A DNA stretch of 63,390 nucleotides, filler included, from Licmophora abbreviata (lineage: Eukaryota), in the NCBI GenBank assembly GCA_900291995.1. It is 8 parts of 8 records of this genome, joined end to end, with 100 filler letters (N's around TTAATTAATTAA, not from the genome) between each part and the next. Parts side by side here need not be neighbours in the genome. Positions count along the whole stretch, not along the records: positions 26,780 to 35,888 come from OLMU01003480.1; 7 more parts are not named here. One strand, written 5' to 3'. This document shows, in pieces, positions 1 to 63,390 of this stretch. Under the pieces are notes generated by a model. It was not told the DNA's origin and did not search any database. It worked only from the letters and a program-made list of their open reading frames with translations. How positions within the stretch are numbered: the stretch's first letter is position 1; every line of letters begins with the position of its first letter. The position numbers were made by a program, and so were the translations under genes.

Positions 1-1300
1 GGACAAGATCCTCATTGCGCATGGCAACTTGACGCAGCTCATTCTGGAGCAGACGGGATGCGCCAAGAAATACAACTTCTCCCGTGTCAAGCGCACCCGC
101 CGCACTCTGGGTGGTGGCATCTACGCGCGACAATGGTTTGCAATATTCGCTGAAGCGCTCAAGTTGGGTACGTGCCTCGATCGCGACCATGGTAGCGAGA
201 AAAGCTCTGACGATATTCAGGATGCATTCAGTTGCCCTTTCTTGCCGTCATCTCCAACGTCGTCAACGGATGAATCGGACGATCTCTCGGGTGCGCCTCG
301 ATGCGACTGCCTACAATGTGCGGCCTGTATACTGTCCCGTTCGGAATCATGCGACGTGCACATGGGGAATACGGGTCGAGACCAGGATCAACAGGACTCT
401 GTGTTTCGTCGTCGACCAGAACTGAGGCGAAGCAACACAGAAGGCTCTCCTCTGCGTGGACGAACAAGTTCGGCAGACATGGTCTCTTCCACAAGTGCCC
501 TGACGACATCTATTTCAGAGTCAATCGCCCTTCTCAAGTCCATCACCCGGTGCGACTCGCCGGTTGGCTTGGTATTCGACGTCAAGTCTCGCCACGTACC
601 GCATCAGGTCTGGGGTTTGGTGGTAGACTCGTTGCGCGCTGCCGGCGCCCGCGTCGAAGGTGTCGCGTCCTTCACGGTGGAAGAGATTCGTGACATAAGT
701 CGGTTCACGTCTGTTCCCGTCAAGGAGATTCTATTTTTCCACTCGGCTGGCGATATGCAGTACGCTTGCCACACGGGGAGCGTCAAACATGGCGATACTG
801 TCCTCTTCAATGCCGGAAGCCTCTTGTGGCAGTCAGACGGCTTGGCACATCCTGCGTTCACCTTGCTCGATGGAATTTACCAACTTTTTACGACGTTTGA
901 TGTGGAGGGTGTGAAGAGCGATTACCAACTTCTCCCATTCTCCAGCGTGATCAATCAAGACACATCGCAAGACAAGACTCCAAGATCAATCAGCAACACC
1001 GGCAGCAGCAGCACCATTCAGCAATACAAGGACAGATTTAATCTGAACATTGGCCTCTACTGTCAGGAATTCTCCATTGACGAGGCTGCCGTGAACAAGC
1101 TGGTGCAGTACGTCAATGACAACCATCGCGTCTACAACCTTGGCCTCTCTTGGGGCGGCGTTAATGGCCTCACTTTACGAAGCATCCAACCCGGTCGTTT
1201 CACCAGTACTGACGGGTTTTGGAACCAGCGGTACGCGGGAGTGCCATGGGATCCTACACTCTCGCCTAGGGACATAGCTATAGAGACGATAATGAACTAG
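1..1300 (+). CDS. Hypothetical protein, 5'-truncated by the window edge; C-terminal alpha/beta domain loosely resembling a GDPD/PLC-like TIM barrel
   Basis: Frame is open from position 2 (DKILIAHGNLTQ...) to TAG at 1300. 'GLVFDVKSR' strand motif. Family call is weak. Confidence 0.6.
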   Translation, partial: DKILIAHGNLTQLILEQTGCAKKYNFSRVKRTRRTLGGGIYARQWFAIFAEALKLGTCLDRDHGSEKSSDDIQDAFSCPFLPSSPTSSTDESDDLSGAPRCDCLQCAACILSRSESCDVHMGNTGRDQDQQDSVFRRRPELRRSNTEGSPLRGRTSSADMVSSTSALTTSISESIALLKSITRCDSPVGLVFDVKSRHVPHQVWGLVVDSLRAAGARVEGVASFTVEEIRDISRFTSVPVKEILFFHSAGDMQYACHTGSVKHGDTVLFNAGSLLWQSDGLAHPAFTLLDGIYQLFTTFDVEGVKSDYQLLPFSSVINQDTSQDKTPRSISNTGSSSTIQQYKDRFNLNIGLYCQEFSIDEAAVNKLVQYVNDNHRVYNLGLSWGGVNGLTLRSIQPGRFTSTDGFWNQRYAGVPWDPTLSPRDIAIETIMN

Positions 1301-1777
1301 GCTGTACAAATGCTTGAATTCGTGTGACTAGCGGAAGTGGGCGTTTATCAAAGCGATTTATGTTTTTACAAAGATGGATCAACGGATACGGACTGATTCG
1401 ATTCGTATCGTGTAACGCAGGCCCCTTTATTGTACAACAGCACTGATGTCCTTTCAACTCATATACCGAATAAACTAAAGTAAGCAAATGGTGTTGTTTA
1501 AAATAACTTAAGAGATTTCATGAAGAGAATAGCACAAAGCGTAGAAGGTATGAAGTTGTTGTGCGAACGAGATCCAACAAGAGAGTAGCGTAGCGTGTGT
1601 GGGGATGAAGAGAACGATAGCACGCAAGTCTAGTGCGCGTGCCCAGGGTTCAGATCAAATAGCAAGATGTAGTGAGCGCAACATGTAGTGTACGCATCGC
1701 AGCAGCAGTGTAGGATCTTTGTGTATATTCGCGTCGCAGGCATAAAGTAGTAGTAGTAGCCAACGTGACGGTCACGT

Positions 1778-2281
1778 TTAGGCAATGTCCCGGAGTGCCT
1801 CTGTAAGATGAGGCAGGACACTGGGATCGGATAGCATTGGCAGGCACGACATTGGACCATTTCGTTGGTAGGTATCGAGAAACTGGTTGAGTGCTTGACT
1901 ACGGTGAGAACGACTCGTCAATCGCTCCATCCGCATGACCGTCTCGGGCGACAAAAGTCCGTGTGCCGTAGGAAAGGACGGGAGAGTATCACAGCTCGCC
2001 AACACCGAGTTGGAGAGAGTGAAGCTGTTGGCCCGTCCTGTCTTTGAAGCGTCTGGTCGCGAAATCGCCCCTGGCTTCGATGACATCGGAGTAGGTGTCT
2101 GCGATGTTGGCGATGATGATGGCAACAGGTACATGACCGTGCCGTTTCGACGCGTGGAGAACCATCTCTCGGTCAAAGGACGACTCCCTCGTCGCTCCGA
2201 TGACACCTGAAAGGCCCCGGATGCTCCGCAGATGGATAGCAGCACTACTAATACATAAACGAGTCGACGTCGTTCCATCAT
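1778..2281 (-). CDS. Probable plastid-targeted hypothetical protein (167 aa)
   Basis: MMERRRLVYVLVVLLSICGASGA-FQV is a signal peptide plus Phe motif typical of diatom bipartite targeting, followed by an S/T-rich transit-like segment. Confidence 0.65.
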   Translation of the reverse strand: MMERRRLVYVLVVLLSICGASGAFQVSSERRGSRPLTERWFSTRRNGTVMYLLPSSSPTSQTPTPMSSKPGAISRPDASKTGRANSFTLSNSVLASCDTLPSFPTAHGLLSPETVMRMERLTSRSHRSQALNQFLDTYQRNGPMSCLPMLSDPSVLPHLTEALRDIA

Positions 2282-3042
2282 GTTGCTGTTGTTGTTGCTG
2301 CAGTGAGAGTTCGTATTACAAGTGTGTGACTGCACGGGATTCACTGAAAAAGTGAGAAGGCTTTTTGTGTGGTTCAGGATCGGCCACATACCAGCTGGTA
2401 AGAAAGCGAACACGAGGAAACGAGCCTGATTGGTCAGATTCACGTCACCCCGTAGAACCTACGTTGACGTTGTACGAGCCGAGGTTGAATGACGGTGTCA
2501 ACCCAAATGTCTGAAGAGTGTCGCCTGTGACGTGAAAGCCAAGCGTCTTTTCGGGCTGTCGCGGGCGCGCGAAATTTTTGGAATCTTTTGATGGAAAGTT
2601 CGATGTGTCGATTGAAGCAGAATTGCGACGCCAATCACACGTGTCGCTGTATAAATACTTCTCTCCAGATGGGAGGGTGGCGAATGAGGCAAGGGAGCGA
2701 GCGAAATCGACGCGAAAGAGCTGAAAAGAGAGCCCAGCGTGATGAGGTGTCTACCGAAGAACTTCTGGAACTCTCATGTGTGAGAAAGGTCTGTGCGGAG
2801 TCAGTGTTGAATGTAGCGCTGTACAGAGGAATCAGTATTGAAGGAGAGTCGTCAAAACATCCGGGTCTCCCCAGTCGCTATAGTCGGGTGAGTCGAGTCA
2901 TCGGTACAAATTGCGCGCCCAGCGAAACACGTCACCCAAGCCTGCAATGACAAAAGCCTCCGAAGGCGTCGACTGCAACGACACGGCCTCACAGAACAAG
3001 CTCACTTTCTGGTTGAAGAAGAACCCCCGCAGCAGCTTGACC

Positions 3043-3764
3043 ATGTCGATCTTACAGGTTGTGGTTTTGGCCACGCTTGTGGCGGCTTCCGGCGCCTTCG
3101 TGGCCCCGTCTATCACTTCCAAGTCATGCACTGAACTCCACATGGGACTGTTCGACAGCTGGGGCGCCGGTGGGAGTGGAAAGGACCGACTCGATGAAGA
3201 ATGGGAAAAACAGCAACAGATTCTGGCAGACAGGAGAAAGCCCAAGTCCGAGCGTGATCAGTACTTTAAAAAGGTAGGTTTTAGACTGTGCTCGGCGAAA
3301 TGTAGTGATGCCTTGACCGTATTACAGCGCTAACGCTTTATCCACTCCCACAGATTGAAGAGCGACGCCAGGAGGCTTCCGAGAACCAGAAAGAAATGTG
3401 GGCCTGGCAAACGAAAACGTACAAAAAGGGAGAAGATCCGCTGGACGAATGGAAGAAGCGGCGCGACAATGGTCAGATTAGCGACCTCAATGATCAGTAC
3501 GGTGACCCGAAGAAGATCGGAGGCATCCCTCTACCGATCGCTTCGTTTGGTGTAGGAGGAGAATTCGGTGTTGGGGGCAAGTATGACAACGGCGGACGCT
3601 TCGATCTTCGTCTCCCGTATGCGGATCAAGGATATGTCGATGAGGATGAAGATGTCATGAAGAAGTTCCAGAACTTCTTCGGTGGAGGAAAGAAAAAGGC
3701 TGCAAAAGTGGAAGAGGTTGTTGTGGAGGAGCCCAAGAAGGCCAAGTGGTTCTGGGAGAAGTAG
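3043..3764 (+). CDS. Plastid-targeted hypothetical protein, 2 exons (intron 3274-3353)
   Basis: MSILQVVVLATLVAASGA-FVAP is an ASAFAP-type presequence. A GT...ctaac...AG intron joins ORFs 2911-3333 and 3396-3764 in frame. Confidence 0.8.
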
Positions 3765-3871
3765 GCAATGGCCTAGACGTGGTGTGCCTCAACGCTGGGT
3801 TCAAAATAGATAGAACACGCCTCTTAACGCAAGCTTTGTTGTTTTTGCGACATAATTATATCTGCTAGACG

Positions 3872-5487
3872 TCATGCGATCTTTTCTTTATTCACCGAGG
3901 TGCTAAGCCTCCGATACCGCTTGACTTCTCGTATCAGCCCTGCAAGGAACGGTATCAGTAATGGGAAAAGGAGAGGGGCAAAGACAGCCAGATACTGATC
4001 CACGGGGAACTCAAGGGGCTCTATGAGTGCTGGGTCGGAGCGAATGGTCTCCGAGTGAGCGATGGACTCCTCCAGTAGATCGAGGGCAATCACGTAGTCT
4101 CCTTGTTGCGCCGACAATGTGGCCTCTTGTATCAAGTCGACCGCCGCTTGCCATCGAGTCGAGGTCTGGAAACGACAAGCGAAAATAGACGAGAAGGCAT
4201 GTTTTTAGCAAGTCTCAGAAAAAGAGTAGAAATCCTGTCGTCGGTTCGCAATCGTACCTCATGTGTCACGGGCACGGTCCAAGACGAGCGTAGTAAGAAT
4301 TGATGGGATCGGGAAGCTTCTTCTCTTGCTCGTTGGTAGGTGTACCGTACAAGTCGTCGCACGTGCAAATGAATATACCACGTGCTGATGGGCCATGTCG
4401 GGTGCTCGGCACCGAGGCACTGGCGCTGCAACAAGTAGGTAATTTGTGAAAAGGGAGAATTGGCGGGAGGTTCTTTCGACGGATCAATGAGAGTGAAAAG
4501 ATGAGTATCTGTTGAAGCCACGGTAGTCTCTTCTAAGCCCGACTTGTTCTTTCGAGCAATCACCAATTCTGTTCTGTTTGGAACGTAAAGGAACACTTGG
4601 AATATGGACTCGTCGTCGGTTTGATGCTTCGTGGGCATCGCACGTTGGCCATCAATCCATCTTTGGAGTTGCCTGACGGACACCAAATATGACGTTGTAT
4701 TGTCATTGCGTCTCAGGGGCTTTGCGGTATGCGCTAGGGTAGTATCTTTCGGAAGTATCGACATGGACACGTCCAAAGGCCTGTTCCAGCACCACAATGG
4801 CCAGCGGGACATCGCTTCGTGATCAAGCCAATCCTCGAACGATGCGGTCACAGATTTCCAGTCCATTCCTTCTTCCAATACCAAATTGAGCTTGACGTTA
4901 CGCCTTGAAGTTGTGAAAGAAGACGACCGCGATGGACTGTTGTAAACTGCCTCGATCAGGCGATCCATCGAGCCATCGGCATCTGCTGCAGGACGCACCA
5001 GGGTTGTTCCCCAACGAGGCGACACCCCGATCATCGATTGCGTCTTGTCATCCATCGCTTCTTTCGGACAGACAACAAGTGCGTAATCTTTCAATTCCTC
5101 ATTGTCGCTACTTGTTTGACACATGGCCGTTATTCTTCCTTCGTCAGACACCACCGAAATATCAATTGACTCTTCCTTCGAAGCAGCATGATGTCGTTCC
5201 CACGCCCCTCGCCACGCGCGCTGCTCGGCCGATGTAGACACTGCTACGGACAGGGGTGGCAGCGAAAGCACCAATCTGGGATCATCACTCTCCGATGAAA
5301 GCCGCGAAATGCCTCCTCGTTGTATCAAGGGGACGCAGAGGACGTCAATCTCCGCATCCGCGGCCGACGACGATATGGATCTTGGCAGTAGCACATTCCC
5401 GCACAAGCCTGCGTATGCAGCAAACAGGGCGACGCCTACGACTTGCAACACCATCACCGACTGGATGACAAGTCGAGTGCCCGCCAT
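3872..5487 (-). CDS. GPI transamidase subunit PIG-S/Gpi17-like, 2 exons (intron 4166-4257)
   Basis: N-terminal TM, large lumenal domain, and C-terminal 'LEFPVDQYLAVFAPLLFPLLIPFL..L.RE' matching the PIG-S tail. The splice restores the frame. Confidence 0.65.
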
Positions 5488-5798
5488 GCTGCTGTTTATA
5501 TAGTTTTACTGTGGAACAGGACACAACTGTGTTGCTCGTTGACTGCACCGAATTGCCGCGTTGCAGTGTCGCGAAGCCATCATCGCGTCTCACTTTGTGG
5601 TCGCGCGGTTTGATGGCTTGGTGCCATTCGCGCTCCTCACACCTACATACTGCTTAGCGCTCTCGACCGTCATCAGTCCACCTTACTGGAGAGAGGAACG
5701 TTTTCGATGTACCGTTGCTTACAAATCTGATACAGAAGACTAAGCAGTGCATTCAAAACAAGTTACTAGTCCAGCGTTGTCACTTGCGTGCTACACAG

Positions 5799-8700
5799 CT
5801 ACTGCAACGCCGGCTCCTGCCCTGGATCTTCTTGAGCCAGCTGTGCTCGCATCCCCTCGCCAAAGAACTTGTTTATCGACACATCTTCCGACAGCCCCTT
5901 GCGCCGCCTCGTTTTAACAAGGAGTTCTCGTGCCAAACACGGTGGTGGGCTAGGTTCAAGCGGGTGAAGAATAATGCTTCGGTCAAGCGGGTCGCCCGGA
6001 ACGACGGACCAGTGATCAAACACGGAGTGGACCATCGCCTGCCCTTGGGTGAAGGTCCGCAGATCCGTCTCAAAGCCAAAGCTATCTAATACCGGTAGGA
6101 ATCCCTTCACGCTATAAAGGGTAGACCCTGATATAGGCCTGTCCTGCACAATGTGACCTCGACGCTTGTTCAGAACGGGCTGAATCGCATCCACAATCTC
6201 CCCCGGGCATTGTATCTGAAGACGGTAGATTGGTTCCATGAGACGAGGTGTCGCTGTCAATAGGGACGAGTGGACAGTTCTGCGGGCAGTAGGAATCATT
6301 TGGCCTCCACCACGGTGGATGGGTTTGTCTGCTAGTATGGCGTCAAGGATCTTGATTTTGGTACCTCGAACAGGTTCTTCGCACAAGGGTCCTTCGCGGG
6401 TCGCCCATTGGAAACCTTGAACGATGCTCGACTTGCAAGAGTTCAATAAACTCTTGTCGACTTCACTTGGTAAGGTGTCGTCCATCAGAATATTTGAGCC
6501 ATGCGTCGGCGACGAACCGAACGCCCATATAGATCGTGATGAGAGCAGGTCCCAATCGTATTGAGTCTGAAAGAAGCGCCCCATCTTCACAAAGAAAGCG
6601 GAACGACTCAACTGTGAGCGACACATAGCGGTTAACGAAACGGTACATCAATGTCGAGACATACCTTTCGATTGTCCCATTCCACATTGACCTTTCCAGC
6701 TTCTAGCTTCTCTGCTAGTCCGTCATCTAGTGGCTCGGCAATCAGAGTGAGTTTGTTGCGCTTGTTTGGTGTCTGGGAGCAACCAAATACAATTTGTTCG
6801 GTGTTAGGATAGCAGAATCGAATAGTAACGCCACTTCCATTAGACACACATACCTCGGAAAAGCATTTCAAGCTGCTCGTTTCAATTACGGTTTCGCGAA
6901 AGCCAACAACGGGATCAGCCGCCTTAACTTCAATGTCGGAGTAGACATGACGAAGGTCATGCATCATGCAATCCATGTAGAGTTCCCCTGTACCAAAGAG
7001 GACATGCTCGCCACTTTCTTCGACTCTGGTCCGAGCCATGGGGTATGCCTTGGAAATGCGTCGCAGCCCCTCTACCATTTTTGGAAGCTCGGCGGGGTTA
7101 AGTGGCTCAATGGCAAGCTTCATGATCGATTCTCCTCCAGCCTGTCGCGTAGAGGAAAGAAAACTGCGTAAGCGCAACGGAAGGAAACCAGTCCAGTCAA
7201 CGAGCTCGGTATACATTCCGAAACGTACCTGGGGAAACTTCAACGGAGCAAAGATTTGTGCGTCGTCATCCATGGTCGATGTTCCTCCATTGTTCGGATG
7301 GGCATTGGTGATTGTTGCCGTTTTGGAAATATTTGCGTCGATGCCTTCTAGAACGACCCAGTTACCAGCCTTGGCCATGGTGACCTCGAGCCGAGTCCGG
7401 CCGCGTGGTACGGCCACGGCTCCTACAGTAGCGACGGCCATGTCTTCGTCATCGTCCGGCGAGTATCCTTCTCCCAACACGCGGACCTCGTCGCCTGTGC
7501 ATGATATTTCGAAAAGAGGAATGGTGTATAAGCAAAGCCGCACCAAAAAAAACAGACGCATTTGCGTATGCAGAATACTTACCAGGGCGAATTGTCCCCG
7601 AGTAGATTCTTCCAAATGTGGAGAACGACTGTCCATCCGGAGCTGAGTACAGTTTGACACAGTGAATCATGAGCGGCCCGCGTGGGTCACAATCTTGCAT
7701 GGACTTGGCAATGGACGAATCCTGTGGTCCGGTATAGCACCGCGCCACCTTGCCCTTGGCTGCCGCACTGGGCGGTGGCACGAACTTCACCAGCATGTCC
7801 ACAAACCCCGAGTGCGCCGTCGCAAGGAATCGTGAAAGTGCAGCCCTTAATAATGGTCGAGCGCTAGCACGCAGCTGATCCTTTGAAAGCAACACACCGA
7901 CGCTGCGCAATAATTTGTTGACGTCTTGCTCGCGTTCGCCCAAACAGGCCGAGTATATTTTGTAGATCGGTTCCAAGACAAAGGTGACAAACGTGCGTTC
8001 TGTTCCAGATACAGCGCAATCCGACTGTCGATTGACAAAGGTGCGCGAAGCTGCGTCGTAAAACACATTCCCCCACAGACGTTGTGCCAGGTCGTCCGAC
8101 GATAAGACATTGTTGTGCTCTCCAATGAGCATTGGTTCGTCGTCGTCGCCTTGTTCCATAATCAACTGAGCAAAACTCTGCAACGTAAAACACCAACCAT
8201 GCTGTGCAGAGGCAAATGCTACGTTTCCTTTCTGTGGAGCGAATTTCGGATATCGTCCACGCGATGCTTCTCCAACCAGCTCATTCATCGTGTCGAGTAA
8301 ATGCATCAGCTTATAGTAGGCATCACGAGGGGGCATCTTGAGCTCAACAATCAACCGATCCACCTTGTTAATTAAGAGTGTCAATGGAAGTCCTTCTTGA
8401 ATCGCTTGACGCACGACCATTTCCGTGTGCAGCATGATTCCCTCGACAGCATCCAAAACCACCACGGCACCATCGACGGCTCGCAACGCTGCTACCGACT
8501 CATCATGAAAGTTGACATGTCCCGGACAGTCCATGAGCGTAACAGCATAGGACTTGCCCCTCGTATCGGCTAAAACTGTCGTCAAGGGCGTGCTGACCAA
8601 ACTGAGTTGACGAGACTGTTCGCTTTCCAGTGTATCCGTGTAGCGAGGGCCCCCTCCCTGGGCCGAGTCCAACGAAGCCCGTGGTCCCCATGCATCATGC

Positions 8701-9281
8701 GGTTTTCGATGCGTCGTTTCTAGCAAAGAGTCACAAAAGGTGGTCTTTCCAGAATGCAGCTGTCCGACTAGCGCTACACCGCGACGCGTCAATGTGGTTT
8801 CGTTGGAAAGAAGCGACGCCAGATACTCGTTTGAATACACCCATTGCTCGCCGTCACCAGTATCATCTGCCGTCTGCGACGTCGTAGCGGCCCGATTACT
8901 CTTGGAGATGGTCGGTTCGACCAACGGTACATCCAAGTCCATGGCATCTTCGTCCAAGACCGCCGTCCGCACCTCCTCTCCATACACTTCGTTGGCCGAG
9001 GGATAGTGCACCTTGTCTTCGTGCAAGACAATGGCATTCTGCGCCGCTCCCATTTCTACATCCCCAGCGTCATCTCGGAGGACGACCATTTGTTGTCGCG
9101 GATCTATCGAGGTAGCGGAAGCAGCTAATTCATCACCAGATACGTCGGATGCGTCGTCGGGTGCTTGCTGCTGTTCGTCGTCGTCCGATTCGTCTTCGTC
9201 GGAGGAAGATTCGAGATCTGGACCAATGTAATTTCCAAACTCATCGTATAGTTCTTGCTCTTCCTTATTGCTGTCAGCCAT
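5799..9281 (-). CDS. EFTUD2: U5 snRNP 116 kDa GTPase Snu114/EFTUD2, 5 exons (introns ~7495-7582, 7142-7228, 6773-6853, 6585-6664)
   Basis: '[11 protein letters not shown]' N-terminus, G1 'GQLHSGKT', 'DCPGHVNF', 'NKVDRL', 'EESGEH', '[16 protein letters not shown]', '[17 protein letters not shown]'. Confidence 0.97.
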
Positions 9282-9628
9282 GGTGCGGGGATGCAGTCAG
9301 CACTGTAAACTTGAAAGTAGGATCCAACAAGGCAACAATCGAGAAGAACAGCTTCTTCTCCTCTGCACCTGTCCTTTGTGGCGCTGTATCTACTCTTCGC
9401 TGCGTCTCTCATCGTCATCTCGTCGCGTCTCATCACAATTTGCCCTTCCGAGAGAACCGCTGAGAGCCATCCATTTTTCGTACACAGAGCAGACGTCTCC
9501 GAAATACTGCCGTAGACTTTCTACTGGGATCTGTCCTGCGTCAGTCAGGTCGGTTGTGTTTTTCCTTTTTTCGATGATAGGATGTGTGTTGACGACTTTG
9601 ACAACGACCAAGGGCCATCACAAACTGG

Positions 9629-9728
9629 NNNNNNNNNNNNNNNNNNNNNNNNNNNNNNNNNNNNNNNNNNNNTTAATTAATTAANNNNNNNNNNNNNNNN
9701 NNNNNNNNNNNNNNNNNNNNNNNNNNNN
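9629..9728. other. Artificial contig-join spacer
   Basis: N44-TTAATTAATTAA-N44 (stops in all frames). The flanks share a ~95-nt near-identical overlap. Confidence 0.97.
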
Positions 9729-9883
9729 CTGTCCTGCGTCAGTCAGGTCAGTTGTGTTTTTTCCTTTTTTCGATGATAGGATGTGACGACTTTGACAACG
9801 ACCAAGGGCCATCACAAATGGCGGTGTGTGATGTCGGGTATCTTGCCAAGCGAACTAAAATATCCTCACTCGCACTGTTCACC

Positions 9884-10498
9884 ATGAAAATCCCTACACC
9901 ACTCTTATACTCTTGTGTAGTAGTTCTACTTCTACTGGGAACTGCGGATTACTCCAACGCGTTGTCGTCGCAAGCACCCAAGGTGAAGTTTTATGGCGGC
10001 AGCGGCGTCGGACGGCTGGTACTGGACGAGACGGCTGGACAAGAGAATGCGTGGTTATGCCACTACGACATGGTCCTCTGCGAACGAATTCAAGGAAAGC
10101 CAAAGACCGAGAGTGGCTTGTTTGTGCCAGAAGAAGACTTGCCGCGACTGCATCTATGCAAAGTCCTTAGTATGGGACCGGGCCGTGAAGAGGAGAATGG
10201 CAGACTTACTCCCATGCCGGACATTCAGGTGGGAGATATCGTGATTGCTAAGAACCCATGGGGCATCGGACCGAAGGATGAAGAAACGTGAGTCACTGCC
10301 TGCTTGTACCTGTGGCTGTGTTGGTGGTTCGTGATACTGTGCTCTCGTGTACATACTCAGTTCTCTATATCGGACTTTCCACTTTCTATGATACACAGGA
10401 GCGACGGCAAGAAGCTTAGTTTCATGCGAGCGCAGGACATTGCAGCAGTCCTAACAGAAGGACTTGTCGCCGAGGGAGAAGAAACCGAGGCAGTTTGA
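9884..10498 (+). CDS. Chaperonin-10/GroES-family protein with signal peptide (likely plastid), 2 exons (intron 10288-10398)
   Basis: 'DMVLCERI..KPKTESGLFVP...KVLSMGPG...IQVGDIVI....DGKKLSFMRAQDIAAVL' follows the GroES pattern; hydrophobic N-terminal signal. Confidence 0.8.
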
Positions 10499-10612
10499 TG
10501 CTGGAGTGTTTTGTTGTAGTGTCACGAACGCTCTGGATATTTTAAACAGTATCATCAATGTGTCGAATTCATACGTATGCATTAGGGATAACTCGCTCTA
10601 TAACAAGTCTAG

Positions 10613-11395
10613 CTAGCATCCGCGCCCAAGCTCTTCGCACAAAGCATTACGGCGCTCTTCCTTGGACTTTTGCAAGTCCTTTTGTTTCTCCTTTTCGCTC
10701 TGCAACGAGGCACCATAGGTCATGGGACGGGAGGCCTTGCGCTGAAGTTCTGCCTTTCGCCGGAGTCTCTCGGCCATTTCATCTTCCTGTAGTAACAACA
10801 ACAAGAAGAATCACACAATATATTATTGTGAGAGGAGTCGTTTCAATGTGATGGATTTTAAAAGAGGACGGTTTGTTGCACTTGTTGGGATAGAGAGACG
10901 CTCCATGGATACAAAAGGGAGACACTCAGCTACAAGGCAAGGGTGGTGACACGCCTTTTCAGGCGCCACCCAATTCGTTTTCCCCACACTTGAATAGCAA
11001 GTGACAGAACTGTGCAACACAAATAAGTTGCAAAGCTTCTGAAAAAGTCGAAACTGGGGTGGTGGTGGTACAATGGTTGGTGCTCTTCGAATGCTACTAC
11101 TTACCGCTTGCTTGGATTCATCCGCCGATGGCATGGCGAGATCATCAAACTTGTCTCCTTCCGCAAAGACTGGTAGCGTCGACGAGACCAAAAGGACAGC
11201 AGTGGCACCCGTAACAAAGGCACGGCGGTCTGACACGGATGCCTGAAGACTAGTGGAAGAAGGGCCACGATGCGTCCGCGGCGAGGACAACGATGATGGT
11301 GAAGGCGGAGTGATGATGATGTTTGAGGTCCACGCGTTCGAGAAATGTGCCAGTGCAGAACTCAAAAGGATACTGATGTACAACCTATTCATCAT
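10613..11395 (-). CDS. Small plastid/thylakoid-lumen-targeted protein, 2 exons (intron 10787-11104)
   Basis: Signal peptide (..SNA-W), transit segment, twin-Arg 'DRRAFV' plus hydrophobic stretch plus VFA cleavage site; coiled C-terminus ending LCEELGRGC. Confidence 0.7.
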
Positions 11396-11781
11396 GGTTC
11401 TGTAAAGCTGGTAAAAGAGGGGTGGCGGAGGAGTAACGATGAGGCTATTGCATCGGCCGTCTCATTGCACTAATGAGAGGAATGTGGACATCGCCATTAC
11501 ACATCGCGACCTGAAAAGGCATCACGCGCAGTCCGCGATGACGCACATCAAAATGACGACGGACAGTCGGCGAGACGAGTTCCAAGTTGGTATCATCCCC
11601 ATCCCTAAGTCTAAACGCCCTCGCCCGGTAGTTTGTATGATAGGGGGTCCTTGACGCATTTGACGAGATGTAAAAGGACCTTGTCTTGCTGGGCTACAGA
11701 TTGACGGCCGAGCTCGAGTCCATAGTATGGCATTTAGGTTAGTTTCTGTGATAGAACCGAAAGTGGTGTTGCTTTTCTTCG

Positions 11782-12771
11782 TCACTCAACCGCAAACGCT
11801 CCGCACGCTTCTTCCGAGGCTTCCCAGAGCATCTTGCGCGAAGGTTCATCGGCGCACTCTTTAGTGAGCTCCACTTTGACTGCGGGGCCCACCAGATTCC
11901 CTCGCCAGGCTGGTTCCCAGAAGTCCCCGCTCTCGCTCGTTGTTCCATAACACGCTTGAAGGAGCGGCATAGTTCCATCTTCGGCAGACTGTGCCATGAC
12001 ACGAGTCCACATTGATCCAGACATGCCTTGAGACGAGGTCTGCAGACTGGTTGTGGAGTAGCCAGGGGCGGCACAGATAGCTTTGATCTTGCTATCGCTT
12101 CCGAGACGATCCGCAAGGGCCATGGTGTAGATGGCATTCGCAAGTTTGGATTGATGGTATCTCTGCCACTTGCCTTTCCCTGAAAACATGCCTCCGCCGT
12201 TTCCCCCAAGATTTCCACCGTTTTTTCCTAGGTACTCCGCTTCTAGCAGGTTGCCTCTGCGTGCTATTGAGCTGTGGTTCACAATGCGGGCTTCGCCGCG
12301 AAGTTCACTTGCCTTCTTCAAGAGTGGGAACAGTTCCTTGGTTAGGAGAAAGTGAGAGAGGTGATTGGTCTGCATCTGCACATCATAGCCGTCGCTGGTT
12401 GCCTTATCGTCCATAGCCATAATGCCGGCGTTGTTGCAGAGGACATCGAGGGACTTGTACTTGCCCTTGATGGTGTCGGCTGCCTGCTGGACGGACTCAA
12501 ACTTTTGCAAATCGCAAGAGATTGTTTCGACTCTAGTATTTTGTCCATCCTTAATTTCGGCCTTGATCTCCTCCTCAGCCTTCGTGGCTCGTTCCGAAGG
12601 GCGATTCAAGAGCAAGACAGTCTCAGCGCCCTTGCGAACGCTGACCTTGGCTGCAATGAGGCCCGTTCCCGAAGTACAGCCGGTAATAGCAACCGTCTTC
12701 TTTTCGAGAGACGGGAGCTTGGTCTCGAATTCGGGAAGGAATTTGACAGGTTTCGAGGAGGATCCGCCCAT
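11782..12771 (-). CDS. Short-chain dehydrogenase/reductase (retinol dehydrogenase/WWOX/POR-like subfamily)
   Basis: 'TGCTSGTG', 'CDL', 'NNAGIM', 'TNHLSHFLLT', 'YHQSKLAN'; possible N-myristoylation motif MGGSSSK. Confidence 0.93.
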   Translation of the reverse strand: MGGSSSKPVKFLPEFETKLPSLEKKTVAITGCTSGTGLIAAKVSVRKGAETVLLLNRPSERATKAEEEIKAEIKDGQNTRVETISCDLQKFESVQQAADTIKGKYKSLDVLCNNAGIMAMDDKATSDGYDVQMQTNHLSHFLLTKELFPLLKKASELRGEARIVNHSSIARRGNLLEAEYLGKNGGNLGGNGGGMFSGKGKWQRYHQSKLANAIYTMALADRLGSDSKIKAICAAPGYSTTSLQTSSQGMSGSMWTRVMAQSAEDGTMPLLQACYGTTSESGDFWEPAWRGNLVGPAVKVELTKECADEPSRKMLWEASEEACGAFAVE

Positions 12772-13372
12772 GATGGTGATGGAGAACGATACAGGGTTAA
12801 AATGACAGTGGGTCGAATCTTTGTCCTTCGTGAAATGGCGTTGCTACATCTCTTTTTCCTTTTTCGGAAGAGGTCGCATCTCGCACACATGACAGATCGG
12901 TATCATCCCTTACCCCTATCGTACCGGGTCGAATCTGCCTACACATCAAGACATCACATTTGAATTACTTGGCGTGCTGCGCTTGACTTTTCTTCACCTG
13001 ACGAAGCGGCAACCTTCCTGCTGGAGAATCTTGGGGATCAAAGACATCAGACGTTAGAGGAAAGCAAGGATCTCAAGAAGGACGCGTCTTGCCATCATGG
13101 TTCGACCTCGTCGCCGTCGGCGCAAGCAACGTTGAAAGCGACCAACGAATCACTCGACTCAAGATAGTTCCGCGCGCGCGGATCAAGACGTGAAGAAAAT
13201 GTCATCGGTCGAAAACTTTGGCAGTGACAGATTTGGACTGTCGTTTGAAAACCCGATTGTGATTCCATGCTATGCCATTCCCACCAACAGAACGTGTCAC
13301 ACACTATACACACACCTTTTGAGTGGCATCGCCTCTCTGTATTCCTTTCACTTTCATCCCTTCGGCTCTTTC

Positions 13373-14626
13373 ATGATGCTGGACAAAGCCAAGCACAGCG
13401 TCGTCATCCTTCTTGCGTGTGTCGGACTGATGGCCATCGGACTCTTGACGTTGTCGGGGCTTGGACGTTCGTTTCAAACGCGGTCCGCATCATCCGTATT
13501 GCGAATGAGACATTCCCCTTCGTCGTCGACATCGACGACTACCATCACCCCGCGACCCTTTCAGAATTGTACAGGGACCGCAGTCGAACGCCGCGCCCTG
13601 GCCTCACGCGGCGACGAAGCGACACCTCAAGACTGGCGCGACATGACCTCCTGTCTTTTGGAACGACGACGACACATTCACGCACACTTGTTCCTGCATG
13701 TGTCCAAGTCGGGCGGAACCTCGATCTGCGAGTTTACGCAACAACAGCAGTATCAGGTATGCTTTGCACAAGATATGCAAGACGCTCACTGTCAGATTGG
13801 ACCTCCCGTTGGTACGAGTCCGCGGTGGATGCATGCGTCGCCTCGGAATTTTCAGATGCCCAAGTGGATGCCCTTTGACGACAAGCGCACTTCTGACCCG
13901 ACATGCGATGATATGCGACAGTACACACAAGAACGGGGCATCAAGTTTCTTATGAAGGAAAACTACCTTCCCCTTCGAAATAGCGACAGTGATGGCGACT
14001 CGGGCGGCGGAACCGCGTGCACTGATTCGTTCTGGACAAGCATGATCCTACGAGATCCCGTTGATCGTATCTTGTCGCATTACAACCACATGCGACGAGC
14101 CTGTCAGAACGAAAACGATCATTCTGTTTGTGACTCGGCGATGCTGTCCACGAGGGACACTCACTACTTCAACTTGACTCGCATGAAACAGCACTTTCAT
14201 CTGATTACCGACAACTACTACGTGCGCTCGTTGAGTGAAAAGTCAGTCTTTCATGACGAGCGAAACATTGGGGACGACGAGAAGCTCTTGCTACGTGCCT
14301 TGACAGTCCTTCGGAGTGTTGATTGGATCATGCCTCTAGAAGACAAGGAGGCGCTGACTGAGGTTCTGCACGAGGGGTTGGGCCTTCACGGCGAGCTGTT
14401 GCGCTCCAATACAAATCATGGTGAGCGGAAGGATATGATGGACCAAGATCTGCGTCGACTGCGTCGTTGGAATCGTGCCGACTACGCTTTGTACGAAGAG
14501 GCTCTACGCCTTCACCGTCTCGATATGGTGTCGATTGGCAAGCTGCGACAGTATGCCCCCGAGGCGTTAGGTAGCAGCACATCCGCGGGGAGCGACTTGG
14601 ACAAGTGCTGTGGAGTCGTTTGTTGA
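13373..14626 (+). CDS. Type II membrane sulfotransferase (Sulfotransfer_2-like)
   Basis: N-terminal TM; 5'-PAPS motif 'FLHVSKSGGTS'; 3'-PB motif 'ILRDPVDRILSHY'; 'N..DYALYE' tail. Confidence 0.8.
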   Translation: MMLDKAKHSVVILLACVGLMAIGLLTLSGLGRSFQTRSASSVLRMRHSPSSSTSTTTITPRPFQNCTGTAVERRALASRGDEATPQDWRDMTSCLLERRRHIHAHLFLHVSKSGGTSICEFTQQQQYQVCFAQDMQDAHCQIGPPVGTSPRWMHASPRNFQMPKWMPFDDKRTSDPTCDDMRQYTQERGIKFLMKENYLPLRNSDSDGDSGGGTACTDSFWTSMILRDPVDRILSHYNHMRRACQNENDHSVCDSAMLSTRDTHYFNLTRMKQHFHLITDNYYVRSLSEKSVFHDERNIGDDEKLLLRALTVLRSVDWIMPLEDKEALTEVLHEGLGLHGELLRSNTNHGERKDMMDQDLRRLRRWNRADYALYEEALRLHRLDMVSIGKLRQYAPEALGSSTSAGSDLDKCCGVVC

Positions 14627-14889
14627 GACCAGGAAGCATTTTTCATCTTCACTGCATCCAACGGGATCGGCGTACCGAGCGATCTCTTCGAGAGTTTCGT
14701 CGCCATCTATCTGCTTGTGTATCACTCAAAGATCTATTCATTGGCTTCGACAGCCCTGTACGTCTCGTGGAGCACTCACAAAACATACGGCTATGAGTCC
14801 CCTAAACTAGAAAGTTACTACAGAATCGAAATTATCATAACAGTACGTGTGCGTGCGGTCGATCCACCTGTTCATCTTGTTCCCTCGCC

Positions 14890-15816
14890 TTATTTCTTTT
14901 GCAAGAGCTTTGTCATGTTTTGCAATCCACTCGGAGACGTCTTGATCTTCTGACGCAGCTGCTCGTACTGGGCATCCAAGGACAACTTGGGTCGCTTGTT
15001 TTCCATGTTTTCATCTTCGTCGCTGTACTCTTCCTTTTCGTCGTCCAGATTCTTGCTTAAACTTTGTCCTACCGTCTGCAATTGCTCAAGCCCCTGCTTG
15101 CCAAGAAGCATGGCGGTAATGGACTGATGAATGTCTGTAGTAGTAGTATTTCCAGCCGTGAGCGTCTCGTTGACTCCCTTGACAGACTGGTCGACAGCCG
15201 TGAGCTTGTTGAGCTTGCACAGGACATCGTTGCGGTGCAGCCTTGCCTCGCGAAGCTTGGCACGAAGTTGCTTCGTTTCTTGTCGCAATGTCTCCAAGGC
15301 GTCTTCCGAAGGAATGTCCGCGAGTGAGGGATAGGGAAACGAATGAGCGGTAGTGGTCGCCTTTGTCGTGAAAGACTCGTCGTTGTCCTCCAGCGCATCG
15401 CCCACCAGACGTTTCGCTGCACTGACACCATCAATGTCACTACTAGTTGCAGCAGTGGTCAAACAGTGCAGAATCTTGTCTCGCTGATGCTTGGGATAGT
15501 TTTGAATGGTGAATATATTGCGCATGATGTAGCTTTCCAATACATCCACGTTGCGAATGTAGGTAGAGCGAAGCTGCTGCAAGAACAATTCTTCTCCAGA
15601 CAAGGTCGGAGTGGTGTTGTCATCGTCATTGCGGGTGGTCTGCTGTGGCAAGAGGGGGAGCGAACTGACGCCTTCCCTCAAGGCCACATCAATGCGTTCC
15701 GCAAAGTCGTCGGCGAGTTCGGAAGGGAGAGATCCAAAAAGAATCGTGTCGGGGTGTTGTGCAGTGTCGTTCATGTTGGCAGCTGCAAGGGCATCACCGT
15801 CGTCGGTCGTCGCCAT
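14890..15816 (-). CDS. MIS12: Kinetochore protein Mis12-like
   Basis: 'ILFGSLPSELADD' N-terminus and 'NVDVLESYIMRNIFTI' resemble the two conserved Mis12 blocks; C-terminal coiled coil. Confidence 0.65.
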   Translation of the reverse strand: MATTDDGDALAAANMNDTAQHPDTILFGSLPSELADDFAERIDVALREGVSSLPLLPQQTTRNDDDNTTPTLSGEELFLQQLRSTYIRNVDVLESYIMRNIFTIQNYPKHQRDKILHCLTTAATSSDIDGVSAAKRLVGDALEDNDESFTTKATTTAHSFPYPSLADIPSEDALETLRQETKQLRAKLREARLHRNDVLCKLNKLTAVDQSVKGVNETLTAGNTTTTDIHQSITAMLLGKQGLEQLQTVGQSLSKNLDDEKEEYSDEDENMENKRPKLSLDAQYEQLRQKIKTSPSGLQNMTKLLQKK

Positions 15817-16451
15817 GGTCAATCTAGTTTTGTGGTCGCGCCCAAATTTTGGCGTGAGCTCGTGTTTGCGACGAATACTACCGGGAATTTGTGTAGCTTG
15901 TACGCAGTAAGAAGCTTCCTACACATTCTACATATTTCTTCTACGTCAAAGAGGAATCGGGAGTTTCTCAACGAAACGATCTTTCCTATAAAACTGAGCG
16001 CCTGACTCTGACTTTGATTTAGAAAATGATGACTCTCAAATTTCAGGCTAACGCTGCGGACTGGATCTTTCGAAGGATTCATTCCCAGCCAGGATTTCCA
16101 TCTTTGAACCCAATCGAAGCAAAGCAAGACCGGCGATGTGACCGGCGACGACGAAACATTTCTTGAGTTGCTTGATAGATTACACAGAGTTGGCGAAAGA
16201 GAGAAAGCTGTAGCGATACGGTGAGTTCCAAGCGGCTCGCGCTTGCGTCCGGATCAGATATCTCAGTGAGCGGATACGAACTTCCTGAATCTCAGTTTTG
16301 AAGTATCTAGATGATACTACGCCATCATCAGTACAACCAAAAGCAACGCAGCGGTTTTAATTTGCAGGTCACGTACTCGTACACATGCCATCCATTGACA
16401 CTCCACACTCACGCTTAATCTCATTGCTCCTCAAAGATAACAACAATCCTC

Positions 16452-18035
16452 ATGAGCTGTGATATTGGACTGTACGGACTGGCTGTCATGGGCCAGAACT
16501 TTGCCCTCAACATGGCCGAGCACGGATTTTCGGTATGCGTTGGCAATCGCTCTCCTGCCAAGGTGGCTGCCACGCTTGCACGGGCCAAGAACGAAGGCGA
16601 TCTCCCCATCACGGGGAGCGACTCTCCTGCCGACTTTTGTTCCAAGCTCTCCAAGCCACGCAAGATTGTCATCCTGGTGCAAGCGGGAAAGCCGGTCGAC
16701 ATGACGATTGCCAACCTTGCCGAGCATCTGGAAGAGGGAGATGTGATTGTCGATGGTGGCAATGAGTGGTTCCCGAATACCATTCGCCGTGGAGAAGAAC
16801 TTACCAAGAAGGGGATCATGTTTGTTGGAATGGGCATTAGCGGTGGGGAAGAAGGAGCTCGCAAGGGACCTTCTCTCATGCCAGGCGGTCCCAAGGCAGC
16901 CTACGATCTCATTGAACCGATCATTGTCAAGTGCGCAGCGCAAGTCGGAGACGAAGCCTGCACTGGATATCTTGGGCCCGTCGGAAGGTGAGTTCTACTC
17001 TAGCTACACTCTTGTCTCTTGGCAAATGGTGCACGAGACTTTCTGATCATCTCGTCGACTCATCATCGTCATCATGATACCTCGTTGTTTGCTTACAAAA
17101 ACAGTGGAAATTATGTAAAGATGGTGCACAATGGAATCGAGTATGGCGACATGCAACTCATCGGCGAAGTCTATGATATCCTTCGCTCCGTCTTGGGCAT
17201 GTCGAATGACGACATGGCGTCCTTGTTTGAAGAATGGAACAAAGGCGAACTAGAATCCTATCTCATTGAAATTACTAGTAAGATTCTCAAGCGAAAGGAT
17301 GATCTCACGGGCGAAGGCGAAGTGGTCGATTACATTCTTGACAAGACGGGCATGAAAGGAACAGGACGCTGGACTGTCCAAGAAGCTGCTGAGAATAGCG
17401 TCGCGGCTCCGACCATTGCGGCTTCGCTGGACGGTCGCTACCTGAGCGCACGCAAGTCGGAACGTGTCGCTGCGTCCAAGATTCTCGAAGGTCCTTCCGG
17501 CAATCCTCCCAAGGTGGATAAGAAACAGCTATTGGAAGACTTGCAGGCTGCATTGTACTGTGCCAAGGTTTGCTCCTATGCGCAGGGCGTGGGTATCATC
17601 AAGGCGGCATCCGAAAAGCACGAGTGGGACGTGGACTTGTCGCTCTGCGCTCGCATGTGGCGCGGCGGCTGCATCATTCGCGCCGCGCTCTTGGCCAAGA
17701 TCCAGAATGCTCTCGCCCGTGACACGTCCTTGGCCAACCTCATGGTGGATCCCACGTTTGCATCGGAACTGAACGCCCGTCACATGGCGTGGCGTCGCAT
17801 CGTGACGCTCGGGATCGCGCATGGAGTGGCCACACCGGCGTTGGCAAGTTCGTTGTCGTACTATGACCAGTACCGTCGCGAGTCGCTTCCGGCCAATCTG
17901 ATTCAGGCGCAGCGTGACTTCTTCGGTGGACATACGTATGAGCGTGTGGATCGTGATGGAACCTTTCATACAGCCTGGACTGACGCACATAAGGATCTTG
18001 GAGACTTGTCTGGACGTACGGCTGGAGAATTGTAG
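16452..18035 (+). CDS. gnd: 6-phosphogluconate dehydrogenase, decarboxylating, cytosolic; 2 exons (intron 16988-17104)
   Basis: 'GLAVMGQN', 'VDGGNE', 'GISGGEEGA', 'VKMVHNGIEYGDMQLI', 'KGTG', 'QAQRDFFGGHTYER'; no presequence. Confidence 0.97.
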
Positions 18036-18136
18036 GCCATACAGCGTCGTCTTGTGTGCGTGTTGCTTTTAAAAAATGAAGAAGTTTAGGACTTTTAAGA
18101 GGTATCCTATTCTTAGTGTAGCTGTTGCATCGTTGA

Positions 18137-19027
18137 TTATCGCCCCTTGGTTCTAGGGTTGCTCTTCATCATGTACTCTCCCTTGACGTATGGTCCGTTC
18201 TCGGCTTCCCAGTCTTCACATTCGGCACTGAATTCATTCATCTCGCACGGACTAATCGCACCATACTGCTGTCCACCGGGAAAACTAATGACACGAAGAC
18301 TCTCAAAGCTCAATGGTCCAATGCCATCTTCAAATTGGGACAAGTCCTTTGCGTGGAATGAAAGCCCGAATCGAATCGAATCGAACACTGGTGTGATGAG
18401 TCGCCACGTTCCGCAGTACTCACAATGCAGCAGTCTCGTCTATATACACACACTCACCTTCTCTCGTGGCACTGCTGCAACAAATTCGAATTCTACAACC
18501 TTGTCTCCAGGATTGACCGCGTTGACAATGGCAAATTGTCCCGCATCGGTGGAGAGATCCGGATTGTTGGCCAAAACACTTTCTCCTGTTTCGCCGTCCG
18601 TAATGAAGCCGTAGACACCCGGGAGTTCCAACTGTCTCGGGACATCACCCTTGATTTCAGCCTTGACCGTGACACAGAGACCTCGCATACCCTTCATCGC
18701 CTTCTCTCCTGGAATGGGTTTGGAAGGTGGACAAGGTTGGGCAAAGTAGGACAACTCCTTCAGCTCGAGTTTGACAGGACCCACGGCATGGGCTGACGGA
18801 GGCTGGTTCGTTGGAAGGAACGAAGAAGTAGTCGCTCCCAGTAGAGCAGCAGTGGAAGTACCGAGAAAGGTTCGTCGGCTGGATGCAGCAGCGGTCGTTC
18901 TCATCGTTATACTCGCGGATGGCGCCGCATGCGGATGACTCATCATCATCCAGGCGTCGACCGACGGAGACAAGAAGACTGCCAGCAGCCGAAACCAGCA
19001 AGCCAGCCATGCAAGTAGCAATCTCAT
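18137..19027 (-). CDS. Plastid thylakoid-lumen protein of unknown function, 2 exons (intron 18347-18457)
   Basis: Signal peptide (..VDA-W), twin-Arg 'SRRTFLG', AHA cleavage site; beta-rich mature domain with Cys pairs. Confidence 0.75.
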
Positions 19028-19429
19028 GGTACACTGACGAGAAGACACGAAAACAAGGCGAGAGACGAGGCAAGGTGGTGAACTGCGAGGACAATCAGAG
19101 CAGCACCAACACGAGAAGGAAGCCAGGTGTCACTGAATCTTGCGTACGAGTATGTGTCTTGTGTGTTGGTCTCGCATCATCACGATCCAGTCGACAGTCA
19201 TGACGTTTCGACTTTGTGGTACGTCCCTCGTCCGCATCGTCACCTCACCACTCATTTGAAACGCGCTCTCAGTTCTCAATCGACCATGACCAGACCACGA
19301 CCACCGTCGTCTTTCTCTCTCTTCTGATTGCAACCCACCGTGTTGCTGCTCTCTGATACCTCAGCTTCCTTTTCGTATTGCCCAAAACTAGAAAGCTACA
19401 GGTTTGTCCATTATTGTTTTCACAACAAC

Positions 19430-20074
19430 ATGACTGACAACACCACCAAGCAGCAGCCACCCAAGATGTCGTCTCAAATGGAGGCCGTCGTTCGACTCAT
19501 GACGGGCAAGGAAGAACGCACGATTGCGGAAAAGTTGGCCGATAGCAATCGACCCACTTGGGAACAATACAAAAAGGACAATCAAGACAAGTTGGATTTG
19601 GTGGGAGAAGACCAGAAGAAAATGCAAGCCTACCGGGATGAATTAGATCAACAGCGCGATCGGATACTATCGCGAGGGGTCAATCATAGTACTGCTACTA
19701 AAAAGAAAAAGAAAAAACGAAAGCGGCGAGAGGAAGACCGTGATGGGAGTGACGATGACGACGAAGACTCGGAGGATAGCAGTAGTAGTAGTGCGATTAG
19801 TCGAGAAGAGCGAAAGAGGCATGCGAAAAAGAAGAAGCGACGGCGGAAGAAAGAAAAGCGCAAACGAAAGCATCATCGTCATTATAATTCCGACGACAGC
19901 GACTCCTCCGCCTCCGATACTGACAGTAGTGAAGACAGTCGGAGAAAACGAAAACACAAGAAAAAGAAAAAGAAGAAACGATCGAAACGAAAGAGTGAAA
20001 AGGGCGCTGGCGATGAAGAAGATGATCGCTATCGTCTGAGTAGTTTCTTCAACAATGACAGCGACGACGAGTGA
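19430..20074 (+). CDS. FAM133-like Lys/Ser/Asp-rich nuclear protein
   Basis: 'NRPTWEQYKK' motif followed by poly-K/R and S/D tracts. Confidence 0.65.
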   Translation: MTDNTTKQQPPKMSSQMEAVVRLMTGKEERTIAEKLADSNRPTWEQYKKDNQDKLDLVGEDQKKMQAYRDELDQQRDRILSRGVNHSTATKKKKKKRKRREEDRDGSDDDDEDSEDSSSSSAISREERKRHAKKKKRRRKKEKRKRKHHRHYNSDDSDSSASDTDSSEDSRRKRKHKKKKKKKRSKRKSEKGAGDEEDDRYRLSSFFNNDSDDE

Positions 20075-20281
20075 GTCGGCATGTTTCTGCTCAGGATCTT
20101 GGTTTTGAAGTGAACCCACTTGTTTTGCGGACGTGTCAGACAGAAGCACGTCAGTCCAATGGAGGCCCGTGACCACAAGCTTCCTGCATAACATTTCAAG
20201 TTTGAGAGTATTGCTCCAGAGGCGACACGGGTATTTGCATATTCATTTTTGTATCTCTGTCTAAGCTATTAAGACTTGGCC

Positions 20282-20548
20282 TCACGACGTCGGCCGCGTG
20301 CGCTGCATGGGAGTCTCGCCCATCCCGTCCACCTCCTGATGGCCGTACTCACTGTCACTCCTACTGCGTTTGTTGTTGTTGTTGTTGATGATGCTGGAAT
20401 GATGCGTCGTCATCACAGAGTCACCACTCCAAGTGCGCTTTCTGTCGGGGCCGGGCGTCCTGCCTTGGATCGTCGTCAACGGCATTTGCCACAGATCAGT
20501 ACGCTGCGATGGCGGGGAGCCACCGGCGGAGTCTCCTTCTACAGACAT
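20282..20548 (-). CDS. Possible small disordered protein (88 aa)
   Basis: ATG-started ORF in an otherwise empty intergenic gap; NLS-like KR motifs; no family motif. Confidence 0.3.
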   Translation of the reverse strand: MSVEGDSAGGSPPSQRTDLWQMPLTTIQGRTPGPDRKRTWSGDSVMTTHHSSIINNNNNKRSRSDSEYGHQEVDGMGETPMQRTRPTS

Positions 20549-20920
20549 GACGTTGATGTCACTGCTCCTGATTCTAGAGAAAGGTCAGTGGATGTGTGAA
20601 AAGTGTGTCAAGAAGATCGTCGCCGATGACAATGAAGGTTCGCTAAATTGTGAGGCTTTCGCGGGAATCGATTTCAGCCCAGTTTTGGCGCGAAACTTGA
20701 GTCGTGGGGCTCGCTTATCACGAGTGGAATGACATCATCCTCGTGTATCATGATCCTCTTCAAGACGTCAAGACGCCGCGGCGAGGACAAGAATGTTCTC
20801 ATTGCTTTCGTCGTTCTTGACAACATGACAACATGACACTATATTCCCCCTTGGAATCCCGCCTCGTATCTTTTCCAGTATGCTACTTCTGCTCCTTCGA
20901 ACAGTTCCCCTCAGTTCATC

Positions 20921-23900
20921 ATGAGTCGCTTCCTAAAAAGATCAGTTCCTCGGAGTCCTTGTCTCTTTGGCAGAATCATACGCTTCTCGCCTTGCTGCTG
21001 CTCTCGCGTTCACCGGCGTGCATGGAGCAGCCATGATGCTTCTGGCGGCCTGGTACTCGGTATTCTCCGTGAAACCTACGATCCCTGGGAGCGTCGAGTC
21101 CCTCTTTGTCCCAANNNNNNNNNNNNNNNNNNNNNNNNNNNNNNNNNNNNNNNNNNNNTTAATTAATTAANNNNNNNNNNNNNNNNNNNNNNNNNNNNNN
21201 NNNNNNNNNNNNNNCGTTTGCTGCAGCGCTTTCAGACGACGAGCAATACGGAACCCAAACGCCGTGTCATGCTTAAGGATATCCTGGTGCAGCCTTCGAC
21301 ACGACGAATCTACAACGACGATGAGTATGCACGAGTCGGAGCGAAGCTTCAGGACGATCTATCAGGCGCCGACTTGATTCTAGGAGTCAAGAGGCCTCGC
21401 TCCACTGAGCACCTGTACCCTAACAAGGCCTACTTTTTCTTTTCACACGTAATCAAGGGCCAAACGGAGAACATGCCGCTCTTGCAGTACATCTTAGAGA
21501 ACCGCATCCAACTTTTCGACTACGAGTACATTGTGGACAAGAAGAAGCGTCTTGTTGCCTTTGGAAAGTTCGCGGGAATGGCTGGCACAACCGATACGTT
21601 TCAAATCCTCGGAAGACGACTGTTGAGCAAGGGATTCTCGACGCCACTGTTGAACTGCCCTCCTGCGCACATGCACCATGACTGGAACGAAGTGAAACAG
21701 AGTCTCAAGACCATGGGCGAACATATTGCAGAGGAGGGACTTTCCATTGAGCATCCGATTGTCTACTGCTTTACAGGCAAAGGCGGAAATGTCCATGGAG
21801 GCGCGTTGGAAGCATTTGAGTTGTTGCCCCACAAGTGGGTTCGAGTACAAGACTTGTCGTTGCTAAACCGCATGCCAGGTCCTCATCACTGTGTATATGG
21901 TGTGACATTGGGCACGGAGGATGTCTTGCGGCATCGGAATAGGCGTACGTTCGACCGGGCGCACTATATGAAATATCCCGCCGAGTACGAGTCCGTTTTC
22001 GCCAGACACGTCGCCCCGTACGTTACTGTCCTCGTCAATGGCATGTACTGGGACGAGCGATATCCTCGCATCCTTACAAAGCAGCAGATGCATGATTTGT
22101 ACGCTCGCGGTGAAAAGAGGTATGATGAACGTTTCAATGTGGAAAAGTGACTGATGTTCTGGTCTTCACTCGAGCTCACATTTTAGACGATTTTCCAACT
22201 TTTTCCTACTATTCATACTAGTCTTATGATGGTGGCCGACATCAGTTGCGATGTCAATGGCTCTGTCGAGTTTCTGGAGCGAACGACTACGATTGATCAT
22301 CCCACGTTTCTTTATGACCCAGTTTTGCGCAAGGAAACTGTCGAGAGTAATAATAGCGACGGCGTGACGGTGCTCAGTGTTGACATTCTGCCGACGGAGC
22401 TTTCCCGCGAGAGCAGCTCATACTTTGGTGATGCTCTACTCCCCGTACTGGACGAGTTCATTGAATTGTACCATCGCGACGAGGGTGATATACTACCCGA
22501 GTCGTTGGTACGTTTGTGCTATAGTATGTTTTCCCGCTTGTTGGTTGCCAATGAAACACTCACGAGTATATACGCCGTTCGCAGAAACATGCTCGAATCA
22601 CGAAGGATGGTGCACTGACTCCCAAGTTTCGGCACCTCGGGGCATTCGTCAATCGATCTGCCGCTGATGAAGCTCCTTCGCGAGATGCGGATGTAGTGTT
22701 ACATGTAAAGGTGCGAGCACTTGCGAAACGAAACGATATGTGCAATCTGTACTCGTTCACTCACGGTGATTTCAATTTGTATGTTGGCAGGGGCACATCT
22801 TTGACTCGGGTCTCATCAATCAACTGCTCAATGCCTTGGAGAACAATGACTGCAGCTTCGAAATCATTGAATGTCATGTGGGACAGAAAATCGGTGATGT
22901 ACATACACAGTCTACGCTTGTGCTTCACATTGCAGCAAAGAACGAGCGTGTGCTGTCGTTTGTCGGAGAGAAGATTGAGAACCTAACGAAAGCCATCGCA
23001 GCAGCGGATGCGTCCATTGAGTACATCGACCACAAAGATGGAATATCACTAGTGGAAAAGTCAGGTTCTATAGAGGTCATCGATCTGCCAAAGGAAGAAC
23101 ATCTGCTAATTTTGGGTGCTGGAAAAGTTTCGAGGAGTCTCGCGAGTTACATTGGCCGTGATCCACGGCGTTCCATAGTCGTCGCCAGCATAGACATCGA
23201 AGAATCACGGTCCGTTGCGAACGCGGCAAAGAACAGCAAGCCCGTACAGTTGGATGTTCGGGCAGAGGGCAATCGGCTCGCGGACCTGATCAAGAATTCC
23301 GATGTGGTGGTCAGTCTATTACCTGCGGCGATGCACGGTCTCGTCGCTACGAAGTGCGTTATTCAACGTACGAATCTAATATCGGCGAGCTATGAGAGTC
23401 CCGACATCCGTGCTCTAAATGAAAGGTATGTGTCCGATCGTGCAATCTGTAGCTTCGATGCTTGAGTCCTCACTATATCCTCGCGAGCTTTCAGTGCCAG
23501 GACTGCGGGGATCGCGATTCTGAACGAGGTTGGTCTTGATCCGGGGCTCGATCACATGAGGTAAGACGATATCAACCTGGGACGTCTCTGTTTGCTTATT
23601 GCCTATGCGAGCATACCTTACCGCCGTGTAATTCATTTTCAATCAACTAGTGCAATGCGTATCATCGAAAAAGTCCACGATCGTGACGGCGCAGTTTCCT
23701 ACTTCTCCAGCGTCTGCGGTGGTCTGCCTGCCCCTGGCTCAGCAAACAATCCACTCAAGTATAAGTTTAGCTGGAGCCCTATGGGTGTTCTGGCTGCCTG
23801 TCAAAACGATGCTATGTATCGGATGGACGGACATGAGATTATGGTACGTCATGACGCCCCTCGCATTAATAGCCATTTTTTTCGATGAGCTAATGAGCCA

Positions 23901-24682
23901 GTTCTACCCAGGTCACGGGGAACAACCTTCTGAGGGCTGCAAAACCATTCGACCGAGCCTGGGCGTCACTTGGCCTCGAGTGTCTTCCCAATCGGAACGC
24001 TCTCATGTACGGTGAGACCTATGGTGTTCAGGATGCCAGCACTATCTTTCGTGGCACCCTCCCCTACGGCGGCTTCTCGCAAATCATGAGTGTGCTACAG
24101 AAGCTTGGGCTATTTGGAAGTCAAGCGGCTGACTGCGACACCTGGATCGACTTGATTCCCAGCCTGGGAGCGAAAATAGAACCCCTTAGTGACACTTGGG
24201 GGCTTGTGATGCAGCATTCCGGTGGCGATGTCGACGTTGCCAAAGCTGTTATGCAGTTTCTCGACTTTCTTGGCATGACGAGGGCCTCGCCGCTCTCGAA
24301 TCGAGACAGTATAATCGAATCCTTCTGTGCTGCCCTCGAGACAGCATGTCGATATGGCGACAGTGAGCATGACATGGTATTGATGCATCACGACATCAAA
24401 GCATTCTTCCCGGATGGAACTCAAGAGCACCATCGCTCCAAGCTGCAGCTTCTTGGCGATTCGCAATTGTCGGCTATGGCGAAAACAGTCGGGTACACGG
24501 CAGGGGCGGCAACCGACCTGTTGCTTCGAAGCGAGCCCTCTAAGTTTTGCGGATCGCTACGTCCACTCGACAAATCAATCTATGAGCCGATCCTCAAGGC
24601 GATGGAGAGCGAAGGCATTGCCTTTTCCGAGTCGGTCCATACGGATGACTTGGATCTTTCAGGCCAGACGTTCCTACCGTAA
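20921..24682 (+). CDS. AASS: Bifunctional lysine-ketoglutarate reductase/saccharopine dehydrogenase, multi-exon, interrupted by an assembly spacer
   Basis: Mitochondrial-type N-terminus; 'GILRE..WERRVPLCP', 'FFSHVIKGQ', 'RLVAFGKFAG', 'ADISCD..GSVEF', 'LGAG', 'NEVGLDPGLDHM', 'CGGLPAP..NNPLKYKFSWSP', 'AMAKTVG'. Confidence 0.95.
21115..21214. other. Artificial contig-join spacer
   Basis: N44-TTAATTAATTAA-N44. Confidence 0.97.
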
Positions 24683-24728
24683 AATAGTTATAGTACCCTA
24701 CATTTTTAGTAGTGTGCACTTTTTATGG

Positions 24729-27144
24729 TTACATTACGACTTCCTCCTTGGTACTGACGATGGTCTCGACCTTTATCTGCCGAGAAACGTAGCTAGACTC
24801 GTCATCGCTGTCGTAGCCACCGAGAAGATTCATTCGTTCGTGTTTTTGACGTTCACGAATAGCCTTGAGACGCGCGACTAGATCTCGGTACTTGGTTCGC
24901 TCGGCACGCTTTCCCTTGGTCTCTTCGAGATACAGAGCACGTTGGCGCTCCTTGTCCTGCATGTCGAATTGCTTCTCGTATTTTTTCAGATTCTTTTTGA
25001 CTCCAGCAACCTCGTGCCTGGAAAGCAACTTTTCGCGGGGTCGCCATTGCATTTGATAGAATGTCTCGAAAGACTGCTGGGTGAGCTGCTTTCCTTGGAA
25101 GGTCCACAAGATGTAGCCATTGTCCATCGCAAACTTGAAATGGCCTCCGCCGATGGGCTGCGACACAAGCGTCGCTACAGTACGTCCAGACGGATCCCAC
25201 ACAACTTGATTCGCTCGATAGTGCTCCTTAATGGTGAGGCTTTTCGTATCAACGTCGTAGAATTCAAGCGTACCGGATGCCGAATCTCCCAAGCTAGCCA
25301 AAATAATGGTCTGGCCGGCGGGACTCCAAAACAAACAATTGCATTGCTTGCCCGCGAGCGTTTCAACCTTGTTGAGCTCCGAGATTTGCGATCTTTCTAC
25401 CTTAGGATTTCCCTTCTTTGTCGTCCTACCAGGGACAGAAGTCTCGACGGTCTTTTTCATGTCGTAAAAAGAGACGTCCACTTTTGTACTACTCGGATTC
25501 TCTGCGTGAATCATTGCAAAACGCGAGCCGCGCGGCTCCCATGCAAGGGCCATAACAGCATCCTTGATATCCAACATCTCCACAGGAACTCCCGCTTCGT
25601 TGAGACGAAAGAGTTCAATGTTGTTATAGAGTGTCTTTTTCGACTTGGTATGGCGCGTGACCTTGACGGCAAGGTATTCACCCTCGTCCTGCCACACCAT
25701 GATACACTTGGAAACGTTGAAAAGATTCTTCTGGCGAAGCTTCTTGCGACTGGGCAGTTGGATCAGGTCGACATGAGCCGGCGCGTTCTTATGCTCGGGA
25801 GCCTGTTGCAGAAAGACCGAAATCCGAGAGATGAGCGACAACAGTGCACAAACAAACTATTCACAAAAAGCCAACAATCCCGAAACAAGGACATACCCAG
25901 TACGAAATGACGTTCGCCTTCGGCGACCACTCGAATTCACGGATACCGTCGGCCGCCAGGGATCTTCGGTCAAGCAACTTCATCGATGGCGTCTCAAAGA
26001 TGGAAATGATGCCGTCGCCCATGCGCGCCAAGTATTTGTCGTCGTGTGACCACTGAAAGGGTGGAGGAGGAATGTTGCCATTGTCGGAGTCAAAGTCTTT
26101 GGGATAGAGCGAAAAGGCACGCATCAGCTTGCCAGTCTGAAGATTGAATATCTTAATGGCGTTTGGATCCTTTGCGTTGTTATTGTTGGTGAGGAGATAG
26201 TTTTCTTGGGGACTAAAAAGAATAAACTCGACGCCCGGGGCAGGGAATCGTCCAGCCTTTTCATAATCTCTACCACTCCATAGAATGACACCTTTCGACG
26301 GTACAAGGGTGGCAAGATACGCTCCCTTGGGGCTCCAATGAGCGTAAAAGTCACACCATGGAACACCGGCCTCCTTCTCGCGTGCACCGTCGTAGTCCAC
26401 CACGGGCGGGTTCTTTCCGTCGGACCACATAACTGCAGTCTCACGTCCATGACGAATCATAAACTGATCACGCTGGTTCGGATCTTCCAACCACGAGTTG
26501 GCGCTAGGTTTTTCCACAAACGGGGCCGGCTTGGGCTCCGAAAACTCCTTCTCCTCGACCGTCTGCAAGTGCTGAGCACGAGAAAAGAGCGTGACGGCGA
26601 GCGAATGATTCTTGTCAAACTTGTAATCTTTCAAGACGCTGACAGCATTATTGGCTCCCTCCGGCGTCTCATATTCGACNNNNNNNNNNNNNNNNNNNNN
26701 NNNNNNNNNNNNNNNNNNNNNNNTTAATTAATTAANNNNNNNNNNNNNNNNNNNNNNNNNNNNNNNNNNNNNNNNNNNNACGCTGACAGCATTATTGGCT
26801 CCCTCCGGCGTCTCATATTCGACAAAACAAAATCCCAAGGTACTTTGCGTTTCCTTGGAAAAGGGCATGACCACACCAGAAAAGCCCGTCTCGGGCGTGA
26901 CGGCCAGCGGTGCAATGCGCGACACGAGTTTGGCAACCACCTTGGTCAGTCTGTCGACCTTGGCCTCGGGAACTTTCGGGAGATTGGATACAATGACTGA
27001 GGTCTCAAACGACTCTCGCAAGGGAGGATACTCGGGCTCAGGATCGAGAGGAGAATCACTAAAGTAGCCATCGAGCTCCGCGGCCTCGTTGGCCAAGGTG
27101 TCTTCCACACTCGTCGTCGTGCTGGCTTCGGGATCTTCGGACAT
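24729..27144 (-). CDS. EIF3B: Translation initiation factor eIF3 subunit b (Prt1); intron ~25803-25896; interrupted by a spacer
   Basis: RRM 'VIVSNLPKV...LGFCFVEY', 'WSPKGAYLAT', 'KNLFNVS', 'WDPSGR', 'MDNGY', 'QWRPR'. Confidence 0.96.
26680..26779. other. Artificial contig-join spacer
   Basis: N44-TTAATTAATTAA-N44; ~44 nt of eIF3b sequence repeated on both sides. Confidence 0.97.
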
Positions 27145-27611
27145 TCTGACTGCAACGGACTGACTGGTGAATCGACTCTCGGCAGTACACTTTCAATATT
27201 CTGAGACTTCTGGCGCTTTCACGTCGTTTTGCAGCATGAATGAGCCGCTGCTACAAGTTGAAACTGTTTGTATCGCGGCTATGGTGCATTCCAAAAATCT
27301 GCGGCTCTCATTGCTCGACGGCGCGCCAATCATCGAAAATGGAAAATGCCGGATTCCATCCATTCGATCGGATGATGATGCGAGGTCTTTTCAGAGAGCT
27401 CGTCGAAAGTGGAAAGAATGAATGAATCAATCGAATCAAATCAGTCGAATCAATCGCCGCACCGCCGACCATGTGCTGCTGGTGTTGACGACATTGCAGA
27501 GGGCAACCGACAGCGTGCCATACTCTTACGGCACGTCTTGAGGAAGAAGAGCATACAGTGGAACCGCGGGCTAGCAGGATCGTGAGATCAGTTCCCGGAT
27601 TTGACATAAAT

Positions 27612-27878
27612 ATGGGTCCATTGTCCGACATGGGAGTGACGACAGGCGACAAGATAACCGTGGAGCACCTGTTTGTTCTGTCCGTCTCGACGGCATGGGA
27701 GGAGCCTCTCCGAAAAGTACTTGTCGCATGGGGCGACTCAGCCAAGGGCACCATGAACGGTCTGAAATTACTGGGATACGCTGCTGCCGCGTACCTGGTT
27801 CTGTCGGGTGTATCCAAAGTGATTGATTCCATCAGCAGAAAGGGCTTGAAAGATAATGGAGAGAACGATACTTTATGA
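27612..27878 (+). CDS. Possible small single-TM protein
   Basis: ORF with hydrophobic segment 'LLGYAAAAYLVLSGVS'; no family recognised. Confidence 0.4.
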   Translation: MGPLSDMGVTTGDKITVEHLFVLSVSTAWEEPLRKVLVAWGDSAKGTMNGLKLLGYAAAAYLVLSGVSKVIDSISRKGLKDNGENDTL

Positions 27879-27936
27879 ATATAGGTGCGAATAATGATTA
27901 GCAAGATTATACGACAGCTGTCAGCAATCCATGCAG

Positions 27937-28986
27937 CTATGGATGTATGGACACGTATTTTGCGAGCTGTCCCAGAAACTTGAGATCGGATTTGGTAAAA
28001 GCGGCAAGCAGCTGATTCGATGTCATCATCCAACACTGGCTGTCGGTGATGCGTTGCAACACTACACATCTCGTGTCTATCGTGGCGTCTCCTTCCCCGC
28101 CACCGTCACTGCTCGGGGACAGTGCTTGTGCTGCTGGATGCGTCAAGGGCAAGGACACACGCCCACCGGTGGACTTGCTCAGCGTCTCCAGTGCAGCCCG
28201 GACTCCTTCGCGTTGCACTGTAGGGCTTGCGGAGCACGGAGTACTTCCCAGTCGATAAAGCATTGGATCATCCGAATCCAACAAGAGCATGTGAGTGGCA
28301 GGCGTCATTGATATAAACGAGGCAGCAGCCCACTGTACTCGTTCTCGGTAGTCGTCGTCCGATTGAATAGCTGCACTGGAATTCTTGGACCATTGTTGCA
28401 CCAATGCGGCGTCCAGCTGGGGTGGAGAGGACGGAGGCTTACTGCCTGATAGAGTAGGAATCGTTACAGCCCCCATAGCACTGTCGGCTTTGCTAAATTC
28501 AATCGCCGCCTGCAACAGCAGCACAAGTGAATACCCAACAGCGAGGGTTTCCGACAACCCAATTGTACTGTCAATGATACCATCACTCCCATCCTCACCA
28601 CTTTGACTTCCAAGAATCCGATTCAAGGCGGTCAAGATCAAGACGACTCCTCCAAACAGCAAGCGCACACGAGGACCTTCTAATCCTGGAACGAAGAATC
28701 CTGACCCTCGTTCAATGGCGGCTGACGGACGAGCATACACGCCCTTGTTTTTCTTTTTGTTGCCGCTGGCGTTGTTCTTCTCGGCGTAGAGGACTGTAAA
28801 GGTGCGTAGACCACCTGTAGCACCGAAACCTAGCTTTCGTCGTCTCGTCATTTGTGTAGACGATCGAAACGCTCGTGACGGCGAAAGGAGGAACGGCGAT
28901 CCTATCAACACGGCCATTGTCAGGGTGAACAAGATGGATGGATGATGTAGCACCGCGAAGCGTCGCTGCTGTCGTCTGAGATGCAT
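27937..28986 (-). CDS. Cofactor assembly of complex C subunit B (CCB2/CCB4 family), plastid
   Basis: Bipartite presequence (..SRA-F); 'FFVPGLEG..RL..G...L...NR'; two TMs; C-terminal 'AFTKSDLKFL..LA' like the CCB2/4 tail. Confidence 0.7.
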   Translation of the reverse strand: MHLRRQQRRFAVLHHPSILFTLTMAVLIGSPFLLSPSRAFRSSTQMTRRRKLGFGATGGLRTFTVLYAEKNNASGNKKKNKGVYARPSAAIERGSGFFVPGLEGPRVRLLFGGVVLILTALNRILGSQSGEDGSDGIIDSTIGLSETLAVGYSLVLLLQAAIEFSKADSAMGAVTIPTLSGSKPPSSPPQLDAALVQQWSKNSSAAIQSDDDYRERVQWAAASFISMTPATHMLLLDSDDPMLYRLGSTPCSASPTVQREGVRAALETLSKSTGGRVSLPLTHPAAQALSPSSDGGGEGDATIDTRCVVLQRITDSQCWMMTSNQLLAAFTKSDLKFLGQLAKYVSIHP

Positions 28987-29380
28987 TTTTACTGATTCGT
29001 TTTCGAGGCTCCCTCTTTCTTGGTTGCTCGCTGAGCAGAATATCCGATGAGTCTTCCACCCAGAGGCCCTGCTATGATGTAGCAACAACATCATCGTCTG
29101 GAGCAACCCTGATGGCTCATCGTCACACACACACACACGCTCAAACTTCGAACTCCTCATCAACGCGATCACGCACGCGCTTGTGTTCGCGCGCGCCCGG
29201 CAAGAGAGATATTGAGTGACGTCGCCTGAATCTCGTTGACATTTTTCAAATCCGTTTTGCCAACCGCCAAATCCCAAATCTGCAAATTCGGCTTGCACGA
29301 TATCATACAGGCGGGGGCGATGCTGCTGTGGCCTCTCGATCGTTCTGTGTCTCTCATCACTTTGCTTTTCTAAACGAATA

Positions 29381-30585
29381 ATGAAGGCACGTTCATCAAG
29401 CACGCGTCGATCGCCAGCTCAGACGCGTCGCCGGCTAATGCTATGGAGTCCGTTGGCGGTATTTTACGCGATAATTGCCTTTGTCGCCGCGGTTCTGATG
29501 CTTGACGCTTCCAATTTCTGTAGCAGACTTGGCGGAATAGATGGCATGATTCAATCCAATCTTACCGGTGCTCCAACGTCCGCATCTCCACCCTCGAGAC
29601 CAACCATGCTGCTAGGAATCTTCAGCACGCATGCGGAAGTACCACGGCGACAGTACATTCGAGACACCATGTTGAATGTTTCCGACGATCCTCGACTGTG
29701 TCCGCTTCACTCCTATCTCGCTACCTCAAACACTTCTTCGACTGTTACCGATGCCTCGTTGCACTGTCAAGTCCTCTATGCCTTTATCGTCGGCGGCGGT
29801 GGACCAACGTATGCGAATCGCAATACACAAGCTACCAATCTCTCGCGAATAGTTCTTCCACCCACAGATGAGTACGACGAGCCGGACGTGGTGCGCCTGG
29901 CTATCAAGGAAAACATGAATACGGGCAAATCACCCACTTACTTTGCGTATGGTGCATTGTTGGATCGCGAGTTGCGAGGATCGTCACGACACATTGACTA
30001 CGTCGCCAAGATGGATTCGGACAACTTGATGAATCTTCGGGCGCTCGGCGACTTTCTAAACGACTATTTGGTGCCTTTTGATGCTGCGCAGTACCGACCA
30101 ACCTTCGGTGGTATGATGTTCGATTGGATGTACTGTGGTGGACATGTACATAAGCATTGCAATGATCTTGCCGGTCGAGTGTACATGTCGGGTGAGTGTG
30201 TTTTGAAGCTCGTTAACACTATACGCTTTGCTATCGTGAGGAACAATCTGGCGTCGGTCGCGCCAAAGCTCATTCTACGTTTCTTTCGCTACGCACAGGG
30301 GCATTCTATTTCATGAGTCAGCACTTGGCTCGACACGTCACGTCGCCCGATGTCGACACGCAGCACTTTGCGAAATACGAAGACATGGACATGGGCATGC
30401 GAGTTGCTACCTTTACTCAACCAGTTTCCTATGTTGAGTTCAACACGGGCATGTTTTGGAGACACGGGCTCAAGAAAGAAGAAGCCTTTCGTGACTGGTG
30501 GAATAAGGGCGAGGAAGGGAATTCGACGGAAGCGTATTGGAATGGATGGGGTTCGTGGAGGAAGGACGGTGGCGGACTGGGATAG
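29381..30585 (+). CDS. Glycosyltransferase family 31-like (beta-1,3-galactosyltransferase type), 2 exons (intron 30192-30298)
   Basis: Type II TM; 'RRQYIRDT', 'ENMNTGKS', DxD 'VAKMDSD', 'YMSGAFYFMS', 'EDMDMG'. Confidence 0.8.
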
Positions 30586-30786
30586 TGATGTGTTGGAAAA
30601 TAAGGCCGATACGCTCTCTTGTTTGAAAACGATTCGAGTAGACAAGGTCGTTTGCAATGTCGGCATATTTTGTAGTGCATGCCTGCACGATTGCATTTTC
30701 CCAATGCGCTAGACTATATTTGAATAAAACCAGAGCGTGTTACGGCCTCGTCGTTACATGGGGTCACAGTACTCTGTAGACTAGCG

Positions 30787-33700
30787 TTATCTCACAGTCT
30801 TTTCATCGACGACGACGGAACTCAATCCGTTATGCTTGACGACCTCGTCTATTCGATCAAAACTTTCTTCTAGTTCCTCTGCGGCCAGATCCTGGAGGAT
30901 GAGAATTATGGTAGTAGCCGAAAGGCCACTCCTGCTTGGATCGCCTTCGCTCCCGCCTCTTCTCAGCAATTTGCGAAGCAACGCGCCCACTCGAGTTCGG
31001 CCTGTCCTGTCCAGATGAGTGAGGGGCTCATCAAGCACTATTACGGACGGTCGAAGCTTGCCTCTCCTTGCCACCAGATCGGCGAAGCCCAAGCTCATAG
31101 AGAGCGAGCATCTTCGCCACTGCCCTCCTGACAGAGAAGAAAGAGGTCGCTCAACTAGACTGCCATCCGGACCCCGGACGTAGGCGCGACGAGAAATTCT
31201 ATCACCACTGTCTAGCGATAACTTGAGAATCTGGTTGCCATCACTTAGCTCGTCCAGATAGGATTGACAAGTCGACTCAATCGCTTCGACGGCATTCTGT
31301 AAAAGAAACGTTTGGACGCCACGTTGACCAAAGATTTCAGCGAGGTCAGACATCGTCTTGGAGAATCCAGACAGAGAGCTGCCCTCTGCCTCCATATTCC
31401 TGAGATTCTGCTCGGCATCTCTGACGTCGCGGCACAGATCATCGTAGGCAGCACGTGTGAGGTCAACAGTGTCGCGGCCAGCATGCAGAGCGCATGTTTT
31501 CGCCTCGATCTCTGACTCCATTCGTAGCATTTTCGACGCATCCGATAGCTCAGCTGAAAGGCGTAATTGATGTTGCCGTGAGTCATGCAATTGCCGCTCT
31601 GCTGCCTCAAAGCGAGCGGACCATTCGGATTCGGCCGCTTTGAGTTCCATGGACGCGGAGGCGACTCGCAGTTCCGCAGCGTCGGCTTCAGCGCTAGCAG
31701 CATGGAGTGCCATTGTTGCCTCTGCATGCCCATCCTGAGACGCGTGTAAGTTCTGCAAGGCGTCTGTGATCTCTGATTGCATTGTACGTCGAAGCTGTTC
31801 CTGTGAGTGGCCATCTCCGTCTCTTGTGATAGGCTCCTTACAAGTCGGACACTTCTGTGGTGTTGTAGGAGCTTCTTTAGACGTCATGTCAATGGACCAT
31901 TTAGTCTCAAGTTGTCCCTGGCTTTCTTGGGACATCTCAAGATTCAATACAGCACGATCGAATGACATTTGAGCTAACCGCAGTTGCTCCCTAGCTGTGG
32001 CTAGAGTGGTCGATGCTTCGTGGTAGGAATTTTGCGTGTGCAACACAGCACCGTCGCGATCTTTCGACAGAGCCAAAAGCTTTCTTTCTAGCGTCGCAAC
32101 GGTACTTGTTGCCTCTTGCAGAGCATCTTCAAAAGAATCCACATCCGTAACCGGCGATGTAGGTACTTTGCAGGTCATTCGAAGCTCTTCGATCTGCCGT
32201 AGTTGTTGTCTTTCCTGCTCCTCAAAAGCAGATAGCTTGGCGTCGGCCAATTGTTGTGCTGAGTCGCGGCGACGGGACAAATCTTCGACATCCTTTGTCC
32301 GTAACGCGACCATGCCTTTCACTTCTGATGCTTTCTTGGCGGCCTCGCGAGATCTCTTGCGTGCTGTGAATGCGCAATTCTGCCAGAGTGAGAGGGGGAC
32401 AAGGAGGGAAAGCTCTTCTTTCAGCGTTGCGTCGGTTGCTTCCAGCAGTCCATTGACCCCGTGTTGACCATGAAACATGGATCGAGCAAGCACTTCAGGA
32501 CTCAAGTGAAGTGTTTCATCTATGACAGTTTGAGTCTCTTTGATCGACTGCATCGTGAGGTCCTCTTCACCTAACTGGAAAGAAAGAGAACCTTTCGACG
32601 ATGTCTTCGTCCTAGAGAGTACAAACGACACCCCATTGAATTCACCATGGATCGTGACCCGAGCAGCCTACACAGTTTGTAATATGGTTTCAAGCCTGCG
32701 CAGTGAGCGTAGAAAGTGTCGCAAAGGGAAAGATGATGTCAAGAGTCAACATACCTTTGACGAATCGTTTACGACATCGGATACCTTGAAGTCCTGTGCC
32801 GGCCGAGGATCGACCGACCCTGTCAGAGCCCAGAGTGTCGCCATCGCCAGAGATGATTTGCCACTACCGTTGCTGTGCGTACACGCAAACAACGAAAATG
32901 AATCAGTGAACAACTACGGGGAAGGTCCCCAAGCAAATGGACGAAATATGTCGACTCCGTACCTGTCCGATCCACCATCCTTATTGGTTCCTCGAAGAAG
33001 AACCAACCCACGATCAAGAAGAGGATAGGTCGTCTTGTGTTTGAAAGGTCCGAATCCTTGTATGGAAACGGATTCAAGCACGAAATCGGTCGCGATATCG
33101 GAGGAGTCGACGATCGTCGATGCCTCACCCGATACTTCCAACTCATCAACGAGCCGGAGCCCCTCTTGAAGTAACTTTTCGGCTGTAGTGTTGGCCATAG
33201 CTTCGCGTCGCACTTCTTCAGCGAGGAAAGCCGCCAATGCAGTGGGGGGCGTCATTTCTTCCAGTAAGCTCGAATCTTCAGCGGGTCCGATCCCCATCAC
33301 TTCAGTTGGCACAGACGTAACTTCTCGTACTTCCACCAATGCGCCTACCTCTCGCAGAGCCTTGACCTTAGCATCGAATTCTGTCAGATCACCTTCCTTA
33401 GCAGATCGACGAGCTTCCTCCAGATCATCCTTTGCGACCGACACAACAACGCGGTCGCCGGCACGAACGCCGAGTTCACTTCCGATGCACGTATCGACGA
33501 CACTGCCATCTTCAGCACATTGACTAGCACCGCTCCGGAAGGCATGCACATGGAGACGTGTAAACGCGTCCAGAGACAAGGGACGAAAGTGCTTTCGTCC
33601 AATCTGCAATGGAATCTTCTCCACACACTCCCAATTCTGTCCAGCGTCCAGCATCCACAGAGCTTTTGGCTGCTGTGCTTCAGCCAGTGATGTCTCATAT

Positions 33701-34914
33701 GGCGATCCAATGTAATGAATTTTTATCGCGCCTGATTTGACCTCATGCGGTTTGTGAAAGTGGCCCGAATAAATCGGACGGCCCGTCGGGAAGCAAGCGG
33801 GAGACACGCCTCCCGTCGACACGATCAAATCGTTCATGTAAGCTCCAGTCACATCGGCATGCACAAAGAGTGCCGAGGAGTTCATTGCGGCAGTAGAGCA
33901 TAGAACCGATTCCATGACGGCAATGTCACGAATATGCGGGACAAAGAGCGCCTTGCGAAACATCGTTGGATGTGAAAAGATGAGTGGTCCGGGCACGGTT
34001 CGTCCACCATCATCATCATCACCGTCGAGCTCGACCTGATAGGCATTTTCCAGAGGCGTAAGCCCGTGGTCGTACCCGCTCAATGTGATTTGATCATGAT
34101 TACCTGGGATCATGACCATGGGTACTCGCCACGATCGAAACGCTTCGAGGACAGCATTCAATACATTGATACGGATTACTGCACGATGGTGCCAGAAGTC
34201 CCCCAAGAACAGTACTCCCGCATTCCTCTCGACTGCAGCGCGATGGACAGTTTCCAAAACTTCCAGGCACGTGTCAAGCGACGAAGGGGCACAATGCAAA
34301 TCGGTAAACACGATCCACCTGTCCACCGACGCGTGGTGGGCGCACTGCTCCATGTACAATTGATGTCGTTTGTTCTTCACGGCATCAGCTCCTTGACTCT
34401 GTACTAGCGCGGAGTCCAAATCGACAATAATCGGAGGAGATGACACCATCGTCTGCGTGCTATTGCTTGTCTGTTGTCCTAATTCGGTGGTTTGTGTCGC
34501 AATTCGGACCGGCTCCTCGGATTCTGGGCTATGCTGATTGGTCGGCGACAATGAGAGCTGCTTGCCGCGCACCTTGACGATTTCCTCGCCCCCGGTCGAC
34601 GAAAGTCCGACAGAGTACCATCCACCACCCCGCTTCTCTTTCACGATCCCAGATATTGTGTCCCCGTTCACAGTGAAAAGTACCTGGTCTCCTTCGTCCA
34701 GCGGGGCAGGCGCCATTCGCATCCTTGATAATGACGACGACGGGTGTGCTCGGCCGCGTGTGCCGAGTCTGAAGGGAACACCATTAGCGACACCCACTGT
34801 TCTTTGCAGCAAGCGAGTCTGCAACTGCCAGGATCGCCCCAGACGAAACGAAGTCGCTACCACGAGGACAGCCACAAAAGTTGAACGCGCGTTCCATCGG
34901 CTGTATCCATTCAT
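30787..34914 (-). CDS. Fused SbcD/Mre11 nuclease - SbcC/Rad50 ATPase (~1316 aa) with organelle-type presequence; introns 32873-32962 and 32668-32754
   Basis: Metallophosphoesterase motifs DLH, GDFWH, GNHD, HAD, SGHFH. Then 'IQGFGPF', Walker A NGSGKSS (in the small exon), Q-loop, coiled coils, hook CPTC, signature LSGGQ, Walker B VIVLDEPLTHLD. Both splices keep the frame. Confidence 0.9.
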
Positions 34915-35888
34915 CTTTTCGTCAATGATGCATATGCGTCTATTGTCGGCATAAATCTTTTCAACCCCTCCTTTCTAACAACACGATGTTTCGAGCGACT
35001 CCAAGATTCTTTCGACGGGACACCAGGCTCATCAGATGGCAGCTGGGGTGAGCACGAGGACAATGTGCCATGGCGTGGACAGCCTCCGCCTTTTCTGCCA
35101 TTATCGGTTGGATCTTTGAATTTTGGGATGGACGCCAAGAGAGAAAAGCGAACACTCGACTCCTCCGACTCACATTGTCTTTCGATCTGTGTCTCCACAA
35201 CCTGAGACGTACTACCACCAGTGTCGTGTTTAAAGTACATACATTCGCTCCACCGGCATAGAGCCAGCGGCCCTATTCAGTTTCTTCTGTAAAAGATGGT
35301 TCGGGGAACGTTATCTTGGGAATTTTAGCCGGACGTAAGTATCATCGACCACTGGTACTTCGGTCGTATTCTTGCTTTGCTAGGCCGCTTGATCCTGGGA
35401 ATGTGCGTTCATGAGACACCAACTATCCAGTGCACAAGTTTGTAACAAGCAAAGTAACAGAGACTTAGACTTGTTTTAAGAAGCGCCTAAAGCTCCTCTG
35501 GCATTACGTCGGGAGTGAAAAGACCCTCGCTCGTCGATCTCGGCATAAACTCCAGTCACGAACTGGCAGTTGTCGCACAGACATTGGTCGGTCATGGGTG
35601 TGAATGTTCGGTCACAGGCGGTCACACTTGCCCATCTTTCGGACGCACCAATCAGTTCTACGACGATCGTCCGCATCGTAGTACCGACGTAAATACAGGT
35701 AGGGTTTCTACAGAACTGTCATTGACACAATGCTCGTGACTCCTTGACGTTCTTGAAAAATGTTTCAAAACTAATGCATACGAAATAAATAGTCAGACAG
35801 ATCGTGAGCGTTAGGTTTTACACCCAATTTCCCAAACTAGCACACAGATACGATCAAACTCGCTGGTTGTTCATCTCAGTTCGCTCAT

Positions 35889-35988
35889 NNNNNNNNNNNN
35901 NNNNNNNNNNNNNNNNNNNNNNNNNNNNNNNNTTAATTAATTAANNNNNNNNNNNNNNNNNNNNNNNNNNNNNNNNNNNNNNNNNNNN
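35889..35988. other. Artificial contig-join spacer
   Basis: N44-TTAATTAATTAA-N44. Confidence 0.97.
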
Positions 35989-35997
35989 CGACTCACC

Positions 35998-36850
35998 ATG
36001 ACGATCAAGGTAGAGCAAGAGGCGCTGCTTTGCGTACTCAGTCGCCCCCCACCGCACCCACCATGTCACCTGCAGGGGGCTGGGGACGAGTTCATATCTT
36101 TGGATAGCGAGGAACTCGTGGATGTGTCTTGTTCGAAGGACGGCTCATCGGTCGTGATGATCAACGATGATTTTGTTCTACGTGAAACTCCGTACAAAAA
36201 CTGTGAAAGTTTTGACGACGAATGCACAGTCACTACCGCGTCCTCTTCGTCTGCTTCTTCGTTAGGGGACGAGAAGACTGTCTCGTTCGCTGAAACGTTA
36301 GTCACTGACGTATGGACAAGGCCAAGGACTCTTCGTCAGGACGTCTCCAAGCTTTTTTACTCCGTCGACGAAACCACAAGGTCAGTCCCCCTTTTCCAAG
36401 ATTGATCGCTTGTGTTTTTGCACTCTCCCGTACCAAGAACTGGATTCGAGATTTTTAACTATGACCATCTGTCCACTGCGACTTTTATTGGCTTACAAAT
36501 GTCGGAGTCGTCCGTTGGCTGACACTTTCTAAATTCTGATTTGCTCACGTCACTCGTCTTTTATTCTTCTTTGTTTTAGGTTCCGTCAAGACTATCGCTT
36601 GGAACGGAAGGTTCTGGCTGAGCTAGAATTGGATCCAGCTACGCAGGACGACGGGGAACTGACGGCACTTCTGGCGGACGATTCGACAAGTTCAGGGCGC
36701 CACCGCATCTCCCGTGTTGTCGTCTTACACAACGAGAAACTCGAGACCTTTCACAATTCCTCTCCGACGACTCTTCCTGACGAGCCAACTGGCAACAACG
36801 CCTTCTTTGACAACGACAGCTTTTGGAGCGGTTCCATCACGTGGTACTAG
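35998..36850 (+). CDS. Hypothetical acidic/disordered protein, 2 exons (intron 36381-36579)
   Basis: Splice joins ORFs in frame (ETTR|FRQDYRLER); RVxF-like 'KTVSF'; C-terminal 'FWSGSITWY'. Confidence 0.7.
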
Positions 36851-37440
36851 CGGCGGCCGCACGGCTGCCCGTGCATACATGCGCACCGCTTGTATATTGT
36901 GCAACTTCATGTCCACCGAGCTGTACGAACATCACACTCTACGTATCATATTAAAGCCACGCATCAGCGGCTGTTGTCAAAGTTAGCAAGTCAAGGGGGT
37001 TAAGGATTGGTCTGGTCTCGAGGTAAGATGGAATTGGAATTAGAGGAATGGAACACGGATTGGAACGGGATGTCGTGGCGAGCATCTCTTCGCTTCCACC
37101 ACATACTACTGACTGTATCTTTTTAGGGGACCAACTCGAGAGCTGGGATTGGGACTGGGGAAAACTGACTTTTTGGGCTATCTAACTGGGCAGCATCATG
37201 CTTGATGTGTTTTGCTTTCATACTACACAAAGTACACTGTTTATTGCAGTACGGCCGGACACGAACTTCTACAACATGGAAGTGGTGTTCTCTGTACGAC
37301 TGTATCATCAACACTACCACTACTAAATATTAGAGCTTATGCTTTGTATGAACAGACGCGTTAGTTACGGTGGTAGAGTAGGTAGGTATACTCGATCGAG
37401 GAATCTTGTGAAACTACTTCGTCTTACGAAAAGTACGTAG

Positions 37441-39290
37441 CTATGAACACAACATCATTCCAAGAATCTTGAAGCTCGATCCCTCCACGAGTTCGACCGA
37501 CATCATGATATCGCTGCCGACGGGCGCTTTATTGTCTTCAAAGTCCAACGTGAAATGGTACGTAATGTGCTCGTCCGAATCATGAAAGCCATCAATCACG
37601 AACGTTGTCTCCATCGGTTGCGACGCATTGCCGGGGGGAAGTATTGCCAAGCGAAACTGAGCTCGCCCGCCTTGCCATCTTTCCCCGTTGCTCCTTAACG
37701 ACATGAGATGAAAGTATCGGACCTCTTTCGAAATGCTGGGAGTTCTGAAGAAGATCTTGGCGTTCGGCGCGACAGCGACCAATCCAGTTTTGCGAGACCA
37801 TCCCGTCGACATGTCTGGGAGAACTTGCCAGCCCTCATTGTGAACGACAAACGGTTTGATGTATCGCTGCACTTCTGGGACCTTGCGGACTGTGCCCATG
37901 GGACCGACGAAGAAGGCAAAGGGACAGGTCGCTTCTCCCGTCGACGGATCTTGACAGTCTGGTTGAGTTGAATTCGATGATGTTTGGGTAACTGGGGTCG
38001 TCAGCGGCACCTGGTTTTGATCGGAAGAGGCGCAATGTTGCAAGACCGACTCCAGCAAACTGTAGGCGACGACCCATGCCATACCGACGTGACCCGACAT
38101 GGAAAAAAGTGAGTTGTCGGAAGGCGGATCGACTCGCAACAGTCGATTCACAGCATCTGTGTGTCGAATGGACAGTAGATTGTTGTCGCTTCGATCGCCC
38201 AGTTCTAATTGAACATCATCCAAGTGCACCAGAAGAGGTGCGTTTCCGCACGGATGAGACGTTTCGATCGCCCTCCGAAAACTCGAAAGTTCCGCTTGAA
38301 TTGTCTCCTCCAACGAATCTGTATCCGACGCATCATTTCCATCTCGGTACATACGATAGTCTACACGACCATAGGAATGTATGACAATATCGGGTCCAAA
38401 TGGCAACAAGGACTCGGGATAGATCCAATTCTTGACAAGCGGCGTCATGAACCCAGTGTCTGTCCCCTCCTCTGCCATGTTGGTAACTTGCACAACGTCG
38501 GGTCCTAGGAGTTGATTGAGAAAGGCTTCGAGTCGATAGGGCCATGCACAGTATGTAGGATTGGCCATGATGGATCCTGTCGGTATAGTAACAGAAGCTA
38601 CTTCACACCCGAACCCTCGGCAATGGCGCCTCCTACAACGGCAATGCGCAATGGCGGGGCAGCCTTCGTATCACGAGGATGCAGTAGTCGCTGCCGTACA
38701 ATTTCAAGCAGTCGCTCCACGGTATACGAAGGCGGTCGAATATGCAGTGCGGACTGCAAGAGCGACGGCGGGAGCTCGGCAAGCAGTCGTTTGGTCCAGT
38801 CTTCATGCGAGTAGTCGGGATCGTCGGGATGCTTGGATGCTGCTAATATTGTGCCAATGTGTCTCATCCATTGTTGCTTCATGCTCTTCTTAATTCTACT
38901 GTCATCCGGTGTTTGTTGTAGTAGTGATGAGCACATTGACGAGTCGTTCTTGTTTGCCTTGAGCTGTAGAATAAAATCATTTCGAAGCTCATCCAGTGAT
39001 TCTGTCTGTTGTTGTCCCCGCAAGTTTCGTTGTAAGTCCAAGAGTGATAAAACGCTTCCATAGCTGTCATCCGCAGGATGAAACCACCACGCCGACGAGT
39101 GATAATAGTAGGACGAAACATAGATAGATCCCTGAATCACCACAAGAAGAAGCATGCCAAATACGGTACTTGTCACGACGAGCATGCTCAGAGGGCCTCC
39201 ACCCCGCATGACCATGAGGGATCTCATGGCACCCCGTCGTCGTCGGAGGCCGTGTCCAACGACTGACGACGACGATGATACAGAGTTCAT
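37441..39290 (-). CDS. Type II membrane SGNH-hydrolase-like protein, with an apparent 1-nt frameshift near 38609
   Basis: TM anchor; 'LRIAVVGGAIAEG', 'CAWPYRLEAFLN', 'NMAEEGT', 'PDIVIHSY'. The two ORFs read continuously (EGSGCEVAS...) if one base is added in a G run. Confidence 0.65.
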
Positions 39291-39754
39291 GTTCGGTGGA
39301 TGATGCTTAGGGCCGATTTCGATTCTATTTTAGAAGCCAACAGCAGCAGCACGGCAGTTCTGGAGATTGGCAATTTCTTCCGTCCGCCAGATATAGAGCC
39401 AGATGAATTCACAATACGCAGGTGCGTTGGAAGTACACTCCAAATGTGCCATGCGTAACCAGCCATCGCAATGACTCTGACACTGGGACGAGCAAAGACC
39501 CTTTTGAAGATTTTAAGTTTTGCAGTTTTGGTTGTTGTTGGCGCGCAAACTTCTGTTTCCAAACCGATGGAAGATGACGTCACATACGAACCCTGATGGC
39601 ATCACGTTTCGAAGGTCAAAGACGACGACGGCGATGATGGCGAGAGAAAAAAGTCCACAGAAAAACAAAAGCAAAAGTGAAAGACAGAACACTACTCGTA
39701 TTGCTGCCCTACCCCTCCTTACACTCTGTCCCCTTCTTGTTCGTAATCATAAAT

Positions 39755-41350
39755 ATGATGAGGAAGAGCACTTCAAAAAACGCCGCGAAGAAATCAAAGA
39801 CTTTCTCCGAAACGGAAGAAATCGACTCACTCGTGCAGTACCTCTTGCAGTATCCTTCTCAAAAGCACTCACAGGAGAGTCGCATCCTTCAAGTCGCCTT
39901 GACGGCTCTCGAACAGGAGCGTAAACGGATTGAACGTGATGACAAGCTGCAGAGGAAGTTTTCCAGTGAGAGCAATACCAGCCCTGATGAAGTCGCCTTA
40001 TCGACGAAATCTCCGGAGGATGTGACTCGTAGTACTCCCGTCTCCACTCCCGACTCGGAAGTAGTAGTATCCATGACGACACACCATGAGGATGATTTCA
40101 ATGATGACGAGCTCATGGAGTGGCAGGATATTGTACCGGCCGATCAGATGGAATCACCCGACAACATCTCCGATGGATCGCTCTTGGGGCGTCACCTGGC
40201 GCAGGCGGCCATTTCGTCGATTTCACGTGTGGAAGTATCCTCTCCACTGGGGGCGCTCGCCTTGATCCTTCATGCAGCACTCTGTTCGGATAGTCTCGGT
40301 TTTGCATGTACTGGTATTCCGGAAAGTCAAAATTCGTTCAATGGCTTTGCTCCTCCCATTCGGGAGCTTCCAAAATCGCAGTTGGTCCCTGTCGATTGGG
40401 AACAGCATGCGACCTATCGCGACAACGATGACGACAATGGCATTGATTCATTTCCTCATGTCACGTTTCGGTACCGAAAGGCGGGCGTCGGTGCCGTGTT
40501 GCTGCGAGTTGTACTGCAACGCGATACCGACCATAAGGTTCAAGTGGAGCTGACACCGTCACGTGCCGCCAATAGCAAGGAACCGGCGCCTACTGTTCTC
40601 ACCTTTGCACTGCAGGATCACGTCAATCTTGACTCGCTGAGCAAGGCGCTATCGTCGTCGAGCAGCAGGGCCGGTAGTATGACCAAAACTCTCCCAGCTC
40701 TGCACTACAAGTCACTGCCAGTCTTGTTGACGAAGTTTTGCAATACGTTCGACCTCGGACCGGTGCGAGAAAACACTCAGCACGACATGGAAACAACAGA
40801 GCAAGGCGCCAGCAGTGTGTTGGACGAACAGCAGCAGCGGTCTTTCAGCTCATCGATGCCGTACGTGGACTCGACGATCGTCACAGGTCCTCCTGCAGCG
40901 GATCCTCTCCGTATTCCGTCTCGAGCCCGACCGTACGAACCTCATTCTGGCACGGATCATAGCGACGAAGGTGATGGTACTCCAACAATTCAGGTCTTTC
41001 ATCCGCCTGGTCGGCACCGTGGTGACTTTGACAGCGACCTGATTCCATCTGGAATGATCGATCCCAACTCCCTCCCAGGCATGGGAGGAAGTCTTATGGG
41101 GCCGAATCATCCTGCCTTTGGTAGTCATCCTGCTCGTCCTGATCTCGGCGGTGGTGCTGGCAGTGGCTTTGGTATGCGTCCTCGCTTCGATCCGTTTGGT
41201 CCACCCGGAGGCCCGACGGATGTCCAACCACCCAATGGCGATCCGAAGAACGGAGGCAAACCCCGGGGACGTCGTCCCGGAGGACTGGGCGATCCCAATC
41301 CTGACCACCAGCGCCCACCCAGCGACCTGGGAAACAATATGTTTCTTTAG
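39755..41350 (+). CDS. PSMF1: Proteasome inhibitor PI31-like
   Basis: FP-domain-like 'ALILHAAL...GFACTG...VPVDW...FRY'; Pro-rich tail 'LMGPNHPAF', 'RFDPFGPP', 'DPNPDHQRPP'; C-terminal HbYX-like MFL. Confidence 0.8.
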   Translation: MMRKSTSKNAAKKSKTFSETEEIDSLVQYLLQYPSQKHSQESRILQVALTALEQERKRIERDDKLQRKFSSESNTSPDEVALSTKSPEDVTRSTPVSTPDSEVVVSMTTHHEDDFNDDELMEWQDIVPADQMESPDNISDGSLLGRHLAQAAISSISRVEVSSPLGALALILHAALCSDSLGFACTGIPESQNSFNGFAPPIRELPKSQLVPVDWEQHATYRDNDDDNGIDSFPHVTFRYRKAGVGAVLLRVVLQRDTDHKVQVELTPSRAANSKEPAPTVLTFALQDHVNLDSLSKALSSSSSRAGSMTKTLPALHYKSLPVLLTKFCNTFDLGPVRENTQHDMETTEQGASSVLDEQQQRSFSSSMPYVDSTIVTGPPAADPLRIPSRARPYEPHSGTDHSDEGDGTPTIQVFHPPGRHRGDFDSDLIPSGMIDPNSLPGMGGSLMGPNHPAFGSHPARPDLGGGAGSGFGMRPRFDPFGPPGGPTDVQPPNGDPKNGGKPRGRRPGGLGDPNPDHQRPPSDLGNNMFL

Positions 41351-41770
41351 TAGTTGAAAAACAGAGACGAGTCAGATTATCAGTAGTCGTATAATAAATT
41401 GGATGCGTAACGACATCATGGTGTAATTATTGCTCGCCACGGTTGAAATCCTAGCTTCACCGTAAAAGGAACCTAGTAGTATCGTACTCGAGTACTCCGT
41501 ACCATGTAAGCGTTCAAGCAAGGGGCCGATGTTCGATATTCAATATGGTTGCATGCATCATCTGGAATGTTGAATGTCGCAGCCCATAAGTAAGCATGAG
41601 AATGTCAGATTCGACTTGCAATTTGTGCGATGAACTTCGGACTTTTTCTGTGTGGTCAATCGTCATCCGTTATGACCGCCGGCGGCGGCGACAGTCTGGC
41701 ACATTGTCGACTTATCCCCTCTCTCGACACTGCCACTTCTGGCCTCGGGTTTGCGTGCAAGAAGCATCCC

Positions 41771-43212
41771 ATGGCTGCTTTTCTGGAGGCCGGAGTTTGC
41801 TTGCTTGCATGGAAGCAACGGAACGGTCTGGGGCGATATTTGACCAAGAAGTCTTGGCAACAACGCTGGATCGTCATTTCAGGAACTGTCGTGAAGTACT
41901 TTTGTGTCGGAGAAGAAGACGGAGATCCTCGTGGCAATCTGGATCTACTGACAGACAAGGTTCAGATCAATGTGACCTCTAAAAAGTCACCCGACGCGCC
42001 AACGCAGCACCAAGTGGACATATCGGCTTCACCCAAGGAGGCAGAGAAGCGTGTCACATGGAAGTTTTGTTTCGATACTCAGGAAGATCTTATGCAGTTT
42101 CTCCAAGTCGTTCACAGTATACTCGACAAGGGAGGACAGATAGAGACAAAAAGCTTTGACCGATTCGAGCACGATTTTCAAGCCAGCGATCATATTTATC
42201 GATGGGAAATGATTGTGTGTCCGCCGGTCATATACCCGATACAGATTCATGGGATTGTCCTCGAAGCTGGACGCAACTGCGTTGTGGTTGCAGACTTTGG
42301 TTTGACTGGGTACGGGAGAAAAGAAGGCGACAAGTTCAATTACTCGGACGACCACAACTCCCGTGCTATTTTATCGGCTTGGAAGAAGCTGAGACCCAAC
42401 CAAGATCAGAGACTGAACCTCTTGACACTCACAGACCCGATGGAAATTCGAAAGTGGACCCGCGCGAACTACGAAGAGAGTTTCCTAAAGGCGCACGGTG
42501 GCCACAAATTTGAGCGGATATCCAAGTTCTTTTCTAGCTTGAAGAAGCACAAACGCTCATCGAGTGACGATGGATCTCAAGGTGGAACCTCCGAACTTTC
42601 CGACGACGGGTCAGTGCAGCAATCGCAGCACTCAACGGCAGAAGGCGGCGACGGCCCAGACTGCACGGGCGAGAAAAGTGATCCGGAAACGAAGGGAGCC
42701 GCTAGTCCACCACAACCAGAGCTCCCAAAATCAGATCCGAAAGAGATTGTTCTGGCCAGAGCAAACTTTCTGCTGGAATTCGGCGAAGAGAAGCTTCCTC
42801 CGTATCATGTATTTTATTCAAACTCGGAATGCATCGCCGTCTGGTGTAAAACAGGAGATGGTCGACACTGCAAACAGCTGTCTTCCTTGGATCTACTTCG
42901 GTCGGTGCTGCCAAGAGCGCTACTGTGACTACAATTGGTGTCGCAGCAGCGCATGCTCTACTCGCGCCTGTCGTCGCAGTCGGGGGGTTGATCTGGGTGA
43001 GTGCGCCCATGGTCATTCTGCAAAAGAGTCGAGTACAATGGGAGAAGAACACATTTCTGATGACCGATTTGTTCTGGACATGGGCACCACCGGCCGTCTT
43101 TGTCGCCGCGATAGAGAACTGGAGTGGGTTGGTGGAAAAAGACAAAACACTTTCTCTTCCGAACGAAGGCGACGAATTGACACAAGGAGAATCGATTGAA
43201 ATAGCTAGATGA
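41771..43212 (+). CDS. PH domain + LRAT/NlpC-P60-like domain + C-terminal hydrophobic segment; apparent 1-nt frameshift near 42857
   Basis: PH 'SWQQRWIVI...YF...PRGNLDL'; LRAT-like 'DHIYRW..IHGIV' and 'YHVFYSNSECIAVWCKTG'. Adding one A gives KTGRWSTLQ in frame with ORF 42925-43212. Start codon uncertain. Confidence 0.75.
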
Positions 43213-43214
43213 TC

Positions 43215-45981
43215 CTAGGACATTCCACTACCAACTTGTGACAACCAGAGTTGTGTTTCAATTGTGTCGCCTCCTCTGTTGCATTTCGTGCTTATACTCA
43301 CTCCACTAGCAATGAGATCCCCAGCCATTGAAATCGGGATCGTGCTATTGATAGTGCTTCCCGACCCAGTCGAGCGAGCGTGCAACGATGACATTTTTGC
43401 CGGCACAGTGCTGCTAGCGTATGTGAACGAGACGCTAGCTGCTGCTGACGAGTCCGTCCCGCTATGAGACACGACCATGAGAATAGCTTGTGACCGTGGA
43501 GGTATATCGAACGTGTCCTGCCTGGTGCCATCCATGAACAACAGACCTTTCGTCTCTTTCACATTGAGATAAAGAGACAGGTAGTGGTCAGCTGAGCTGT
43601 TCAGAGCAAGAAAGTATAAGCATTCCTGTCCGTGAATGCATGCGAGTGAACCTTCGGGTGCCACAGCATAGTGAAGCTTGTGGCCAACACCCAACAACAC
43701 TCGATGAAGAATCCCGAGACAAGTGCGCTCGTCAAGCGTTTGATCACGCGTTGCTTCCATTACAACAACGGGAGCAGAACTGTACGCAGTCACACGGAAT
43801 GGAGCGCCGCTTGCATTCTCAGCAGAGACGCGAGTGTGATGCGAGAAAGGGGTAATGCAGTATTCAAAGGCGGGGTCAAGAAACGCCTCACATGCGCAGG
43901 TTCTCGTGCACCCATGAAGAGCGCTGCTCTCTATGCTCCAGTCGTCGCCCGGATTCTTTCGTCTCAGAATTAGCATCGAAGAATCTCCGTACCAGTACTG
44001 GCTGTTCGTCTTCGCGCGCTTCTTGGGCTGTATTAAAGATAGTGTAGCCCATGTTCGAGATGTCACTTGAATTCGATAAAACCGTACGGATGACGAAAGC
44101 GAGCACATTCGCTCGCGTCGATAGAGCCCATCCACCGAAAAATGATGCCACCCTTCCCGACATTTTGCTACATCCATGTGGTGGAATCGCTCCATCACGG
44201 TNNNNNNNNNNNNNNNNNNNNNNNNNNNNNNNNNNNNNNNNNNNNTTAATTAATTAANNNNNNNNNNNNNNNNNNNNNNNNNNNNNNNNNNNNNNNNNNN
44301 NAAACGACTGGTCGCCAAGACGCTTCCGCAGCGCCGTCGTCCATATATCACTGCTTGCACTCCATTCACCCTTCCATTCACGTGTTCCCCAAGGATTCCG
44401 TATACGCACCAATCTCACGGTCTTCCGATCTCTTGCATCTGATGATGGAAAGTCAGGCAGTGCTTCTTCCTCAACACTCGTCTTTGCCTTCTTCATTTTC
44501 GAAGGACTGTTAGACGCGAAAAAGTCAGTAACTTTTTGCTGAGCTCCGACGAGGGTGTCATGAAACTCCAGAACGTCCAAGACACTGTATGCATGATTCC
44601 CCACCAACCCTTCTCCCCCGGCGCACGTAGCGACGCCCATGAGAAAGCCAGCCTTTTCAAACGACAGAAGCCTCGCCCACAGTTCATCGTCGGCATCGGA
44701 GCGACCACTGCCAAACACAATCGTCTCGGTGGGAGCTCCTGTCATGTCGGAAAGTGCTTCGGCGATGAAGCCACCGCTCAGCTGTGCGTAGGAGCCATGC
44801 GCCTTGGCATAAGCTTTTTCGACTAGACCTGGCCACAGTTGTCCGTCAGGTACAGCTGCAAAAGCAGGGCATGCAACGAAATTACTTTGGTCGGGCATAG
44901 CCATGGCTCCCTTGAAGGCATGCTTCTTCCTGAACGAGCCGTCATTTTCCTTATACACTACAGGAAGAGACGAGTCGACGACTACGGGGGTCCATCTTCC
45001 ATCCAAACAGAGATTGACCTGATAACATGCACTGTCGTTGAGTGAGTCATGCGGCAGTAGGTGTCGCACAAGATATTCCTTTTCCGCTACAACTGCCAGA
45101 GCTGATAAGAACCAACAATTCCCCACGGACCCCTGTCGGACTTGATCCTGTGAAATTTTCGTGCGGTACAAAACAGATGTGGGCGGTCCAAAGGGATGCC
45201 AAGCCAAATGCGCATATCGAAGAGCAGCAGTATTGTTGGCCCCGCGTGAACCATGCTTGTCGTCCCACTGAAAGAACTGACACTGTTGTGGCTTTTGATG
45301 ATGTGCAGCATCATTGTCTTCGTTGTTGCTGTTGTGACGACGACGGCTTCTAGGCTGACCGCACGAGAGATAGAATCGACCATAGTTGGGTCCGTCCTTC
45401 TGGACAGTCCGTGCCGTCGCTGGGAGACCACAAATACATTGGATCACATTATCCTGCGGTTTGCCTGGAGCCGTAGTTTTCAAAATAGCCTTCTGCCTGC
45501 GGCCATCCAGAGACGAGCGAGTCGGGGGAAAGTCCGGGTCGACAAAGGGTTCGCCAGTAGACTGTGAATGATCGTAACATCGTTGCCACTTGTCTGAAAG
45601 TTGAATTCGTGAAGCAGGCTTTCTCGCATACGCTTCTGGACTGCACTTTTGCGGTGCGAGAGGATGATTCGTTTCATCTTTTGGATCCTTCGGAACAGCA
45701 GCAGTGGGAGCATCATCAGCCCTCCTAGTGGAGGACGATGCAAAGACGAGCGAAAGAGCTCTCGACACATCGTATCCGACAATCTCCAAGCTTTCCACCG
45801 CAAACCGATGATCTGCGCTCCCCATGATTTTTAGAAACATTTGAATTGCCTCCTTTTGACGTTGGGTATGCGGACGACTAGCCGTAGTACTTCTGATGGC
45901 ATCATTAACTTTGGGGAAGACAACAACATCAGCTTCGTCGTCGTCGTCGTCCAATATTGAAATCGGACTGGAAGCAGACAT
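43215..45981 (-). CDS. Calpain-family cysteine protease with an inserted GRF zinc finger; interrupted by a spacer
   Basis: 'FVDPDFPP'; catalytic triad 'QGSVGNCWFLSALA', 'GNHAYSV', 'RIRNPWG'; GRF finger 'CICG...TVQKDGPNYGRFYLSC...CQFFQWDD'; domain-III-like C-terminus. Confidence 0.9.
44202..44301. other. Artificial contig-join spacer
   Basis: N44-TTAATTAATTAA-N44. Confidence 0.97.
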
Positions 45982-46257
45982 CAGCTGGACCTCTCTCAAG
46001 TTCAGAATTCAGATGACTCCTGGTGAGAGCGTTTCACTTTCACTCTTTGGCCTATTTATTGAGAGATGGTTCATCCGACACATCCCTCTCATTCCGTATC
46101 ATCGTCGTCGGCGGCGTCTTTTGATTTTTAGAACGAAGTTTGGGGACTGAGAAAGTCCTTCTGAACACCGGGCTACAAAACAGCATCATCGCGCACTGGC
46201 CGCGCGCACTTCACAAGATCCGCGCCGCGATCAATTCACATTATCCGCATCAGCAAT

Positions 46258-47378
46258 ATGTCATTGACCATGTCGCTCGTTCGCCTCCTTCCCTCAACTC
46301 TGTGTCTATTCCTTTTGTTTGTATGTTATACTACTACTATAGAGATCGTGGAAGGCTCCTCGGCAGCAGGCCAAGAAACGCTGGTCGGAATCGTCGGAAA
46401 GGATTTCGTCATGATCGGTGCTGACTCGTCCGTCAGTCAGAGCATCGCCTTGACGGCGAGCAATCTCGACAAGATTTCCGTCGTGGTGGATCCAGCACTA
46501 GGATCAGGTGGAACGACACTGCATCAACAGACGATTGTAGCGGCGGCGGCAGGGGATGCGGCCGATTCCGATCGACTCTTGGGGCTTTTGTCGGCGCATG
46601 CGGCCATTCGAGAGTACGAGGCGGGCGTGGGATGCGACGTGCACTTCGTGGATTGTTCCAAGAACACTGATCCTAATGACAGCCCTCGACGAAAATCAGA
46701 CCGACGGTCTAGTGACGTACAAATATCACCCCCAGGACTGACCGTGGAGGCCGTGGCCAACCTGGCGAGAGCGCAGATTGCCTCGTCACTTCGTTCGCGA
46801 TCGCCGCTCAGTGTCTGCCTCCTGGTGGCGGGCATGCTGCCCGTACAGGCGACTCTTCCGCCACAACAAATGAGTGACATACACACCAGCGCGAATGAAG
46901 ACAACGACGACGATACAACAGTCGTCGTCCAACCTTCGTCCTTCTCGGCGCGCTTGCAGCGACAAGTCCAAGAGGCTTCGAAACCCTATCGAGTCGCGAC
47001 GAGAGACGGTACGGTGGAACCACCCGTTACTGTGTCGCCCTTGTCTCGAATAACGATGACATGGATCGGACAGAATCAGCAGTATGCTCCTCGTCACCAT
47101 TTCGTCGTTTGGAACCGCGCCTGTACTGGTTGGATTCCTATGGCTCGTGTCAGAAACTTCAGTACGGTGCGCATGGGCTGGGCGCGAATTTTTGTTTGTC
47201 CATTCTCGATCAAGGCTTTCGAGACAACATGTCTCGGGACGAGGCGGCCGACTTGATTCGAGACTGCTTCCAGCAGTTGCGCTTGCGATATGTCATCAAC
47301 TCGCCGCAGCCGCCGTGCATCAAGTGTGTCGATGCGTCAGGGTGTCGGCGTATTGTTGCACTGCCATCAGAGCAATAG
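46258..47378 (+). CDS. Proteasome subunit beta type-2 (Pre1/PSMB2)-like with N-terminal signal peptide; probable intron 47009-47073 (or 47079/47082)
   Basis: 'ETLVGIVGKDFVMIGADS', 'GDAADS', 'R..IASSLRSRSP..V.LLVAG', 'PRLYWLD..G....YGAHG.GANFCLSILD', 'RYVIN'; hydrophobic leader 'LCLFLLFVC'. Confidence 0.85.
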
Positions 47379-47474
47379 ACTTTTTGAAAGTAACAACAGA
47401 ATACTGGAAGCACATATAAAGTACTCTATAGCAATTAAATTATAGAGATCACATTCGAACCTGCTATCACTAGC

Positions 47475-49087
47475 CTATGCCGTGTGGACCACCGCCATGG
47501 CTCCGAGTTCGACACAGCATCGGGTAAAACTTAGCAAGGTCAAGTCACATATCAGTTCCGTGCCAGTAGATCCATCAGTCGCCTCCTCCTCCTGGTTAAT
47601 CAACAAACGCATGTCGGATACTCGAGTTTGACTGCCAGGGTTCTCCCTGAGATGCTGCAATACTCCCAACAGAGCGTCCGCATTCGCCTCTCGCACATTC
47701 AATCCGCTGTGTGCTGATGTTGGTGGTGCTAGACTTTCCTTCTCCTCGATCGCACTAGCCCTCACGATAGCGCTCGGCGAATGAACGAGTTTGGCAGCCT
47801 CAGGTCCAATGGAGGGTTTCTTTCCGCGGGACGCTGCCTCACAGTTATTGTCTGGAAACTGAGCAAGACGAATACAGGATCGTCTGTACACTGCGGTCTG
47901 CTCATTGTGCTGATTTTTACTGTATTGCAGGTTATCATGGATGGTTGCCAGAGTGATTTTCTCGCGCAGCACTTCGAATGCCTCGTCCAGTTGCTGCTGT
48001 ACCAGCTGCTTGTCTGTCTCTGGTACCGACTCCCAGCATGTACTCATGGACAAGGATAGGGGCATGGCTTTCCGATAAGCCAAGGTACGCGTTAGTATGT
48101 GTTTCGTTGCCGCCGAGACTGTTCCAGCCAATGTCCAGTCATGAGTTGGCAGGGCAATCGTCACGTGGAAAGAGGGTTCACTCGTTAATTTGGATGCAGT
48201 AGTAGTCGTAGTAGTAGTCCGCGCCTCGTGCACATGGCCACGGGGCATGTAGAGCACATCTCCAGGTTTCAATACAGCCTCGAGAGCTACAGGACCATCG
48301 AGTATGGACTGTGGCACTGCAAGTCCGTCCTTTCCCACTTGTTCGTGTGGATACGGATACTGCAGCAGCCGACGAAGAGAGACAACATGTCGCGTGTAAG
48401 AGGCGGCGGGGAAGGATCGACAAACGCGGATAGCATGCATTGGCAAACGTCGAGCACAGACCCACATCATCATACCGGAATAGGAACCTGTTGGTACACT
48501 TTCCAGTGCTTTTGACCTACGACCTGAATGACCAGGACATCTCTATCGTCCGCATGTGCATTGACGGCTTGTGAGTTGGGTGGAGTCAGGTAAGCATTCG
48601 CGTACGCGTGCGGGAAGGACTTTTGCAAGTCGAGGCAGAGAGACGCAATGTAGGGACACATCCAATCGGCGTGGTTCAACACGACGCTGCAGCCACTCAA
48701 AAAGATCGAAAATAGATTTCCTCCGTAGAGCGCCAAAGTTTCTTCGGGCGATACGATCTGTTGCTCGCGAAACACCAGCGGCGTCATTGTATCCTGGTGG
48801 CGGTCGAGAAAGGATTGCTGATAGCGTGATCTGGCATTCTGTAGTAAATTCACCAGAGCAGGCCATCCCATACGTATCAATTCACCAAAAGGATCTTGCT
48901 GGACGCGCTCGTCGTTCCAGTCGGTGGTCTCGTTGCTTCTGGGTCGCTGCTGCAGTTCATCGCCGCTGCGATACAACTGACACTTGCGCTGCCAGACATC
49001 GCGGAAGAAGGCCTCTGATGGAGCACCTCCGACAATCGACCGTAGGGCGTTGGACTCAGTGTTCTCTTCAGGCGAGTTACTGCTCAT
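47475..49087 (-). CDS. JmjC ribosomal-oxygenase-like protein (NO66/MINA/RoxA family), 2 exons (intron 48360-48475)
   Basis: 'ANAYLTPP.SQ...HADDRDVLVIQVVGQKHWKVY', 'LKPGDVLYMPRG.VHEA', 'SFHVTI'. Confidence 0.88.
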
Positions 49088-49411
49088 GGTACAGTGGCTT
49101 GTAGACATCTGATGGCAAGTCAAGGGGTAGTGGAGCGTCGTTCTAGTGTCATGGACCTGGTTTGGATACAGAAATCACATTCGTACCGCCGGCTGAGGTA
49201 TATTTGACATTGACGCATACATCGTCATCGTCGCACATCTCAACACGCTCTGTGCGCGCGTACGTTTGAACGCGAATCCGACCTTAGTCTACCGGAATGT
49301 GGATCCATTCTAGTTTATGCTAATCTATCTTCGGTGCATATAGCCAGTACGGTATTGCTTCCTCGTATTCACCACCATCTTCATACTCTACGTCAACCTC
49401 AAGACTCGGGT

Positions 49412-49511
49412 NNNNNNNNNNNNNNNNNNNNNNNNNNNNNNNNNNNNNNNNNNNNTTAATTAATTAANNNNNNNNNNNNNNNNNNNNNNNNNNNNNNNNN
49501 NNNNNNNNNNN
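49412..49511. other. Artificial contig-join spacer
   Basis: N44-TTAATTAATTAA-N44. Confidence 0.97.
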
Positions 49512-50019
49512 CGAATCGTACCGTCTCGTCTTCTCGTTGCTTCCGCCACTCCCGCAAGACGATTGCAACCATGCTCCTGCCTAAGCTCATCGCATCCCCA
49601 TCAATGCACGGCGATTCCCGGTAAACTCAAACGGAAGTCGATTCGATCGATTCTATCGCCTCAAAGTTGTCTTTCGATGATCTCGACGCGTTGACCCACG
49701 TCCTTCTCATGATCGTCGATACTACTGATGAAACTTCATTGCAGTCATCGTCGTCAGTCTGGAAGAGTCTCAAACAGCATGCACTACCTGTCGGTTCCTC
49801 GCATCGTCTGAATCGCTGAACGAACACGGAAAGTCGCGGCGAAAGGACATCACGATTGCAGGCTTTCGGATGAGTCGATAGCCGAAGCAGGATCGCTCAA
49901 GAAAGAAAAACAACACCAGGTCGACTCGATGATTTCACCTACCGGTACGCTTTTCAACACGATGAGTACTCGATTCTAAAGTTATCGCCTCTACTTCCTA
50001 TATTATCTAGACCGATCGC

Positions 50020-52818
50020 TTACACCCGGCGTTGTATGTCAGCTGCAGTGATACTCTTGTGGATTCCCAGTTCGGTTTCAACGTCACATCTTCCATCAGG
50101 ATAAACACGGACGATTTGTCCTCCAATGTACTCCTCGCCGTCTACACGCAAGCCGATTACTTCCCCGACCGCGTATGGCTCAAAAGGTCGAACACACCAT
50201 CGTGGAAGAGCCTCGTCCACATAGCCGTCTTCGTGGACAATGTCGTACTTTGCCGTATCCATGGAAATGGATCCAATCGTTCCCTTGTACCACTCTTTGC
50301 ACAGAAAACACACATCAGATTCCATAACTGTGAGCGACGACACGAAAGAAGCGGTACACCTGTAATGAATGTCGGTCACACAACACTTACCAGCATAGTC
50401 GCACTCATACTTCCCTTCTACAGTGTCACCTTCTTGCAGCCATGCCCCAAGGAAAGGTTCAGCAACCGTGGGTTGTACCGGGAACGGGGCCCTCCGACGG
50501 AGCTGTGTCAGATGACGCGAGCACGGCCGCAAAAGACGCAACGAAGTAGTGACGGTGAAAGTCGGATGCAAAGAGAGGGAGCCATCGGCTTGGCTCCATC
50601 TCGGGGGATCAATCATAGTGTCCTGCAGCGCTCGTAAACCATCCGAAACGCGACGGGACAGTGCTGTCGCCCGCCAATAGCCGAACTTCAGTTCCGACCG
50701 CAAGTAGCTGATTTCCCTTAGAACCTGCCCGACGAAAGGATTTGCTAGTTTCATCAGTTCCTCGTGACAAAATGCGCGAGTCCTCTGAAGCGGTGCATGT
50801 GACCACTTGCCAACCTCATTCGGTGCTAGAAAACGTCCTTGTCTTTGTCCGACCAACGTTATCATGTCATCGATTAAAAGCTTCTTCACGTCGTCAGGCC
50901 AGTCGGTGTAGTGGCCCGCGTTTCCAATCGCCATCTTTCGAAACTTCATGTTTCCAGGATGCGCATAGTCTAGGATGTAGTTGTACGACCATAAGCGCTT
51001 CGAGTCGTATTTAGTGTCGATCAGGACATCGGCACGATTTGGAAGCGTGGCTGGCAAGACGTCGGTTGGCTCGTCTTTACCCAGGCCGAGATTGTAGCTC
51101 TTACCCTGTCGAATGTGAGTAGCCCAAGGAGTTCTCGATACCTGATCTACCGTGGCCCATGACAAGAAAGCAAGGAACCCGCAAATACATGTCATCCGGA
51201 GAGTCCATCGCCGCACGGTAGTGTTCAAACGTTGGCGACGGACGAAGGCATGCCAGAGAAGGGTGATTCCAAAGTGAAGCGCAACTCCGATACAGGTCAA
51301 CCTATACATGAATTCTTTGCAATTTGCGAGGGTCTCTGTTAAGAATCGACGCCAGCCATCGTCCGCAGTACCATGCAGGAACATCGGAAGAAACCACAAA
51401 CCGCCTTCTTCATTCATCAACTCATCCAGCTGGTCTTGATGGAATCCATTGTCATCATTGGAAATCCGCATTGAAGAGGTCGTAATCCAATCCCAACCCC
51501 AGTCCGCATTGGTCGATTTACAGATCCCCAGGGATCGAAGTGACCTCCACGGTTGTCGCATCGCGCTTCTGACGTCACGGAAATCGTTCAACGTGTGTCC
51601 CCACTGCAAATGGTGAAGACTGTACGAGCCGCCTTGTGAAAGCAGCCTCGTCTCAACTGCCTGCTTCCNNNNNNNNNNNNNNNNNNNNNNNNNNNNNNNN
51701 NNNNNNNNNNNNTTAATTAATTAANNNNNNNNNNNNNNNNNNNNNNNNNNNNNNNNNNNNNNNNNNNNCCCTGGCCAATTGTCTCTCGGACCACTTACGA
51801 GCATACCGCCGGCCTCACACATATCGTCGTTCCCGTCACAGACGTGCGATCCAGGGCAAATCTGGGTCGCACCGAGCGCCGCCGACGTGTCCTGCAAGGG
51901 AATGAAGATTGAGTACGACGGGAAGAAGCTCCGAACATGCTTGAAAGTCGATCCCTGTGGAAGAGTGTCTTGATGCCACCACTGTTCATCCGCACCGTAC
52001 TCACTAGTGATGGGAGATAGCTCAATGATCGCTGGATTCGGACCGGCAATCGCTTCAATCGCAGGGACAAGTGTCGGATGCGTGGCAATTTCATGGAGCG
52101 CCTGTGCAACGCTCGGGTCGTGATCGACACGCAGGCCAAACGTAAACCGATGCTCCTGACCAATGACATAGTAATTCGCTTCCTTCTTATTGGCCTCCAC
52201 GATGAACGAGCGCAACTTCTCAGTAGTCTTGGGCGACAATACGTCCGGATAGAGGGAGACACCATGTTTCAATATGTGTTCCATGGCCTCGTGTGCAGTC
52301 GCATTACGCGGCATGACAAGGTCGTCCACGTTGTGAGTCGAAATGTCGTCTGCATCGCATACTCGGTTGTAGTACGTGGCCTCCGACTCCTTGCGATCGT
52401 AATCATAGAGCATGAGATCCATTTGTGGTGATAGAAACTCGTCGTATACATGGGTCATAACGATCGTTGAAAGGTAGAGACCGACGAGAACGAGAATGGG
52501 GGCATCCACCAAGAGCCATCGGCATATCGAGGTAAAGATCTTCGCGAGAGTCCGCCCTCTTGATTTCAGAGTAGCATACGTGACTGGCAGGGTGGTAGTT
52601 CCGTTGACGGATTGCATCGCAGGGTCGTCTAGAAATGCTAGAACCGCAGCCACTGCAGCACTGTCGGGCGACACAGTAGTACAACGGAGTATATGGTCTC
52701 TCAGTCTCTGTTGTTCTGATGACTGCGTCGACGTCCCGTTTCTGTACACTCCGTTTCCATTTTCACTTTCAGGCATCGCGAATACTTTTGACTGCACTTG
52801 TTGTCTTTCTCGTAGCAT
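50020..52818 (-). CDS. Membrane PhyH-type dioxygenase / DUF6824-like / Tudor protein, paralog 1; spacer inside; probable in-frame intron 50295-50390
   Basis: TM; 'QWWHQD', 'YSIFIPLQDT...GATQICPGSH'; two TMs; 'DVLID...HPGNMKFR...GRFL....GKW'; 'LQEGDTVEGKY..EWYKGTI'. ORFs 51721-53001 and 50020-51609 are collinear with paralog 2. Confidence 0.85.
51669..51768. other. Artificial contig-join spacer
   Basis: N44-TTAATTAATTAA-N44. Confidence 0.97.
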
Positions 52819-53340
52819 ACCATTGACAACAGAACAGCAGTGAAAGGCGTGCGCATTGCTGTCATGCGACGACAAAAGCTTCGCATCCGTGTGCTGTGTC
52901 AATTTTGTGTTTTGGCACGATTTTGATTTTTGATTTTTTTGTGCCATTACCCGCGACTTCGCAAATCGTGAAAGAGCTCGATCTCTGCGGAAAGATCTCA
53001 ACTGCAGCTATCATACACTTCTACACGCGACCCGACTCGACTCAACGCGTGTACACACACCACACACAAGACTAGAAGAGACCCCGTGTTGGCTTTTGTT
53101 GCTCACAAACTAGGCTTCCAACAGTCACCCAAGTACCTCGCAGAGCATTGGGCATGTACCAAGACTCTTACAACTAAATCGGGCATCGAAGATTTGATCT
53201 TTCCGCTCCGAGAGTCCATACTTCCCTCACCAGCACAGTACTGCAATCGTGCCGAGGTTCAGTCGGAACTACAGCACACTCCTCTGTCGACGCTGCTATC
53301 TCTGATTTCCTACATCCCATTTCCTATTTTATTTTCAGTC

Positions 53341-54240
53341 ATGTCATACAGAAGACCAGCAGGGGGAGGGGATGGCCGCTACTATGAGAACGAGCGACAC
53401 GGCGAATATCAGCATAATAACAGGTCGCAGACCCTTCCTCCTTCTCGACGACGCGACGAGGAGGACGACGGTCTCGACACAAACGGGAGACCGCCCGATT
53501 ATCCCAGTCGACGGGATCAATACAGTCGGTACCAGCTACAAGAATACGATGACTATGCAGGAACATATTCTGGTACTGATGGTCGCTACACTTCGTCGCC
53601 GTCGTCACCCTCACGATCGGGACGCGAACCGCCCGCTTCTGAACAGCCTGCGGGGTACGGGAGCTATGGGAGGCAACTATCTGCTCCGGCAGGTCAAAAT
53701 GGTATATATCAGAATACTGTGGCTCTAACTGGGGAGTTTCTGGATGCCGAAGTAGCCCGGGCACGAGTATCTGACTCGTCATCACTTCCATCGTCCGGGG
53801 GTTCTGGAGACAACCAAGGTGTGGGGATCGGCATGGGAGTGCAGTTAAAGGACGATCATGCTGAGGAGTTTAATCAATCATACGGCAGTAATTTGGGAGC
53901 CATTCAAGAAGAGACCATGGGAAGTGGGACGGTGTATTCTCGAAACTTGGTCGCGCCCATGCCACGCCGTCCAAAGTCAATAGCTCCAACTTTTGGTCCT
54001 GTGGAACCGTCGCGGCCGATGCGACAGGTGGATCGTCGATATCGGAAAGGGAAGGAGAAGAGGTTTCCTGATGTGACTCGTGGTGAGATCAAGGCCCGGC
54101 ATCTGCGAAGTGACGAGCAGATGATTCAATGCACTGGCTGCCGCAGCGACTTGATAGTGAGGAAGTCATCGGTACTTGTCAAGTGTCCGAACTGTTCTCA
54201 TATGGGCCCTACGGTCGGAACAAGCGGCTCCTTGAGATAG
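53341..54240 (+). CDS. Disordered protein with C-terminal C4 zinc ribbon (LSD1-finger-like spacing)
   Basis: 'CTGCRSDLIVRKSSVLVKCPNC'; R/S/Y/D-rich N-terminus. Confidence 0.7.
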   Translation: MSYRRPAGGGDGRYYENERHGEYQHNNRSQTLPPSRRRDEEDDGLDTNGRPPDYPSRRDQYSRYQLQEYDDYAGTYSGTDGRYTSSPSSPSRSGREPPASEQPAGYGSYGRQLSAPAGQNGIYQNTVALTGEFLDAEVARARVSDSSSLPSSGGSGDNQGVGIGMGVQLKDDHAEEFNQSYGSNLGAIQEETMGSGTVYSRNLVAPMPRRPKSIAPTFGPVEPSRPMRQVDRRYRKGKEKRFPDVTRGEIKARHLRSDEQMIQCTGCRSDLIVRKSSVLVKCPNCSHMGPTVGTSGSLR

Positions 54241-54424
54241 TGCACGCGTTTTAATGTAATTTAGTATGGTGCACTGTCCAGGTTACTGTTTCTTGTTTGT
54301 CTCATTACTATTCGTTTGTTTAGCTATAATGCATAACGTAGAGCGAGGAATAGATTCGCCACAATGTACATTGCATGTCCATCTACTAGGCTAGTCATCA
54401 AAACCCCTCACCCCCTATCAAATG

Positions 54425-54691
54425 CTAGTCTTCTTTTACAGAATATGGTCGGTTGTTTGGCATGTCCGAATAAGGGTGGGGTCGCATCCACCCCACCGGT
54501 GGAGCTAGGAACGCAAGCAAGAAGCCAGCCCCGACGACGCCTACATATACCCAAGCATTCTCCTGGTCAAAGTAGAGACCAAACGGTAGGAGGATAAAAA
54601 GTATGCTCGCAAGATTGATTGCGATAGACTTCATGTCGGTGCCTGCGGAGCATGAGTTTGGCGGGCTTGTGAGAGAGGTTTCAACAACCAC
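54425..54691 (-). CDS. Small two-TM membrane protein (5' end uncertain)
   Basis: Two hydrophobic segments followed by 'PPVGWMRPHPYSDMPNNRPY'. Confidence 0.45.
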   Translation of the reverse strand: MVVETSLTSPPNSCSAGTDMKSIAINLASILFILLPFGLYFDQENAWVYVGVVGAGFLLAFLAPPVGWMRPHPYSDMPNNRPYSVKED

Positions 54692-55150
54692 GTGAAACCC
54701 GTACCAGTTTCTTACCAGTATCTTTCATGATCAAACCTCCAAATATCACTCTTGCAAGAGGGTCTTTCTCGTCGTTGTTCGGTCTACTCTTCGTTGTCAA
54801 CGTCGACAACAAACAGAGTGAGACCGACGACGAGATCGCGGTGACGCCTCTCACGAAAAGTTGAGGTGCGTATCTTCACAAAGAGCTCGTCGTTATAGAG
54901 AGCTCGCGTCTGGTCGCGCGTCGGGCGAGCCGCAAAAAGTCATTCCAAAAATGACCTCGAGGAAAGTGTGTCAATTTTGTTCACTCTCGTGACTGAAGTT
55001 TGGAAATTAGTGCGAAGCTTGTTGTGTGAGGGTCAGTGATGGTGATTTATCACGTGTCGCTTTACCTTTTCCCTCCATGCACCGACTATTAGGGAAACCT
55101 GATCAGCTGTACTCTTCAACTGTCGAAACTGGAACCTCTTGAAAGACGGG

Positions 55151-58100
55151 ATGGTTTGTAAAGGCGAATCGAAAACTCAAGTAGGTGACCGAGCCCTGGC
55201 TGCTGCCTCCTTCGACGAGACTTCCAAGGTTCGCATTCATGACACTAGTGACACTCCGGATTTGGTCCATGATGATATCAGCCCAAATACTAGTGACTCG
55301 GAAGTAGAGCACTCCTCCGATGATGTGAGGAAGGAAACCATATGGTCGCATAAGTCACCCAGGCTATCATCCTCTTCCAACATCCTCCCGCGAATTTTGC
55401 TCGTTATGCTAGAGGTGTTTGTGCTTTTGACCTGCATACTCTACTTGTCAGCATGGACATTCCAGCAGTTTCACAACGACTATCTTCTCCCTCAAATGAA
55501 ACTCATGACATGGACAGAAGAGCGCAAGGAACGGGAGCTCACGTACTACCATCGTTTCTGCTACGACGAAGACGTTTCTGCAATGACGGCCGACCAGCTG
55601 ATCATTCCGCCCAACACGACCGCGCAGGAGTGCATGGAGCATATGCTGACTCACGGGGTGTCAATCTATCCAAATGTACTGACAAGTTCTACTACTGACG
55701 GCTTGCGCGAGTACGTTTCCAATCGAAGCCACAAACGCGAACGTTTCAACGTCATTGAGAATGAAAGTCGATACTCGTACAGTCTGGAAGTAGACCAAGA
55801 CCCGATTGTAGTAAACGCGATGCAGGAGATTGCTACACACCCTCTCCTTCGACCAGCGATTGAGAAAATTATTGGACCGAATCCTGCGGTCGTTGAATTT
55901 TCCGATATCACATCGACGTACGGGTCGCAAGAACAACACTGGCACCAAGACGTTGTTCCTGACGGGTCGGCCTTCAAGTATGCGCGTTCTTTCATACCCT
56001 CCTACTCATTATTTATTCCGCTTCAAGATACTACGGCAGAAATGGGTGCGACGCAGGTTTGTCCTGGAACTCATGTGTGCGAACCAGACGACGACTTCTG
56101 CGATAGAATTGGAGCAGGTCTCGCTGTGAGTGGTACCGCCAATCGTTGGCAAAAGGGAACGGTAGCGATGATGAATCAGCAGACTCAACACCGAGGCCCA
56201 GCTCATATTGACCCAGATGCACCGGACAGAGTCTTATTTGTCTTGACGCTGGCACCGCGACCTAGATTTGAAGAAATGGAACTAGAAACGCGCATTCTGG
56301 CTCAAGGAGCGGCATACTCTATCAATTGGAACAATTGGGGATTCTTGTTGGACGACTTTGCCAACGCGCCGAAGGCAATGCAGCAACCTTGGAAGACTTT
56401 CAGAAGCTTGGGAATGTTTAAGCCTAGAGGAAGGCTTTGGGGATGGGATGGCATGACGACGATTCTTGCCCGAATTGTCAACGAGGAATACTATTTCCGT
56501 AAGGACAATCTCGAAGATTTTCTCGAGAAAGGAGGCTTCTGGTTTCTTCCCGAGTTTCTACAAGGGAGGATCGGTGTCGACGATGACTACTATGATTTTC
56601 TTTTCGACACGTTCCACCGTGTCAAAAACTCCCTCAAGAGCGTGTGCTTGACGACGGTCGCGTTGTACGCGATGGGGCTACTGGTGGCTACTCCTTTCTT
56701 TGAGTCCCGACGGCTGTCTAGGGTCTTTCGTTCGGCCAGGCGTGTGTCGCTCCCTCTTCTCGGTTTGTTCTTTACATCAAATCTTTCGCTACTGCTCTTG
56801 GCACGATCCCGCTGGACTTCGAAAATAAACAGTGGGAAGCCTTTCAATCTCCAAACCGCTCAGCGCGTTCACGACGACTCTCCTGCGACGCTGCCGTACC
56901 TGCATGACGTACTTATTGACACGCGATACAAATCCAGGTACCTAGGATCCTACAATCATATTCTCGACTCAACGCACCCAGGGAATGTACATTTTAAGTG
57001 GATGGTGGATCAGTATTCTGCTGGATATCTGGTCCTACCTGAACCATGGAAGGATCAGCTTGTTTCTGCAATGGTGCAGTGGGTTGCGCAGAACTCAGGA
57101 AGACTACTGGGCCAGAAAGAGGATGGAGAATGGAAGGTACTATCGTTCAGTGCCGGAAAGGAAGCTTGTCACGAGGCGCTTCTGAAATCTTCCAATTCTG
57201 TCATGAATGAGGTGCTCACAGAGATCAGCTTCTTGCGGTCGGAGACTAAGTTTGGCACGCTGAGGGATGCTGCGCTTCATCGATTCCATATCCCGACTTT
57301 GCTGAACTCTATTCAACACACTATCCTACATCCGACACAGAGTGATACCGAGGCTCGCCTTCCATCCTTGGAACAAGCGTTGGATGATGTCCTTACTCAA
57401 GTCAATAGCCTCGTCGCTCAGTCGGACCTGCAGGATCCCTTGCACATGTCGTTCGAATACCTACGTGTGCAAGCGTCAATGAACAGAATTCAAGACAGAG
57501 TGGAGACGTTTCGACAGAGTATGTCCGTGACAAAGAATGCCGCTGTCACATCAAGAGTGTCAATCCGAGAGCATTTGTGGCTTCCTCCGACTCCACGATA
57601 TAATCGGGACGTATTTAGTTCTTCTCGTACAACAGGGATCCTGCCTTCGGAACCAGTGGAGGAACCTTACCAAGGCGCGTGGCTCAAAGTGGGCGATGTA
57701 GTAGAAGCAAAATACGGTGGAACACAGAATGGTAAGCCTTGCACAGCATGCCCCAATTCAGATGAAATCGTCGTATCTCTAACACCATACCTGTTTGAAT
57801 ACACACTGATAGAATGGTACCGGAGCACCATCGTCGCTGCAAATGCTGACAAAGGGACCTACGATGTGGAACACGAGTTCAATGGCTACATTGATGAAGA
57901 TCTTTGTCGCTTGTGCGTTCGCTGGTATCAACCTCCGGAGCTCGATGATGAAGTAAGGGTTCGCGTCTTTCAAATAAAGGCATATCCTGGACAAGTTGTT
58001 GCGGTGAACGACGACGGCACGTTCGATATTACAACAGAAAAAATGGGAGTACGTCAAAATGTTCACCCCATGGACATTCGTTCCTTCGATTGGACTTGGT

Positions 58101-58261
58101 GGATAGGCACCAATGTGGAAATCAGGGCCGAGGACGAGGCGTTCGAGGGGGAACGTGGAGTTATTATTGACGAGAACGATGGCATATACGACGTCAAGCT
58201 CTTGTCGGGTTCGATCGAACGAGGTGTTGTCACAGATCGAATCCGACCCTTCTTTCCATGA
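55151..58261 (+). CDS. Membrane PhyH-type dioxygenase / DUF6824-like / Tudor-repeat protein, paralog 2; probable in-frame intron 57732-57812
   Basis: 1040-codon ORF; HxD 'HWHQD', distal His 'TQHRGPAH', Arg 'DRVLF'; two TMs; 'DVLID..HPGNVHF..GRLL..GEW'; three Tudor-like repeats. Confidence 0.9.
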   Translation: MVCKGESKTQVGDRALAAASFDETSKVRIHDTSDTPDLVHDDISPNTSDSEVEHSSDDVRKETIWSHKSPRLSSSSNILPRILLVMLEVFVLLTCILYLSAWTFQQFHNDYLLPQMKLMTWTEERKERELTYYHRFCYDEDVSAMTADQLIIPPNTTAQECMEHMLTHGVSIYPNVLTSSTTDGLREYVSNRSHKRERFNVIENESRYSYSLEVDQDPIVVNAMQEIATHPLLRPAIEKIIGPNPAVVEFSDITSTYGSQEQHWHQDVVPDGSAFKYARSFIPSYSLFIPLQDTTAEMGATQVCPGTHVCEPDDDFCDRIGAGLAVSGTANRWQKGTVAMMNQQTQHRGPAHIDPDAPDRVLFVLTLAPRPRFEEMELETRILAQGAAYSINWNNWGFLLDDFANAPKAMQQPWKTFRSLGMFKPRGRLWGWDGMTTILARIVNEEYYFRKDNLEDFLEKGGFWFLPEFLQGRIGVDDDYYDFLFDTFHRVKNSLKSVCLTTVALYAMGLLVATPFFESRRLSRVFRSARRVSLPLLGLFFTSNLSLLLLARSRWTSKINSGKPFNLQTAQRVHDDSPATLPYLHDVLIDTRYKSRYLGSYNHILDSTHPGNVHFKWMVDQYSAGYLVLPEPWKDQLVSAMVQWVAQNSGRLLGQKEDGEWKVLSFSAGKEACHEALLKSSNSVMNEVLTEISFLRSETKFGTLRDAALHRFHIPTLLNSIQHTILHPTQSDTEARLPSLEQALDDVLTQVNSLVAQSDLQDPLHMSFEYLRVQASMNRIQDRVETFRQSMSVTKNAAVTSRVSIREHLWLPPTPRYNRDVFSSSRTTGILPSEPVEEPYQGAWLKVGDVVEAKYGGTQNGKPCTACPNSDEIVVSLTPYLFEYTLIEWYRSTIVAANADKGTYDVEHEFNGYIDEDLCRLCVRWYQPPELDDEVRVRVFQIKAYPGQVVAVNDDGTFDITTEKMGVRQNVHPMDIRSFDWTWWIGTNVEIRAEDEAFEGERGVIIDENDGIYDVKLLSGSIERGVVTDRIRPFFP

Positions 58262-58548
58262 AACATCGTTAGACCTTAGCTTAAACTTACTTCTAAGTTG
58301 TACTTTTAACTTCAATGGAAGTTACGTGTCCAGAATAGTCTATCGATCGCATATTCTATAGACGAGTCCTGGATTTGGCGCGCTTCTCGCTATTTTCAAA
58401 CGGATGTTCGCGCGAAGTTTTTCCTCGTCATCCTTTATGTCCGGGTCTCACACAATGACCGATTTCTCGTCAACATCATGACGAGACATCATCACAATCA
58501 TCACACACAGAGCAGCCACTGTGTGGTCGTGTGACCAAAGTGTCGAGC

Positions 58549-60272
58549 ATGGTGCGGTCTCGGCGGTCGACTGCGCTTGGCAGTGGCAGCGAGCATTCAA
58601 CAGATGGAACAGCGAGAGTTTCGTTGCGTCTTGATAGTGCTGTTCATTTCGAACCTGAAGTGAGACGAAGCCCAAATGACAAGTTTCGACGAAGAGTGTC
58701 GCTTCCGCGACGAGTCGCGTGGCATCGAGAGCGACTGCATCTTATACTCCAGCGACAAGGTCTGCACTGGATGAGTGCGTGGGCTTTCTTTGTTGCTTCT
58801 TTCGTGATGGTGTGGGTTGCCCGGACAGCGTTTTCGAATCGACCTTTCGCCGCCGAGCATCCCAGACGACCCATGATTGCCCAGCACGGCTACATTCGTC
58901 CGACATACAGCGGCGAAAGCTCGGTGCCTGTCAAATTACCTTCACTTGTGATATTGCACGAGTCAATAGAAAGTCCTCCCGAACTTAGTGAACTGGACAA
59001 AGAACAAGCAGCTTCCAGGGACTGGGGCGGGTTGCGGCTTCGCTTCTTGCACGAGGAGAATGCAAGTCGCGTCCTATACCGCGAGGATCACAGCACCCTG
59101 TCCCACAGTGGAAATGACGAAGACGATGAGGATCATATCGATTCTTACTATGCATATGATGACGACCACATGCGCAGTCCGTATACCCGCTTTGACGACG
59201 ATGCTGTCAAGGACTGGAGGAACGTACGTACCTGTCGAAGGACCAGCTGGCATCGTCTCACATTCCCCACTTGCAATCGACTACATGAAATGGACCCACC
59301 CAGGAAAACCCCACGATACTTGAAGTAAGTTTAAGGCCATCTAATGTTATGTCGCCTCATGGATGCTATTTCGTCATCTCAACAATGCTTTCCATCTCTA
59401 GTGCTGGTGCCTATCGCCAGGTGTTTGTTTATCTCGACTCAGAGGAGGAGATAATCTGGAAGCAGCTATCTTTTGCGCACTCTCCCGACTATGAGTTCTT
59501 TGAGTACATACGAATGGACGCACTTGTGTCAGAACGACTCACATCCAGTCCAAGCATTGTAGATATTTACGGCTACTGCGGAAACAGTATACTGTCAGAG
59601 TATGTCCATGATGGAGACTTGGAAGCATGGGCCACACCCCGGGGAGGATTCATTAGTTCAACGAAGCTAAAGAAGCATTACAAGCTACACGGTGGAGTAA
59701 GCCCATTGAATGATATTTCAGTGCACGACAAGCTTCGCATGGCTCTGGATATGGCAGAGAGCATTGCTTGGCTTCACGGATTTCCGGACGGGCTAATGGT
59801 CCATGACGACATTCAGTTGGGTCAGTTTCTTGTGACGAGCCATGGGTCCATCAAGTTGAATGACTTCAATCGTGCGGAGATTATGCTATGGGACGAAGAG
59901 AATCGCGAATACTGTCGGTACTTCAATGGCGAAGGGGCTGGAGAGCATCGGTCTCCGGAAGAGTACCGTGACGATCCGGTTGACGAGAACATCGACACAT
60001 ACTCGTTGGGGAACATCATTTACGTTCTCATGACGGGCCTTCATCCGTTCTTTGATTCAGATGACGAGGACGAGCTACATGAAAGGGTTAAGGATAGAAA
60101 CGAACAGCCGTTCGTTGACCCTGTGTACCGGAACGGCACTTTTGCCGAGAGAAAGCTGGTGGAAATCATGGAGCGATGTTTCGCATACGATCCTTGGGAA
60201 AGGCCGTCCATGTTTGAGATAGTTAGTTTCTTGCGGGATGCAGTCCAGTCGGACAAAGCTCATCATACATAG
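58549..60272 (+). CDS. Type II membrane atypical protein kinase (PKDCC/VLK-like secretory kinase), 2 exons (intron 59325-59401)
   Basis: N-terminal TM; 'CRR..W....FPTCN.LHE'; G-loop 'GAYRQV'; 'IVDIYGYCG'; catalytic 'VHDDIQLGQFL'; 'KLNDFN'; 'RSPEEY'; 'DTYSLGN'; 'DPWERPSM'. Confidence 0.85.
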
Positions 60273-60580
60273 CAGTAATATATAGATACCCCGGTCATGC
60301 ATTGACCTACCGGTAGAACGGATAGATATCCCGCGATCACTCCTCTCGTCCGCCTTCGCAGTCTACCTTTACGAGTTCCCGTTCAGAACTTCTCGTTGTG
60401 GATACGGCCGTAAGTGAAAAAGACGTCACTCGTGACTATACTTCAAGATGAGCCCAATCCGAAGCTCGTGACTGGAAGTTTGCGCGGGAACTCTCTTCTC
60501 GCCGCGTCTTTCTCGTGTCAAAGTTTTGAAAGTGACTGTGACCATGTCGTTTGCATCGTTTTCGCATCTGATAGGGCCCA

Positions 60581-63390
60581 ATGATGAATCTACCGAGCAG
60601 TGCAGTGCGTATGTATACGTCTTCCACCGTAGTCTCATCCACAGAGCTGATCGGATCTAAAAGAAGACGTGCCAGATTGGGAACGTGGGCCATCTATCTA
60701 GCTCATGCTATTCTGCTGGCTCTTTTCTCTGCCTACGTAACTGCATATTTCCTCGAGATGCTGCATGATGAATACTTGTTGCCTCAAATGAATCTTATGT
60801 TTTTCTCAGAAGAAAGAAAAGCTCAGGAAGTCACTTACTACCAGCGATACTGCGACAAAAACGACACCACCGCAAAGACCGCCGAAGAACTGACCATCCG
60901 GCCCACTTTTACAGCCACGGACGCCATGGAGCATAATGTTAGACACGGAGTATCCATCTTCCCACAAGTACTTACAAATGAGACGGCTAACTCACTTCGA
61001 AAGTTTGTTCTCGACAACAAGAATACCAAGAAGCTCCCAGGAATCTTCGTCATTGCGCCTAAACACCGGTTTTCGGCGGTCTTTACCATTGACCAAGACC
61101 CCAGTGTCTTGCAAGCAGCCAAAGAAGTTGCAACTCATCCTGTACTGCGACCAGCGCTGGATGAGATTCTGGGAAATAATGCAGCAGTGATTGAATTCTC
61201 GGTAATTAGTGCGAGCTATGGGGCAGCGACCCAAGAATGGCATTCCGATACGGACGTCGAGGCATCGGCCTTGAAGTACGCTCGCTCTTTTGCACCCTCG
61301 TATTCGCTGTTTATCCCCCTTCAAGATACTACGAGTGCTATGGGCGCTACAGAGCTTTGTCCTGGATCGCATGTTTGCCATTGGGACAACCCAGTTTGCT
61401 TCACTGGACGCGGGAGCATGCAGGTGAGCGACGGATCGTCGCGAGATCTTTGGCCCAAGGGTGCGGGTGCCTTGATGAACCAACAGATGCAGCATAGAGG
61501 AAGTGGGCATTTTGACGAACATGGAGCAGAACGCGTTGTGGTGGTTATATCGTTTGCCCCAAGGCCACGGGTCGGCCCTGGAGAACTCGAGACGCGAATG
61601 GTGTCGCTTGGATCTACATTTTCAATCAAGTACGACCACTGGGGGCACACGTTGGACGACTACGCTGATGCTTCTACTATGATGGGTCAGCCATGGAGAA
61701 CTCTACGAGCCTTGGGTATCTACAAACCGCAAAATAGCTCTTGGGGCTGGGACTTGTTGACTATGATATGTATGCGCCTTGTCAACGAGGCGTATGGGTA
61801 CTATCGACATCAGCTGGATGACTTCATTGACGACGGAGGGTTTCTGTTTCTCCCTAAGAATCTTCATGGGGAAGTCACGGAAGAGGACGGCTGGTATGAT
61901 TACTTGTTAGATACGTTTCTCCGCTGTAAACGTCGGCTCAGATGGCTGAATGCCTTAGCCTTGGGAAGCTTTATTGGGTGTTGCATCCTATTCGACGTAC
62001 TAAGCCGACTCATCCGGCGGACTAAACTACCCAGGGGCTTTACCACAATGCGATCATTGGGCAGGCTACTCGTTTCTCACGGTCTTGCAGTCCTGATTGC
62101 ACACCGTTTGTGGCAGAGTGTATGTGACTCCTCGTGGGCAGCTAACATCACGAGTGGTAAACTTTACAATCTTCCGTCGGCTTCGTCGGACGATCAGGTT
62201 CTAGGAACACTTCCGTACCATCCCGATGTCCTGGTGGAAACGCGATACAGCTCGCGACACCTTGGGGCATACAAGCATATGCTAGACATCACCCACCCGG
62301 GCAATCAGAACTTTCACGGCATAATACAGCGGAGCTCAGCTGGCTACAGCACACTATCAAAAAGCCTTCAGAGAGAGCTGGGAACTAACATCATCGCATG
62401 GCAAGAGGCAAAGGGTGGGCGTCTACTGACACAGAATGATTATGGAAATTGGTACGAGCTGTCGAGAGACCGAGCGTTAGATCTATGCCACAAGGAGCTT
62501 TCGAAAGCCTCTAGCTCGATCGTTGCGGGAGTGATGAATGAGATTGACTTTTTGTTGTCGGAAACAAGATTTGGGAGTCTTAGGGATTCAGAAATGCATC
62601 TTCGTCACATTCCATTGCTGCTACGAGATCTTCATGATCAGATCCTTCACCGACAACAATTCACGCTCGCGCCTGGGGTAGATCGTCTTCTTCCAAGCGT
62701 AAATTCTCTTCTCTTTGCGTTGCGCGTCGAGAAACGTGAACTTGAGAGACAGCATCTCGACGATCTGTCTGACGAGCTTCGGAAGATGCGAGATTCAATG
62801 CACACAGTCACAAAACATGCGACAAGGAACATCTCGCCACATCAGACAGAACCTCTAGCTAGCAGGATGTCGGAAGCTCGCAGAGCTATGAATACAGTCT
62901 CACCCCGCAAGCGCAACGAACGATTGAGTCGAACATCATCATCATGGAGCCGCCGCGAAAGGAGAGAAGAGCCATATTTGGGCGCTTGGCTGAAGGAAGG
63001 AGATACTGTGGAAGCCAAATATGAGGGCAAATACGAATGGTACAGGGCAAGAGTTATTTCCGCCGATGCCGATACGGCTACATATGATGTTCAGCATTTC
63101 GACGGGGAGATTGATGAAGGATTACGGAGAATGTGGCTACGTCCAGACTACGGACCGGGGGTGGGCGAGGTACTAGAAGTGAGATATGGCTCTACGAAGT
63201 ACCATCGTGCAGTTGTGGTTCATGTGAACGAAGACGGCACTAGTACCGTCAAGGTGAATGACAATGGCGCGTTGCTCAAGCGTGTCCAGGACCGAGACAT
63301 TCGTCGTTTCGACTACATTTATGAGGTGGGCAGTCAAGTGGAAGTATGCCTGGTGGACCGAGATAGCAACGAGTATGACGATGATGACTC
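60581..63390 (+). CDS. Membrane PhyH-type dioxygenase / DUF6824-like / Tudor protein, paralog 3; 3'-truncated by the window end and absent from the supplied ORF track
   Basis: Manual translation from ATG 60581 (MMNLPSS...RRRARLGTWAIY-TM): 'LHDEYLLPQMNLM', 'QEWHSD', 'YSLFIPLQDT..MGATELCPGSH', 'QHRGSGH', 'HPGNQNF', 'AWLKEGDTVEAKYEGKYEWYRA'. No stop seen in the segments translated, including the last codons. Confidence 0.88.
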   Translation, partial: MMNLPSSAVRMYTSSTVVSSTELIGSKRRRARLGTWAIYLAHAILLALFSAYVTAYFLEMLHDEYLLPQMNLMFFSEERKAQEVTYYQRYCDKNDTTAKTAEELTIRPTFTATDAMEHNVRHGVSIFPQVLTNETANSLRKFVLDNKNTKKLPGIFVIAPKHRFSAVFTIDQDPSVLQAAKEVATHPVLRPALDEILGNNAAVIEFSVISASYGAATQEWHSDTDVEASALKYARSFAPSYSLFIPLQDTTSAMGATELCPGSHVCHWDNPVCFTGRGSMQVSDGSSRDLWPKGAGALMNQQMQHRGSGHFDEHGAERVVVVISFAPRPRVGPGELETRMVSLGSTFSIKYDHWGHTLDDYADASTMMGQPWRTLRALGIYKPQNSSWGWDLLTMICMRLVNEAYGYYRHQLDDFIDDGGFLFLPKNLHGEVTEEDGWYDYLLDTFLRCKRRLRWLNALALGSFIGCCILFDVLSRLIRRTKLPRGFTTMRSLGRLLVSHGLAVLIAHRLWQSVCDSSWAANITSGKLYNLPSASSDDQVLGTLPYHPDVLVETRYSSRHLGAYKHMLDITHPGNQNFHGIIQRSSAGYSTLSKSLQRELGTNIIAWQEAKGGRLLTQNDYGNWYELSRDRALDLCHKELSKASSSIVAGVMNEIDFLLSETRFGSLRDSEMHLRHIPLLLRDLHDQILHRQQFTLAPGVDRLLPSVNSLLFALRVEKRELERQHLDDLSDELRKMRDSMHTVTKHATRNISPHQTEPLASRMSEARRAMNTVSPRKRNERLSRTSSSWSRRERREEPYLGAWLKEGDTVEAKYEGKYEWYRARVISADADTATYDVQHFDGEIDEGLRRMWLRPDYGPGVGEVLEVRYGSTKYHRAVVVHVNEDGTSTVKVNDNGALLKRVQDRDIRRFDYIYEVGSQVEVCLVDRDSNEYDDDD

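What the first reader, a model, noticed from the sequence alone, without database searches (positions are those of the whole stretch)
30787..34914. Single-chain SbcD/Mre11-SbcC/Rad50 fusion with organelle-type presequence
Seen: the ORF track splits this gene, but two frame-preserving introns and a small exon carrying Walker A (DSNGSGKSS) join an intact nuclease domain to a Rad50-type ATPase with a short coiled coil and CPTC zinc hook. The leader 'FVAVLVVATSFRLGRS-WQL' plus an R/S-rich stretch resembles diatom bipartite plastid targeting. Known: Mre11 and Rad50 are normally separate genes; as I recall, fusions are reported sporadically (Mimivirus, some algae), so the fusion is rare rather than new. 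Inference: a self-contained double-strand-break/hairpin processing enzyme for organelle DNA, distinct from nuclear MRN and possibly of bacterial or viral origin.
Basis: partly seen in the sequence, partly recalled or inferred. Interest (0 to 1): 0.72.

Follow-up and report, generated by a model that had tools for sequence, protein, structure and literature searches.

The report
Organelle-targeted Mre11-Rad50 fusion with mirusvirus kin
This diatom gene makes the DNA-end nuclease Mre11 and its motor Rad50 as one protein carrying a chloroplast-type import signal; the fusion was known, but it looks like an overlooked organelle DNA-repair enzyme of many algae and some land plants whose closest relatives found are in marine mirusviruses.

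Summary
Observation confirmed. It is one 1316-aa gene with three exons. The splice model ranks 1 of 336 against homologues, and nuclease and ATPase already meet inside exon 1. The fusion is known: Yoshida 2011 lists Phaeodactylum, moss and Micromonas. Four things were not found in my searches. (1) A signal-plus-transit leader is conserved: 25 of 54 stramenopile-type leaders pass against 3.2 when shuffled; green and red algal members carry transit-like leaders. (2) The family spans green and red algae, a lycophyte, a cryptophyte and Chromera. Its sister group is a large clade of leaderless fusions on mirusvirus-like contigs (100/100); grouping with bacterial SbcCD is rejected, grouping with nuclear Mre11/Rad50 is not (p 0.08). 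(3) A Tudor/KOW-like barrel precedes the nuclease. (4) The ATPase switch histidine is glutamine. Best reading: a homodimeric nuclease that clears hairpins and blocked DNA ends in the plastid, perhaps also the mitochondrion, a parallel to plant MSH1. Location and activity are inferred; the direction of virus-host transfer is unresolved.

The parts
32963..34914 (-). Exon 1: leader, beta-barrel, nuclease, capping/linker region and first 40 aa of the ATPase
34849..34914 (-). Predicted signal peptide, aa 1-22, cleavage ATS|F (alternative GRS|W after aa 28)
   Evidence: hydropathy and motif heuristic
34708..34848 (-). Transit-peptide-like stretch, aa 23-69; the 69-aa leader has 11 R/K and no D/E
34543..34704 (-). 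Small SH3-type (Tudor/KOW-like) beta-barrel, aa about 71-124
33580..34323 (-). SbcD/Mre11-type metallophosphoesterase nuclease, aa 198-445 (DxH, GDxxH, GNHD, H, GHxH)
33085..33579 (-). Capping domain and helical linker to the ATPase, aa 446-610
   Evidence: secondary structure of homologue model; role inferred from Yoshida 2011
32873..32962 (-). Intron 1, 90 nt, GT-AG, position shared with other diatoms
32755..32872 (-). Exon 2 with Walker A (aa 652-657)
32668..32754 (-). Intron 2, 87 nt, GT-AG
30787..32667 (-). Exon 3: Q-loop, coiled coil, hook and C-terminal ATPase lobe
31840..31851 (-). CPTC zinc hook, aa 963-966
31012..31134 (-). ABC signature LSGGQ (aa 1202), Walker B with its glutamate (aa 1234), D-loop
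30889..30900 (-). H-loop ILQD: switch histidine replaced by glutamine (aa 1282)
   Evidence: block alignment

Best explanation
A nucleus-encoded, organelle-imported, single-chain SbcD-SbcC (Mre11-Rad50 type) nuclease. Shown by sequence: one spliced ORF with all nuclease motifs, ATPase motifs and hook; a conserved leader; kinship. Inferred steps: (1) the signal peptide and transit peptide take it across the four diatom plastid membranes, and in some lineages a second Met or an ambiguous leader also sends it to the mitochondrion; (2) two chains pair through ATPase heads and zinc hooks, giving the M2R2 architecture known for MR/SbcCD from one gene, so only one product has to be imported; (3) ATP-bound heads clamp DNA ends, hairpins or cruciforms at inverted repeats and protein-blocked ends, and the metal-dependent nuclease cuts them to feed recombination repair of the multicopy organelle genome; (4) the H-loop Gln may slow or retune hydrolysis, and the barrel may help bind nucleic acid or the nucleoid (both speculative). 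Origin: a virus-type lineage shared with mirusviruses, present early in red and green algae and carried on into red-plastid lineages.
For: Leader: 25 of 54 Met-started, barrel-bearing homologues with leaders of 30 aa or more (window included) pass an h-region plus small-x-small|F/W test, against a shuffled mean of 3.2 (max 10 in 300 shuffles); D/E is 0.024 in leaders and 0.150 in the adjacent linker. Fourteen named green, red, cryptophyte and Chromera entries have 0-4 D/E and 3-12 R/K in their first 45 aa. Control: in the viral sister set the nuclease starts within 25 aa in 115 of 119, and 0 of 120 have the barrel. Fusion: 100 of 101 long homologues hold nuclease and both ATPase halves, including transcriptome-derived diatom proteins. 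Model of the Cylindrotheca homologue: pLDDT 84.7, top Foldseek hits Mre11-Rad50 complexes. Tree: mirusvirus-like + Capsaspora + unassigned + algal 100/100; green 100/99; red plus secondary-plastid 94/97. Algal + mirusvirus-like holds in the nuclease alone (SH-aLRT 99) and in the ATPase alone without the partial nuclear row (100/96). Separate nuclear Mre11 and Rad50 exist; one copy of the fusion was found.
Against: No localisation, activity or spliced read for this gene. The leader test is my own heuristic, not SignalP or ASAFind; 29 of 54 leaders did not pass, and 30 of 83 barrel-bearing homologues were left out for short or non-Met N-termini. Hanusia, Chromera and several unassigned stramenopile-type members show no signal peptide. 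Capsaspora, which has no plastid, falls in the wider clade with an acidic N-terminus. The red plus secondary-plastid group was not recovered under the mixture model. Grouping with the genome's own Mre11/Rad50 was not rejected (AU p 0.08), and that long, half-filled row fell inside the clade in the ATPase-only quick tree at support 36. H-loop Gln kept wild-type-like transport in ABCC1, so the change may be neutral.
Confidence: 0.75

Rival explanations
1. It works only or mainly in the mitochondrion; the signal-peptide-like segment is bypassed or read ambiguously.
For: A Met lies within 16 aa upstream of the cleavage site in 16 of 25 passing leaders, against about 26% expected from background (Met is enriched in hydrophobic stretches, so the expectation is low). 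Several members have amphipathic, signal-less leaders. Gile 2015 shows both second-Met and ambiguous dual targeting in diatoms.
Against: A conserved aromatic residue at +1 after an h-region is the diatom plastid hallmark. The window protein has no Met between 1 and 65. All named members of the algal clade have plastids.
Confidence: 0.1
2. The working form starts at the Met just before the barrel and is a nuclear or cytosolic helper: a back-up to MRN, or a captured viral nuclease used against foreign DNA.
For: Many predicted homologues start at that Met. The barrel resembles chromatin-reader Tudor domains. The Capsaspora member has an acidic, non-transit N-terminus.
Against: The leader keeps its composition and SP|F/W pattern across diatoms. 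Short starts come largely from prokaryotic-style gene calls or truncated contigs (inference). One weak basic cluster is the only NLS-like motif. The barrel matches KOW, PWWP and cyanobacterial NdhS about as well.
Confidence: 0.1
3. Same function but another history: mirusviruses took the fused gene from an early eukaryote, or both got it from an unsampled bacterium such as the cyanobacterial plastid ancestor.
For: Algal and mirusvirus-like clades are sisters, neither nested in the other. Capsaspora and five leaderless sequences of unknown source branch between them. Cyanobacteria were not searched directly.
Against: Every deeper branch sampled is phage or phage-like, split pairs first and fusions next. 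E. coli/Streptomyces SbcCD as sister is rejected, p 8e-5.
Confidence: 0.35
4. ATPase-dead or scaffold variant: the H-loop change uncouples the nuclease from ATP hydrolysis.
For: His is kept in 119 of 120 viral homologues and in all phage and bacterial rows, whereas 89 of 101 algal homologues have the Gln motif. H-loop deviations mark degenerate ABC sites.
Against: Walker A lysine, Q-loop, LSGGQ, Walker B glutamate and D-loop are nearly invariant. Degenerate sites usually also lose the glutamate, and Gln can be tolerated.
Confidence: 0.1

Closest known systems
Mre11/Rad50 fusion proteins of Yoshida, Claverie and Ogata 2011 (PMC3175470), 'moss-diatom-prasinophyte group' including P. tricornutum B7FXD6
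   Same: Same domain order, non-canonical tree position, separate canonical genes in the same genome, viral origin proposed (parts 1-3 of 5 read).
   Different: The main text has no hit for plastid, chloroplast, organelle, transit or signal peptide. The parts read mention no barrel, H-loop change or mirusvirus link and call the distribution sporadic; here it spans red and green algae, a lycophyte, a cryptophyte, Chromera and ochrophytes.
E. coli SbcCD and T4 gp46/gp47
   Same: Nuclease motifs, split ABC ATPase, CxxC hook; top fold matches are MR complexes.
   Different: One chain, intermediate arm length, import leader, barrel, H-loop Gln; SbcCD is rejected as sister group.
Plant MSH1 (bioRxiv 10.1101/2020.02.13.947598, passages read)
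   Same: Nucleus-encoded organelle repair enzyme outside the canonical clades, shared by plants, stramenopiles, alveolates, cryptomonads and large viruses.
   Different: MutS family, not MR; its dual targeting and function are shown, whereas here both are inferred.
Nuclear Mre11-Rad50(-Nbs1)
   Same: Homologous folds.
   Different: No Mre11_DNA_bind Pfam hit; LSGGQ rather than the CSAGQ of the genome's own Rad50, which is encoded elsewhere.

Membership tests
Yoshida 2011 moss-diatom-prasinophyte fusion | Mre11-like domain N-terminal to Rad50-like domain in one ORF | tested here: met
Yoshida 2011 moss-diatom-prasinophyte fusion | Clade with diatom, streptophyte and prasinophyte fusions | tested here: met
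   97/85 with unassigned rows inside; Ostreococcus, Chlorokybus and a lycophyte included; B7FXD6 itself was not retrieved
Yoshida 2011 moss-diatom-prasinophyte fusion | Separate canonical Mre11 and Rad50 in the same genome | tested here: met
SbcCD / MR nuclease-ATPase | Five phosphoesterase motifs | tested here: met
   motif II reads GDxxH, as Yoshida describe for Mimivirus R555
SbcCD / MR nuclease-ATPase | Walker A, Q-loop, signature, Walker B, D-loop, CxxC hook | tested here: met
   hook in 99 of 101 homologues
SbcCD / MR nuclease-ATPase | H-loop histidine | tested here: not met
   Gln in the window and in 89 of 101 homologues by motif
SbcCD / MR nuclease-ATPase | Two separate subunits | tested here: not met
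   single ORF
SbcCD / MR nuclease-ATPase | ATP-dependent cutting of hairpins and DNA ends | not testable with these tools
   needs biochemistry
Canonical eukaryotic Mre11/Rad50 | Mre11_DNA_bind domain and eukaryotic Rad50 signature | tested here: not met
Canonical eukaryotic Mre11/Rad50 | Tree position with canonical eukaryotic sequences | tested here: inconclusive
   apart in the free trees, but AU p 0.08 with one partial long-branch row
Diatom bipartite plastid presequence | Hydrophobic signal peptide, aromatic +1 residue, basic acid-free transit peptide | tested here: met
   own heuristic, 25 of 54 against 3.2 shuffled; hallmark as described in PMC4494062
Diatom bipartite plastid presequence | SignalP/ASAFind/HECTAR call and in vivo import | not testable with these tools
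   predictors not available here
Mirusviricota (for the sister clade) | Eukaryote-type RNA polymerase with terminase, UL92-like gene, histone, M16 peptidase | tested here: met
   found among neighbours pooled over 83 loci, not on one contig; mirusvirus vs Nucleocytoviricota shares in Gaia 2023 source data: UL92 66.7/0, terminase 51.4/0, H3 54.1/1.6, M16 60.4/1.7 %
Mirusviricota (for the sister clade) | HK97 major capsid protein; no double-jelly-roll capsid module | tested here: inconclusive
   no HK97 capsid profile available; only flanks scanned, 81 of 142 shared clusters and 138 of 215 singletons
Tudor/KOW/SH3-type small barrel | Five-stranded barrel fold | tested here: met
   pLDDT 85; Z 9.1, rmsd 1.4, 53 aligned to PHF19 Tudor, tied with PWWP and NusG KOW; no Foldseek hit at E <= 0.001
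Tudor/KOW/SH3-type small barrel | Specific subfamily or ligand | tested here: inconclusive
   top rows tied; atlas scores 0.83 or lower

The most novel reading that the evidence does not exclude
Algae and early land plants carry an unrecognised organelle Mre11-Rad50: a fused, phage-derived enzyme donated by an ancestral mirusvirus near the root of red and green algae, carried into secondary-plastid lineages, retuned by an H-loop His-to-Gln change and, in ochrophytes, given a Tudor/KOW-like module. Dictyostelids would have recruited a related phage fusion to their mitochondria independently.
Probability: 0.4. Interest if true: 0.88.

Novelty: new variant of a known kind. Interest (0 to 1): 0.7.

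Why it matters
How plastid and algal mitochondrial genomes process broken ends and hairpins is poorly known, and the organelle enzyme papers I checked do not mention an SbcCD/MR-type nuclease. This gives one testable, apparently single-copy candidate in tractable models (diatoms, Ostreococcus, moss). It extends the MSH1/Twinkle/POLRMT theme of virus-related organelle genome machinery, and points to mirusviruses as gene-exchange partners of early algae. It also adds a large mirusvirus-like family of natural single-chain MR enzymes, useful for structural work, and a natural H-loop variant.

Tried and rejected
Expression: no RNA holder listed. The one run laid covered 7 of 30 bins and neither junction, so it is uninformative. 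The nuclease query was not found in 301 genomes of one bacterial class, 151 of one phylum or 5 single genomes, without a positive control. Plasmid and cultured-phage hits were only about 25-32% identical. Cyanobacteria could not be searched. The source of the leaderless rows P0285 and P0292 was not found in viral contigs. No NCLDV capsid, A32, VLTF3 or D5 family appeared among 219 scanned neighbours, which is partial coverage. The careful mixture-model tree did not finish; its quick tree is reported. The atlas gave only leads below 0.9 for the barrel. Single-intron models skipping exon 2 all lose Walker A (24 of 24) and were rejected. Two separate genes was rejected because exon 1 crosses the junction. 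No complex prediction was run, since an MR dimer would pass by likeness. Literature searches that found no organelle or mirusvirus claim; term look-ups inside papers. Supplements that could hold such a claim were not seen: Dorrell 2017, the large Gaia 2023 annotation tables, Yoshida additional files. Subscription papers are outside the library.
Full report
OBSERVATION. The gene runs on the minus strand from ATG 34914 to stop 30787. Two GT-AG introns, 32962-32873 (90 nt) and 32754-32668 (87 nt), give a 1316-aa protein. Both introns are multiples of three but hold in-frame stops. Among 336 open-frame splice models this one scores best against a profile of homologues, 186 bits against 171 for the next. 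Three transcriptome-derived diatom homologues read through the same region with the same spacing. Exon-only ORFs from other diatoms end at the same two places. The fusion does not depend on splicing: exon 1 runs from the nuclease into the first ATPase strand. A search of the genome found one copy, plus separate canonical Mre11 (82.8 bits, over cut-off) and Rad50 pieces. The closest named relatives are pennate diatoms.

ANATOMY. Residues 1-69 are a leader, about 71-124 a small barrel, 198-445 the nuclease with five motifs, then a capping/linker region, and from 611 a Rad50-type ATPase with Walker A (652), Q-loop (756), CPTC hook (963), LSGGQ (1202) and Walker B (1234). Arms are 311 and 239 aa, between T4 gp46 and E. 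coli SbcC. An AlphaFold model of the Cylindrotheca homologue (pLDDT 84.7, pTM 0.54) shows this layout and matches Mre11-Rad50 complexes best. First, the barrel occurs in 83 of 101 long homologues, folds at pLDDT 85 and matches Tudor, PWWP and KOW domains about equally (Z 9.1-8.3; no significant Foldseek hit). It was not detected in the named green, red or Chromera members of that set, nor in any of 120 viral homologues. Second, the H-loop histidine is glutamine. In the block alignment all phage, viral and bacterial rows and the nuclear Rad50 keep His, as do Cyanidiococcus, Galdieria, Capsaspora and seven unassigned rows; green algae, Agarophyton and ochrophytes have Gln and Chromera has Pro. 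By motif, 89 of 101 algal homologues have Gln and 119 of 120 viral ones His. A review (PMC7756269, passages) links H-loop changes to degenerate ABC sites but reports that Gln was tolerated in ABCC1, so the effect is open.

TARGETING. I tested leaders with my own heuristic. Of 83 barrel-bearing homologues, 30 were left out for a short or non-Met N-terminus. Of the remaining 53 plus the window protein, 39 have a hydrophobic core and 25 have it followed by small-x-small|F/W and a transit-like tail; shuffles give 3.2 on average and at most 10. Leaders hold 14% R/K and 2.4% D/E, the adjacent linker 6.5% and 15%. Named green and red members have acid-poor, basic leaders, mostly without a hydrophobic core. 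The viral homologues are a natural control: 115 of 119 start at the nuclease. Against a plastid-only reading, Hanusia, Chromera and several unassigned members lack a signal peptide, and 16 of 25 passing leaders have a second Met just before the cleavage site. That is the dual plastid/mitochondrion pattern described for diatom aminoacyl-tRNA synthetases (PMC4494062, passages). The window protein has no such Met.

DISTRIBUTION AND ORIGIN. Named members include many diatoms, Chromera, Agarophyton, Chlorokybus, Volvox, Chlorella and Raphidocelis, and Mesostigma, the lycophyte Diphasiastrum, Chloropicon, Ostreococcus, Hanusia, Galdieria and Cyanidiococcus (20 proteins looked up, 10 named). A viral scan gave a fused homologue on a 372-kb contig beside a eukaryote-type RPB2 and Erv1. 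That protein retrieved 243 hits; the 120 listed are mostly 1000-1070-aa fusions. Neighbours pooled over 83 partly redundant loci include RPB2 (5 loci), Ras (12), histone (3), M16 peptidase (3), and single terminase, Herpes_UL92, heliorhodopsin and polB genes. These match markers that Gaia 2023 reports as mirusvirus-enriched (passages and supplement file 3). Only 81 of 142 shared clusters and 138 of 215 singletons were scanned and the capsid was not identified, so 'mirusvirus-like' is probable, not proven. The tree used 80 hand-picked rows and 586 columns. Under LG+G4, mirusvirus-like + Capsaspora + unassigned + algal has 100/100, mirusvirus-like 100/100, algal + unassigned 97/85, green 100/99, red + secondary 94/97, ochrophytes + Chromera 99/95. 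The mixture-model quick tree keeps the first three groups (100, 100, 95) but not red + secondary. The nuclease alone gives algal + mirusvirus-like at SH-aLRT 99. The ATPase alone gives 100/96 once the half-filled nuclear row is removed; with it, that row intrudes at support 36. Outside lie a phage-like fused clade containing Acytostelium (100/100), then split phage pairs and T4. Holding the algal group with E. coli and Streptomyces SbcCD is rejected (p 8e-5); holding it with the genome's own Mre11/Rad50 is not (p 0.08). Mimivirus R555 was not in the tree. The direction of transfer is not resolved; viral donation is the simpler reading because the deeper branches sampled are phage or phage-like.

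MECHANISM. From established knowledge of MR/SbcCD (Yoshida 2011 background; the M2R2 clamp cycle is recalled), two chains should form the usual two-nuclease, two-ATPase head closed by the zinc hook and cut hairpins or blocked ends. With the leader, the substrate is most likely plastid DNA, perhaps also mitochondrial DNA. A single chain needs only one import event, a plausible reason for keeping the fusion (inference). Confidence 0.75 for an organelle DNA-end nuclease; the compartment split and the roles of the barrel and the Gln are speculative.

COMPARISON AND NOVELTY. The fusion family is in print, with a Phaeodactylum member (PMC3175470, parts 1-3 of 5 read), and that text never mentions plastids or transit peptides. 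My searches found no paper assigning it to organelles or linking it to mirusviruses (term look-ups). Key supplements could not be read and subscription journals are not covered. The closest conceptual parallel is plant MSH1, an organelle repair enzyme shared with large viruses (bioRxiv 2020.02.13.947598, passages). Earlier scan notes list other, archaeal and phage, fusions and none like this one among the 8 of 63 shown; they were not checked. Verdict: new variant of a known kind, interest 0.7.

Noticed in passing
P0357 (Acytostelium subglobosum): Dictyostelid fusion with a mitochondrial-looking, acid-poor leader; sister to a phage-like fused clade at 100/100, not to the algal clade, suggesting a second, independent organelle recruitment.
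   Followed up: partly
P0363 (Capsaspora owczarzaki): A plastid-less opisthokont has a long-branch member of the algal + mirusvirus-like clade, with a 370-aa acidic N-terminal extension and the H-loop His kept.
   Followed up: partly
P0272, P0277, P0285, P0286, P0292: Leaderless fusions of unknown source that branch next to the algal clade and keep the H-loop His; if viral, they would argue for virus-to-alga transfer.
   Followed up: partly
L059:5587-8715: Phage gp46-like ATPase gene split inside its N-terminal lobe by an insertion of about 0.8 kb.
   Followed up: no
L186:2407-4227, L202:6512-8320: Tyrosine-integrase-family genes on mirusvirus-like contigs; other such contigs carry SecY/Sec61-like, Hsp70, GAPDH and sugar-transporter genes.
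   Followed up: no
window 27937-29418 (-): Neighbouring gene with a weak CCB2/CCB4 match (E 0.005, below cut-off) and a similar SRA|F plastid-type leader; no functional link evident.
   Followed up: partly
window 35889-35988: Scaffold gap of Ns with a short TTAA-repeat spacer about 1 kb upstream of the gene; the gene itself is not interrupted.
   Followed up: no
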